A DNA stretch of 64,000 bases from Ramazzottius varieornatus (GCA_001949185.1 BDGG01000003.1:2421663-2485662), one strand, 5' to 3'; numbered from the stretch's first letter, positions 1-64,000 are shown. Notes: generated from the letters alone by a model not told the origin. A program made the numbers and translations.

Positions 1-138
1 ATCAGGAATCGATTGAGCAAAGTGCGCAAGTTTTCCGTTTGACAATGTCGACTTGATCATTTGAGCACAGTTTTCGGGGTTGTTAGTTTGCAGTCACGAC
101 CTTTCCTCATATCGATTTTTTTTATTTTATCAATACAG

Positions 139-2457
139 GAATTTAGGGAACTCAGGGCTGCGAGTTTCTCGAATAGGCCTCGCCTTGGGGCTCTCCTCCA
201 ATTACCAGCCACGACACAACGCCGCAACCCACTGCTCCAGCGTTCCCAACCTCAACGCCCATGGCACCGCACTCACCGAAGAGCAGGCCGATCAACTAAT
301 TACTGCCGCTTACGATAGCGGTATCAATTATTTCGATACGTTCGACGCTGAGCAAATTGGGCGGTAAGGTCTTCGAAGTCTAACAAAGATTCGGGAAAAA
401 ACCAGAATATTTTGACGTGGCATGGGCACACGAACTGAACCGGAACATCGTTTCAAGTGGCACACGTTTTTTCTGTGACTGACTGGAAGTCCGCGCCACT
501 TGACAACATTCTGGCTCGAATCCTTTGCCCACCTCTCAAACAATATGGAACGTCCAAAATAGGAATCAGGCATGCGCTTAATGCTGTACAGTCCCACGGT
601 ACCCTGATTTCTATCTTAGACGACAAGAGGGCTCACGAAGTCTCAAAAAATATCCAAGGAACTCCAACGTCATATTCTTTAAACAGTAGGCACGCTTTAC
701 CTATTTAAGTTCGAGGTACTGTTTGTTGGATTGAACGGTATCGAGCAATAGCACCCTAGAGATCTCACGTGGGTTCAAAACGATTATGAGGTTTGTGTAA
801 CAGGCTTCTGTTTGTAGGACGGAGCTCATGCTAGGGAAGACACTGAAGAAGCGGAAATGGAGGTGAGTTACGCAATGCATATCATCTAGATCGGGAATGA
901 GATCTATAGATATCTCTTGATCCCCCCTCAGACTTATCGGGAATCAATTTATTTATCACCTAGTTGTTTCTCGATCCATTACATGTAGGCGTTCGAGCTA
1001 CGTGGTGTCAGTACGGGTCTACAGAAGTGGCGGGTAATTATCAATAAATAAATTTTGTTATCTGTGTCAGTGTCTTATCGAAAATTGCTGTAAGTTCCTC
1101 TTTTGTTACAGATCCGAGACAGAGAAAGGTCTTTCTAGGAAGCACGTTGTGGAAAGCTGCTCGTACAGCCTTGAGAGACTCGGCCTGGCTTATGTGGACC
1201 TTGTTTGCGCACAAGGAAGAGACCGCACACCCGTCGAAGGTAGCCTTTCTCCACCTACCTGCTAGCCCACTTTTGTTTGCATCGATAATTTTCAAGGATT
1301 TTATCCAAATAATTAAATAAAATAATAACGCATGCATGAACCTGATCGCTTGTGTCTCACAGTGGTACTGTGGTTTGGTGTATGCAGGTGCATGAAAGTG
1401 GCCCTTCCGTCTTGCGAACTACTGTATCTACTTTCAAAATATATACAATCTCTTTATTAATTTTGGACTTCATTCTCTTTTTGATTGATATTCATTTCCT
1501 GTTGTAGAGATTGTCCGAGCTTTCAACTGGGTGATCGAGAAAGGTTGGGCGTTCTACTGGACGACGTCAAACTGGACTCCCGAGCAAGTGATGGAAGCGT
1601 TCACCGTCGCAAAGTATTTAAATCTAATCCCGCCGCTTGTCAATCACGCCGAATACAACTTCTTCAAGCGTGATGCTGTCGAGCTTGTCGTTCCAGAACT
1701 TCTGTGCAATATCGGTAAGTACTGAACGCTTTTGTTAACTCCATGAACAGATTCGTTCGTCGGTTGTCTAACGACCTTTACCCTGGACCTGACATTTCTC
1801 TTTCAGGCTGCGGGTGTGTGACGTCTTCAGCTCTTCATGGAGGCTTACTCAACATCGACAGCGCCATTGATGGTCCTTCCGAACAAAGCGACGACCCTAC
1901 AACAAAAGCGCACCCTAAAGCCATGGAAGTCAACCTGGAACACCGAGAGTTTTTCAGTAAAATTAAGTATCTGTTGCCGGTAGCAGACCAGATTTCCTGC
2001 TCGTTAGCCCAATTGGCCATCGCCTGGTGCTTACGAAGCGAGTTTGTGCAGTGTGTGTTGATCAGCCCGGTGAATCTGGAACAAATGCGCGAGTACATGA
2101 TCTCGGTTGCCATCATCGACAAACTGACGCCAGAAGTACTGGCTGTTGTGGAGAAGATTCTCGGGAACCAGCCGACTTTCAATACGAACTCAATGACGAA
2201 AGCCAAGTTGACGACGAAGAATTCCATTTATGGTCGACGACGCTCGGTCTGTTCCGTTGTACGCAGAATTCTCTTCTTTGAGTTTGCTGCAAGAACTGTT
2301 TGCCAGTGCATTTTGTTTGCAGTCTGGTCAGCGTAAGAGCGTCTCATCGTCTCCGCGGCTCAGCATCAGTCATGGACCGGTAGCGATGGAAGGACGATTA
2401 GGATATCGGGACTCTATCGACTATCCGTCTCACGACCGTCGCCCTTCCCATATCTAA
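139..2457 (+). CDS. Voltage-gated K+ channel beta subunit (Kv-beta/Hyperkinetic-like, aldo-keto reductase fold); multi-exon, first exon(s) upstream of the window
   Basis: Spliced exons (approx. 139-363, 818-862, 989-1032, 1112-1239, 1509-1714, 1807-2246, 2322-2457) give RNLGNSGLRVSRIGL, GINYFDT, ELMLGKTLKKRKWRRSSYVV, ETEKGLSRKHVVES, EIVRAFNWVIEKGWAFYWTTSNW and LAQLAIAWCLR, all typical Kv-beta segments. Confidence 0.9.
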
Positions 2458-2934
2458 TGTCTTCCATCATTAACGTTCAACTCAAGAACTACAGAAAAGC
2501 GGTTCTGCTCGCATCCATGATTCAAACTCTCCCAGAGCCTATAATTCCATATCTATTTTGTGGCTGTTCTCTTGAAAACGCTTTTGCTGTGTACTGTACA
2601 GTTTCATTCTGTGTCTGCCATGCTAACTTAGTGTTTGGAACAACTTTACAGGTGTAATTTCCGCGAACTTCCAGCTTCAGAGAGTTAGTTTATAAACTCT
2701 TACTCTACAGGGCGTGCAGGCAAGCTTCTTCAAGAAAAAAACTATTTGGTGAGAACGAAAACTGTACAGTCGAAAATTGTGGACGGAATCCGGTACGGAA
2801 ATGGCGAATACCAGAGCGAGTTTCATGACAGCTCACGATAACAATATCACAGTGTCGTTGAAGCAAACCAAGCCGTTGCGAGACGTGCGAGATTTTCTCG
2901 ACCGAAATAAAGCCGGAAGTAAGAAAGATTACGC

Positions 2935-4400
2935 CTAATAACAACAATAATAAATCAATCTTACAGCATTCAAAATTATTATCGGTGCGGAAAGTACACT
3001 GAAGCGTGGATAGTTCGCGGCAGATGTTGGAAGTGTCGCCACTTCAGGCGCCAAGCGTAAAGTGCCGTCCATTAGCTCTCGGATGGCTTTCGCATCTTGG
3101 CCAAGAACCAGGCTGTAACAGTTAAGGTTTCGACGGTCCTGCCCGGTAGCCACGTCACGGTTCGATGCGAAGCTCGAGGACATGTTGACCGGACATCCTA
3201 TCGGTCTGCCGTTCGTGTACTGATCGCAGAGGATTCCGGTGGGAATGTAACCGTGCAAGGCTTCGCATCGGGTGAATTTATATCTGAATGAAATTCACCA
3301 AACCGTGAACAATGTAGAAAATTTTCCAAAGCTACTCAGGAGCTGGGCGAGCAAAACGTAACAGCTCATTTTATCCCAAACGGTGCATGTTTACGTTATT
3401 ACTGGATAGAAGGCTGCGCAACTCGGAAACCTCGACAAGAGACTGTTCACCCTAGTGGCGCAAGGTTTCGATGTTGTTAGCCAAAGCTACTTGAGATACC
3501 GTCACTGTACATTTTGTTTGCCCAGCTTCCATTTGGATTTAACTCCTGAGTTCCGATTAGAAACAAAAACATCAAAAAAATGGCAACCCTTTTCCAACTT
3601 TATGATGTGATAAACATTTATACATACGTGTCTATGTGGTTTGGAATGGAGGGCGTGACGAGCACGAACTCAACTTCCAGAAGAGTAGAATCCCCATCTC
3701 TTCCCGCGCAGTCTTGCGGACCACTGGGCGGTTTGTACTCGAGCCAGGCATCGGAACCGGTAGTTAAAACATGAGCGTATGATTGTAAGCCTTGTTCGAT
3801 GACTTGAGGTTTCAAGGAAGATGTCAGTTTGTGTCGAGACCCTGATTGTGGGTCCACGACATCGATAACCTCTGTGCCTTGTAAATACTGGGCTCTAAAA
3901 GGAAAATCGATTGTTAGGTTTCCACGCAGTGGAGTGAACAAAGAGTTTGTTTGATCCACGAACATACCGGATGTTCAAGTACAAACGCAACACTTCAGCT
4001 CCTTTAACATCGGGGCAAGTGGCTGTTGATGGTGCGCTTATCTTAACGCGGAAGGCTCGCCGTTCACAATACAGATTAAATATCACATGGCCGCTCCGGA
4101 AGGAATCGGAGCTGAGAGACTTGCAGGGAAGTTGAAGGCCGAATTCCTTGTAGGCGAAATGATTTAATAGAACTGGAAACAGATGAACTTGATGGTGTGA
4201 TAGACCTGACATACCACTGCGCACGTTAGAATGAAAGATTCTGGTCTTACCGTTATGGTACTCGTACGAATAAGGTTTAGATGCGGCGACCAGCACGAGA
4301 AACCACCCTTGAAACACCAGGTAACATCTTCGCAAAATAAACAAAATCATCCTGTCCCACAAAAACAAAACTTCATAAACTACAGAGAGTTTTCGGACAT
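2935..4400 (-). CDS. Secreted or surface protein with a CUB-like region, a divergent LDLa-like Cys module and a hydrophobic C-terminal tail; 4 exons
   Basis: Exons approx. 4400-4384, 4327-3968, 3894-3628 and 3285-2935 join in frame at GT-AG sites. N-terminus MSENSLCYLVFQGWFLVLVAAS resembles a signal peptide. Late motif CEALHGYIPTGILCDQYTNGRPIGCP...DRRNLNC. Domain calls are by eye only. Confidence 0.6.
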
Positions 4401-5291
4401 GGCGATGGGCCCAACTTCTGCAGCTGCAGTTCCCGAAGTTGTCCAAACCTTTTGAGATGACGAGAAGGCGGACGGTTCACTCAGAAGGTTTGTCCAGATC
4501 AGGATGTTTTAGTTTATAGGGTTACAGATATGCGTATAGCGAAATGCAATAGTAACAGCGCATGTAACAATTTGCGTAATGTCTCCACAATTTTGTTATG
4601 TGCTCAGAATGCTTCTGCCGTTCCTTTCTTTACTCACACACAGGTAGACACAGGCAGGGGCAGTCAAATGATAAACCATCAACAAAAAATCAATACGAAA
4701 GTAGGCCGGAGGGCATCGCACTATAAACAATTACCCGTACCAGCGTACCGTCTACACGTATACTTTCTGGTCCGTTACTGTCTCTTGTTCGCAGGTCTAT
4801 CCGTGACGAAATTGTAAGCAGAGAAGATACAATTAAAGGGTGAAAAAGCCAAGTGGGTATCCTGTGAAAATTCCGGAACGCCTGCGCGCTCATTGCGGAG
4901 AACCCGCATCTCAAAAGCAGCTTTCGTGAACGTTAACTGGAGGTGTCGCGGAAACCATGCCAAGCTGGGCTATCCTTCAAATTTTCTGAGATATTTTCTC
5001 GAATTGCAGTTCTTAGATTACCGGTTGACTCTGGTACATACGAAATCTCAACCGCGTATAAACGCACCACTTCCGCGTACGGTAGTTACAAGCCGAAGGC
5101 AGTGTGCGCAAGGTCAGCGGTCCACACTTCGACACCAAGATTTTTTGTTGTAGCAGGTATCGGATCTTTGCCATATGAGAAGGTGGTGAGATTCCGCGTT
5201 CTCCGTTTCGCTTCTGTCGGTAGTGTGTCTTTCGCACAACATCAGTTTCCGGTCTGTAAAAATAGATTAATTTTGGTTCTGACGGACGGAT

Positions 5292-8200
5292 ATGTCGCCT
5301 CATTATACGACTGGTACCGGAAATGCTACCTGGCACCTGCTGATCGTGTTCTTGAGCGCGTTGGGATTTATCGACTGCATAGCTGGTCAAAACATTTTCC
5401 AAGCTATCGAGCGGGTCTATAATGGTACGGATGAATGAACAATGGGACGCGCGAGCTAGCAAGTCACAAGTGGACGGAAGACAGTAAAGTTTTTTTCCGT
5501 TGTAGCGGAAAGCCACTGTTGCGGGGATCTGGGATGTTTCGATGTGGTTGGCGCATTTCTGGACTTACTGAAAAGGTGTTGGAAATAATCCAAACTTTAA
5601 AACTAGAGACCACGAGAGACTGACATCACACCTGTTCTGTTAGGCCGATCAATCCACTCCCGTCCTGCGAAAACCACATCAAGTTCACGTTGAAGACACA
5701 GGACAACATCAATGAACCGGACATCCTGAACCCTCTGGACCTTCACTCCATCAACAAATCCCACTTCCGTAGCGATCGGGATGGTGTGAAAGTACTGATA
5801 CACGGGTACATCGACGACGGTCGCGCCCCCTGGATAGCGGTATCGCTTTTTTTCACTTTCGTGAAAATGGTTTCTTCTTTGAGTAATCCGGCGACCAAGC
5901 TGGTTCATCCTCCTTCGACAGGCCATGGAGCCACGATTGCTTCTTCAAGGAGACTACAACGTTATCACAGCGGACTGGAGTACCGGTGTGTCTATACCAT
6001 ACTTCCAAGCGGCTTCCAACACTCGAGTGGTCGGCGCGGAAGTAGCGAGGCTGATCCGGGTACTGAGAACAAAATTCGGCCAGAACTATCGGAAGATTCA
6101 CATAATCGGACACAGGTAAATGGCATCGAAAATCAAGTATGGGGTTGAACGCATCATTCAACCTTCCGTCGGTGCTAGTCTGGGAGCCCATGTCGCCGGG
6201 TACGCCGGCAAACTGGAACGAGTAGGACGAGTATCGGGGTTGGACCCAGCCGGTAAGCGAAAGAACTGCTTGTCCACTTCCGGGTTTGCGGGCTGGTCAA
6301 AGTGTCCACTTCCATAGGTATATATTTCTCCGGCATGCCGTCAGCTGCCCGACTTGATGCGGGAGATGCCGACTTTGGTAAGCAGGCGGATTACTAAGCT
6401 GTTTCATCTACCGATGGGTGGTACTTTTAGCCTCCTGGCCAACCCATCCAACATTCTTTATGGATTCGTTTACGGCCACAGTTCTTAGTTCGCGAGGCGG
6501 TTAACTTGGCCGTTTTAGAAAGTTAAGATCAGCTCTTGATCATCCCGCTACGGGGGAAGATCAACTGATAGGATCTCTGATCCTCAGTATGTAGCTTGTA
6601 CGATCCTCCACACAGTCGTACGCGTGAATCCGTCCCGGGTAGTGAGCACGCGGCAGACCGGCCAATCAACGNNNNNNNNNNNNNNNNNNNNNNNNNNNNN
6701 NNNNNNNNNNNNNNNNNNNNNACTACCCGGGACGATTTCACGCGTGTGGAGGATCGTACATACTGAGGATCAGAGATCCTATCAGTTGATCACCTCCGTA
6801 GCGGGATGATTAAGAGCTGATCTTAACTTTCTAAAACGGCCAAGTTAACCGCCTCGCGAACTAAGAACTGTGGCCGTAAACGAATCCATAAAGAATGTTG
6901 GATCGATTGGCCAGGAGGCTGAAAGTACCACTCATCGGTAGATGAAACAGAGCTTAGCGTTGTTTTTCCTTCCATCAAAGCGCAACTTCAACTGAGTAGC
7001 GCTATTATCAAATTCTCATGCTTTACAGTGGATACCATTATAACGGATGGCCGAGTATGTACGTATAAGCTTTCTCAAGCAACTACTTATGGGACCGGGT
7101 TTTCGCTGTGGAGAATATAGGGCTACTTTTCCAGGATATTCTGCAACTAGGATACGGGACGCTGCAGCCGTTGGGCCATACAAGTATGACCGGTGACATC
7201 AAGGCGCTGATTATCTGATCAAGCTCGATGGTTTGACATGCTTTTCTTCGCTGCAGATTTTTATCCTAACGGAGGCAGGGAACAACCCGGATGTGAAAAG
7301 AGGCAGGCATGATTAGGGGTGTGACGTTCCGTTATATGCTTGAGCTTTCAGCCTCATAACGTCGATCTGGGATCCTTTTATATTACTCCATATTTCATAT
7401 ATTTTATATTCTTGCGCTTTCATATTTAGTTTATTTATATGCTTGCGCTTTTAGCCTCATAACATCGATCTGGGATTCTTTGATGGGAACCGGCGCGCAT
7501 ACTGGTAAGCTAGTCGGAAATCAAGTACCAGTTTTCGTTTCTGCTCTGGGATAAATTTCGGACTTTAATCTAGGGGTTCAAAACGACGTACTGGGTTGTA
7601 GCCACTACAGGGCGTCATTGCTCTTCATTGGTAAGAAGATTCTAAAAAATGGGCGGAAATGATCAATTCATCGATGCGCGAACTTCCGTCTTTCATTCCA
7701 GAAACCGTCATCAATCCAGCTTGTGGGATGGTCGCTGTCAGATGTGGAACTTACGCAGAGGTAATATTCGGACATTCGAACCATATAGCCATGGACCTAT
7801 GCGTTTTTTCTGCGTACAGGTGTATTTTCGCCCCATTTATAGTTCCGCAGCGGACAATGTTTTTCCTGCGAGACCAGCGACTGTCAAACGATGGGACTGA
7901 ATCTGCGCAACAAGAGTGAGGCTCAACGGGGCAATTATTACCTTTTGACGGGGTCATCTGCTCCTTATTGCGGTACGCGTACACATCATCCTTGAAAGTC
8001 AGATTGGCTACGGCGTTCTACATACCAAAACCCTCATCCTTTCGCACTTACAGTTCAAACTTTTCGGATCGAGTTGACCTTCTCTTCTGTCGCGAAGACC
8101 ACTGTAAGGATTGTACCCTTCCAAACCAAGAGTTGCCTGACGAGCATATTTGTTCTCTGTAGGAGCGTGGATACCTGAAAGTACAGCTACAGTACGAAAG

Positions 8201-8672
8201 CGGAGAAGAAGGTGGATGGGAACCTTTGAATCCAGAGTAAGCATTGACAACGGAAACCCCTATGCAACAAAAGAACTTTTGGTCGCCGGCTCTCAACGAC
8301 TTATTGTTCTACGTAGAGCCCTGGATTTCCGCGCTGGGGAAAAGATTTTCTTAGTTTTTGCGGGAGCATGGAATCTCGGGGGACTGGAGAAGGTGAAAGC
8401 TGTGAAATTGACATGGACGTTCGATTATTCTTGGCGTCGTCCATTCGACTGGCTACGAAGTCATGAACTGCACATCGAGCTCACGATCCAACTGGAAGAG
8501 CTCAGCAACAGGTACGAACTAAGGTTGGATTGCTTGTGCTTGTGATTCTGGTATTCGGGTGGTGGACTGCATTGAATGATTATGTTCGCTTCCTCTCAGA
8601 AACCCGGCGCAATTTCGGACGGCCGACGGAAAACTAGACGAGAAGGACACCGCAGTCTTCGCACGTGTATAA
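5292..8672 (+). CDS. Pancreatic lipase-related protein (lipase domain plus C-terminal PLAT-like domain); many short exons
   Basis: Signal peptide; motifs CGDLGCF, LIHGY, NVITADW, NTRVVGAEVA, IIGHSLGAHVAG (catalytic Ser, split by an intron), GLDPAG (Asp), DFYPNGGREQPGC and CSHYRA (His). Confidence 0.9.
6394..6957. mobile_element. Foldback/MITE-like element with ~240-bp inverted arms inside a lipase intron; centre falls in an N-gap
   Basis: 6394-6644 is the near-perfect reverse complement of 6722-6957 (e.g. gtttacggccacagttcttagttcgcgaggcggttaacttggccgttttagaaagttaagatcagctctt and its inverse). Confidence 0.85.
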
Positions 8673-8747
8673 GAGAAAATAAGACATGTGTGCGGCAAGC
8701 ACAAGTTCGGCAAGAAATCTGTTTGGAACTTTCGAGTCCCATGAATT

Positions 8748-11437
8748 CTACTCAGTGATCTCTCTAGTACAGAATCTCCAAGGTAGCGTGTTATCGAATG
8801 GGACAAACTGAGCAATCATCTCGCAAGAGTTTGGTGGTAAATTAACCCGCATGGGAAATTCTTTGCTGGACATGCAGTTGAAGCTTTCTAAGAGGGCGCT
8901 CTCCACCGTCCGTTCTTGGGTACTCTGCGAGGAGTTAAAGTTATCTCGGTGATGTACTGTACCTCGGAAATTTATTGACAAGTAATCTGGCGTACTGTAT
9001 TTTGCAAGACCAGACATCGGCGATTGGGTGTTGTGAATTTGTGAAGAAGGATCCCATCTTCCAGCTGTTCATAATCATCACCCTCAACAGCGGCTCGCGA
9101 AATGCACTTCTCTATCAGCCTTGAAGTCGGCTTGATGTGGGTGGCGGCAATGATGGGTTCGCCGTCGGAGCAACCCACGTTCAAGGAAAAAACAATGGCC
9201 TACGACAAGAAGAACGAAAGGAATATCTTATCAAAGGCTGAGAACATAAAAAAGAAGGTCGGTTGTGTTTAGAGGATGGCTCACCTTGTCGAGCGAGAGG
9301 TCGAAGTTGTAGCCCATTGATGCTAAGGTTAGCCATACGTCTTTCAGCTCTTCCTCGTTGGAGTCGCGCACTTCCATCCGATGTAGTTGAAGAAAGGCTT
9401 CCTTGTCCAGGTAATCTTTTCCCCAGCAAAACGTTGCTAGTATGAACATAAGGCAGTTCTTCATGGTCACGTTGAAGCATACAGTACGTTCTCCTGCGGG
9501 TATGTCGCTACTTACTGGTTACCACATGCCAGTCGGCGTCCTTCAGTTCTTCGCCGGTAGTTCGCAGGGCGAAGATGCCGAACTCTTCTCGGTCGACCAC
9601 GCCATCCCCGTTCAAGTCGATCATTTCGAATATATCAGACAGTGCCTCCCTGTGCATCAGAAAAGATCAGAAGAATAGAAAGCAAAACGACTTTCAGCTG
9701 TTCTCAGTTCGCTTTCACGTCGGCATAGATGCCGCCAGCCAAAATGTTCGTGCCAAGATCCGTCACTAGGAGGCGCACCCCTCTGTACACCGACCTCCAA
9801 AGCTTGGGGTCCACCAATACTTCTCAACCTGGGGGGTCCAAACTATTTTTTCGGATCAGCTGTTTTGCGGTGGGGGTGCACTCCTCCCAGGATCATGGCA
9901 CGAACCTCGTACGGCAGGCGGCATCCATGCCGTACTCGTATTGGTCCGAGAGCTCGACGAGATTTGGGTCTTTAAACGCGCTTGAATTTTTGGCCAGTTT
10001 CTCCCTTGAGAATGCTTTCTTGTCGTACCCGTTTTGGGGAGCCTTACTGTCGAACCAGGCGCTACTGGTATAGGTGATCAACGAATAGATCCCTGCAGGA
10101 ACTCTCTGCCGGAAGTAAGACTGCTTCTGTAAAATAGAACAACGCAGTTGTTGTTGGTATCAGAATTGCATGGTTAAAAAATTTCCGAACTTTGGTGCGA
10201 GTACCTTAGGTGTGACCATATGAGTGAACGCAGTCAGGCGTTTATGACGTTTGCCGTCAACATGTCGGAGCAGAAACAGGTCCAAGTCAATATCGTGCAG
10301 TGATGGGTTTGCTCGGTCACTGGAGGTGGCCATTGGTATGGCCTGGACGGAAACCAAAAGCTCAGTGTCAGCTTCCAGTTCCAACTCGAACTCGTTCGCA
10401 AAGAGTTGGTCCGGGCTTTCCAATATGACGCAGCCGCGTACTGAGTCCGAAGACCATTCCTAAAGACCAGATCAAGGTTTGAGGATCGGGACAACACATC
10501 GAAGAGCCCGCCTTCCCTGGTTGAACAAAATCCTATGTAAATATTTCTAACGTTTGGGAGCAGCTTTTCGAAATTCCGAATGGCTCCGTGGAAGGGATCT
10601 TTGAGAATTGGGTTTGTTGAAGGCGTTATAGCAGGGAGGAACTTCAGCTGTTCTTTTTTGAGGGCAGCACATTGATGAAGAACTTCTTCGTACTCCATCC
10701 AAAACTGTTGATGTCACAAAGCCAAAAATGTTATCACATGTCTTGTAAAGTTCAACAGCGGTTTTTCTTTCTTGCATGAAATCTTACCTGATTAATGTCA
10801 AACTTTGAGTTCCGGGTTAAATCTTTCAGGAACGAACTCGCGTCGGGTGGAAGCGTAAGGTTTTCCAAAAAGTGATCGATCTGGTCAGACAGTAGGCTGT
10901 CCTGCTCTCCTCGCGCGCTTTGAATAAGGGCTATGATTTTGGCGAAATCTTGAAGGGTCGTAGCAGGGCCGTCCCGGCAGACCTTGCGAAAGTGCGCTGT
11001 ACAGAATTGTTATTATGGGATCAGCGGTTCAATCGCTCAACCTTTGCTATACGTATACAGTACGTACTGTACATACCATTTCCGTGCCGTACCTACGTGA
11101 ATAGTCGCCGCATGGTCTTCCCAAATCGTATGAGCTCGCGCAGCTTCCAGATCTTTTCCTGCTCGGTATAGAGCCTTGCGGAAAGAAGCCTCGCTGGGCA
11201 AAGGAAGATGCTCTTCCGGCTGCTCCGACAGGAAAGCCACATCGGGGTCGCACATGTCCTGATGAGGTCCTGGGAAGCCGATGGTCGAAGGAACACCAAG
11301 ACATCGAGAGATACAAAACGTTGAATAAGTTTCAAATGAACATGCTACGTTTTCTTTTCCAATTCAGCCTAGCTACCACTACCGATTTAAGTACCTTGCG
11401 TACAAGGCATTGGGTACGGTCTGGTGAATAGGTTCAT
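8748..11437 (-). CDS. EFCAB7: EF-hand calcium-binding domain-containing protein 7 homologue; multi-exon, start codon uncertain
   Basis: REALSDIFEMIDLNGDGVVDREEFGIFALRTTGEELKDADW and KEAFLQLHRMEVRD...DVWLTLASMGYNFDLSL match the C-terminal EF-hand region of EFCAB7; a C2-like segment (FELELEADTELLVSVQAI) precedes it. Confidence 0.75.
9766..9890. mobile_element. Small degenerate MITE-like element in an EFCAB7 intron
   Basis: Imperfect terminal inverted repeats ctaggaggcgcaccc / gggtgcactcctcccag. Confidence 0.4.
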
Positions 11438-11789
11438 AACATCATCAACACAACCGATGTACTACGTATACGGTGTTCTACTTTATCGCGATCTACCGAA
11501 GTGAGTAATTGAAAGCAAGCGTGATCTTTGCATGCCAGCACTTTCCTCCGATCGATAAAACTATCCAGGAGCGCCGAGCTTCCAGCGAGGCCGCAGGTGT
11601 GTAATTTGAATCTTTCCCGATCTCTATACTGGTGCGGGAATTAAAACTGAATCGAGTGATGTCTTCACGCCGCAGGCTTGTCGACCCTGGAGAACGGAGC
11701 TGCAGAGATTCTACTGTATAAACATCTATTTTAACCAGTTTATGTAAGCTCAGTCGAGTGAGGCCTCAAGTTCGAAAACTATACGCAAT

Positions 11790-13288
11790 CTAGTATAGGT
11801 CGCCGTTAAGGGAAGAAAGCCGAACCCTGTGATCATGACCGTCTCTATGACTAGAAAAACAAACAGTGGACGTCGGAGTTTGCTTGTTTGTTGTACTCAT
11901 CGAGACTGATACTCTTTGTTTTCTCCGGAACAGGTCGAGGAACCAGGTTTGGAACTTGAGGTTAAGAAGGCCAAAGAGTAATGGGTTGATGCAACACCCA
12001 CTCCACAGGCAGAATAAGAGCAACATAAGGACGCCAACTCGTCCCGTTTCGGCCTCTGTAGGTACTAAACCATGACGCGTGATGATGGATAAAGTGAAGG
12101 GGTAATAGGTGATGAAGAAACACAGGGTGATCAATCCGGCTAGCCGCGTAGTCTGGATCCGCTTCACCAGGATCTTATCCAAATTACCTGTCAGATGATG
12201 CTTGCCTACTCGATCCCGTCGTCGACGTACAGATACCCACACACTGACGTAACAAACGATGGTTCCTGGAAAAAAAATTGTGTTGAGGAACGTCGTTCCC
12301 CGTCCCAAAACAATCGCTGGGTTCACAGACAACGTTTTTGTCTTGAGTTAAACGCTGCGTTTACGCCGTCTCTAAGACGTTATCGGAGCGCAAACTGAGC
12401 GTGATTCAATTTTACGCTCATTTTACGCTGAAAATATCAGGGAACTTTTGAATTTTCGGCGAATTTTTTTGGAGTCAGCGGGAACCGCAAACTGGCTGGA
12501 GCGGGTCGAACCGTGCAAAAGACTGTGAAGATTACGTGGGCAAATGAACTGAACCAGAACGCTGTCTCAAGTGGCGCACGTTTTATTGTTATTGGCTGGG
12601 AGGGTGCGCCACTCGGGAAAACGATCTGGAAGCAGTCACCTGCCCACGTCTCACCTATAGACGGAATTATGACACAGAGGAAAACACAAAGGATAGAATA
12701 TCGCTGATATCCATGGCTCTTCGTCGGGTCTGCAGGAACAGCCGTGCCCATGGGGTAAAGGTCGCCGCTGTCGAAGACGATGTCGGGGATTGCTTCCGCG
12801 AGGATAGGTATGGTTAAAACCAGCGGACAGATCCAAGATGCGCAGATGCCGACAACACTGAGCCAGAGTCGAACTTTGCTTGAGCACTTCGTGTAAAAGA
12901 CAACGGCGATTACCCGGTTTATCGAAATGAACAAGATAGAAAACATGACACTGGTTTGGCAGACTATAAAAACGATAGCAAAGACGGGAACGATCACGCC
13001 GGTAGCCCGGTATCGTGAAATGACGGCGAGGGAGTTCGCGGGATAGACGACGGCCGAAAGTATCAGGTCCGCGATCATTTGGTTGAGGATGAGCAAGTTT
13101 AGTGGTTGTTGCTTGCTGGCGGTGAAAAGTAAAAATAGTACGGTGATTAGATTTCCGATGCTTCCGACGAATAGAAGCGGAAGTACAGCACGAACCATAA
13201 TTTCCAATTGGGGCAGGAAGTAAGGGAATAGTATTGGTGAAGTCGTCGCGTTCGAATAGTTTGAATGCCCAGTGGAAGCATAATCCAT
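11790..13288 (-). CDS. Orphan class A (rhodopsin-like) GPCR, Tre1/Moody/GPR84-like; 2 exons (13288-12655, 12265-11790)
   Basis: Seven hydrophobic segments; GN in TM1, NQMIAD in TM2, SINRV at the DRY position, CFFITYYP in TM6, CINPLLFG in TM7; N-terminal N-glycosylation sequons. Confidence 0.85.
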
Positions 13289-15104
13289 CCCTGAAGTCGG
13301 ATCAGAAGCTGTGAATTTTCCGTGGAGAGTGGAGTGCTAGATATACAATGAGCGCTGGTTTAAATTCTCGCGTTTCTGTTCGAGGAAGTAAGTCATGCCG
13401 GCGAACGATCTGAATCGGTAGGACCAGGAAGCGAGATGCGCTACTTGAGACGACAATCTTCGTGCGTGACGTGAGCCTTGGGTCTTGAAGATCTCAATTT
13501 GGTGCAGGGCTTTGACTATTTTATCCATGTGCTGAATGCATTAAGCTTCTAAACTGATGATACGTGGTACCAGGAAGTATAAGGCGTGATGTTTAGGTAA
13601 GACGCATGTAAGATTTTTTCATAATCATTAGTGAGGAGCTTTCCGGTAGCACTCCGTCTATCAATATGTTTCAGAGCCTTTTGACATCAATGGCTGAACA
13701 CACCTGGCCTTAAGTGGTAAAAAAGGAGGAGTTCTGGTAATTATTAAGGTGAAAATGCGTAAAACGCCCATTGATTGCCTCGAGGTTATTGCCGCAAGGT
13801 TTTTCCACATAATCATGCGCTGTATGTGCTGCCTGCAGAATGCACCTGCCTGCAGAATCCATCAATGTGATTTTTTTCCTTGTTACCTGTATATGTTTTG
13901 AGATAAATTCTTTTCGCGGAATTGATGCGTAAAACAATAAGGGAATGGATAAATGACCTCCGGAAGACGCTGGTCTGATGCTGAATCTTGAACCAGCAAC
14001 CAAAGATCCGTCAAGAAGGTGCCTGGTGGCGGGCGCAGCAGGCATTGTGGGAAATACCTACTGGGTAGCTTGCTGATGGACGGTTTCAGGAAGACTGACA
14101 ATAACAGTGGGGGGCTACCAGAATACTATAGCTCGTTTGCACTGTTTCGTTATGGAGAGACGAGCAGATGCAACGCGTGCAGGGAGCAACGCGAACATTA
14201 CACGTAGTCACGCAGCAAACGGTAAGATGATGCCGGACTTCGAGGTTGATTTATGTAAATTGACAAGGCGAAATCTGCAGCTTCCGTTCATGGACGTAAA
14301 GGTTGAAGTTTTGGCCTTTTATCAGTTTACGTTACAGCTTTTCAACTCAAGCTTCCAAATATGAAGAAAGTCATTTCGGACTGGGTGATTTGGTCAATGG
14401 CCAAAAATGTTCAGGAATCGATTTTTTCATCTGGGGCAGTTAGGGGCGAGTTGAGACGGCTGGTGCAGCCTTATGTAGCACTCATCGGAGTATCCCATGG
14501 TGCAAAGCTCATGGGCGGCAGATGAACATTAAGCGAGATATCACTTCGGCAGATAAGGGTCCTACAGTGGTCACAATTGAACTTCGAACTATCGCGAATG
14601 AGCGAACTGAGGCCTTCCTTTGCCTTTATGTTGAGAACCGTCAGGTCGTGGTGAAACTCGTACAGCACAAAGTCGACGATAGTGATTCATACGGGCGTAC
14701 AAAACGAAGAGTATAGATGGCCGAGACCAAGATGGGGAGCCTGCACACGATCTCGGAAGAATCTATTGTGGCGCAGTTTTCATTCCTGTTGGCGGGTAAT
14801 GTGCGCCACACGAACAACGATCATCCCGAGATTGTTTCACGGGTACCCCGATAAGCGGGTATTACTGCAATGTTTGAGTAACGGTGTGGGACAAAGCACA
14901 GTCAGTGTGAAGCTAATGATGAACGGATAATGCTCCAGTGTAGATAATGGCTCCGGATACGGTGGCGGACCCTGAAACAAAAACAAAACATCAGTCCCAG
15001 ACAATATTCAAAAATATGTACATATTAATAAGAACGTAAAGTCGAAGGAAGAAAAATTCGAAGGGATGCTGGCATTTATACCTGTGACGGCGAAGTCTGC
15101 TCCA

Positions 15105-15431
15105 TCAACCGCGAGCAACCTGTCTAGGGCGTGGCAAGGTGGGAACGTTCTGCATGGCCAGCATCACGTCGCGCTGTTGGACCTGGAGAGCGTTGATTCT
15201 GCCACGCAAAACGCGAACGGTGATGGCAAAGGCACACACCATCAAGACCAAAGCTGTGACGAGAGCTCCAGCAGCGATTTTGTGCATGAAATGGTCCTCC
15301 ATCAATGATCGCTTCTTGACATCGCAGCGGTTTTCCATCATATCGTAAAACTCCTGGGCATATTCCACCATTTTCGCGCTGACCTGGTCCTCTGTCATGA
15401 AGTTCCCGTATCGCTGACCAATCATCTGCAC
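15105..15431 (-). CDS. Exon of a small single-pass membrane protein of unknown function (5' exons probably at 15535-15708)
   Basis: ORF with protein-like composition and one TM helix (IAAGALVTALVLMVCAFAITV) followed by basic residues. Upstream splicing could not be resolved. Confidence 0.45.
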   Translation of the reverse strand: MQMIGQRYGNFMTEDQVSAKMVEYAQEFYDMMENRCDVKKRSLMEDHFMHKIAAGALVTALVLMVCAFAITVRVLRGRINALQVQQRDVMLAMQNVPTLPRPRQVARG

Positions 15432-16448
15432 CTCAAATGATCACAAAGGATCTCGTACAGTGATCATGAGACCTTAGAAGCAAATTTTTTCCAAAAATAT
15501 CTGGAGGAAAAGATCACAAACAGAAATTCGTACTAGACTGTTAGGTTAGAGTATGTCACGTCCATGCTCTCCTTAGAGCATAGGCGTGACAGCTGACAAG
15601 ATGTGTGGAGCCACTCCTGGGAGTAAGACTAGCCAGTTGCCGAGTACACCATCCGCCAGAACCATAACCATGACGAAGTCAAACAGAGCAATGCTGGCGG
15701 TGCCCATGATTTATTCCGGGATTCAGAAAGCGAAGATACCGTAAAAGAAAGAGTCGGAAGGAGAATATCTTGTTAGGAAAGATGGCAAGTTAGGACGAGA
15801 AACGTTCGACAAGTGGTTCTTTGTGTGACTGCACGGCGTTTGCGGACGTTTTACGTCTAAAGGTCGTAGTAATACTCTTGTCTGGATGAATCGGTGTGCG
15901 TCACCGTAAAACTATGCTTCTACGCGTAGAAAAAACGAAGAAATATTTGATGCGTTGGAGATCACATCGTGCGGCTTCCTCATTCTTTCGAAAGCGTAGT
16001 AGGAAACATTTCTTGCTCGAAATTTATGGTCCGCGCTGTTGTAACCTTGCTTACAAGCTTTGTAATGGCGGACAATGTTTTGCATCCCATTTGGAGCTTT
16101 TTCCACAGGGAACCGGCAAAAGCAGGATAACGTTATCCTGCAGTATGCACAGATTGTGGCACTCGTCTTATCAATTCCCACGTTCCCTATCTGCTTGACC
16201 ATATTCGGCAAAACTGCTCAATCACATGGATCACATGTTCTTATTTCCACTGCCAACAATGACATGGAATCATCATGTCCAGTTGTACGGAGAATTAATG
16301 GCTAATTACAAGTGTAGTTCCGTATTTCAACTACGCCGTCACTACTACGTTTGCACTTCTGCTCCTTTGACTTCCCGCAGATATCAATAGTACACACCTG
16401 ACCGCAGCAACAACTCTGCAACAAAAATTCTTCCCAAAAATACACTAC

Positions 16449-16602
16449 TGTACACGCGCCTGGCCTAACTGTTGGCATGGACAAAAGAGTTGGCAGCCGG
16501 CCGAAAGCGGTAATGGCCACCTTAATTTGATGTACGTTGCCACTTTCGACCGGCTGCCAGCTGTTTTTTTCCATGGCATGAGTTAGGCCAGGCGCGTGCA
16601 CA
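16449..16602. mobile_element. Palindromic MITE-like element (~155 bp)
   Basis: Arms tgtacacgcgcctggcctaact...ttggcagccggccgaaag and ctttcgaccggctgccagc...agttaggccaggcgcgtgcaca. Confidence 0.75.
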
Positions 16603-18377
16603 CCCTTGCATAGGGGAAACTCTTTCCTTGTACAGGGGCAGGTGATCAGCCAAAGGGTGACCACTGGTCAATCGTTACTTGTGGGTGCGCAGAGGTGCGC
16701 GTTGGTTATCGAATGCCCCTCATTAAAACCAGCAACTTGATGTTGTTAGATGCGTTCTTGGGCCCATAGGAGCAAATCACCCAGTTCCAAATGATTTTTT
16801 TCGTATGGTGGTCAGTTTACTCTCGGCGGACAACATATCCGGCGGGTTGACCATCGCCGATAAATCGAGGTACCGTATGTAGAGACCGATTTTAACACAT
16901 CCAGCTTGACCGTAAACTCAGACAAGCAGTACGATATGTAGGTTATGTTTCGTCCATACTGCTTCAGGACTGTAGTGCCTCGATGCATGTTCTTGTTCGA
17001 GCTGATGAACTTAACAACACACAGCTATGGAGTTCTCGGTGCAAAATCCGGCGTCTTCGTCCTGCCAAGCGATGCCGACCGGAATATAGTGCGGCTTTTC
17101 TCTTCCACCTCAGCCAGCCGGAGACAATGTTATCGCTAACTCGACAATTCTAGGACCAAACACAGACTCGGTGGTAACTACCACCGCCTTTCTTATTGCA
17201 GCGACCCCAGCGATTCCGCTCATAAAAGACAAGTATGGTACACAGGAGCTCTGTTGGATCGGTGGCACTAAATGGTCCGGAATGGCGACAAAGCTGTCTG
17301 CGCCATATAACCGGTCCGGGATATGCTTGAGTGAGCGTGGTTTCTGCATTGGGTAAGGATCGATGTCTGAACCGGCTCAGATTTTGCTTAATTATGGTAT
17401 CACCTAAATTCCAGAGTGCGACATACCGGTGTGGCATAGCCGCTAGCGGATATCGCGACCACACACGAACGTAAGGAGCGATCCACAGTTTATTACAGGT
17501 ACAATTTCGCATCTTTTTGGTATACCGTAATCTTTTATTTCCTGAACCAAAGCGGGCGTCTTTGTAGATCTTGTAGAATCCGCGATGAGGTGTTACGTGT
17601 CGAACGACGGCACGGACATGCCGACCGCATTACTGCCATGTTTGGATTACTCGTTGAGCTCGAGTCAAGTTTTGTCCCTGCAAAATCAAACAGCGTTTTC
17701 GGTAATGAATAAGTATGCACTTGAGTGTCTCCTGAATTTAGTTGCTGTGAATTTATTGTATCTGATTAACTGTTCATCTTACCAATTTCAGGATGTTTTT
17801 GAGTTCTAATAGCAGCAGATGACTCAACGGATCCTCGGATTTCCCGTGCAACCAGCAAGACGTGATTAACCTGACTGTTCACCAGAAATTGTTTTATCTG
17901 CTCGGAACCGATTTCTTCCGCTCTGACGTACATATGTAATATTGTACGTTTGTCGGTAAAGACGGAAGTCGATCAGTGATGAATTGTTAATTTTCCGATC
18001 GTCTCCATACTAACGAAACCTTGCTCAAAACATCAAATTGCTGATACCTGGAAGGACATGATACGCTTGTTTGATAATGATTAATAATGAAACGCAATAT
18101 ATTCGCTTCTCGACGAAATGTCTAAGCAAAGAAAACAAATTTTATGGCTAACGGGGATTACGCATAATTTAATTTCCGGCTGCTGTACTGGCCATGGTTC
18201 TTAATATGCACAAATAAATTTCGCAACTTGTGTTGAGCAGACTGTCTTCAGTAGCCAAAATACAGTTCTTGGGCAGCATCGTTCGGCAGTATTCTTTCGA
18301 AGCCTCGGTGTCCTTCCGTCCTTGCGTTCTACAGTTTTTTTCTCTATCCTGTTTACAATCGAGAACTCTCTTGCACG

Positions 18378-18852
18378 ATGTCGTTCTCAGCAAATTTCGG
18401 TGCGTCTGCTTTGGGATGTCTGCTCTTAGCCACTTTGATTTCCTCCGGTAAGTGAACCCGACACACTCGTTAACCGCCACAGCTTGGTAACTGTTTTGTC
18501 GAAGGGTTGTCGAGGTTACGTCAAATATTCACATTTGGTTACAGCTGCGGTCCTTCCTCCAACAAAAGCCACCTTGAAGCCCGTCGCGAAAGGGTCCCTG
18601 ATCGCCGTGAACAACTGGAACTGTGAAGTCGTGGCTACAAATGTACCCCTTGCGAAACCTACTCGGGAACAGCTCTTGGCTGGAGGACCCGCCAACCCAG
18701 CTTGCAGTAACGACAGTGGAAGTTCCAGCGCAGCCGGCGCACCTCGGCGCCCTGTCAACGGCGACAATGACTTTGAGATGAAGCCGGGTAAGCTGATGCA
18801 AGTGGGCAACATCTGCTGCAAGGTCACCACCCAACGTTCCGGTGGAAAATAA
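18378..18852 (+). CDS. Small secreted 4-Cys protein of unknown function; 2 exons (18378-18447, 18545-18852)
   Basis: Exon 1 encodes the signal peptide MSFSANFGASALGCLLLATLISS, followed by a strong gtaagt donor; the phase-1 join is in frame with AAVLPPTK...QRSGGK-stop. Confidence 0.75.
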
Positions 18853-19181
18853 GCTGAGCAAGACCTTGACAGAAAGCTCCCATTGACTTCGATTGAATAT
18901 TTTTGTGATGCAACACACAGCCGCTGTATTTGCGGTTTTATTTCTTGTCGTTTGGGACGCCGGCAAGTGATTTGAACTTGGTCGTTTCCAAAGTGGCGCA
19001 CAGCTTTAATCAAAACAATGAAAGTATGCGCGCCTGCAATAACGATTGTGCTCATTTCATCTGCCATCTTTCATTTCCGAGGTCCCATTTCATACTTACG
19101 AGCATAACACATTTACCAGAAATCTTGCCATGTAAGCTTAGTCACCTATGATAAATGAATAAAATATGTCTCATTGAAAGC

Positions 19182-19871
19182 TTAGCCTTGAGTGGGGAAT
19201 CGACTAATGAGCGCCAGGCCTAAAAGACTGAGCAATGCTAACTGGCCAAAATCCATACCGCCACTACTGCTACTGCTGCTGCTTCCACCTCCGCTGTTTC
19301 CATAAAAAGGCGGTGGGTAGTAACCGCCGTAGCCCCCTCCGAATCCGAATCCACCGCGATAGCCACCGCGGTCACTCAGGAGCAGAGCGAGCAAGAGGGC
19401 GTCGGTACTCCCTCCACCTCGGCCGAACCCTCCATAGCCGAACTGCCTCGCTTGACGGAGGATAGCTGTGGCATTGGCGTTGAGGCTTCCGTTGGCACGA
19501 AGGGTTTGTAGAAGTTCCGGTAGAGACGGGTTGGAGTTGGCGACGTCCACTCCGAATAGTCGAGTCAGCAACCGGTTGCGTTCCGTGGCATTGCCGAGAA
19601 TTTCATGAAGGCGAGCGGTGACGTTTGAGCTAATGTTAGCGAAAGGACTTACTGGCAGGTTGACTATAGGTTCGATGAGGACTGGGGAACTTCCACTGGA
19701 AACGCTACCGGCTGTCTCGACCACGTTAGATGAGTTGGTGATGACAATGTCCGAAGATTCATCGTCGTTTTCGACGGGGACGGATAGAATGGATGGGAGC
19801 AGAATGATTCCAGCCAGAAGGTAGCAACTGCATAGTTGAGATGGAAGTAACAGAAGGTTCCTGGTATGCAT
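19182..19871 (-). CDS. Secreted Gly-rich prepro-protein, FPTQG family copy 1 (most divergent pro-region)
   Basis: Signal peptide from Met at 19871, pro-region with many N-x-S/T sequons, RQAR|QFG, LLLALLLSDRG, ends LLGLALISRFPTQG-stop. Confidence 0.85.
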   Translation of the reverse strand: MHTRNLLLLPSQLCSCYLLAGIILLPSILSVPVENDDESSDIVITNSSNVVETAGSVSSGSSPVLIEPIVNLPVSPFANISSNVTARLHEILGNATERNRLLTRLFGVDVANSNPSLPELLQTLRANGSLNANATAILRQARQFGYGGFGRGGGSTDALLLALLLSDRGGYRGGFGFGGGYGGYYPPPFYGNSGGGSSSSSSSGGMDFGQLALLSLLGLALISRFPTQG

Positions 19872-20835
19872 GTCGGCCAGAGAACCTTGTGGAGACCTTA
19901 CGGATGACCACTGAAAGCGAAAGAAAGTTGGCTGTTTAAAACCGAAAGGTATAAGTCGTCCCCTTATATTACTGTTGGTGAGTAGTGAGTACCATGCATG
20001 ATTCTCCGTTGCACTCTTCCGCATCGCTCCACTTCGTTTGTGGAGTATTTAAAGATTCTGTCAATCGAACTGCTGTGGACTTTTCCGCATGTGAAGACAT
20101 GGTTCGCGTTCCATCGATGGTACCTTAGCCGAAGACGGGGTATCAGTGATGGGTAACTCTCACTGAAGTTTCACTTTTCGACGGTAGAAGAAACGTAAGA
20201 GAGAAGGGAGCTTAGCCCACTAACCGCATAGCGAACCGGTGTACATTCTCATATGCGTTGTATGCTTGGTTTGTCGCACTATCGAACACACGGTGTTTGA
20301 TGGTGAAGCAAGTTTTAATTAGATCAAAGATCGTTCTTGTTTTTTGGATTGGATATCTCGCTCTCAGTGAACATATTGCACCGGGTGAGTTTGTTGCTGT
20401 GGCTTAGACTGTTTGCACTGTGTTTTCAGGCTTCTGTAGTACTAAGCTGCTCTTGGGACGGGGTACAGGATCATATTTTTCCCACGCTGAGAAGCCGTAA
20501 ATTTTACTCCTGGAAAGTCGTAGAAGAGCTTAAGAAGAGATGAGAAAAACCGGAGGAAGGGAAAGCAGGGATGAAGGAGATCAGAGAACGTATTAAGAAA
20601 GTATCCCTGCTACCAATAATAAGTATTAATCAAATTAGAATTAATACATCAATACATATTTTTGGCAATGAGAGATGCATGCCACTTGGAGCCGATTGTC
20701 GGAGGAGAGAGGAACAAATGGAAATTTGGGTTTGGAATGTTGAAATCCACAGCGGAGGGGCACAATCACAATGAGCAGGTACGAAGGTTTGGACCAAAAT
20801 ATACCATTGAGACTGGCTCGATTTCCTGCAGTGGT

Positions 20836-21390
20836 TTATCCTTGTGTAGGGAATCGAGAAATGACAGCAAGACCCAGGAGAATCAACGGCAGCAATGTGG
20901 ATAAGTCGTTCGAGTTGTTGTCGGTCGAAGGAGCAGGAGCGGGAGCCGGTGCAGGGACGACTATGGGTCCGGAACCGCCCCAGCCACCGAATCCGCCACG
21001 CCCACCAAATCCATCACGATCTCGGACCAACAAAGCGAGTAACAATGGACTGATGCCTCCTCCTCCTCCGAAACCACCGCCGAATCCACCACCGAACCCG
21101 AAACCAGGGAATCCAAACTGTTTGGCTTCCCGAAGACTGACGTTAGAATGGGCCAAGGTCTGGTTCATCAGGGTATGTAACTCCGAGGCGTTCATAGACT
21201 TAAGCTTGTTGATCACGGCTTCCTGTGGGGAACCTTTGGTAATGTTCAAGGCCGCCATGAGTTGCTCGGGGGACATCTTTGTAGGATCAAGGAGAGAAGC
21301 ACTGGCTGGGGGAGCGGGAAGGGTTAGTCCATGGACGCAGATGCCCATCACGGCGAAGGCGGAAAGCGTCACGTAGAGCCGTGACGACAT
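20836..21390 (-). CDS. Secreted Gly-rich prepro-protein, FPTQG family copy 2
   Basis: Signal peptide, pro-domain NITKGSPQEAVINKLKSMNASELHTLMNQT, REAK|QFG, Gly/Phe repeats, PAPAPAP, ends LLGLAVISRFPTQG-stop. Confidence 0.9.
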   Translation of the reverse strand: MSSRLYVTLSAFAVMGICVHGLTLPAPPASASLLDPTKMSPEQLMAALNITKGSPQEAVINKLKSMNASELHTLMNQTLAHSNVSLREAKQFGFPGFGFGGGFGGGFGGGGGISPLLLALLVRDRDGFGGRGGFGGWGGSGPIVVPAPAPAPAPSTDNNSNDLSTLLPLILLGLAVISRFPTQG

Positions 21391-21465
21391 TGTGGGTGAT
21401 CGCTGGAAGACGCCGAGAAAGGAAGTGGTGCTAGACTGTAGTGGATGGTTTGTGTTACGTAAGTT

Positions 21466-21473
21466 ATTTTATA
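21466..21473 (-). promoter_or_regulatory. Probable TATA box of FPTQG copy 2
   Basis: TATAAAA on the minus strand ~80 nt upstream of the ATG. TATA-like hexamers occur at similar distances before copies 3 (near 22988) and 4 (near 24230). Confidence 0.5.
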
Positions 21474-22267
21474 TGGCTGCCTCTGGTAGAGCAAACTTGG
21501 GACCGGAGGTTTGCACCGAACAGAAGATCTGGTCGTATGCGGAGCAACGACTTTGCACGACGAAGAACCAAGGCATACGGGACGATAAACATATTCTTCT
21601 CCGAGAGTCTTGATGGTTCGTTGGACGCGATCACAAAGAACCGGTATGGCGGGAGGGTGCGTTAGATACGAGCGCGGCAGGTTCTCTGGTCTCGGTGATT
21701 GACTGCAGCTGCAGATCTGCAGTCGACATTGGTCATTTCGCTTTGATATTTTCGATCATTCATCCTTCAAGTTAGTTTTATTGGTGTTTTTCACCGAGTA
21801 AGAAACATCTACGCAGAACGTATCGAAGCACTCCAGTTATTACTTGGAGGACATGGGAACAAACATAACATTAGCTCCAGCTGAGATGCCCGGATGTTGG
21901 GTCTTCACGATATGGAACCGGTGGTACTCTGTCTGGATCACTATCGAAGGCTGGGAGCCCGGGATGGATGGAGCCTGTTTCGGCGGTTGAGTTCGGTTTA
22001 TTCGTTATTGTCAACCACTCGTCGCAGCTAGTATCCTAATGGCATCAATCGAGTTCTTCGTTCAAGGTTTAATGAGAAAACAGGAAAGAGAAATGAGCAA
22101 TCGAAAAGTAGAATTTGAGAAAGAAATATGCGGCGAACCGAAAAGAAAACGATGATCAGACCCAGAAACTATGATTAACGCAGAGAGGAAAGGGGTATAA
22201 ACGAAACACCATGAACCAAAGCAGACGGTCAAAAATGTGAAGACTCCTAGAGATCAAATATCGTGGG

Positions 22268-22287
22268 CAGAGAGAGAGAGAGAGAGA
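22268..22287. repeat. (AG)n microsatellite
   Basis: About nine AG units. Confidence 0.8.
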
Positions 22288-22363
22288 TATACACAAAAAT
22301 TTAAACCAATGCGGAATTCGGTGAAGAAAAAACTAACAACGCTTGCTGCAGATCCGTCAAGAC

Positions 22364-22879
22364 TTAACCTTGGGTGGGGAATCTGGAAATCACAGCAAGA
22401 CCCAGCAGAGTAAGGGCGGCGAAAGCAGCCAGGTCGTCATTACCGCCACCGCTCGGCGAGGGCGCAGGAGCAGGCGGGGGAGCTGGCATGAATATGGGAG
22501 AACCTCCACCGGCACCACCACCGTATCCACCACCGTATCCACGGTCTCGGATCAACAGAGCCAGCAGCAGCGGAGAGATATTTCCATCACCAGACCCGCC
22601 ATAGCCAAACATTCTACCCTCTCGTGACGTAGAGTTCCCGCCTAAATGCGCCATGGTCTGGTTCATCAATGTGTGAAGTTCCGATGCATTCATCGCTCTC
22701 AATTTATTCAGCATAGCTTCTTCGGGCGAACCCTTGGTGACATTGAGCATGGACATGATGTGGTCGGGTGTGAAGGACGAAAGGGAAGCCGCTGGAGCTT
22801 GCTTGGATGTGGTAAGCCCATTCACGGAAAGAGTGAGGACCACGAAGGCCGAAAGCGTCACGTAGAGTAGTGAAAACAT
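22364..22879 (-). CDS. Secreted Gly-rich prepro-protein, FPTQG family copy 3
   Basis: MFSLLYVTLSAFVVLTLSVNG signal peptide, same pro-domain as copy 2, REGR|MFG, SPLLLALLIRDRG, ends LLGLAVISRFPTQG-stop. Confidence 0.9.
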   Translation of the reverse strand: MFSLLYVTLSAFVVLTLSVNGLTTSKQAPAASLSSFTPDHIMSMLNVTKGSPEEAMLNKLRAMNASELHTLMNQTMAHLGGNSTSREGRMFGYGGSGDGNISPLLLALLIRDRGYGGGYGGGAGGGSPIFMPAPPPAPAPSPSGGGNDDLAAFAALTLLGLAVISRFPTQG

Positions 22880-23687
22880 GCCGAAAGTTACAAGCAGCCT
22901 CTGTTTCTCCAACAGTAAGACTTCCGCTAGCTGAGAAAAGAGAAACGGACACTAGAAACCTAAGTAATGATTAGAACCCAGATACCTTATATCACAGCAC
23001 CAGGGTTGCTGAATAATTTCAGCAGAAACAGGACCAGCAACCAAGCTCGCGGTACCGGAGAACCATGGTCCATGGGCCTGAATTCACTCTCTTATGATCA
23101 CTATAGCGACCTAATTTCCATTGCGTCGCACTGATGTTGTGCTCGTACATCAACTATTGATCACTGAAAGTTCGCTGAGCTTTCCGGTATTGATCAATTT
23201 TCCCGCGGTATGTGGAATCAAAATCGGCTGCTCTCGTCCATCCTTGCTGTCGTCAAGCGTGTAAATTTGAGTTTCCACGTCTTCGGCTATCCTGGGGAGT
23301 GGGGCATGCGGGCGGCACGTTGGAGATCGTCCGTCAGGTTCTTCGATCATTATCTGCTTCGAATGCAAATGGAACTGGATGCTGCTGTATCTAGTGAGAA
23401 GTCATATTCAATTTGATCTCGGAAGCCCCGTCAACTTGATCATCACAGAGTCGTAAACATGTTTGAAAGAAGACCGAAACCAAAAAAAAGTAAGACGAAA
23501 AAAACGAGATAAGCCAGAAAAGTACAGCTTGAAATGGAAGGCCGATGAGAATAGGACTGAAAATAGTAAGAGCTTCAAGCGTAATACGTCTGTAGGTGTT
23601 AGAAAGATAGGAAACCAAGAACACACCGCAAAGATGTAAAAAAAACCATTTGCTTGCAGAGAAGACCCAATAGTTCGGCGGTTTATC

Positions 23688-24140
23688 TCAACCCTGAGTG
23701 GGGAACCGGGAGATCAAAGCCAGACCCAAAATCGTGACAGCGGTTAAGGTTGCAAAGTCATCACCTCCACCAAAACTGGGCGCTGGTGCGGGAGCTGGGG
23801 AAAAGATGGATCCACCACCAAATCCCCCAAAGAACAATGGCAGCAAAAACGGTAAGAATGCATCCCATTGTTTGCCTTCTCGTAGCAAAGTGAAGTTCCC
23901 GCCGATACGTATCATAGTCTGGTTCATCAGCGTGTGGAGCTCGGTGTCATTCATGGCTTTCAGTCTGTTCAACACGGCTTCCTGTGGCGAACCCTTGGTC
24001 ACGTTGAGCATGGACATAATCTGGTTGGGTGTCATGGGCGAATCCGAAGCCGCAGGAGCCTCTTTGGGGATGGTAAGACCATTTGCAGAAAGGGCGAGGA
24101 CAACGAAGGCTGAAAGTGTCACATACAGCACCGACGACAT
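23688..24140 (-). CDS. Secreted Gly-rich prepro-protein, FPTQG family copy 4
   Basis: MSSVLYVTLSAFVVLALSANG signal peptide, same pro-domain, REGK|QWD, ends ILGLALISRFPTQG-stop. Confidence 0.9.
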   Translation of the reverse strand: MSSVLYVTLSAFVVLALSANGLTIPKEAPAASDSPMTPNQIMSMLNVTKGSPQEAVLNRLKAMNDTELHTLMNQTMIRIGGNFTLLREGKQWDAFLPFLLPLFFGGFGGGSIFSPAPAPAPSFGGGDDFATLTAVTILGLALISRFPTQG

Positions 24141-24544
24141 GGTGCGATAGGAACTTTGGAACGATCTTTAATTCTTCGACTGTAAGACTAATGCTGGATT
24201 TGAGATGAGAAAGGAGAGATACCGGTACTTAAAACCTGCATGGCGGTCAAGCATCAGATACTTCGTGTTACGGGATTGAGCCTTCGTAATGTTTTTATAA
24301 GAAAAAAGGGACAACTTCGCCCATCTTGCGTCACATCGTTATTGAAGGACCCCGAACCTGCTTTTTTACGGTTCTTACATGTGGCTGATGGCGACCAAAC
24401 TCGTTTACGTTACATCTTTTACCGGTAATGTACCTATTACATATTCCTCTTCTTCCGGACTCATGGTTTTATGCTCGATGCAGTCAAAACATCACGGACA
24501 CGTTCCGTGGATCGTTAGCGCTGTCCTGTGGAAAGCGACTGATC

Positions 24545-24758
24545 TACACGCACGACGGGAAAATATGGGGCCAGTAAAAATTATGGGACCAGGCCTTTTC
24601 GCTACGGCGGTACGGAAGTACGTACGTAAGCGACCGATTCATAGTAATGCACTTTTGGACACTTTTCTACGTTTGAATTTCCATNNNNNNNNNNNNNNNN
24701 NNNNNNNNNNNNNNNNNNNNNNNNNNNNNNNNNNCCATAATCTCCCGTCGTGCGTGTA
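24545..24758. mobile_element. MITE-like element spanning an N-gap
   Basis: Terminal inverted repeats tacacgcacgacgggaaaatatgg / ccataatctcccgtcgtgcgtgta. Confidence 0.6.
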
Positions 24759-25426
24759 CAGTAGTAACAACGCGAGCTAACAAAGCTATGCCGTACAGGG
24801 CCCCCAAAACAAAGCTCGAAGAACCACCGACCCGAATGGCCGGCGCTATCTATTAAGGTATGTCAGTATGACTTTGCGGTTTTTCGGAGGGAATTTTTGA
24901 AAAGTGATATCCCTGGCCTTTGACGAAATTTCTCGCTTCTTCTTCTCGTGAATAATAGTAGACATAAGAGCGTTTTTCACAAGGTTTTAGAAACCCTGGT
25001 CCGCGCATTTGTGGGATATTGTACGAGAATGTTCTGCGATCGCTAATTTTCAAAAGTCACCTCCACCTGGAATTCTAGTTCGTGTAGCTCCACCGAGACA
25101 GCTAGAAATTCAGACACTACGGTAAACAAAACTTCAACGAAGACGCTATTGAATGATCGTTTCAGTATAGGCAAGAACAGTCTACTCCATAAGATAGCCA
25201 GATGGAAGAATACGCTTCGAAAATCTGACATCGGACAAAACAAAACTACCTGCTCTCAAAGCCGGACGAAAGCAAAACTTTTCGAACTTAGAAAGTGGGT
25301 AGTATATACATTGGTGTACTCCCCAAGAGCGCTAGCTCTTGGTTTCTTTCTGCAGTGGTAGGGACAAAAATTGGGAATTTCTCACCTCACTAAAGTGGCG
25401 CACGTCGACAACCGCAACTTTCTACT

Positions 25427-26242
25427 ATGGGCGGCGGATAAGTGCATAAGTATATGTGCTCTCAAAATCTTATAGCATACACTCTTGATAGGTACCAAAA
25501 CAGTAGGGTACTGTTTTGATGAGTTGACGGTAGTACTTTTGATGAGTTGGTTTCTGTATGTGACGTCCCATACGAATAAAGTGATCCGGAGGCGTGGCTT
25601 CTTTATTCGTTTGGGACGGCACATACAGAAACCAACTCTCCAAAAGTACTATCGAAAAGTACAGCAGTTTTGAGAGTACAAGTACTACGCAAAACAGTGT
25701 GGTACATTTTTTACCAATGTCACAGCACAGATCAAAACTGATATGCATCATTTTTGATCTATATGGGGTAAACGAGATAATTCGGGCATAGTGGTTTTTC
25801 ACTAGTTATTTGGGCATATTTTTTCTCAGCTCCTGCTGCGCGTAATGATTTCGTGAGGTAGACTGATCCCTCTCCTCGAGATTTCAATAGGTTTGAGAAC
25901 GGCAAAGCGTTGTGGATCACGAGAATTCGGCCAGGGAGAGACATGGGTTTGTCCAATGTCAAAAAGCCTAATTCCGTATCAACAGGCGTACGATGAGAGG
26001 TTAACCAAGCGTTGACGGTAATGCTCAAACTTTTCGCGTTGCCCGAATTATGGTGCGAAAATCGATATGCTCGAATTATGTCGTTCACCTCGTAATACAG
26101 TATAGTTCGAAACAGTAGGGTACTTTTCTGGCCTATACTATAGTATAGTGCAAAACAGTACCCTACTGTTTTGATACGTGTCAAAAGTGTATACTATAAG
26201 ATTTTGAGAGCACATTTCCTTATGCGTTTATCCGCCGCCCAT
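25427..26242. mobile_element. Nested element with ~90-bp inverted ends
   Basis: atgggcggcggataa...ctcaaaatcttatag...caaaacagtagggtactgttttg is mirrored at 26151-26242; an internal 120-bp hairpin lies at 25531-25651. Confidence 0.7.
25764..26092 (-). mobile_element. Tc1/mariner-type MITE (~330 bp), copy A
   Basis: TA-flanked TIRs resembling CGAGGTAAACGACATAATTCGGGCAT; whole length is the reverse complement of 61208-61547. Confidence 0.85.
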
Positions 26243-26940
26243 ATTCCACCCCGTTTTGCACAAAAGTTCTTTTTCAAAATTCTCAAAGCATATCTTTCAA
26301 GGTTTTTCTCCCGCAGTTGGCAGACCATCTTTAGTACTACAAAACTGTCCTATCATTCTCGAATTCAAAGTGCCTGTTTCGTGCGAAAAATTTTCGAAAT
26401 GGTTGTGTTTAGAACCGAGTCTCGCTTCTTCGGATATTTTTGTTGTTTCCTGTTCTCATTGCATTGGCCAAACTTTGCTTGTAAAAAAGGGAAAAGAGTC
26501 TGTGACACTGACAGGCCATCAGCTAAGTCTTGGAAGTCTGTACACTCCCTCTGAAAATATGTTTGAAAGTCTTCTGCCGAAAACCGCAAAGTCATACCGA
26601 CAGACCTAATAGATCTGAGGGAAATCCACCCAGTGATGCAGCCAGTACACGCAGTTTTCCTGATGATCGGCCTGGACAAGGTAACTGGCCACCGGCCGAA
26701 AGCGGCAGCTGCCAGCTGAAGCTGAGCAAACAAACTAATCGATCGATGTGCTGCCACTGATTTCGTCCCGGCCGATAATTAAGTAAGCTGCGTGTACACT
26801 GTACAGTACCAGCTGGTACGTAAGCCATACCAGGAGCCCCCACAGAATGTACCGCGCAATCTGTGGCATTATAGTTGCCGGTATTGCAAAGCCTCTCTTG
26901 CATGCGCTAATTTTAGGACGATGAGATCATCCGATTCTTC

Positions 26941-27900
26941 ATGTCGGTGCTAAAGAGCCGTAACTTAAAGCATGATATAGAGCCCCTAGCGGCGAAAGAT
27001 TTTCTGGTGAACTTTGTGTGCTTTATGGGGATATTTTCTACTGGAACCTTGTTGACGCAGTACTTCATCCGCTACATCTGTACCCCCTCAAACATTTCCC
27101 AGTCCCGACCCAGTAGTTTTCCGCGCTGCTTGCATTATGTCTGGATCCAGAATCGAGAAGCAGACCAACCCTTCGACCTCACGGTTCCCCAGTACTTATC
27201 TATTCTGTCCGCTATCAAGTTTCTCCCTTCGGACTTCCGCATCTTCATCCACACGAACGGTGAGTTCGCCGGTCCTTTGTGGACTGATGTAAGCGATTAC
27301 ATCAGCGTTGTACCGGCCAGCCGGATCTTCAAGCTGAATGATCGGCCAATCATGCATATCGAGCATGAGGCGGATATGGTCAAGCTTGACGTGGCTTACA
27401 ACACAGGCGGGTTCTTCGTCGACTTCGATGTGTACTTCACCGGTTACCAGCAAGAAAACTTCCTTACACTCTTAGATGAACACGAATGTATCTTCACGCC
27501 CTTCACGAGTCGTAGTCGAAAGTTCCTGGCTATCGGGAATTTCGGATGCAAGCCGAAGAGTTCGTTCATTAGAAGGATCCTCGACGAGTATAGTACGAAC
27601 TATCGCGGATACAAATGTTACGCACCGGATGATCCGATTCCTTTTCTGTATAACGGCTGCCTGTTTCCTTACCTGCTGTACCGAAAGGACAAAGAGTTCA
27701 GAAAAAGTGTCCGAATCGAAACTGAGCTTTTGAACATCAGGGAAAAGCGGAGCGACTTTCTGAACAATCTGGGGAAAGTAGAGTGGAAGAACCAGTTCAA
27801 TATGCACAGCGGATACGAAGGCAGAGAACCTTCCCTGTCGGATTTATGGAGCTGGAATTCATCTTTCGGAGATCTTCTGAGACATATTGCTAAAGATTAA
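26941..27900 (+). CDS. GT32-like DxD glycosyltransferase (alpha-1,4-GlcNAc/Gal transferase family), type II membrane protein, intronless
   Basis: N-terminal TM; PRCLHYVW, YLSILSA, HEADMVKLDVAYNTGGFFVDFDV (GG-x-x-x-DxD), GCKPKSSFI. Confidence 0.85.
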   Translation: MSVLKSRNLKHDIEPLAAKDFLVNFVCFMGIFSTGTLLTQYFIRYICTPSNISQSRPSSFPRCLHYVWIQNREADQPFDLTVPQYLSILSAIKFLPSDFRIFIHTNGEFAGPLWTDVSDYISVVPASRIFKLNDRPIMHIEHEADMVKLDVAYNTGGFFVDFDVYFTGYQQENFLTLLDEHECIFTPFTSRSRKFLAIGNFGCKPKSSFIRRILDEYSTNYRGYKCYAPDDPIPFLYNGCLFPYLLYRKDKEFRKSVRIETELLNIREKRSDFLNNLGKVEWKNQFNMHSGYEGREPSLSDLWSWNSSFGDLLRHIAKD

Positions 27901-28044
27901 CTAATTTTCCCAGTATTTGTGCTGTATTTTTTAGTTCGTATTTCCGTCAGCCGAATATGCATCGTCAGACAATGAAATTAATAATAAAACCAGGAACAGA
28001 AGATTCAACAAACTGGTATCGAAGACATCACATTTGGAAAGTAA

Positions 28045-30132
28045 TCATATGAAAATCTTTTCGAGGTAGTTACTGAGAAACTTGTTCGAAGGATCCAGCC
28101 TTCTTCTGAGCTGCAAAAACTCTGAGAATTTTTCTATATGCTCACCGAAATGAAACACGTCAGGATGGTAATGTTTGCCCCAGTGCGGCAGGCCATTGAA
28201 CTTCTCCAGAATGATTTGAAGCTGCTTCATGGTTTCCATCCCGTCACTCCTGACACTGCCATCTTCTGCCACATACACCAGGAAGCCGATCCATACAACT
28301 GGACCGGAAGCCGCAGGCGACAACCAAGCCGCCGACTTTCCTGTTGCTCTGTAGATGAAAGGGTAGTGTATCCTGCCGGGCTGCACAGCGGCCCATTCGT
28401 GTAGAGCTTTGGTTGCTTCTTGGAACCTACACAGAATACATTTTTATCGTGATTGCATTTCCTTTTGAGAACTACTGTATTACCTCTAAGGTTTCGCGCA
28501 GTCACGTGACAGATCGGTGAATTACACCCGAGGCCTCATATCACTGATTGTTTGATTGTGGCACATTGCTGCGCTTAATTGCCCAGGAAGTTTTGATTGA
28601 TGGCAGTGAAGTTTTTTATCCCCGCCACGCAATATTTACTGGCCTGTCACGTTACTGCGCGAAACCTTAGAGGTAATACAGTAAATGTAGCTTTGGCAGT
28701 TGGTGGGTCGATAAACCAAACCAAGACGTACAGTACAGGATTGTTATCTGTAGTGGCGCACAATTTCGGTGTTGCTGGCTGGAAATGTGCGCAACCTTGC
28801 ATAACGATCTGTAGGCTTCGTTTTGCCGGTCTCCCAGTTTATTCCTGTCGGTCTTTTTCCTCAGTACTGTGAATTTTTGAATGATTGTTCGCATACCTGT
28901 TCAGCGGTATGGCGATCTCGCAGTTGATCTGTGGAACTGGAATGCCTTTGCACAGAATTTGTTCGTGGTACCCCACCAAGTCCGCAGCATCTGCGAACCT
29001 TCGCACAGTGCGGAACTGCGGTTGATCCGAGGTCGTCGCGGCTTTCGTGTCATCTGACATGGCCTGCAGGTATTTATCCACCGTGTGATTCATCTCGTCG
29101 CTTTCTCCGCTCACTTTCACAGGAACTGTTCTATCACTTGACAAGAACTCTTTACTCAGTTCGGCACTCGCTTCTTCGACCAGCCACACTTGGCATAGAT
29201 CCGTCTCGGGAAACCACCACACTTTCACGTGTTCAAACTGCCGATTCCATTCATCGTACGACTCTAGAAAGTCTTCGTATGGTATGGCTAATTTCTTGCA
29301 GTGGAAGACCCTTCGAGGTTCGGTGAGAACCTCGACTTCAAGTATGACAGCAAGAGTTCCCATTGATGTTATGATAGCTCCTAAAGGAAGCTCAGAGCTA
29401 GGTGTGACTGTGCTGATCGTTCCATCTGGCAAAACAACCTTCAATCGCTGAACCATACTGGCAAAGTCGGATTGGAATAAGCCTTGACCATGTGTTCCTG
29501 TTGATATTGCACCTAAATACACAACGCGGAGTGCATACTGCATGCGAAGCATATACGGCAAACAATAACATGGGAGACCAGACCAACCGGCCAAAGCCGA
29601 ATAGTCGGCCACCCACACACCACATAATGACGTCATCGGTAGCCATTGCTAGCCGACTCATCCACTTTGTCCTACTCGCCTTAGTTCGGTCCTTTTTACC
29701 TGCAATGGTTTGTATGCCGATGACGCCCAACGAGCACCCTAACATCCGGTCCATCTTCGATAATGTCGACACCAAATCGTTAATGGGAGTCCCTCCGCCG
29801 AACGTAACTGTGGTCTCAGTGACGCTTATGAGTCCAGTGAACTGGTCCAGGGACAGCAGCCTAGCTTCAGCGTCATCCAGAGGAACCGTCATGATCTTCT
29901 CATATGACAAAGCACTTCCCACGATGTGGACTTTACTCTTGGCTCGTTTGATCAAGTTGGATACTTCAACGTCTGTCTTGGGGTGGAGAATCTGGGACCT
30001 TCGGCCAATGCATTTTATGCCGGACCAGTTGTACAGAATTTCTTTCCGGGAGTCTGCGTCGTTCGCAGCCAGTGCAAAGTTTTCTTCGCTATCGCCGTTG
30101 GGAACAGTCCGGTCTTGCGCATGGTCTAGCAT
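28045..30132 (-). CDS. FAD-linked aldonolactone oxidoreductase (L-gulonolactone / D-arabinonolactone oxidase family); 3 exons (approx. 30132-29700, 29513-28897, 28426-28045)
   Basis: NWS, VGSALS, QTIAGAISTGTHG, SMGTLAVILEV, KVWWFP, PHWGK, RRRLDPSNKF motifs of the VAO-fold ALO family. Confidence 0.9.
28473..28683. mobile_element. MITE (~210 bp, ~40-bp TIRs) in intron 2 of the lactone oxidase
   Basis: tactgtattacctctaaggtttcgcgcagtcacgtgacag / ctgtcacgttactgcgcgaaaccttagaggtaatacagta. Confidence 0.85.
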
Positions 30133-32121
30133 ACAAAGAGCATTGGTCGTTAGTTGATAGAATGTTAAGAGAGCCCATTGCGAGCCAAAGATCACATTGA
30201 TTCATGCGAGCTTGATGCAAACAGCGCATCGCACAGCTCGTTCAAGTTACCGCGCGTTACGTCATCGCGCCTTCGTAATCCTAAGGAACAGTTGTGACGT
30301 ATTGCGCGAAGTCACGTAGGTAGGCTGGAAATTATACATCATAAATTTGGATGGGATTTCCGATCACTTACCACATTCCTTCGTACAGGATTCAGTGGCT
30401 AACTCCATACTGAGGGTCCTCTGGAGCTTTTCGAAGCTGTTAGCACCGGAAACATCGAGTCCTTGAGAAGAACTGCACGAATATAGACGATTTCTGGCTC
30501 TGGAAGCAGGAACACAAATGAGATGGCATAACTGCGGAAATACCACGGCATTACGCTCGGGACATGCCATCACTCAACAGATGCAACCACAACTGAATAA
30601 TACATCATAACAATCGATGGGTTCGCCGTAAAATATTTTATAGTACGTAATCATTAGGAAGACCGGTACAATATGATATATCGAAGTCACGAAGAGTTTC
30701 GAAGAGGAGAGGATCGATAGACTCGAGAATTAGGAAATACGACATGATATTAAACGACCAGCTGTCCTATAACCCCACTTCCGCTGCTTGTTTTCACTGC
30801 AGAGTGCAGAACTGAGTGACTTACTGTGTATAGACCATGTCGTCGGGATTTTCCATTGTCCACGGTGGAGTTCCTGGTAGATTCTGATAGATCGCAGAGG
30901 TTACAGTATTAGATGACCCGATAGCGAGTTAGAAGCCTTGGAGGAAAGCAATCAGAAATGCCTCTGGTTTGCTCACACGTCAATTTCACTAGTAGTAGTC
31001 CAGCACAAGGTACTTCGTAGTTTGAAATCAGAATGACGTCGACCTTGACATGCAAGAAAGATGGCGGCCAGCTTTTATGCAATCATAATATTATGTACGA
31101 GACCGAGAAATACAGCGCCAACGGCGGAAACCGTGAGCCCCGCTCAGCTCTAACCTCCCAGGTTCTTTGATTATTCAGCTGCCGAAATCTCGATCTGCAT
31201 AATCGAACACATCGAAAAGTCCAAAACCGTACCTCGTAGAAGTTTTCGGTTAGCAACTTTCGCCAGAACTTAGCACAGTCTACTTCGGGCCCTCCCCTTG
31301 GCCGATACTATCTCCCCTGGGCGGCAAGAGATAAGTGTCTTGTTGTAACACAGAGTTTGAACACCTGAAACAAGACTAGATATTTTTCCATACGTTACAA
31401 AACACTTGTGTGCCAGTGCGTGTCATCTGTACGAAATTACTAGAAAACTAAACGAAGTTCCATATTGCGCCAAGGACCGGAAGGAATGTGCAAGTCATTG
31501 TGTCTAATGGACCACTTGTATGTACTGTAACATGGGTTTTGCCGATGTTGCAATATTATAATCAATGCTGCTATCCGTACGTCTACAATTCCTGAATAAG
31601 ACATCCGGCTCTTTATCAGAGCTACAAACGCCGCCGTTGGCGTAAGCCAGCTAACTGTCACGAACAGAGTCTCCAGACTGAGTCTGATGTACGCGACAAC
31701 CGTGCGATGTAGTCTAAGTTTTGGAAGCCCAGAACCAGCAGCTTTGGATAGATGAAGGTTCTCCGAAGGCTTTGGGAGTTCGTCCTTGGGTTCTATCAGT
31801 GAGGTGCCCAAAACTCTTCGTGGCGGAGCTCGCGAACCTCTCATGTTATAAAATGCGGAGAGACGAAGACTCTATAGTAGAGCTCTATTCTTAAACTTGT
31901 TGATGAACAGATGCACATGCAAATTCGACCTGTAGAACAAGCCGCCGAATTGGGTCAGTGATTTTTTTCTTTAGTTTCCAGCACATTGTGCTTCAACAGA
32001 AAGAACACACCAGCAAGGTTTTCTGTTCCGTCCGAATGCCTATCTAAAAGACTGTGTGAGCCAAACATGTAGAGCATTCTCCATTTCCCCCAAAAACATC
32101 GGTACTCAAGTATGTCCATCG

Positions 32122-33129
32122 ATGACAATGGAAATATTGCTGCCTTTGATGGCCGTCTTCTTCTGTACGAAATTTCCAACCCCGAACGCGCTACCTCTGG
32201 ATAAAATGTTGCTGAACGTTAATACTTATCATTCTAATGTCCGCAGTGATCACATGGCGAACCACTTACCTCCTGTAAAGCCATCGGACTCGAACTCCAA
32301 GATCTTATCTGGGTTGCTGAAAATGATCTCAAAGACCTCAACTCTTGGTACTTCGAGCAACTCATCCTTCACAATGGACGATTTCCGCCGGAATATCCTA
32401 CAAAGCCTTCAAGTACTCAACAGATCTCTGGAAAACACCAGCCACACTACACTCTCAAACTTCCCTTCAGATGTTTCACTGAACCTAACCATGTCTGAAA
32501 CGTCCGAAGAGATGAGAAAGGGGCTCACGACGGCTTTGCAGCATGACGAAACAAGAACCCGAATTGCGCGGTTCGTGAACCCGGTTTTGCTCAAGCTACT
32601 GCTAGATTACAGCAGCTTTCCCCGAAGACCCTTCATCCCTCCGGCAGTTCAAAATGGAGGGCTGTCGGAAAGGGGAAAGATCGACCTAGCACTGATTGGG
32701 TCCTTCACCCTACTTGGACTGGCCATCATAGCCACATTTCCGGTCCAACAACCGGCGCCATCAGTTGTTGTAATGAATCAAGTGAATGCGCATGAAAAAC
32801 ACATTGCGCCACCTAGCGGATCTTGGACGAGTGCACCGGAAGTTGGCCTGAACTATGCCAGCGCCACGCACAGCTCTAAAGAAGGAAACTTCGATGAGGA
32901 CGCAAGTACAGAGCAACCTTACGAGACGGAAATCATTAGCGATGACGATGAGGACTCTGAATATGAAACCACAACACCGTTACAATACGAGACTACACAA
33001 TTTGAGGATCTCAGTCCGCAGTTCCTGAAAGTCCTGGTTTCGTTCGTCAATCATGAGCCGGTGCAAGTTGATGTGGTTAACGAGGGCGACTTTATGGCTA
33101 ACTATACTTACCGGGAACCAAGACTGTGA
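32122..33129 (+). CDS. Secreted protein, divergent and C-terminally extended relative of the FPTQG family
   Basis: Signal-like N-terminus, sequon-rich pro-region, RIAR|FVN, LLKLLLD, DLALIGSFTLLGLAIIATFPVQQ, then an acidic Thr-rich extension; AATAAA follows at ~33220. Confidence 0.8.
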   Translation: MTMEILLPLMAVFFCTKFPTPNALPLDKMLLNVNTYHSNVRSDHMANHLPPVKPSDSNSKILSGLLKMISKTSTLGTSSNSSFTMDDFRRNILQSLQVLNRSLENTSHTTLSNFPSDVSLNLTMSETSEEMRKGLTTALQHDETRTRIARFVNPVLLKLLLDYSSFPRRPFIPPAVQNGGLSERGKIDLALIGSFTLLGLAIIATFPVQQPAPSVVVMNQVNAHEKHIAPPSGSWTSAPEVGLNYASATHSSKEGNFDEDASTEQPYETEIISDDDEDSEYETTTPLQYETTQFEDLSPQFLKVLVSFVNHEPVQVDVVNEGDFMANYTYREPRL

Positions 33130-33743
33130 ACGGGTCTTTCGGTGTCCCGCTGCACGAATCTTCGGACTCGCGCCCGTTTGCCCTCCGGCCTGTAAAATAC
33201 CACAGTGAATCTTACTATAATAAAGTTCTATTTTATTTCTGATAATTAACTGTGTGAGAGAAATTCAGAAATAAATTTGCAATGCATAGACCGTTTGCTT
33301 ATGCCGGCACGTGTGCCGTACCAGCTGTGAAAACGACCGGCCTGTGTCAACTGCCAGTCCGCGTTCAGCAACCGCATTACCAAGGTACACAAAGGGAAGC
33401 CTACAACGCAGTGTGATTAAACAAAGCCCTTAATGAACACAGATTTAAATGAACCATCGAACTGAAGTACCTATGATGGAGCATGCGACGACAGGTACGG
33501 AAAGCTCCATGATCTGCAAGGGTCCTCTCCATCCTAGCGCTTGCTCGTTAGCCGGTGCACAACCGTTCGTCGTGAAGATACGAAGGGCTCAGAAACCCGG
33601 AAGCTTGACGTTCTGCGTCAACAATGCACTCGAAACATCTGTCCTTGCGCCCACATATATAGGTCCTCGCGGACTTTGGCTGTAATTTGCAACAGGTTAC
33701 TAATAGTTCAAGCCAAATTACTGACTCTTTGTAGGGATCGAAG

Positions 33744-34701
33744 ATGTTGCGTACCTCTTTACCTTGCTATGGGGAGATTTCGACAGTGCTCTTTCACCTC
33801 ACAATCCTATTCTCGTCAGCCGCAAGTTCGCCATTTATGCCAGGCAAGACTTTCAGCCGGAGCAGAAGGACGTTGGATGTAGCTCCTGGAATGACTCGTC
33901 AAACAGCGACAGGCACAGGCCAAAATCCCATGCTTGGGCTTGCCGGACTGGGTAGGTGCAATTACGGCCTGACGAGCGTTGAAATATTGTTCTGACCTAA
34001 TAAGCATGTTATTTCAGGCGCTGCCCTGAACAACCTTCCTTGTAAGTTGCATCGGATCTTTAATAAGTCATCCACAGAGGGTTTTGAGTTTGCACTTGTG
34101 TAATTATTTTCGTTCTTGCTCACTAGTGCTGTTGCAACTGCTGGGAGGCGGCGGTCTCGGAGGGCTTTTGGGACTTCCAGGTCAGGGAGGAGCCAGTGAG
34201 GAGGCTGGGCACGGTGCTGGGATGGGTCACTTTGGTGGAGGCCGGGAAACCAGATCCACCGGGCATGTCTCCAACAACCATGCCTTCATACAGCAAAATC
34301 TCAACAATGACCAGCCAAACTCCTTCGGCAGTTTTTTGAAGAACGCCCCAATCTTCAACAATAACAATATTGATAAGAATAATCTTAACAACAATAATCA
34401 GAACCAGAATAATAACGGAGGAAGATTTCCACCAACCTTCTCTCGGAGCCACGAAAGAAGGCCCAACTTTTCCAACTTTGCAGCCGGCCTGAGCTCGAAC
34501 GCAGGTATCATGATGGCTCCCCAAAGGTTTCCCGACCCGAAATTCCTCCCCCAGAGCTCAAACTTGAGCACCAACCGCAACTTTGTCTCGGCAAACCCAC
34601 AGCTGACGTTGTCCTTCCAACCAGCAAAGCAGAACAACGGGGGACATCAGCCAGGAATAGGATGTATGGCCAAAGACTCTGGAGTACCCATATTCGGCTG
34701 A
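33744..34701 (+). CDS. Secreted Gly/Leu- and Asn-rich low-complexity prepro-protein; 3 exons (33744-33951, 34018-34041, 34127-34701)
   Basis: Signal-like N-terminus, RSRR site, 24-nt micro-exon with good splice sites in frame, LLQLLGGGGLGGLLGL, RETR site, poly-Asn tract, ends PIFG-stop. Confidence 0.7.
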
Positions 34702-35805
34702 GGACCTTTGCGGCCTAGTTTTTCCGACCACATCGCGGCCTAAGAATGTGAAAATGGACTGGGTAGCAAATCATAAACGACGCTTCTTTTCCGATGATTA
34801 ATTTATTTTTTGAATATTCTCCTTTGTTCATTTGCCTTGTTTATTCTCATATTACGACGAATTTTCTACGGGGTTCTCTGTATTTTGCGCGCCCAGAACT
34901 CAGGCTTGAAAACTAAACAGAAAACCAAACTTGAGAAAGCATCTTGTGGCAGAGACCCGCGCACTAAAAAGGCCATACCAGACTTGTGTAATTCGTTATC
35001 GATCGAGCGAGACCTGCTGCATGTATTACAATCCCACAAGCATGCACGTCCCATCCAGACTGGCAGATGTAGCGCAGTGCATGGTTGGGTTACAAATCTT
35101 TTGGACCCTAATCCCAGGAACTGCTTAGCGTACAATGGCTCACGTAACAAACCTCCAGCTGATCGAAGACTAGTGGGCCCCTTCGTTGGGAATATGTATG
35201 CAATGGGAAATCGCCAATCAGCAAGGCATCACATTGGGAGCTTCATCCAAAAGCAAGTACGAGCAACCCATGCTGCGCCGAGGAACTGTCCGTCTATTGA
35301 TTTTCCCCCTCTTCCTCTTACGATCGATGCACGTTTCCGCATTTGTGGAACCTTCGTGCTCCCTCTGTATCGGACGTTGATTCAGCCAGCTTTTATATCG
35401 AGCGTTTTTCATATTACAGCCTTTCATTACCTTCCCTTTGCTGGCAGTAGATTTACAGCCGAAGCTAGACCGCGTTGTATTGTCGGCAGCTTCTCATTTC
35501 TCGATCGTTCCGTGGAATTCCTGACTAATACCCAAATATGCTTTCTACCATGTATGGCCGACAAGGCTGGAATCTGGTCCTCCGTATGAATCCCTTCATC
35601 AAAGAGAGTTGAAACATCTACTTCCGCCTCACAACGTTTTTGAGACAACATTCAAACTATCTAATGGCTGAGCTCACCTGTGATACCGCGAATGCAGCTG
35701 CTCTCCCTACTTCCATCCTCTCGCTCCCACGCATGTTCCTTGTGACGTCTGCGTATCGGCTACCGTCTTATTAGAGAACCTAGAAACACAGCCACATCTT
35801 CAAAC

Positions 35806-38800
35806 ATGGACAAGTTCTCAATGGTCACCCTCAGGTAAATTCTCTTGCCCAAACCAAAACTACTCATGATAGCTTTCAGTGTGGTAGCGCATCCGAACAT
35901 CCAGTTTGTGGTGTTGTGAGGGTTCGTGGTCGACTGCCAGATTTTACTCTAGAGAGCGTCTTCTTCGCTCATCGGTTGCAGTCAATACGGAGCTGCCACT
36001 CTAGTTCTCTGCAAATTAACGGAATTAAAAAAAACAGCGATTACGCTATAAGGGCTTCCGCATCGACTTATGGAATTTGAAAAAGATCAGGGAACTTATG
36101 ATGCCAAGCAAGCAAAAGCCTAATTTGATTAATCTTATTAATTCGAACTGCCGCAGAACCTTCACTATATTTTATCGATTTTCTAAGAACGACTATCGGT
36201 CTACCATTATAATTATCCGCTATTCATGCTTGATCTTTTCGAGACTATATATAAAATTTAATTCGCGTTGGTGGGAACCGGGTTCCAGCTCGAAAATAAT
36301 GATTGCTTATGTCTCTAGCAAAATGGCCAACCAAAGTGCCGACTTGAGTGGAGGCGGAAGTGCGGCCGAAGACGAGGTTCAACCCAATGTCAGACAGCAT
36401 GGTCGCTTCCGCCAAATGTTGGGAAAAGTGGCATCCGCTCTCGGTTTCAAAAGCGCTGCTGACCGTAAACCGAAGGCGTTGTTCATCCTGGGAGAGGACA
36501 ACATCATTCGCAGGACCGCAAAGAAGGTCATCCAGTGGGAACCCTTCGAGTACGGGGTGTTGATTACCATTATTGCCAACTGTGTCGTCCTGGCCCTGGA
36601 GGAACATTTACCCAACGACGACAAAACGGTGCTGGCGCTGGAGCTGGTGAGTTTGACAAATTAGTAGTCTTTACCCTACCTTCTTTGTGGAGCGACACGC
36701 AAGTTCGCCGAATCGCGGCAAATCAATTATTGCTCCCCACGCTAGTCAAAGACGATGCAACGAGCTCGGCTTAACGTGCCAATATCGTTACCTTTATCTC
36801 CTTATAAACCGTAAATATCATTTCAATTTTTACAGGAAAAAACCGAAAATTATTTCATGGCAATATTTTGTGTGGAATGCTCGATGAAAATTCTCGCATT
36901 GGGGCTGGTCCTCCATAAAGGTTCTTACCTGAGAAGTTTCTGGAACATCATGGATTTCACAGTGGTCGTTACCGGGTAGGTTCACAAGAAGAAAAATGAC
37001 ACCGGGTAACATCTGGCTGAAACAGCTATGTTTCCAATATTTTAGTTTCATTACGATATTCGCCGCTCAATCTACCTCGTTCGACTTGCGTACCCTCCGC
37101 GCCGTAAGGGTACTCCGGCCTCTCAAGCTGGTTTCCGGCGTTCCGAGTAAGTCCTACTTACCTATTTTGTGTAAGGCACGTCCATACAGATCTGAGGAGA
37201 CAGTTTTTTGTAGGTCTGCAGGTTGTCTTGAAATCGATTATTCGAGCCATGGCGCCCCTGCTGCAGATTGGCTTACTGGTCTTGTTCGCCATTCTGATCT
37301 TCGCCATCATCGGTCTGGAGTTCTACTGTGGGATATTCCACTTCACCTGCTTCAACACCACGTCGCGTAAGTTAACTTTGCGAGAATTATAAGTCCTAAA
37401 TGAAACCAGGTATGTTGACGGGCTCATTCTTCAGACGAACCTGTTCTGCTGGGCGGGTTCCCCACGCCCTGTTCGACGTCCAGCGGGTACGGTGGAGCTT
37501 ATGAGTGTCCTGCCGGATCAACTTGCGACCGATGGTGGATTGGACCAAGCTACGGCATTACCAGCTTTGATAACATTGGTTTCGCCATGTTGACGGTTTT
37601 CCAATGTATCACCATGGAAGGCTGGACGAGTGTCATGTACTGGGTACGGCTGAGAACACTGCGCATGCGGTTCCCCACTGCAAATCACTGGAGATAGGTT
37701 GCTGGCGGACATTTGATCTTTGGCTCACTCTTTTCGTAGACGGATGATGCTCTAGGGAATTCTTTCAATTGGGCTTACTTTGTACCGCTGATCGTCATTG
37801 GATCCTTCTTCATGTTGAACTTGGTTCTTGGTGTGCTGAGCGGGTAAGCTGTGCTGTGAACTAAAACCAATTGATGTTTCCGTTGAGTCTCTTCTTCATG
37901 GCTTCTTTTGCGCAGTGAGTTCGCCAAAGAGAGAGAGCGTGTCGAGAAGCGACAAGAGTTTCTTAGGCAGAAGCGAAAAGCTCAGGTGGAGCGAGAACTG
38001 GGTGGATACCTTAATTGGATAAGCAAAGCAGGTAAAAACTCAACTGTGACAGAAGTTCAATCAAGCAATCAAAAGGTTTCGCGGTCCTCTTTGTCCGGCA
38101 TGTAAGAGCGTATAACATTATCTATTACATGACACTTTGTCAACACTGGTACTGTTGAAATTTGATGCAGTAAATTCGATCCATTTCTTTCTATCTTGAT
38201 CGGTGAATCTGCGTCCTCTTAACTGATCCACGGAGCTCAATCACGACTGAAGCATGATATATTTGCAGAGGAAGTCATCCTGCAGGAAGAAAAGACCACG
38301 GATGAGGAGAAGCTTCATATCATCGAAGGTAGGCTTCTAAGTGATATTCCAGTTCATACTGTGGCTACTTGTCAACATTACCTTCGTGCTTAGCTCGACG
38401 AAGAGCTGCACTCAAAAAGGCTCGTATCGAAGCGCAGAAGAAGATGTCGGAGGCGCAGAAGAGAGGGGAAGCCAAACAAAAAGAGGCAGAAGAAGATCTG
38501 GATCTGGAGGCTGATGCTGATGTTGACGATGACGAGGATGGTAATAAACCAGATTAACCAGATCGAAAAACGTGTAGTCTTCCCTCCAGAATCACTGCAC
38601 AGAGCTGGACGTGTCTTGGATCCTCGTAGATTTTACCGGAGAGAAAAGCTTGAAAAGCGATTTCGTCAAATCGCTCAATCGAAGAAACAAACTGCTGAAG
38701 TAAGCTCTTCCTTACCTCTATTATCGTATGGGATGACATGACATGCTTTGACGTGATATGACGTGATATTTCGGAGTATGTATTGCTTAACGTAGATCCT

Positions 38801-41800
38801 TCCTTTTATTTGCAGGCTCAAAATCCGGAAGATGGTGAAAACCACGGAGTTTTATTGGTTTGTTATCGTACTGGTTGCCTTGAACACAGCCTGCGTCGCC
38901 GTCGAGCACAAAAACCAACCGCAGTGGCTGACGAAGTTTCTATGTAAGTTAAACAGTTGCAAGATCGTCTTTCGTGAAACCTGCCTGTTGTTTTTATTCA
39001 AGATCGACTTTTTTGTCCACAGACTACGCAGAGTTCAGCTTTCTGGGCATCTTTCTGACCGAGATGTCCATCAAGATTTACGGCTTAGGACCTCGGAAAT
39101 ACTTCAGCGCCAGTTTCAATCGGTTTGATTGTGTGGTTATCAGTGGGAGTATATTCGAGGTAGTATGGGCCACCTTCAAAGAAGACGCCTCCTTTGGCAT
39201 CTCCGCCCTGCGTGCCTTGCGTTTACTGCGAGTGTTCAAAATGACCGCTTACTGGAGGTCCCTCAGTAACTTGGTCCTTTCTCTGCTGAACTCCATGCGT
39301 TCCATCGTTAGCTTGCTCTTCCTCCTTTTCTTGTTCATCCTCATATTTGCCTTACTCGGGATGCAGCTGTTTGGCGGAAAGTAAGTAGAGCACCGGTCAA
39401 TGGGAAAACCTAGATCGTCATCGCGAATGGCGCACGTTTTATTATTGTCGGCTGAGAGCGTGCGCCGCTTGGGGGAAACGCATTGGGTGAATGCACTCGC
39501 CGATGTCCCAAGTATACTGATCCAACACTGCTGTGCATTGTAGGTTCAATTTTGAGGACGGAACTCCGCCCGGGAACTTCAACTCTTTCCCCATAGCTAT
39601 GCTAACAGTCTTCCAGATCTTGACCGGTGAAGACTGGAACGAAATTATGTACAATGGTATTCGTTCTACCGGTGGCGTCAACGGCAGTGGGATGGTCTAC
39701 TGCTCCTACTTCATCATTCTGCTGATATTCGGAAACTGTTAGTCGCACTGATGTTTAGCTTTGAAAAGTTGGTGGTTCTTGCCAAAAATATGATTGTTTC
39801 TTGTTCGAAAACTTTGCAAACATGACTTGAAGAGGGTCGTATGTGCAGCCTGTAAGAGTAAGAAAATCGCCACTTGGGATGACGACCATGTTCAGTACAT
39901 TCGCCAACGTCCATTTTTCAGGCTTTTTGTTTCTGACGGTTTTGTTTTTCGACAGATACTCTGCTCAATGTCTTCCTTGCCATTGCCGTTGACAACTTGG
40001 CTAACGCTGAAGCCATGACAAAAGCTCAGAACGCGGAGGATGAAAAGAAGAAGCTCGCAGCAGCGGCAGAAGCTTTGGCGGAGGAGCAGAAGAAAGCCGT
40101 CACCCTTGCACAACAAGCTCCAATTATTCTGGACGAACACGGGGATATGATCGACCTGTACGACTTGAGCGACATGGGTCCACCACAAGTCAACATTTGC
40201 CCACCTTCGCCTCATGAGAAAGGCGGGCTGGGCGTCCCGTCATCCAAGTAAGTACTTCGATCGTTAAAACGCCATCATTCACAAATAATCTCTTTCCCTT
40301 TGGAAACAGTCATCGTAAGAGCTCGTTAATCATGGAAGGAGCTGTAAGGATGCCCTCAGATCGTAGCGTGACCATCGACGATGTTTCCAACCGCACGGCG
40401 AACCTGACGGATGATGAGAGCGAGTCGACCGGAAGTGTGGCCAGCAGTGACTCGGAACTGCGGAATCGGAGAAATAACGACAAAGCACCGAAAGCTAAAC
40501 CAATCTTGCCATATCGGTCGCTGTTCATACTGTCGCCCACCAACCTGTAAGACTCCTACTGTCGAAAACTCCCGATTACAGTATATAAACACATACATTA
40601 TTCTTACTTTAGAATTCGCCGACTTTGCCATAACATTGTCAACCTGCGCTTCTTCGACACGTTCATCATGATCGTCATCTGCTTGAGTAGTATCTCATTG
40701 GCAGCCGAAGACCCGGTGGAAACGAACAACGCGCGGAACCAGATTTTGACATACACTGATTACGTTTTCACTGGCGTCTTCACGGTCGAGATGGTCCTGA
40801 AGGTAGGCCCAACCCTTCCTAAATTATCAAAGTGGTTTTTGCAGCGGGAAAAACTTACTGTCGAACTCGGGTAGGTCGTCGATTTGGGTCTCGTGCTACA
40901 CCCTGGTGCCTACGGGCGAGATCTCTGGAATGTGCTGGACTCTATCGTCGTCACTTGCGCATTAGTCTCCTTCGCTTTCAGGTACGTGGAAGTGATCAGT
41001 AAAATATTGATCTTAATTCTTTTCAACCTTCTGTATTGTGTATCGATGGATGAAGGTTCTGTGCTTTTGCAGTGACCAAGGTTCGAAAGCCAAGAACTTC
41101 AGCACCATCAAGTCTCTTCGAGTACTTCGGGTGCTGCGTCCCCTGAAGACCATTAATCGTGTGCCTAAACTGAAGGCTGTCTTTGACTGTGTGGTTAATT
41201 CCCTAAAGAACGTCTTGAACATCCTCGTAGTCTATGGGCTCTTCCAGTTCATCTTTGCCGTCATTGCCGTACAGTTGTTCAATGGCAAATTCCATTACTG
41301 TACTGATGAAACCAAGCTCACAGAAGAAGACTGCCAGTAAGTCTTACCTCTCAAGTTAACAGTAATCTCGTCTGACGAACTCCATAAACGGATTCTTTTT
41401 CAGAGGGGAATTTTTCGTATACGACAGTCGGAAACCTTTGCCTCGCGTGGAACCTCGAATATGGAAACTCCGCGAGTTCCACTACGATAACGTCATCTAC
41501 GCTTGGCTGACGCTGTTCACAGTGTCGACGGGCGAAGGATGGCCCCAGTAAGATAACCATTGCTGAAAGGATTCCGGGGCTAGATTGAAATTCAGTGTAT
41601 GTTCTCTCTAGAGTATTACATCATTCCATGGACGCCACTCAAGAGGGTCGCGGTCCGCTGCCAGCCTACCGAATGGAGATGGCCATCTTTTACGTGGTCT
41701 ACTTCATCGTCTTCCCGTTCTTCTTCGTCAACATTTTCGTCGCTTTAATTATCATCACGTTTCAAGAGCAGGGTGAGAAAGAACTAGTTGAGGGTGATGT

Positions 41801-44800
41801 GGACAAGAACCAGGTACGTATCGCGATGACGTCAGTATCCTAAAGTCGGTTGCAGCCAACGCTGGTCCCAGTTGAGTTGTGTATTCCAGAAATCTTGTAT
41901 CGATTTCGTGATAAACGCCCGTCCAACTTCTCGCTTTATGCCCAAGAACAAGGATTCGTTCAAGTATAAAGTCTGGAAGATGGTAGTCTCGACGGGATTT
42001 GAGTACTTCATCATGGCCATGATTACGGCTAACACGTTGGTCTTGATGTTGAAGGTACAGTGTGGAGACCTACTGCTTTTAACGATCAATGAAATTTCTA
42101 CGGCTCGGAATTTCTTTTGAATCATAAAATTTCAATACGAAAATATATTCAGTTTTCACGACCAGTAATGCATAACACTCAACGAAATTTTATTGGCTAT
42201 ATTGCGGATGGATAGTGTCCATTGTGTGATGTCTGTCTGTGGTTAACGAGTAAATTTTCGCAGCACGATGATTCGTCTGAAATGTTCAACGAAGTGTCGA
42301 AAAACATGAACATTGCTTTCACCTCCCTTTTCTTCGTTGAATCTATCCTGAAAATTATTGGATTCGGCTTCAAGGTAACTGTGGCATTGGTGGTGGCAGC
42401 ACTAACGGGTCTCTTTTTGTCGGGACGAATGGCAGGTCGATGAGCCTACGGATACGTACGTGGCGGTGCTGGACTACTCTAACATGGCCTTCACGGTCCT
42501 GTTCACTATCGAGTGCAACTTGAAAATCCTGGCGTTCGGATTCAAGGTTGGCTACGGGCTGGTCCACAGTTAGCTGCCCCATTCTTAACTAGTACAAGCA
42601 TACAGACTGGTCACAAAACTTTGCCCACTTTGTCTCCTTGTCCGCGTTATCCGTGTTACTGCTCCCTTCACTAACCACCTTCACACTTTCTGTAAAACGC
42701 ACTCGCGTTTACCTTGCTCCTTCCCTGTTAAACCGTGTCTCACCCGTCCAACCTTGGTCCGATCGTCCAACACTATGTTCACCGCCCACACGTACGTCCG
42801 GTTCCCGCCATCGACCCCCTGCACTTCCTCCTGCAAGTCGCTCTTTCCTATCTTATCTAGTCAGTTGTGCTCCTTGATGCACCATAATGACTATGTTACT
42901 CTCGTAGAACTACTTCCGGGATGCGTGGAACATTTTCGACTTCATCACAGTCATCGGAAGTATCATCGATACTCTGGTCTCCGAGTTCGGCGAGCAGTTC
43001 CCCAGCTTGAGTTTTCTCCGGTTGTTCCGAGCGGCTCGACTCGTGAAACTACTACGGCAAGGATACACCATTCGCATCCTGTTGTGGACGTTCGTTCAGT
43101 CCTTCAAAGCCTTGCCTTATGTCTGCCTGCTGATTGGCATGCTTTTCTTTATTTACGCCATCATCGGCATGCAGGTATGTAAAAATGGATTTGCTCATTA
43201 ACCGAAGCTCGCCCAACAGACTCCACAAGATCGTTCTACCAAGTGGCGCATACTGTCGGCCATTACCGGAAACAATACGCTACTTGTGAAAAGAGCCTTG
43301 TCGATTTTGTTTGCCCGGCTTCTATTTTAGGTGCTCTTTATGATATCTTTTGTATCGCAGATTTTCGGGAACATTCACCTCGATCCAGCCAGCGAAATCA
43401 ACCGTCACAGCAACTTCCGAACTTTCTTCTCTTCGCTGTTGGTACTTTTCCGATGCGCAACTGGAGAGGCTTGGCAGCGGATCATGCTAGCCTGTATAGG
43501 CGGGATGAAGTGCGATGAGAAGTCCGACCAGCAGGGTTATAATTGCGGCTTGGACGTGGCGTACTTTTACTTCTGCTCGTTCGTCTTCCTATGCTGCTTC
43601 CTGGTGAGCTGAATCCCTATCTTCACACCATAGTTCCCTTTGACAAATGTTTTTCAAATCGAACCGTTTCCCTTTCGCAGATGCTCAATTTGTTCGTGGC
43701 TGTCATTATGGACAACTTCGACTACCTGACTAGAGACTCGTCCATCCTCGGCGCTCACCACCTCGACGAGTTCATTCGCTGTTGGGCGGAGTACGATCCT
43801 GCTGCGACGTAAGCGAAGAAAATCTCATGGGAATCTGAGATTTTAATGACCATGGTTATCTTGTGTGGTTTCAGTGGGCGGATCCATTACACGGACATGT
43901 ACGAAATGTTGCGTAACATGGCGCCGCCTGTTGGTTTCGGTCGAAAGTGCCCGTACCGGCTGGCTTACAAGCGCCTCATCAGAATGAACATGCCCGTAGC
44001 AGACGACGGCACAGTCCATTTCACCAACACGCTCTTCTCTCTTATCCGAGAGTCTCTGAAGATCAAGATATCGGTTAAACCTGATGACTGGAAAGGTATG
44101 TGATCGGTCTTGGAAGGTTCGTGGTCGGTGCAAATCGATTGAACACCAGAGACGGTATTTGCATGTTTCAGATGATGAAATGGGCAAGTGGATTCCGGCG
44201 GACCCCGATCAGCTAGACGAGGAACTTCGGCAGTCCATCAGGCGCATGTGGCCCATGCAGGCCAAGAAAATGCTCAACTATCTCGTGCCGCCCGATGAAG
44301 GTAAGCAGAAGCGAAAAGAAACCCAAAGAATGCAACATGATCGGTCTCTCAAGTGGCGTACACGTGCATTGTTTTCGGCTGAAGGGGTGCACCACTTGGG
44401 GGAACAATCACGTTCAAGTCATTTGCCAAGTCTCAAATCATTTAGGCTAAACGTCCGTACATTGATTCTCTTGTCGTTTAGAGTTAACTTATAAGAAGTT
44501 GACCGTGGGCAAGATTTACGCCGGGCTGCTGATCCTGGAGAACTGGCGGGCTTACAGGGCCAACAATCAAGGAGTACGAGGTGGATTCGCCCAACCGGTA
44601 AGTGCCTCGGTACTCTACTTAGTACGTTTTGCAAGAGCACGATCTCGTCTATGTCGCACGATAAGACACTGTCCCGCACTTGTTCGACTCCATGGTGCGC
44701 ACGAAGAACCCCTGAGTCGTATGCAACTAATGATCTGAAATCAATATGTGTCCCTGTTCGAATGTCCGAATGTCCCTCCATATTGTACCCTGTCTCTTTT

Positions 44801-46538
44801 TTTCTTTCGTGCACCCGAATGTTCAGGCGGCTCCAGATGACGAAGAAGAGGTTAGTACGTCCAAACAGAATCTGTCTTGTTTTGGTGTGCCCATGTTGCT
44901 ACAGTATATTATATTCCGCGCGACGAGCTTGTACTTTTTGCGACTCAGTACAACTTTGCTCGAAGTTTGCTTTATGTTTGGCCTACGCCCATACCGGAGG
45001 CTGCGGACTGCGTTACGTACTATTTTGCCACTCTGTTATGTTCACTCTTTATTGCTGTGTGTTTTCTTTTCCCTGGTTTATACTTGAATACGCTGAAATG
45101 GCGTTCTGAGTCGGTGATGAGAAATGTTGTTCTTGCATGTAGCGTCAAACTACTATATTCTCCAAAATAATGGGAGTGGTGCGGGACAAGCACCATCACA
45201 GAAGCGACCTTAGCTTGGACCATAACGAAGGCGAGGATCGTTCTAGAGCTCCGTCCATCACCCATGGTTCCTTACTGAGGTACGTCACTGAAGTAGTTTT
45301 GTCCACGATTTCGTAATACCAACTCATTACTGACAATCAAGTATAATTTCATGGTAGTGTGGACCAGTATAGTCCGGACGCGCGCTCCTTCACGCGCTCC
45401 TTCAGTATACTGCGTCGCGGGAGCCACCGGCGGAAGTTGATGCAGCAACAGAAAGCCGCAGAAGCTGAAGTTTCCAGACGTCAGTCTCATGACACGAAGT
45501 CCGATGGCACAGTCAGGGAAGGCGGCTACACCACCGACATGTCTTTACCTACTCTGACAGTCGAAGAAGACGTCAACACGGCGACGGAAGGCGACATGAC
45601 GGAAGCCGAAAATACTCGCGCAGTGCGCTTCCGTTATCCCGAACGATCTTCTAATCAACTGACGCCACGATCAGCTTCTCCTGCCTTCTCGCAGTCTTCT
45701 GCCGGTACGACAACACGAACACGTATAGTTTCCGAGCTGAGTCTAGCATTTTATTTTTCACAGAGTCGTACTTGGTGAACGCGATCGAGCAAGCGCGGTT
45801 GAAGAACCGCCTCAGTCAGATGCATCGCGAGGCAAGTCCCGGGCAAAGACGGCAGCTTCCCCAGTTCTCCGGCGTGCGAGCAGGGCGCCTACTGCCAAGT
45901 ACCAACACGAGCCACTGGCCCCAACCCGTGATCCATGGTCAGCCACCACGTCGGATCAACGAGTGGGAGACGGAAGTGGCGCCTCGCCCGGTTTCACAAC
46001 GATGGCTGCCACCTGAGCCTAGCAGCTTCCGCCCTGGGCCCCTGCCACCTCGCCAGCTGCCAATAAGGTATCTGCAACTTGACACTTCACCACATTGCTG
46101 ACTACAAATAATCATTCTTTCTTCATGTTTTGCGAGTCAGGATGAGACGTCGGTAAATGACTTGATTTGCCGACGTCCGATGTCGAGCATATTGAGCTCA
46201 AAAGCTTTATCAGATAAATTAAATTTTTGTCATCTTATATTTGCAGTAACGGGAATGGTCACTACGGACGTCGTCTACCGCATTCACCTGCTCCTCGTAT
46301 AGTGCGACCTTCGTTCACAACCATTCCGGTGGAGTTCCTGGAGGACGAGTCACCGGTGATTGAACGTCGCTTCAGCCGAGGTCCGTCGTTGGACAGGCGC
46401 CAAGAAAGCATAGAGTCCCGGCGGTTCCTGCCTCAAGAGCCAAACCGCCGAGGCCACCCTCCACCTCCTCATATTCAAGGACCAATTGACCTGGTGTCAG
46501 ATACTGAAACCGACGAGGAGTTTGGTGGATGGCGTTAG
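35806..46538 (+). CDS. cac: Voltage-gated calcium channel alpha-1 subunit, Cav2 type (cacophony/unc-2 orthologue); >30 exons
   Basis: Four S1-S6 repeats; S4 segments [58 protein letters not shown]; EEEE filter (TMEGW, TGEDW, TGEGW, TGEAW); [20 protein letters not shown]; IQ region [13 protein letters not shown]. Probable first exon 35806-35834 joins in frame to 36319. Confidence 0.97.
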
Positions 46539-47452
46539 AGTTTTACTCGTAAATACTTTTTGTCTTCAAAGATGAAAATCTGTGATTTTTTACCTCCGAG
46601 GTTCTGGAAAAGCATCCCAATATATCCTTTGTTATATCCCGGTTTCAAATATTTCAGACGTTATTATTTTATATTTTAACCAACTATGTGTTGTCACGAA
46701 GAAACAATTACAGTATGTCACTTATCTCAGACTGGGCAAATTTAAATTGTACAATAAACAAACAGTTTTTCCCCACCGTTGTATTTGACCGTCGATAACT
46801 CGATGATGACCAGGCAGAACACAGCGAAGCACCCCAGACAAAGAAGTGATAACTGACCACTGGCTCGCTTCCTCGTTCGGTGCTGAGTGCTGACTGACTT
46901 CTTCCTTCCTGTGATGATCTAATCTGGCTCTTATCTTCTGTCGGCCTTGTTTTACGAGGTGTGCAGTACGGAAGAAGCAAACGTCGTTCCATGTTTTGAC
47001 TGGCATTGACGTGAAGATGGTTATAGACGTAAAGCTCGGAAGAAGTAACCATATCCCTTGGACCCCTAGCTCTGGCAAGAGATAATTTTTTCTTATATCA
47101 TGCAATGTCATGGTAGATCTGTAGAAGCCAGCCAGAAGTATGAAAATCCTTATCTTTATGGGAGAAAGTGCTTGAACTTCAGAGGACTGTCTTCGTACCA
47201 GCGCTCACCAGAAGTCTGATATTACCGGGGGAAACATCGCCTAGCTGCGTTGAAAACATTACCTCTTATTCGGGGTTTGCTTGCCGACTCGTCGTTGGGT
47301 TTCCGTATACTTGAACCCTTCGCAAACTGCTTGCGTTTATCTTTACAACACTTTTTGTTGTTGTTCATTTGAATAATCTGCATGTCGTACGCCTGACCGG
47401 TCCAACACAACAACATAGTTTTCGAGTTTTAGTTAGATCGGTATCGCCCAAA

Positions 47453-50400
47453 ATGGGGCGCAACGACGGGGAAAACGGCCAAATGGATGGGAATGGGTCT
47501 ATTCGAAGCAATCAGTTTCTGGTCGTCTATGAAGAAGAGGAAGAACCCGTAGAGCGATGCGGTATTGGCTTTTGCAAGCCTGACTACCTTCAGCGTTTCC
47601 GTAACATGAAAATGTAACTGGTGGATTTTCTACGCTGTATTTCTGGACAGAACATCGATGGAAGTTTGGTTTTGCAGGTTCCTTGTTGTTTTCATCTTGG
47701 CTGGAATCTCTCAAGGTACGCAATAAGCATTCGGGATCTGCTGAGGTCGCTTTACCTCATTGTAGACTGATGTCGTCCAGCTTTACTTCTTTTGCAGGGA
47801 TGTTCTACACCTACTGGAACACGTAAGCCAGACTTTGCTCAGACTCATGCATTCCGCGGTTCCTTCAAACGTTCCCATATCTTTTCCAATATACCTTGAA
47901 ATTTCCTAGGAGTTTATCGTCGATAGAAAAGCGCTTTCAGATACCCAGCCAAACAACTGGCATCATATCTGCCATCAATGACGTTAGCCACATTGCTGTG
48001 GTTTTATTCGTGGCGCACTTTTGCGGTCGAGGTAAGTCGCTTGCGTGAAAGACTTTGAAGTGTTTCCCATGCAGATATGTTGATATTTGGACATAGGACA
48101 TCGTCCAAGATGGCTCGCTATCGGTCTATTCATTACCGGTCTGGCTATCCTAACCTTTTCGACGCCCGAACTGATTGCTCCGAAGTGGGAAGCCGAAAGC
48201 AGCACCGTGGCTACCAAGAACCAGAGCAGCTTTGAAAAGGATATCTGCTTGTCTGCTGCGCAAGCTGAACAGATTGCCGCGCAATGTCGTGTTGACGCTC
48301 CCAAACAGCTCAACAAGAACTTTTGGGCGTTCTTCCTCTTGGGCGTGGCTCAGCTTCTCCTGGGCGTGGGTACAACAGCTCCCATCGTGCTTGCCATGCC
48401 GTACATTGACGGTGGGTAGTCAGGAGACTGCGAACTCGCACTCTGGTTGGTAACACAATAAAGCGTTTTGATTTTAGACAACGTGAAGACGAAGAATACT
48501 CCAATTTACTTCTGTAAGAAATTTAATTCAGTTGCAAAAGCCCACGCGCGTATACACTCAAATAATTATGTTTTGTTTGAAGCTCTTGGGTTTACTGGAA
48601 GATTGGTTGGACCAATGGCTGGGGTCATGCTCGGGTCTTACTGTTTGTCCACCTATGTCGATCTGAAACGTAAGATAGGCCCCACGTGAGACTGGTCTTT
48701 GCCCAGGGTTGCAATCGTTGTGCTGGTTTCTGTTTCGTTTAGAGGCGCCAAACATCTCTCAGACGGATCCGCGCTGGATGGGCGCGTGGTACCTCGGGTT
48801 CCTGGTCATTGGTTGTATCACATGCATGGTCTCATCTCTTTACCTGGTAAACTCCACAAGAGCTCCTCACTGACTTTTGAACCAGTGCGACATCCCTATC
48901 TCTAACTTGATGTTTCAGTTCTTTCCTAAGCACATGATACCGCAAAAGCCGGCTGGTAGAATCGCAAAGTCCGTCAAGAAGGACATGAATGGTGCGAAAA
49001 CCACCCATGTCGTGACGCAAAAGCTGAACGTCAAGGACAAGAAGACCGCAAGCTTGAAGGAACAATTCGCTGGTAGAATTTCTTTCCCGTGGTTAATAAT
49101 ATTTCATCTCAGATGAATGTTTATTCTGTAGGTATTCCTCGCGATCTAAAACGGCTATTCGTCAATAAAATTTTTTTGGCTCGGACGGCGAACGACTGTA
49201 TCGACATGTTGGTGGTTTCCGGTACGAGCAGAAAATAACGGAGTTGTCAATGTAGTTGTCATCAGAGTTGTCATCAACAAAAACAGCGCGTACTCTTTCT
49301 GTGCAGCGCGTAATCTCTCTGTTTGAAATTACGGCAACTTCGCCATGCGATTTTACATTGACAACTCCGCTGTTTTCTCCTCGTAGGCAAGACCCTTTCT
49401 CACTAGCTTCTGCGACGATTGTATAAATTCTTTGTTCCTCATGCAGGTTATTTCAGCTTTGCTCCAAAGTACTTGGAGTACCACTTTCGCATGTCTCCCG
49501 CACAGGCCGGAAGATGGAACGGACTCGCGTCCATTATGGCCATTGCAGGTCTTTGTTGTTATACTATGACTTTCCGAGTTTAACTTCTACTTACTGTTAA
49601 TTAAAACTCCCCAAAACTGCCCACTTTTAATTACTTCCGGCGCCAAACTTAAGAGTGAAACGTTTGCTTAATTAAAAGTCCGCGGTTTTCCGAATTAAAT
49701 TTAATTTTAATTCCCGGACCATTTTCGAAAATTTTAGTTCATGCAAGCGGCTGGTCTTTGGCCGACATCGTTCCACCTAGTCTGCATACAGCAAACCATG
49801 CAAAGCCCTGAGACGAACCTTCAAACAGAAGACAAAAATATCACCATAGAAATTCCAAGCAACAAATCGATAACATTTTGTACGACACATTGCAGAGTTT
49901 GCGTACTGTAGCTACATTGTGCTGTACTGTACTGTACTGTACTGTACTGTACCGTACTGTAGCTGCAGGGCCAGTGGGAGCAAGCGAAACGGTAATCACC
50001 TCTAGGGCACACCATAGACGAACATGCAGACAGTGGGTCTGTTTAAACGGGGTCCGAAACCGACGCACTGCACGTCATGTACAAATTTGCGATAAAGTCA
50101 CGGCTTTGCTAATTAAATATCCGAACTATTTTTCGCTTAGTAAAATTGCTTTACTGAATAAAAATACAGTGCTCCGTTCTTTCACTTCTTTATTTTACTA
50201 CAGCCTGCTGGTTCGACTTCAAATTACTTTAAATTAGTTAGTAAAAGTCAGACTGGGGAACCGCTAATTCAAATTAGCATAGTTAAAGTCGAAAAAGCCG
50301 GTTTTGACAATGTGACAATCGCTTCTTCTGCAACCGAACAGCGTTTGTGCACGAGACTGCTGGCCATGCACTGCGCAGCACGATTAGCTGATCGACGTCT

Positions 50401-52234
50401 GGTTGTCTTTTGACTTGCTCAAGTAATCAAGCGCATGTCTGATCAGCTGATCGGTCTCATGCGAACAGCATGGCGAGCAAATCCGTGCACGCATCAACCG
50501 TCCGGAACTGATTTCGGCCGTTTGAACTGTCGCATCTCACAGGTAGGACTGTAGTTCTACCTTTAATTTTACTAATTAAAACAACACTGTCGACGCAGGT
50601 GGCGCCATGGTCGGAGGGTTAATCATCCGGAAGCTCAAGTTCGGACCAAAGCAGGTGGCGCTGATGATCTGCATCTCCTCGCTGATGATATCGCTCTGCT
50701 ATTTCTTCCTCATGATAGTATCCTGTCCAGCTCGAAACATGTACAGTGAGCTCGGGCCAGACAGGTAAGATTGTGGTCTATAGTCTTTGTAATTAATCTA
50801 CTCGGTTTCAACCGGTCCAATCTCTAGCATGTTGTCAGTCGACACGCCCTGTACCAATGGCTGCAACTGCGCAGGAAGGCCTTTCTCCCCTGTTTGTGAT
50901 GAATCCACAGGGATCAGCTACTATTCACCGTGTCATGCGGGCTGTCCGGTAGTCCTGGACGTCAAGAACAAAGTGATTCCTCCACTTGCTGCTTCAACAG
51001 CACACACACTGTGTCTCACTTCCGGTGAAATGACTAATTTTAGCTGTTTCGCAGACTAAATATTATGCGAACTGCACCTGTTTGGTGGACGGGAACTGGA
51101 AGTTTTCGGATCCGATCTATATGCCGCCGGCTAACTTCAAAGCAAATACCTTCCCACAAGCCTCTGCCGACAACGAACAGCTCCATTTCACCGTTAACAT
51201 CAAGTCGCAGAATCGAACGACTACTGTACGCCGTGGGTTCTGCGAACTGGGCGGATGCGCGGGTTTCTGGACGTACGTCATCATCAGTACCTGCTTTAAG
51301 TTCGTCGGTGCTTTACCCTTTTCTGGCAATCAAATGCTGTCTTTCCGGTAGGAACTCTTTCCCTCTGCCAACTAGCTTAGTTAAAAGAATTCAATGCGGT
51401 CCTGATAAATTTCCGGCATCTTTGCAGTATCGTGGATCCCGATCTCAAGGGTCTATCCAAAGCAGTACGAACATTACTGGCGTCCATGTTCGGTAAGATT
51501 AAAGATGGCTCACCCGGTTATCGAGAGCCAATACTCAGTAGACTATTCAAGTTGAAAGCTAACGTAATATTCATCCAACAATTTTGTGCAATTTTAGAAG
51601 CCGGCTAACAATCGCGGGATGCTCGTTATTTCAAATGGCGCACTTTCTTTTTGTTATTAACTGCAAAGATGCGCCACTTGAAATGGCTGTCACCTCAAAA
51701 TCGTTTACCGGCCTCCTGTTTATTATTAAAAATAATTTTTAACTCCTGGATCTTTTTAGCTTTCATTCCTGGACCCATTATAATGGGCGCCGTCATTGAC
51801 TCGACATGCCGATTATGGAACACTCAAGAGTGTGGGCAAAAGGGGGCCTGTTTGATTTACGATCTGGACAGTTTGCGCGTCAAAATGCACCTTTACGTAG
51901 CCATTGTCAAAACCGTTGCTTGTTTGTCTGATGTATACGTAAGTATCCTCTGAAGTACACACCAGTTGTTTATCTAATAAACAAGCTCCACGTCAATTCT
52001 CCTCAACAGGTCTACTACAAAGTACGCAACATGAAGTTTGAACGGGATCTACCGGAGTCGGAAACCAAGGCAGAAGTCACAAGTGATGTTCGAATGGTCC
52101 CTGGGGTGGCACCACCCGTCATGGCCACCACTCCACGCGAGGAGAATGCCACTGACAACGCGGTCAGGAGGCGCATGTCTGTGCCTCAGCCGGTTACGAC
52201 GGGAAGTGTTCGAGATCTTACGGTCTTTGATTAA
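47453..52234 (+). CDS. Organic anion transporting polypeptide (OATP/SLCO family); multi-exon
   Basis: CGIGFCKPDYLQRF, SSIEKRF, HRPRWLAIG, DPRWMGAWYLGF, Kazal-like CNC..FSPVC...YYSPCHAGC, GPIIMGAVIDSTCRLW..CGQKGACLIYD. Confidence 0.95.
49223..49385. mobile_element. TA-flanked mariner-like MITE at the start of an OATP intron
   Basis: tacgagcagaaaataacggagttgtcaatgta / tacattgacaactccgctgttttctcctcgta. Confidence 0.75.
49904..49961. repeat. (ACTGT)n pentanucleotide repeat in an OATP intron
   Basis: Repeated actgt units. Confidence 0.8.
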
Positions 52235-53174
52235 GCTCAAGAGTTACTGGTATAGCGTTACACCGCGTGTTAAGTTCCACGTCTAAAATCGGCTGATGTT
52301 TTCAACTGCTTGTACAAAAGATCTATATACCTGACGCCTGTCTTCACTTGAAATTTGATATTGTGCACACATGAAGAGCAAATCCCAAAATGATGACGAC
52401 GAACCTTTGTGTCATGGCGCGTTGCTCTAAATAGCTCGGTTTTCCGCTCACTCGCGAACGGTGTGACCGATGGTCAGTAAACGACATGATCAAGAGCTGC
52501 TGCAGCCGAGACAGATTTAAGTCGGTGTTAGGTGAGTAGAGTATGCATTGTGTTATATCGTACATTACATACGCGATTTGTACAATGTGATCATGGCCAT
52601 CTAGCGGAGTTAAAGAGTTACCTCTTCCAAGGAAGTGAGTAGACATTATAGCTCGATGAACATCGTTAATAGTGCGCCAAGGTCAAGACGTAAAAGAAAT
52701 CTTGTTTACCAGAGATTATCACGCTTGGCTCGGTTATCTAACAGGCCCGATACCAGTAAATCAAGGGCAATACTCTATGGATTTTTTCTGTCGTTTCCGG
52801 TGGAAGGTTAACTCGATCGATATGGTATAACTAGTTCCGATCGGGGAGTTCATTTTTGCACGAGCTGATGTTGTTTCTAATTTACTGAAATTTTATCCAG
52901 ACGGCGAACCGAACAGGCTGGTGCTGGATAACGTAAATAATGATGGAGTAATGTACAGATCATAACCTCAGAAAAAAAAGGTTAAAGGCTATATACGGTT
53001 GGCTGTCTTACACGAAGAGAGTTTTTCCGCGCGAGTAAGTTATCCAAGTAAAAATAAGCAAGCATAGCTGTATTTCCAGCCGGCGGAGTGAATGGCAAAA
53101 TATTGTATTGAAAGAGGTAACGAAACGAGACATTTGCTCAGCATGCAATAACATTGTGCCAATGTCCGTTATTG

Positions 53175-53540
53175 TCACTGTTTACGCGGAATTGCTTGCC
53201 CGGCAGGTATCCACATATTTCGAGGTATCTCATTTTCCTCGGTTCTTCTGTACTCGCGAACGGTCTCGTGACAGGCTTCTTGTTTTCCTCCATGGGTCCA
53301 GTAGGGTTCGTGGAGATCGCTGGAGTTGGAGGCAACGGAGGCTGTCCGGCGTCTGAACTCTTCGTCCATCTCGGCCTGCGTCAACTGACGTGGGTGGCCA
53401 TTCGCACCGTCGTGCCATAGGCTCGTGGTGTGTGACGGTACAGAGACACTGTCCTTCCGCAAAGGCATACTCTGGTTCATATCTTCCCGGAACTTACCAT
53501 TGTAGAGCCGTACGTCTCCTTTACTCTGTTGAGCACCCAT
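53175..53540 (-). CDS. Small hydrophilic protein with an N-myristoylation motif; single exon
   Basis: ATG in good context (aagATGg), MGAQQSK consensus, 121-aa charged/polar ORF in an otherwise gene-free region. Confidence 0.6.
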   Translation of the reverse strand: MGAQQSKGDVRLYNGKFREDMNQSMPLRKDSVSVPSHTTSLWHDGANGHPRQLTQAEMDEEFRRRTASVASNSSDLHEPYWTHGGKQEACHETVREYRRTEENEIPRNMWIPAGQAIPRKQ

Positions 53541-55563
53541 CTTAACCACTTGCCAAAATCAGGGTGCAAAGGTCAGAAATTCGATCACATGAGCGCTTTC
53601 CTTTTTCGCGGAATCAGAAGGAAGAACGGAAAAAGAGAGATTACACGGTGTGTAAGTGCATGTGTCGACGGTCGTTAATAAAGGCAATCAAGTGATGCAC
53701 AACAAATGGAAATACCTGCTGTTCGAACACGGTGGGCTTGATGGGGAACGTTCAATCGATAAATATGATCAACCGTACACGTTCGACACTTATCGGCGGC
53801 AGGTACATGCAGCCTTGTGCATTAGCTGGGCGAGGAATAATCGTTAGACGGCTGAAGTTTTACCCATGAGTTGATGCACTGCGTAACAAACATAAGAATT
53901 GATAATCGCTGTGTACGGTGTTGTGCAGAGCATAGGTTTGCCGGTAAAGAAAATATCGTACAATCAGCGACAGCTGATACCGGTATAAGGTCTCCGATTA
54001 ATGTGTCATAGGTAGAGCTATTACGGTACCATCAAGCGTCTTAAGCTGGGCCTTGCTGAGTTCCACGCTTGAACGCTTGGAAGTTTGGCACTTGAGATTT
54101 GACTGTAACTACGGTACATGCATGCATTGTGTGCACAACCGGTACCGGTAGTGAGTGGTACAGACCACAGCGTTGAAGAACATGCAAAGCTTCTTTTCCA
54201 TTCAACGTTATGTAAATAGCCAAGTAGCCTGCATGTAAGTTAAATACAGTCAGCTTCCCTTCTTGTCGTTTGCTATGAGTATGCAATGGCCTAGAGTTAG
54301 TCGGGAGCCTGAAAGTGAGCTCCCGAGACCTGAGGAACCCGAGCGCACACGTGACCATTTGATAGCCTATAAAAAACAAAAACTATACAGACGGAAGCCA
54401 ACGAACCCATGCACACCGCGAATATGAATATTTTGGGTGATCAGGTGTTGACACACTGGTCTGTTCCTGCATCGTCGAAGTACCAGATCTAATTAATTAA
54501 TCTAACTTATTGATTAACCTGGAACAGAGCAATTCAAGATGGAGAACATTCGTATACAACCTGTATTTATACACTACCGACATTATACCAGCCCTCATCG
54601 AGACGGGCAAGGTATCCCGTTCACCGCCAGGTTCACTGCAGGTTCGCCAAGCCTAACGCGGAAATCACTGCTTGGCTCATGTGGTTTTTCCAGTTCCGCT
54701 ATATTGTCTGGCCGGTCTCCGATAGAAAATTTTGAAACGGGTTTGGCCATTTTGTTTGATATCAGTGCTTTTTCGTTGTTTTCGTCAATAGGTCTCCGTC
54801 AATATTAAAGCAGACGAATCTGGAAGCGGTGTCGCCAGAATCTAGCAAAAGAATAAAGAGGTATTCCGTCGCCTCTTTTTCCTTGAATTATAATGGAGAA
54901 ACGAGCCCCCGTTTTGTCTGACGGCAAATATTATATGAAATTGAATAGCGTCGTGGAAAACATGCACATAGTGAATTCGAAGCGGTCCAGAGCCACCCTA
55001 TAAGAGTTCTACAGCGTACCTCCGAAAATAATGAGAACATTATGATGCACTCTACTGAGAAAAAATATGGAAATTGTTAATCAAGTTACATAACCCGAAA
55101 CTTCTGGAAATATGTCATGGACGTCGACCGTGATTGCTCGCGTGGTGCCAGTAAGGTAAATCAATCTTCGGAAAACAAAAGGGCTGTCACAATTGCGGTT
55201 GCTATTAAACAGGTTACGAGCCGTCGAGTCATCCCGTTGCTGATGCCAAACAATCAAGCTGTCTAAAACATTATTCGTCGGTCTTGTTGAAAATCTAACT
55301 CACACCGGGTATTGCGACATTCCCTGGCGCACACTTATGTATTGTTAATACCGGAAAGCTCGTTAAAAGTATCCAGCGGCAATTTTTGCCCTTGTAAGAA
55401 TTGGACGTTCCATGATCTCTGTTACATAACCGCATATGCTGAAATGATTTTTTTCTCATATAAAAAGTCGTGTCAAAGACTGCAGAAAATCACTCCACTC
55501 CCCTTAGCTTTCTCTGCCTTCTTCAGCCCACAAGAACCTGCCGGTACTCCAGCCAACGTTACC

Positions 55564-56370
55564 ATGAAGTGCCTTGTTCTCCTTGCTCTCGTCGGCTTCG
55601 CCGCTGCCCAGACCGGTGGCAACAACAACAACCGCTTCCAAGGCCAGTTCGTCTGGGACCTGTTGAAACCTGCCCTGACTGCCGGGGAAGTGGAGATCCT
55701 CTTGGCTTCTCGTGATGCCAACAACTACCCAACCTACAACGAGATCCCCCAAACCAGCTTTGCTTGCAACGGTCGCGTTGGATTCTATGCTGACGTTGAC
55801 GCCCAATGCCAGGTCTTCCACCGATGCGACATCAACGGAAACATGACTTCTTACCTGTGCGTCAACTCCACCATCTTCAACCAGATCACCCTCATTTGCG
55901 ACGCCTGGTACAACGTTGACTGCGCCAACTCTCCCCAGTACGAGAGCTACGCTAACAGCCGTCTCTACACTGACCTGCCTCTGTTCGAGTAAGTTCCTGG
56001 CAACTTCATCTCCTTAAACTGTAGAAACGAACTGAACGGGACCATAAACTAATGTGATATTTTTTTGTACAGTACTCCCCCCGCTGGCTACTTGACTCCC
56101 GCCCAACGAGCTGCCCAACAAGCCGCTGAAATCCAGGCTGCAGGTGGTCAACAACAAAGCCAGAGCACTGGAGCCCAATCCATTCAGACCAGTGGCCGAA
56201 CTAGCAACATCCGAACCCAGACCGTTGGTCGCGCCAGCGGTATCCGAACCCAGACCAACAATCGAGCCCAAACCGGAGGAGTCCAAGCCGCTGGTCGCAG
56301 CACCCAGTTTGACACCCAGAACGCCGACAACAGCCAACAAGCCGATCAGAGCACCGAAACTCAGCAGTAA
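55564..56370 (+). CDS. Secreted chitin-binding (CBM14/peritrophin-A) protein with a Gln/Thr-rich tail; 2 exons (55564-55988, 56073-56370)
   Basis: MKCLVLLALVGFAAA signal peptide; IPQTSFAC...GFYADVDAQCQVFHRC...SYLCVNSTIFNQITLICD..YNVDC six-Cys motif; strong codon bias; TATAAAA at ~55459. Confidence 0.92.
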
Positions 56371-56706
56371 ATTAGTAATGCTGGTACTCTGAGCTTGCCA
56401 AACGAGTATTTTCCATAGAGTTTAACGTCTTCCCTGCCGTTAACAGTCACTGCCAAATTTTCATCCCATTTTGCCCTAACATCCGTTCTTGCTTTTATCG
56501 TCGAATTCATCCTCTCGGGAACCCCGAACTCAACTGGGGGGCCGTCTCAAATAGAAAAAGGACTCTAAGAACCGCGCGCCTATTCCGCTGCGCACGCCAC
56601 TAACAAACCATGGTCCGAAGGTCTTTTCATAGCCATTACCAAGGTTCTGGAAAAAAGCCCATGAAAAAGATCAGACAAACGTATAGAAGAACACGCCCAT
56701 ATTTGA

Positions 56707-58615
56707 TCATCGCGGCTTCCTCACTTTAAAAATCAGACCTCTCAGTTGTAACCAATCAAATTCGAAAAGTTTCGCTATAGCTAGATGTTTGTGGAGGACC
56801 ACCAGCGTTCTCCAGGATAGATAGGTCTCCAAAAGCTCGTACTTTGTCTTTAACTGCTCCACGAGGACACCGTAGTCTCCCAGCTGGTTTCTCGTAGTCA
56901 GTGGAAGTTCTTCCGCCCAACCTGGCTCCACGCAAGCTTCCTGCCGAATTTCACTTGCTAGAAGGCACGAGTCATGAACACATAATAGATATCGGTGAAG
57001 TTTTGCCGGCAGCAACTTCTTACTCCATTTAAAAGCTGTTCTGCAAAACACGAAACACCTGTTCAATGTCACACCGACTAACGCAAGCCTTTAGGTGTTC
57101 GTTCGGCTCAAGCCTAGTGTGACAAGGCCACGACTTAGTAACATTTACGGCATACCAAATCACTGAATGCCTCCTTAACACTTTCAGCACGATCGTTTTC
57201 ATGTTTGCAGACCGTCCTCTTTGTGTATAAAGGAATTTTATTGGCTGATACCGTGTTGCGGAGGCTGGTCCAACCAATAAGCAATTTTCGAAATTTCAGA
57301 AATCGGATAATCGGCAGGCCATGAACGCCAAATCTCAAAAGGGAGAACTGGTCGTCTTGAATTTCTTCTGACCGCTCTGATGACTAAAAAATTTATCCCA
57401 GGCTCGGCTTCGATAGATAAGACTGTCCCCAGTGCTCCTGTTTTTTTCTAAGCGAATACCGTGCACGTGTCTCGCGCGAAGAGACGAAACACCAAATTTT
57501 ACCAAAACCACCCGAAACCGTAGAAAAAAACTCCAGCGTGCTGGGGTTTTGCTGACCGCTGGTCATTAGTGTTGCTTTGGTGAGAAGACCGAGGTACATG
57601 CAAACAAAAAGACCCAGACCCGAGAGACCAAAAGCTAAAACTGGGAGGTGAATAAAACTGAGGGATTGTATACACAAAGAGGACGGTCGTACGCAGAGTG
57701 TTAGTACTATGTGACTATCCAGTTTTTTTTACGTTATTCCGATATTTCCACTTTCTTTTTCCCGTCAACTCCTCATCAATCTCGATTGTCGCCGTTGAAC
57801 TCGTATGAAGTGGTCATGTCTTACCTCCCGAGGAAAACCCCTTCGAGCAGAACCGTTGCGTTCGGCCTAACCACACGGATCATCTCCTGCAACAAACACC
57901 TCGCTGACTGTCTCCTCCAGTACAGGACAGATTCCAGCATCCACGCATGGTCGAAATGAGAAGTAGGAAAGTCCAAGTCGACATAAGCATCCGTGTAGTG
58001 TATCTGGATGGACGACCACAGAGCAAGAGACGAAATTTTATCATTTCCGATCTGGACCTACGCGAAAATTTTTCCTCAGGCTAAGGTTATCACAACTGTC
58101 TTTTGAACACCGTCTACCTTTTCCAGATCGACGTCCACGCACACCACAGAACATTTGAAGCGTCGGTGAAGAAACAGTGCTTCTTCCGCACAGCCGCATC
58201 CCAGTAGAAGAATCTTTTGGGGCGGGAGTACACCCAATGATGTTCCGAGATTCACCAAAAAGATTTCGCAAGCAAGTCGATTGATTGTGACGTCACTGCG
58301 GACTGGAGACGTCATGGGCGGGTTCGAAGAATCAATCGCTTCTTTCCAGCAACCAATGACGCTCCAGTGTTCTTCGGAAAACAGCAAGAGCCTCGCAATT
58401 CGGATGCTTTCGACATCGACGAGGCGAAATGGAGACTTTGGTAAGTTCCAGACAGTCAAAACGATTTTGTGAATAGTTCTCCATCGTAACACAGTCAAGA
58501 AGAATGTTAGGAACCAGTACAGAAAGGGCGCTCCGGGCGTACTTGACACAAAGGCGTAGAAAACTGAACCCAAGAAAAACAGGATTACCGGGCTATTTAG
58601 CGGTAAGGGAATCAT
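56707..58615 (-). CDS. Class I SAM-dependent methyltransferase-like protein with N-terminal hydrophobic segments; internal exons unresolved
   Basis: KILLLGCGCAEEA (motif I-like), VVCVDVD; the next exon gives LDFPTSHFDHAWMLES and LLQEMIRVVRPNATVLL; a last exon ends at 56707. Confidence 0.6.
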
Positions 58616-58981
58616 GACTTTGATCTCTTCTTCTTGAACCACCTTTCGGCTTCGTAGATCTCAATAAACACCATGACCGACGACCAGTTGAAGTAGGCGT
58701 CCAAGAGAAAATAGTCACTGACCGACACGCTACTTCACTCGAGTCTTCTTCACTTTCACTGTTCAGCCAACACCTAACTAGTTCTATAAAGAGAAGCTGT
58801 CGGTTGCTAATTACAAAATGCACGGATCCGCATCGCAGCGCTTTCTAGATGGTCAAACACGACTTGTGTTGTAGCAGACGGGCTCATCTGGTATCTTCGG
58901 TCCACGCCCATGCGCTTTTGTGTGTGCGACTCTGATGGAAATTTTAGATCTCTTGCCCTTTTTTCCCCGATAAGTATCTCT

Positions 58982-59869
58982 ATGAGGTTGCGTTTCCGTC
59001 GTGAAAAGCTGGCTATGGTACCGATTCTCTTGTTGTCGTGCAGTCTATTTATCCTGGTTGTGCTCGCCTGCTTGAGCGATCAGAGGACGAAAGAACAAGC
59101 CGAAGACGATAGTTCCATCTCTCTTTTGGAAAAGGAAGTTTCTTTCGTAGGCTTATTGCAAAGTTTGGTGGACCTAATTTCTGACCCGCAAAAGGACGCC
59201 TGTGGATCGACAGAGGACGTTGGTGGCAACTGGGACTTTGGCTTTCTGGACGGTGTATGGACCATCTGTCTAGACAATCTGAGATCACCAAAAGCATCCA
59301 AGAACTGCCTCGTGTATTCTTTCGGCATCGGTAACGACTGGTCTTTTGATGACGCCATGCATGACGCCGGTTGTGAAGTGTACTCGTTCGACCCCACCAT
59401 CAACAAACCATCGCATAAGCGGAGCGATCGGCACTGGTTCTACGATTGGGGCCTGGTTACTGATGTCCCTTACATACGAAAAGAGTGGACATTGCTGACC
59501 TTCGAAGAAATTCGGGAGAGATTAGGGCACAAGAAATGGTTCATCGACGTTGTCAAGATGGACGTGGAGGGAGCCGAATGGAGGTTTCTCGATTCATCAA
59601 CCGCCGTTTTTGACAATATTGGGCAGCTGACGCTCGAGATTCATCCGTTCCGGCATATCAAACAAAACCGGACTATCGAAATCGCGGCGGAAAGATTGTC
59701 GTTGTTGAAACGTCTCAGAACCGAACTTGATATGAAGCTCTTTCATGTTCGCAAAAACCCAGCCGCACTGGATCTGGTGGCGCTTTCGAATTTCAGCTGG
59801 TTCACCAACCTTACTCCTGCCGCCTACCAGAAAGAAATACTCTACGAGTTATCTTTCGTCCGTATTTGA
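58982..59869 (+). CDS. METTL24-like (Methyltransf_22/FkbM) type II membrane methyltransferase, intronless
   Basis: N-terminal TM; DGVWTIC, CLVYSFGIGNDWSFD, GCEVYSFDPT, IDVVKMDVEGAEW, QLTLEIH, YELSFV. Confidence 0.9.
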   Translation: MRLRFRREKLAMVPILLLSCSLFILVVLACLSDQRTKEQAEDDSSISLLEKEVSFVGLLQSLVDLISDPQKDACGSTEDVGGNWDFGFLDGVWTICLDNLRSPKASKNCLVYSFGIGNDWSFDDAMHDAGCEVYSFDPTINKPSHKRSDRHWFYDWGLVTDVPYIRKEWTLLTFEEIRERLGHKKWFIDVVKMDVEGAEWRFLDSSTAVFDNIGQLTLEIHPFRHIKQNRTIEIAAERLSLLKRLRTELDMKLFHVRKNPAALDLVALSNFSWFTNLTPAAYQKEILYELSFVRI

Positions 59870-60066
59870 CCGAACATTCTATACTTTCAGACAAAATAAA
59901 TCGCCAGTTCGCAATGAACTTCTGTAATGAATTTATATTGATTGTATGAGGAAGTTATGCGATCGTAAAAGAAGAGCGCAACAGTATAAAGTGCAAAAAT
60001 GTCCTAGGCCATCAGAACTTTGGAATGCGGGAAAACAGCGAGAGCTGCAGTCGCACGGCTTATTAC

Positions 60067-60642
60067 TCAGGATGTTCCAGAAGATGTACCACAGAAGATC
60101 CGGCATTTGGAAGTAGAAGATTTTGGTGCTTCAGTCTCAAGTGCAACGCTCGACGTACTATTTCCATTCTCCGGCTCGACAGTCGCTTCCGTGGTGATCA
60201 CTGGATGATCGGTCAATTCCGAGCCGTCGCTTCCGGTGACAGATACAACCGCAGTCGTTGGAACAGTCGGAGCCCTTGTCGTCGTCGATGCTTTTGTCGT
60301 CGTCATCGTCGTCGTTCGATTGGTCTTCGGGGTGCTCGTCACAGTGTTGGTTGTGCGGGGAGTAGTGGATGCCTTGCCCGGGGTGGATTTTCTTGTAGGT
60401 TCGGGTGTTATGGATGTCTTCCTCACGACGATACGGGTCGTTGTCGGTACGACGGGCTGCGTGGGAGTGAGGACACCGAAGATCCCGAGTATGAGAAGGA
60501 TGAAGCTAGCGCCAAGAAATAACACAGCGACGGTGTAGAAGATCGTCTTGGTTGTCTTGGTCAAAGGACCACTGTCGAGATCTCTCTTCTTGAAACTTTG
60601 ACAAGAGGATTCAGAGTCCGTATCCACTCTGGTGGTATTCAT
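60067..60642 (-). CDS. Type II membrane mucin-like Thr-rich protein
   Basis: One TM (IFYTVAVLFLGASFILLILGIFGVL) followed by a Thr/Pro/Lys-rich stalk. Confidence 0.7.
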   Translation of the reverse strand: MNTTRVDTDSESSCQSFKKRDLDSGPLTKTTKTIFYTVAVLFLGASFILLILGIFGVLTPTQPVVPTTTRIVVRKTSITPEPTRKSTPGKASTTPRTTNTVTSTPKTNRTTTMTTTKASTTTRAPTVPTTAVVSVTGSDGSELTDHPVITTEATVEPENGNSTSSVALETEAPKSSTSKCRIFCGTSSGTS

Positions 60643-61207
60643 AGTGAGCTAGCATAAGCGTTAGATCTAAAGAATAATCAAGGAAAATGTTCTTTCAATC
60701 CGGTGCTTAAAACTAAAGACATTAATTCTGGAAAGTATAAACACGACGTGTGCTGTGATTTGAATTTCCCGGCAGGTACGAACATGGTTCTCCGACTATC
60801 TAGCAAGAAACTGATACACCATTGTTATGCCCTGATTCAGCTGTCAGATTGAACATAGCGGCTATCTTTTTCCGACTTGAAGTTCAAGGATCAGAATGAT
60901 AACCGTACGAAAAGTCACTTCACGTCGTTAGCCATTGTAGCTTAGTCAGGAGAAACTCTTCCGGTCTGATCTAGAGAAAATCACAAATGACACAATCTTT
61001 ATTGGTTGTCACTTGGAAAACAGCCCTGTTCGGTACTTGCATCGCGCCGTTGGCAAACGGCTCCTGGTGCTGCATTTATCTTTTCACTCTTTCCGAGTGT
61101 AAAAGTGATGTTGATGAACTGTCCAGCTAACTCAGCCCCGTTTCTTGAGTGGCTGATTTGGGGAGCGGACGAGCCAACGTTAACTCGTCTGATAGTTAGA
61201 ATTGGTA

Positions 61208-61547
61208 CGAGGTAAACGACATAATTCGGGCATATCGATTTTCGCACCATAATTCGGGCAACGCGAAAAGTTTGAACATTATCGTCAACGCTTGATTCAT
61301 CTCTCATCGTACGCCTGTTGATAGAACATTAGGCTTTTTAACATTGGACAGACCTATGTCTCTCCCAAGCCGTGATTCCCGTCATCCACAACGCTTTGTT
61401 GTTCTCAAACCTATTGAAACCCTACGAGAGGGATCAGTCTACCGCACGAAATAAGAAACAGTTCATTACGCGCAGTAGGAGCTGAGTACAAATATGCCCA
61501 AATTACGAGTGAAAAACCACCATGCCTGAGTTATGTCGTTTACCTCG
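61208..61547 (+). mobile_element. Tc1/mariner-type MITE, copy B
   Basis: TA-cgaggtaaacgacataattcgggcat ... atgcctgagttatgtcgtttacctcg-TA; homologous to 25764-26092. Confidence 0.85.
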
Positions 61548-62087
61548 TACTAATGTTTGCCGGAGTACAGAAGATGTTACGCCAGCTACAGTAGGCAAAA
61601 AACTTGTACGCCATGGGCCCTGCCTATCGGAGCATACCGGCGAAGGTGTTTGGGAAGTACTTAGGAAACTACTGGAAGCACCATGCCTTGTAGTCGTCAA
61701 GAACAAAATACCGGAAGCAGCTAGGCGTGGGTGGCTCGCAGAGCGTGCAAGGTCGATCTTTCATTCATGCATGCTAGCAGATAAAAGCATTCGAGCCTGT
61801 GGAAACCATCAACCTACCATAAGTATCTGCGATCTACGCCTCCTAGGCCTACAGAACAAGCTCCCTATCCCACCGAAAATTCACTGACCGTAATTAGAGG
61901 AATTAATGAAGTCAACCGTTCAACCTAGCTGGAGGACTATCCCGTGCAGTGAGGCTTCCCTGCCGAACGGCGACCGGTGCGAGGACCGCCATTCAGTTCT
62001 CGGTGACGGGTACACATGCACAGTCTAGACTGCTCAGCACGACTGTCGACCGAGTCTTTGTTTTATATAAGCCTAAGTTACCTTTGA

Positions 62088-63846
62088 ATGGGAGACAAGA
62101 TGGAAGAACTTGAATTCGAAGCGGTCCCTTCAGCGGAAATCAACGATACCACCTGGCTGGAATCTGAAGGGCAGGATAGCGAGGCGGACTGGATTTACCG
62201 GGTAGTGTCTACCACTCTGCACGCCTTTATATTTGTCATGGGCCTCGTGGGAAATATCGTCCTGATTTTTGTCGTCTACAAATCTCGAAATCTGCACACA
62301 CCCACCTACACTTACCTGGTACGTGATCTGAAATCATGGCTTAGTAAGGGTTTTTTACGGTAACAAGTGGGCATTACGTAAACTTCGGGGTTTGCAGACA
62401 TCGCTGGCTATGGCGGACTTGCTGCTGATCGTCACTGCCGTACCGGAATCTATTGCGTTTCAGAACTTTGGTCACCAGTGGCTTCTGGGAGAAACTGGCT
62501 GTGCTTTATTCATCTTCTTGAATTTCTTCGGAATCAACGCAGGTAGTCTCAGGTAAGCAACACCAAGTTTTTGCCTCTGTACGTACGATCCGTGGAAGTT
62601 TACGCCCAGGACGCCGGTCACTGCGCACTCGATTTTCTCACCGTATCCATAAGGACGGCAAGAAATCGGGTTACAGCAAATCTGCATCATTGATTTTACC
62701 AGCTTAACGGCCTTCACGGTGGAACGGTATCTGGTGGTCTGCTGGCCCCTGTTGGCTCAAAAGATTTGCAATCTTCATCGAACCCGACGGATCATCGTAC
62801 TCTGTTGGATTTTCACGTTGATTTACAGCAGTCCATGGTAAGTCCCATGATGTTTAGACAAGTTTTGCATGAAAATTCATCTCTCACCCTTTGTTCTTCT
62901 GCCAGTGGCGTATTTGTGTCGGTCATAGGTAATTTCGTTTAATGTGAATTATTTCTACGCTTTCTGTATTCATGGCTTTCATTAAACGTGAACCGCGTAG
63001 GTTCCATTGGGTAGAAAGTTTAACCGAACTTGATGAGTACAACTCTGGAAGTTGTAATTATGAGAGAAGCTATCACTAACCAAAACACGTACTCTTGCAG
63101 GCTAGGATTGACGACTGTACGAAGAAGCGAACCTCATCCCGATTTGGATCAGTGTGAGCTGCGCCTATCGAAGGAGCTCTACTTGGCCATATTTAGCAGT
63201 GATTTGATCCTCTTCTACCTTCTACCCTTGTTAGTCGCTGTAATAGGCTGCTACAAGATCGCTCGAGTTTTGCGGAAGAATGCCCAAGATTTCAATTTTG
63301 ACATGGGTCTTAGACGTCCGCCACATTCCAGGCTTTCGCCGCGCATCTCTACACAGTCTTTTCCGCCCTACGAGCAGGTTCCTGAATACGGCATGCTGAC
63401 CCGAAACCATAGACAAACCCAACGGCATGATTCGGTTCAAACATCAAAGACCCAGGTGCGGCTAGGACTCATGAGCGGATATTGGGTGCCGATTAGAAGT
63501 TAATAGGGTTTCAACTACTAGTACTCATTCACAGATCGAACTAGATGACATGCTTTTGCGTTTCCAGGGCTTGCGGATGCTAGTCGTGACGATCGTACTC
63601 TTCGCCGTCGCATGGCTTCCCTTTCGCGGCTTGCTAATCTACAACATGACCGCTTCGGAGCAATGGCTCGACCTTTGGTTTCTTCTCTTTGCCAGAACAA
63701 TGATCTACTTGTCGGCAGCCATGAACCCATTCCTGTACAACGCTATCAACACTCGATTTCGCCAAACGGTGAAGAGCGTCTTGTTTGGAGCCACTACCAG
63801 TGGAAGACCATCGGCAAGGTCCACTCATTCCGTCAGTTACGTATAA
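62088..63846 (+). CDS. TRHR: Thyrotropin-releasing hormone receptor-type (TRH/EFLamide) neuropeptide GPCR; 5 exons
   Basis: TPTYTYL/SLAMADL, GINAGSLSLTAFTVERY, DLILFYLLPL, LFAVAWLPFRGL, DLWFLLFARTMIYLSAAMNPFLYN are TRHR-family signatures. Confidence 0.85.
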
Positions 63847-64000
63847 ATCCTTGTGAAGCTTGTTTCAGTTCCTGAGACCAGAGGCATTTCCAACCGTTCC
63901 ATTACACCTCCTGCACTTTGCATTTTACGTTTTTGGATCCATTCGGTTTTGCGCCATGTGAGTTAAGCTTAAGGGTTGCAAGTTGTATAGCATGCTGGCG

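Follow-up and report, generated by a model that had tools for sequence, protein, structure and literature searches.

In syndecans and FXYD regulators, a signal peptide is followed by an ectodomain that varies and is in part disordered or glycosylated, and conservation peaks in the membrane segment and in a very short C-terminal tail. PrP and Shadoo have a signal peptide and N-glycosylation, together with a Gly-rich low-complexity region, a short internal hydrophobic block, and a C-terminal hydrophobic segment. Among the ecdysozoan apical-matrix precursors, nematode cuticle collagens are cut by BLI-4 and the ZP-domain cuticlins have a furin site ahead of their C-terminal anchor; these precursors are membrane associated, place an R-x-x-R site beside a Gly-rich assembly region, are highly expressed, and form tandem families. 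The Caenorhabditis NLP/caenacin peptides and the Gly-rich peptides of arthropods are secreted, Gly/aromatic-rich, lineage-restricted products of tandem clusters. In tardigrades, families that are restricted to the phylum and highly transcribed are the main candidate source of its unusual biology, and to our knowledge the few that are known (CAHS, SAHS, MAHS, Dsup, and some others) include no Gly-rich extracellular protein that is tethered to the membrane or processed.

Within a 64,000-nucleotide stretch of the Ramazzottius varieornatus genome (here called the window), four adjacent genes, all on the minus strand, encode products of 229, 184, 171, and 150 amino acids that share, in part by prediction, the features just listed with each of these systems. 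Their common layout runs from a putative signal peptide through a helical domain rich in sequons and a single R-x-x-[R/K] site to a disordered, Gly/aromatic-rich stretch containing a Leu block, and ends in a tail. The comparison with syndecans and FXYD regulators is by description only. The tardigrade family differs from those proteins in lacking the FXYD and EFYA motifs and any GAG attachment logic, shows no sequence similarity to them, and has a shorter hydrophobic run (12 to 15 residues); its conserved R-x-x-[R/K] site and Leu block are without counterpart in them. Profile searches gave no homology to PrP or Shadoo, and the tardigrade tail, for which GPI attachment is putative, differs from theirs in being invariant in sequence and in having seven polar residues at its end. 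Compared with the collagens and cuticlins, the tardigrade proteins lack Gly-X-Y repeats, a ZP domain, and Cys knots, their site precedes the Gly-rich part on its N-terminal side, and their putative anchor would stay with that part. The NLP/caenacin and arthropod precursors, in contrast, lack a glycosylated pro-domain, a Leu block, and a hydrophobic tail; the nematode antimicrobial peptides are surveyed in PMC10506718.

The basic sites, Leu blocks, and tails of the four genes were confirmed by translation at exact coordinates and are given here with the coding sequences.

19182-19871, minus strand: gene 1 coding sequence, 229 aa, subfamily B (ORF; RvY_07273)
19446-19457, minus strand: gene 1 basic site, RQAR (translation)
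19377-19400, minus strand: gene 1 Leu block (translation)
19182-19226, minus strand: gene 1 conserved tail, 14 codons plus stop (translation, DNA pattern)
20836-21390, minus strand: gene 2 coding sequence, 184 aa, subfamily A (ORF and transcript)
21121-21132, minus strand: gene 2 basic site, REAK (translation)
21025-21048, minus strand: gene 2 Leu block (translation)
20836-20880, minus strand: gene 2 conserved tail, 14 codons plus stop (translation, DNA pattern)
22364-22879, minus strand: gene 3 coding sequence, 171 aa, subfamily A (ORF; identical to database model P0001)
22613-22624, minus strand: gene 3 basic site, REGR (translation)
22550-22573, minus strand: gene 3 Leu block (translation)
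22364-22408, minus strand: gene 3 conserved tail, 14 codons plus stop (translation, DNA pattern)
23688-24140, minus strand: gene 4 coding sequence, 150 aa, subfamily A; its Gly-rich part is the shortest (ORF; identical to database model P0002)
23871-23882, minus strand: gene 4 basic site, REGK (translation)
23829-23852, minus strand: gene 4 Leu block (translation)
23688-23732, minus strand: gene 4 conserved tail, 14 codons plus stop (translation, DNA pattern)

The C-terminal end ...LGLA(L/V)ISRFPTQG is identical in the four products, and ISRFPTQG plus a stop codon closes all four ORFs. Searched for as a degenerate DNA pattern, the tail gave exactly four matches, all in these genes, against an expectation of 0 from 100 shuffles. 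ORFs, translations, and DNA pattern together bear out the four same-strand genes of one layout that an initial annotation had read from the DNA. As first called, the minus-strand ORFs ran from 19182-20024, 20836-21390, 22364-22912, and 23688-24140; the four genes stand, with two of their starts corrected. Gene 1 starts at ATG 19871 and not at 20024, because the RNA contigs end at 19911-19965, one of them with a 5' adaptor at 19937; the annotated N-terminal extension of RvY_07273 is unsupported, since the contigs reach no further. The orthologs P0005 and P0009 begin at the same Met. Gene 3 starts at ATG 22879; the ORF list had put its start at a TTG.

RNA contigs from runs of four studies resolved four separate, polyadenylated transcripts, one per gene, and no splice joint was present in any contig of genes 1 to 4. 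Every gene has a promoter and an unspliced polyadenylated mRNA of its own.

20490-21442, minus strand: gene 2 transcript with poly(A) tail (RNA contigs)
22054-22961, minus strand: gene 3 transcript with poly(A) tail (RNA contigs)
23395-24201, minus strand: gene 4 transcript with poly(A) tail and 5' adaptor (RNA contigs)
19964-19968, minus strand: TATAA box of gene 1, 31 nt upstream of the transcript 5' end
21473, minus strand: start of the TATA box of gene 2
22991, minus strand: start of the TATA box of gene 3

In genes 1 to 3 the TATA box precedes the transcript start by 30 to 31 nt. Judged by the orientation of their poly(A) tails, the transcripts come from the minus strand, and the tailed contigs with 5' adaptors confirm that the genes are real and expressed. 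ORFs that overlap the genes on the plus strand (e.g., 20771-21376 and 23698-24150) are the Gly-rich codons read in mirror image, which yields Pro-rich sequence.

The four genes belong to a family of small, predicted glycoproteins of the secretory pathway that is confined to tardigrades and has no earlier description. Seven members are encoded in the R. varieornatus genome: besides genes 1 to 4 there are a relative of 335 aa at a distance of 8 kb and, on another contig (C1), two genes of two exons each. The C1 genes require one intron each, their exons having been joined computationally to test reading-frame compatibility, so that the term "intronless" used in the initial annotation fits genes 1 to 4 but is not a rule of the family. 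Domain order is common to all members, and the sequons, basic site, Leu block, and tail are conserved. All named homologs are eutardigrade proteins, from Hypsibius and Paramacrobiotus, where members are also clustered. A profile search of 1.84 billion representative proteins returned only tardigrade or unnamed relatives, with no nematode or arthropod member, apart from three long matches (P0015, P0017, and P0020) that were rejected as bacterial proteins with Gly-rich linkers matching by low complexity.

The family had not been recognized when first read, and our searches agree that it matches nothing characterized. No Pfam family was found for genes 1 to 4, the fifth relative, or three Hypsibius members, which gave only sub-threshold low-complexity matches; those to plant GRP (PF07172) and keratin type II head (PF16208) scored 12 to 19 bits against Pfam cutoffs of 28 to 30 bits. 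The UniRef label of the Hypsibius ortholog P0003, SXP/RAL-2 (Ani s 5), was rejected, there being no Pfam match for it at E values up to 1, and the window proteins gave no SXP/RAL-2 match in Pfam at E values up to 10. A profile search of the PDB found nothing meaningful (best E value, 0.096), leaving the family with no solved structure there, and the ESM Atlas yielded no usable feature match, with structural rows at a TM of at most 0.32. A word search with the tail only (gene 1 residues 186 to 229) over 5.8 billion sequences gave 81 candidates, of which only self passed; the search is uninformative, because a motif of 16 residues is too short to become significant among so many sequences. Neither the locus tags nor the tail motifs occurred in the literature searched, and the locus tags are absent from the supplement of Yoshida et al. 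2017. None of CAHS, SAHS, MAHS, LEAM, and Dsup is described with this architecture in that literature, nor does a 2026 review of tardigrade-specific families contain a family of such architecture (PMC13389832).

By inspection, the N termini have the features of a signal peptide: an n-region with Arg, a hydrophobic core of 15 to 20 residues, and small residues at −3/−1 (e.g., V-x-G before LT). AlphaFold2 predicted a helix at residues 3 to 21, covering this putative signal-peptide region, and entry of the products into the secretory pathway, as first proposed, is supported. After the signal peptide and ahead of the basic site, each gene encodes four to six N-x-S/T sequons, more than in composition-matched shuffles (p, 0.003 to 0.02 per gene), and these are aligned across members. 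The domain that carries them is well conserved within subfamily A, whereas between subfamilies it diverges beyond recognition while the tail module is fixed. The R-x-x-[R/K] site is single in most of the 16 aligned members, and in every one of them a site directly precedes the Gly-rich part. Its first Arg (P4) is invariant, upholding the claim that the site is conserved; at P1, 11 of these members have Arg and 5 have Lys, and x-[F/Y/W] follows the site in 15. Since the site occupies the same place in every member, convertase processing there is plausible. The N-terminal Gln that would be exposed by such a cut, correctly noted in three of the four copies here, does not extend to the family as a whole: 9 of the 16 aligned members have Gln at P1' and neither C1 gene does, about half of the 18, and the residue is otherwise M, N, G, S, or D.

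Purifying selection on the tail is strong (pN, 0 to 0.13; pS, 0.55 to 0.89), in keeping with the initial description of a freely varying middle and a frozen end, and the LGLAxI, P, and T of the tail are invariant across the three named genera. A terminal Gly is present in 16 of the 18 members; the two lacking it are Hypsibius gene models, P0016 (ending PTQ) and P0022 (ending PTS), and may be gene-model errors. A cytosolic tail does not account for this Gly. For gene 2, AlphaFold2 placed helices at residues 115 to 123 (the Leu block) and 161 to 178 (the tail) with disorder between them, in a model of low overall confidence (mean pLDDT, 57.5); besides the hydrophobic helices, the N-terminal helical domain was the sole part modeled with moderate confidence (pLDDT, 62 to 77). 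A bilayer-spanning segment has about 18 to 22 residues. The uninterrupted hydrophobic run of the tail has 12 to 15, which is marginal for a membrane span, as are the plain Hessa 2005 sums of the tail 19-mers (approximately +3 to +6 kcal/mol). The run is usually preceded by an acidic or amide residue (D/N/E/Q), or by Pro in a few members, and is followed by seven conserved polar residues that include an Arg (SRFPTQG).

The fifth relative differs from the four clustered genes in where its tail-like segment lies.

32122-33129, plus strand: fifth relative, 335 aa, with a Leu block and an internal tail-like hydrophobic segment, then an acidic 126-aa extension

It was detected at an E value of 0.011 (hhalign, 88.8% over 28 columns), and its kinship with genes 1 to 4 rests on these 28 aligned columns plus the common layout. 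The tail-like segment has 18 residues and a hydrophobicity sum of +0.7, and the extension beyond it contains 24 D/E against 5 K/R. Motif and extension are both kept in an ortholog that is 54% identical. The AlphaFold2 model is of low confidence (mean pLDDT, 32.5) and unusable. Across the family the tail is a predicted helix of 12 to 15 hydrophobic residues, usually set between an acidic or amide residue and an Arg; with its counterpart internal in this relative, we favor a membrane tether.

We consider the frozen hydrophobic tail more likely to be a membrane anchor than the free amidated end of a peptide. The latter was the initial proposal: a convertase would free a soluble or membrane-active Gly-rich peptide of 60 to 95 aa with a lumenal FPTQ-amide C terminus and sometimes a pGlu N terminus, and the product would be antimicrobial or self-assembling. 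As of PMC7056985, tardigrades had no known antimicrobial peptide, so the niche for such a product is open. The conserved basic site and the widespread terminal Gly would suit it, as would the copper monooxygenase (PHM/DBH-type) and convertase P-domain genes in the genome, and a hydrophobic run so short and so near the C terminus may fail to stop translocation. However, about half of the members lack the P1' Gln, two models lack the Gly, and several have Lys at P1, which makes a poor convertase site. The product would be far longer than typical amidated peptides, the charge pattern of the tail is that of an anchor, and its homolog in the fifth relative is internal. The end-capped pGlu...FPTQ-amide design is therefore unsupported as it was stated, and we judge release of such a peptide improbable. 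That the cut yields a peptide whose invariant hydrophobic C terminus is lumenal and amidated, making a new end-capped self-assembling or membrane-active class, seems to us quite improbable; if true, tardigrades would have their first known family of effector-type peptides, whether antimicrobial or matrix-forming, and a correct peptide model would close the gap left by immune effectors as yet unknown in tardigrades. A plain membrane anchor had been named at the outset as a finding that would count against amidation, and the evidence comes close to one, short of proof.

There are two further readings. The last ~25 to 30 residues might be a GPI attachment signal that is removed by transamidase, so that the chain would be lipid anchored. 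The products have both an N-terminal signal peptide and a C-terminal hydrophobic run of a length typical of GPI signals and marginal for a true span, with small residues (S, G, N, A, D) upstream of the run, and a crude omega-site rule, small residues being expected 8 to 12 residues ahead of the run, gives a candidate in 15 of the 18 members. The constraint on GPI signals, though, is physicochemical and not one of exact sequence, and LGLAxI..P.T is invariant with synonymous sites near saturation, which is not the pattern of a property-only constraint. Seven conserved polar residues, Arg included, follow the run, three members (P0013, P0016, and P0021) have no acceptable omega triplet, and the fifth relative keeps the motif internally, where a GPI signal is impossible. 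We regard lipid anchoring as rather unlikely. Alternatively, the glycosylated helical N-terminal domain could itself be the product, a shed ligand or matrix factor, with the Gly-rich stalk and anchor serving as a membrane-bound precursor scaffold comparable to that of membrane-anchored growth-factor precursors. This domain ends exactly at the basic site, and its conservation within subfamily A and its moderate AlphaFold2 confidence are consistent with a product; its divergence between subfamilies beside a fixed tail module means that selection is strongest on the supposed scaffold, and we hold this reading to be very improbable. The genome also has a C13 peptidase (transamidase/legumain type), as a GPI signal would call for; with this peptidase, the copper monooxygenase, and the convertase P-domain genes all present, the processing machinery does not discriminate between the models.

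The explanation that we favor, tentatively and at somewhat less than even chances, is that these are small secretory-pathway glycoproteins tethered by a C-terminal helix in type I orientation, with a role as a cell-surface or apical-matrix coat; that role is a guess. A cleavable signal peptide would direct the product into the ER, its N-terminal helical domain of 60 to 115 aa would be N-glycosylated, and a Golgi convertase may cut after R-x-x-[R/K], at the end of the N-terminal helix. What remains would be a disordered Gly/aromatic/Pro-rich chain of 60 to 95 aa with a short Leu helix, tethered through its conserved C-terminal helix, beyond which the seven residues SRFPTQG would face the cytosol. 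Were such a chain to coat cells or cuticle, it could bear on barrier function or desiccation; the family is an orphan with a strongly constrained module. The sequence-specific conservation of helix and tail suggests a fixed partner, one that the helix packs against or that sorts it. Positive charge is expected on the cytosolic flank of a type I single-pass protein, and 15 of the 16 aligned members have an Arg after the hydrophobic run.

The window contains four minus-strand ORFs with the same eight C-terminal residues and stop codon. A degenerate DNA pattern for this tail matched the window exactly four times, always at these ORFs, where 100 shuffles gave an expectation of 0. Across the genome (55.8 Mb), a tail-type pattern occurred at six places and a control pattern at none. 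A search of the genome with a family profile found seven loci: the four tandem genes, a fifth relative on the opposite strand, and two neighbors on another contig, C1. The members in the window are as follows.

19182-19871, minus strand, gene 1, 229 aa
20836-21390, minus strand, gene 2, 184 aa
22364-22879, minus strand, gene 3, 171 aa
23688-24140, minus strand, gene 4, 150 aa
32122-33129, plus strand, fifth relative, 335 aa, found by the family profile search; same Leu block, tail-like motif internal

Alignment of genes 1 to 4 bore out the layout proposed in the initial annotation. A hydrophobic N terminus is followed by a sequon-rich region, a single basic site (RQAR, REAK, REGR, and REGK, respectively), a Gly/aromatic-rich stretch that includes the Leu block, a linker (Pro/Ala or Ser), and the tail. 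Each sequon-rich region has four to six N-x-S/T sequons, an enrichment relative to shuffled sequences (P = 0.003 to 0.02). Long Pro-rich plus-strand ORFs antisense to the genes (20771-21376, 22374-22604, and 23698-24150) were rejected as genes, being mirror images of GGN-rich codons. Two runs of 50 Ns (6672-6721 and 24685-24734) represent assembly gaps; upstream of gene 4, the distance to the second is about 550 bp.

Genes 1 to 4 are real genes. In contig sets from four different studies (12 to 27 Mb each, transcriptome-like against a 56-Mb genome), every gene was covered by its own separate contig piece without joints, so that the genes are transcribed and, as had been annotated, intronless. 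The poly(A) tails of mRNAs from the minus strand show as T-runs ahead of 20490, 22054, and 23395, and the loose contig ends at 19937 and 24201 resemble, in our reading, a 5' adaptor added by template switching. In genes 1 to 3, a TATAA box precedes the 5' end of the contig by 30 to 31 nt; upstream of gene 4 (24141-24370, minus strand) there was none at −30, the nearest being at −98.

The transcript 5' ends fix the start codons, at 19871 for gene 1 and 22879 for gene 3. The public model of gene 1 (RvY_07273, P0006) is 278 aa long because an upstream exon extends it at the N terminus (19872-20024, minus strand). This extension is unsupported: the RNA contigs end at 19911-19965 with no joint, and the orthologues P0005 and P0009 begin at the Met encoded at 19871. 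The evidence therefore favors the 229-aa form, in which the signal peptide is N-terminal. The contig depth of gene 4 relative to the other genes varied strongly among runs, contig-derived depth being an unreliable measure. Runs X21 to X24 (same species label, 2022-2023 studies) contained next to no words of the 5.6-kb cluster stretch, although their contig sets were similar in size; expression limited to certain stages or conditions may account for this, as may another type of library.

The contig C1 pair lies in tandem (L005 798-1683 and L006 760-1689, at about 1.877-1.879 Mb), each gene split over two ORFs. The first carries the signal peptide, sequons, R-x-x-R site, and Gly-rich block, and the second the Leu block, linker, and tail. 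With splice sites predicted from sequence, introns of 280 and 204 nt bounded by canonical GT..AG restore the frame. In each gene a single intron thus appears to sit precisely where the Gly-rich block meets the Leu-block/tail unit, so that this conserved unit acts as a module.

Searched exhaustively with a profile, 1.84 billion representative proteins gave 20 hits. The named relatives are all eutardigrade and are labeled hypothetical or misnamed; these are BV898_14949/14950/14951 on one contig and BV898_11635/11637 on another in Hypsibius exemplaris, and two records from Paramacrobiotus metropolitanus. Three long hits, bacterial proteins with Gly-rich linkers, were rejected. Pfam yielded no matching family, the PDB no relative, and the ESM Atlas no lead; neither the locus tags nor the tail motif occurred in any paper found by literature search. 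The family was thus rightly called unrecognized, and no characterized family emerged from the Pfam, PDB, or profile searches. A 2026 review of tardigrade-specific genes describes nothing of the kind (PMC13389832). The UniRef label of BV898_14949 (P0003), "SXP/RAL-2 family protein Ani s 5," looks spurious, since this protein has no Pfam match at E values up to 1. In a maximum likelihood tree, genes 2 to 4 formed one group (support 86/85), which points to triplication in the Ramazzottius lineage, and joined BV898_14949 (98/97). The partner of gene 1 was a close orthologue (100/99), within a subfamily to which BV898_14951 also belongs.

In the alignment of 16 members, the columns without any variation are those of the start Met, the basic site's first Arg, and the tail's L-G-L-A-x-I and P-T. 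R-x-x-[R/K] directly precedes the Gly-rich part in every member and is the sole such site of the protein in most; in 15 of the 16, x-[F/Y/W] comes next. The variable Gly-rich middle and frozen tail noted initially were both evident: the Gly-rich parts vary freely in length and composition (21 to 42% Gly), and in the tails of genes 1 to 4 pN is 0 to 0.13. Since synonymous differences there are near saturation (pS, 0.55 to 0.89), tail identity reflects selection on the peptide and is not the product of recent conversion between genes or of an element at the DNA level.

In the fifth relative, the tail-like motif forms a hydrophobic segment of 18 residues in mid-protein (hhalign probability 88.8%, E = 2.5e-6, 28 columns). 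An R-x-x-R site and Leu block lie upstream, in the family order, and a 126-residue acidic extension follows (24 D/E versus 5 K/R). Orthologues are 92% and 54% identical. The latter keeps both motif and extension, indicating that the extension is real coding sequence and that the motif is conserved there as an internal segment.

AlphaFold2 with the family alignment gave a low-confidence model (mean pLDDT 57.5). Helices were predicted for the signal peptide, the Leu block (residues 115-123), the tail (161-178), and three stretches of the N-terminal domain, of which the final one stops at the basic site; disorder was predicted elsewhere. For the fifth relative, AlphaFold2 reached a pLDDT of 32.

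Our tentative preference is for a type I small glycoprotein, tethered to the membrane by the tail helix, whose precursor would undergo cleavage at the basic site, with a disordered Gly/aromatic chain then exposed at the surface of the cell or in the apical matrix. We favor an anchor because the tail is a predicted helix that usually has D/N/E before it and, in 15 of the 16 members aligned, is followed by Arg; because the homologous motif of the fifth relative is internal and is conserved, with its extension, in the 54%-identical orthologue; and because a hydrophobic helix conserved in its exact sequence is what a membrane segment packing against a partner would be expected to show. The uninterrupted hydrophobic run, only 12 to 15 residues, counts against a plain span, as do simple Hessa-scale sums of +3 to +6 kcal/mol for 19-mers. 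A surface-coat role is suggested by composition and by analogy with ecdysozoan matrix precursors.

That same short run would fit a GPI signal, and a crude rule finds a candidate omega site in 15 of 18 members. GPI anchoring nevertheless seems unlikely, as such signals do not usually have an invariant sequence, nor a hydrophobic run followed by seven polar residues that are conserved. The amidated free peptide initially proposed would explain the terminal Gly of 16 of 18 members. We regard it as more improbable still: only about half of the members have Gln at P1', five have Lys at P1, and two gene models end without the terminal Gly; moreover, amidated peptides are usually shorter than this product, and the motif is internal in the fifth relative. 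What stands of the initial interpretation is a secretory pro-protein of an unknown family with a plausible convertase site; the end-capped peptide is doubtful. The genome encodes machinery for all three fates, so its presence does not discriminate among them.

One Paramacrobiotus record (XP_055327400, P0007; 413 aa) contains two complete family units, each with a PTQG tail end, separated by other sequence; it is probably two neighboring genes fused by annotation.
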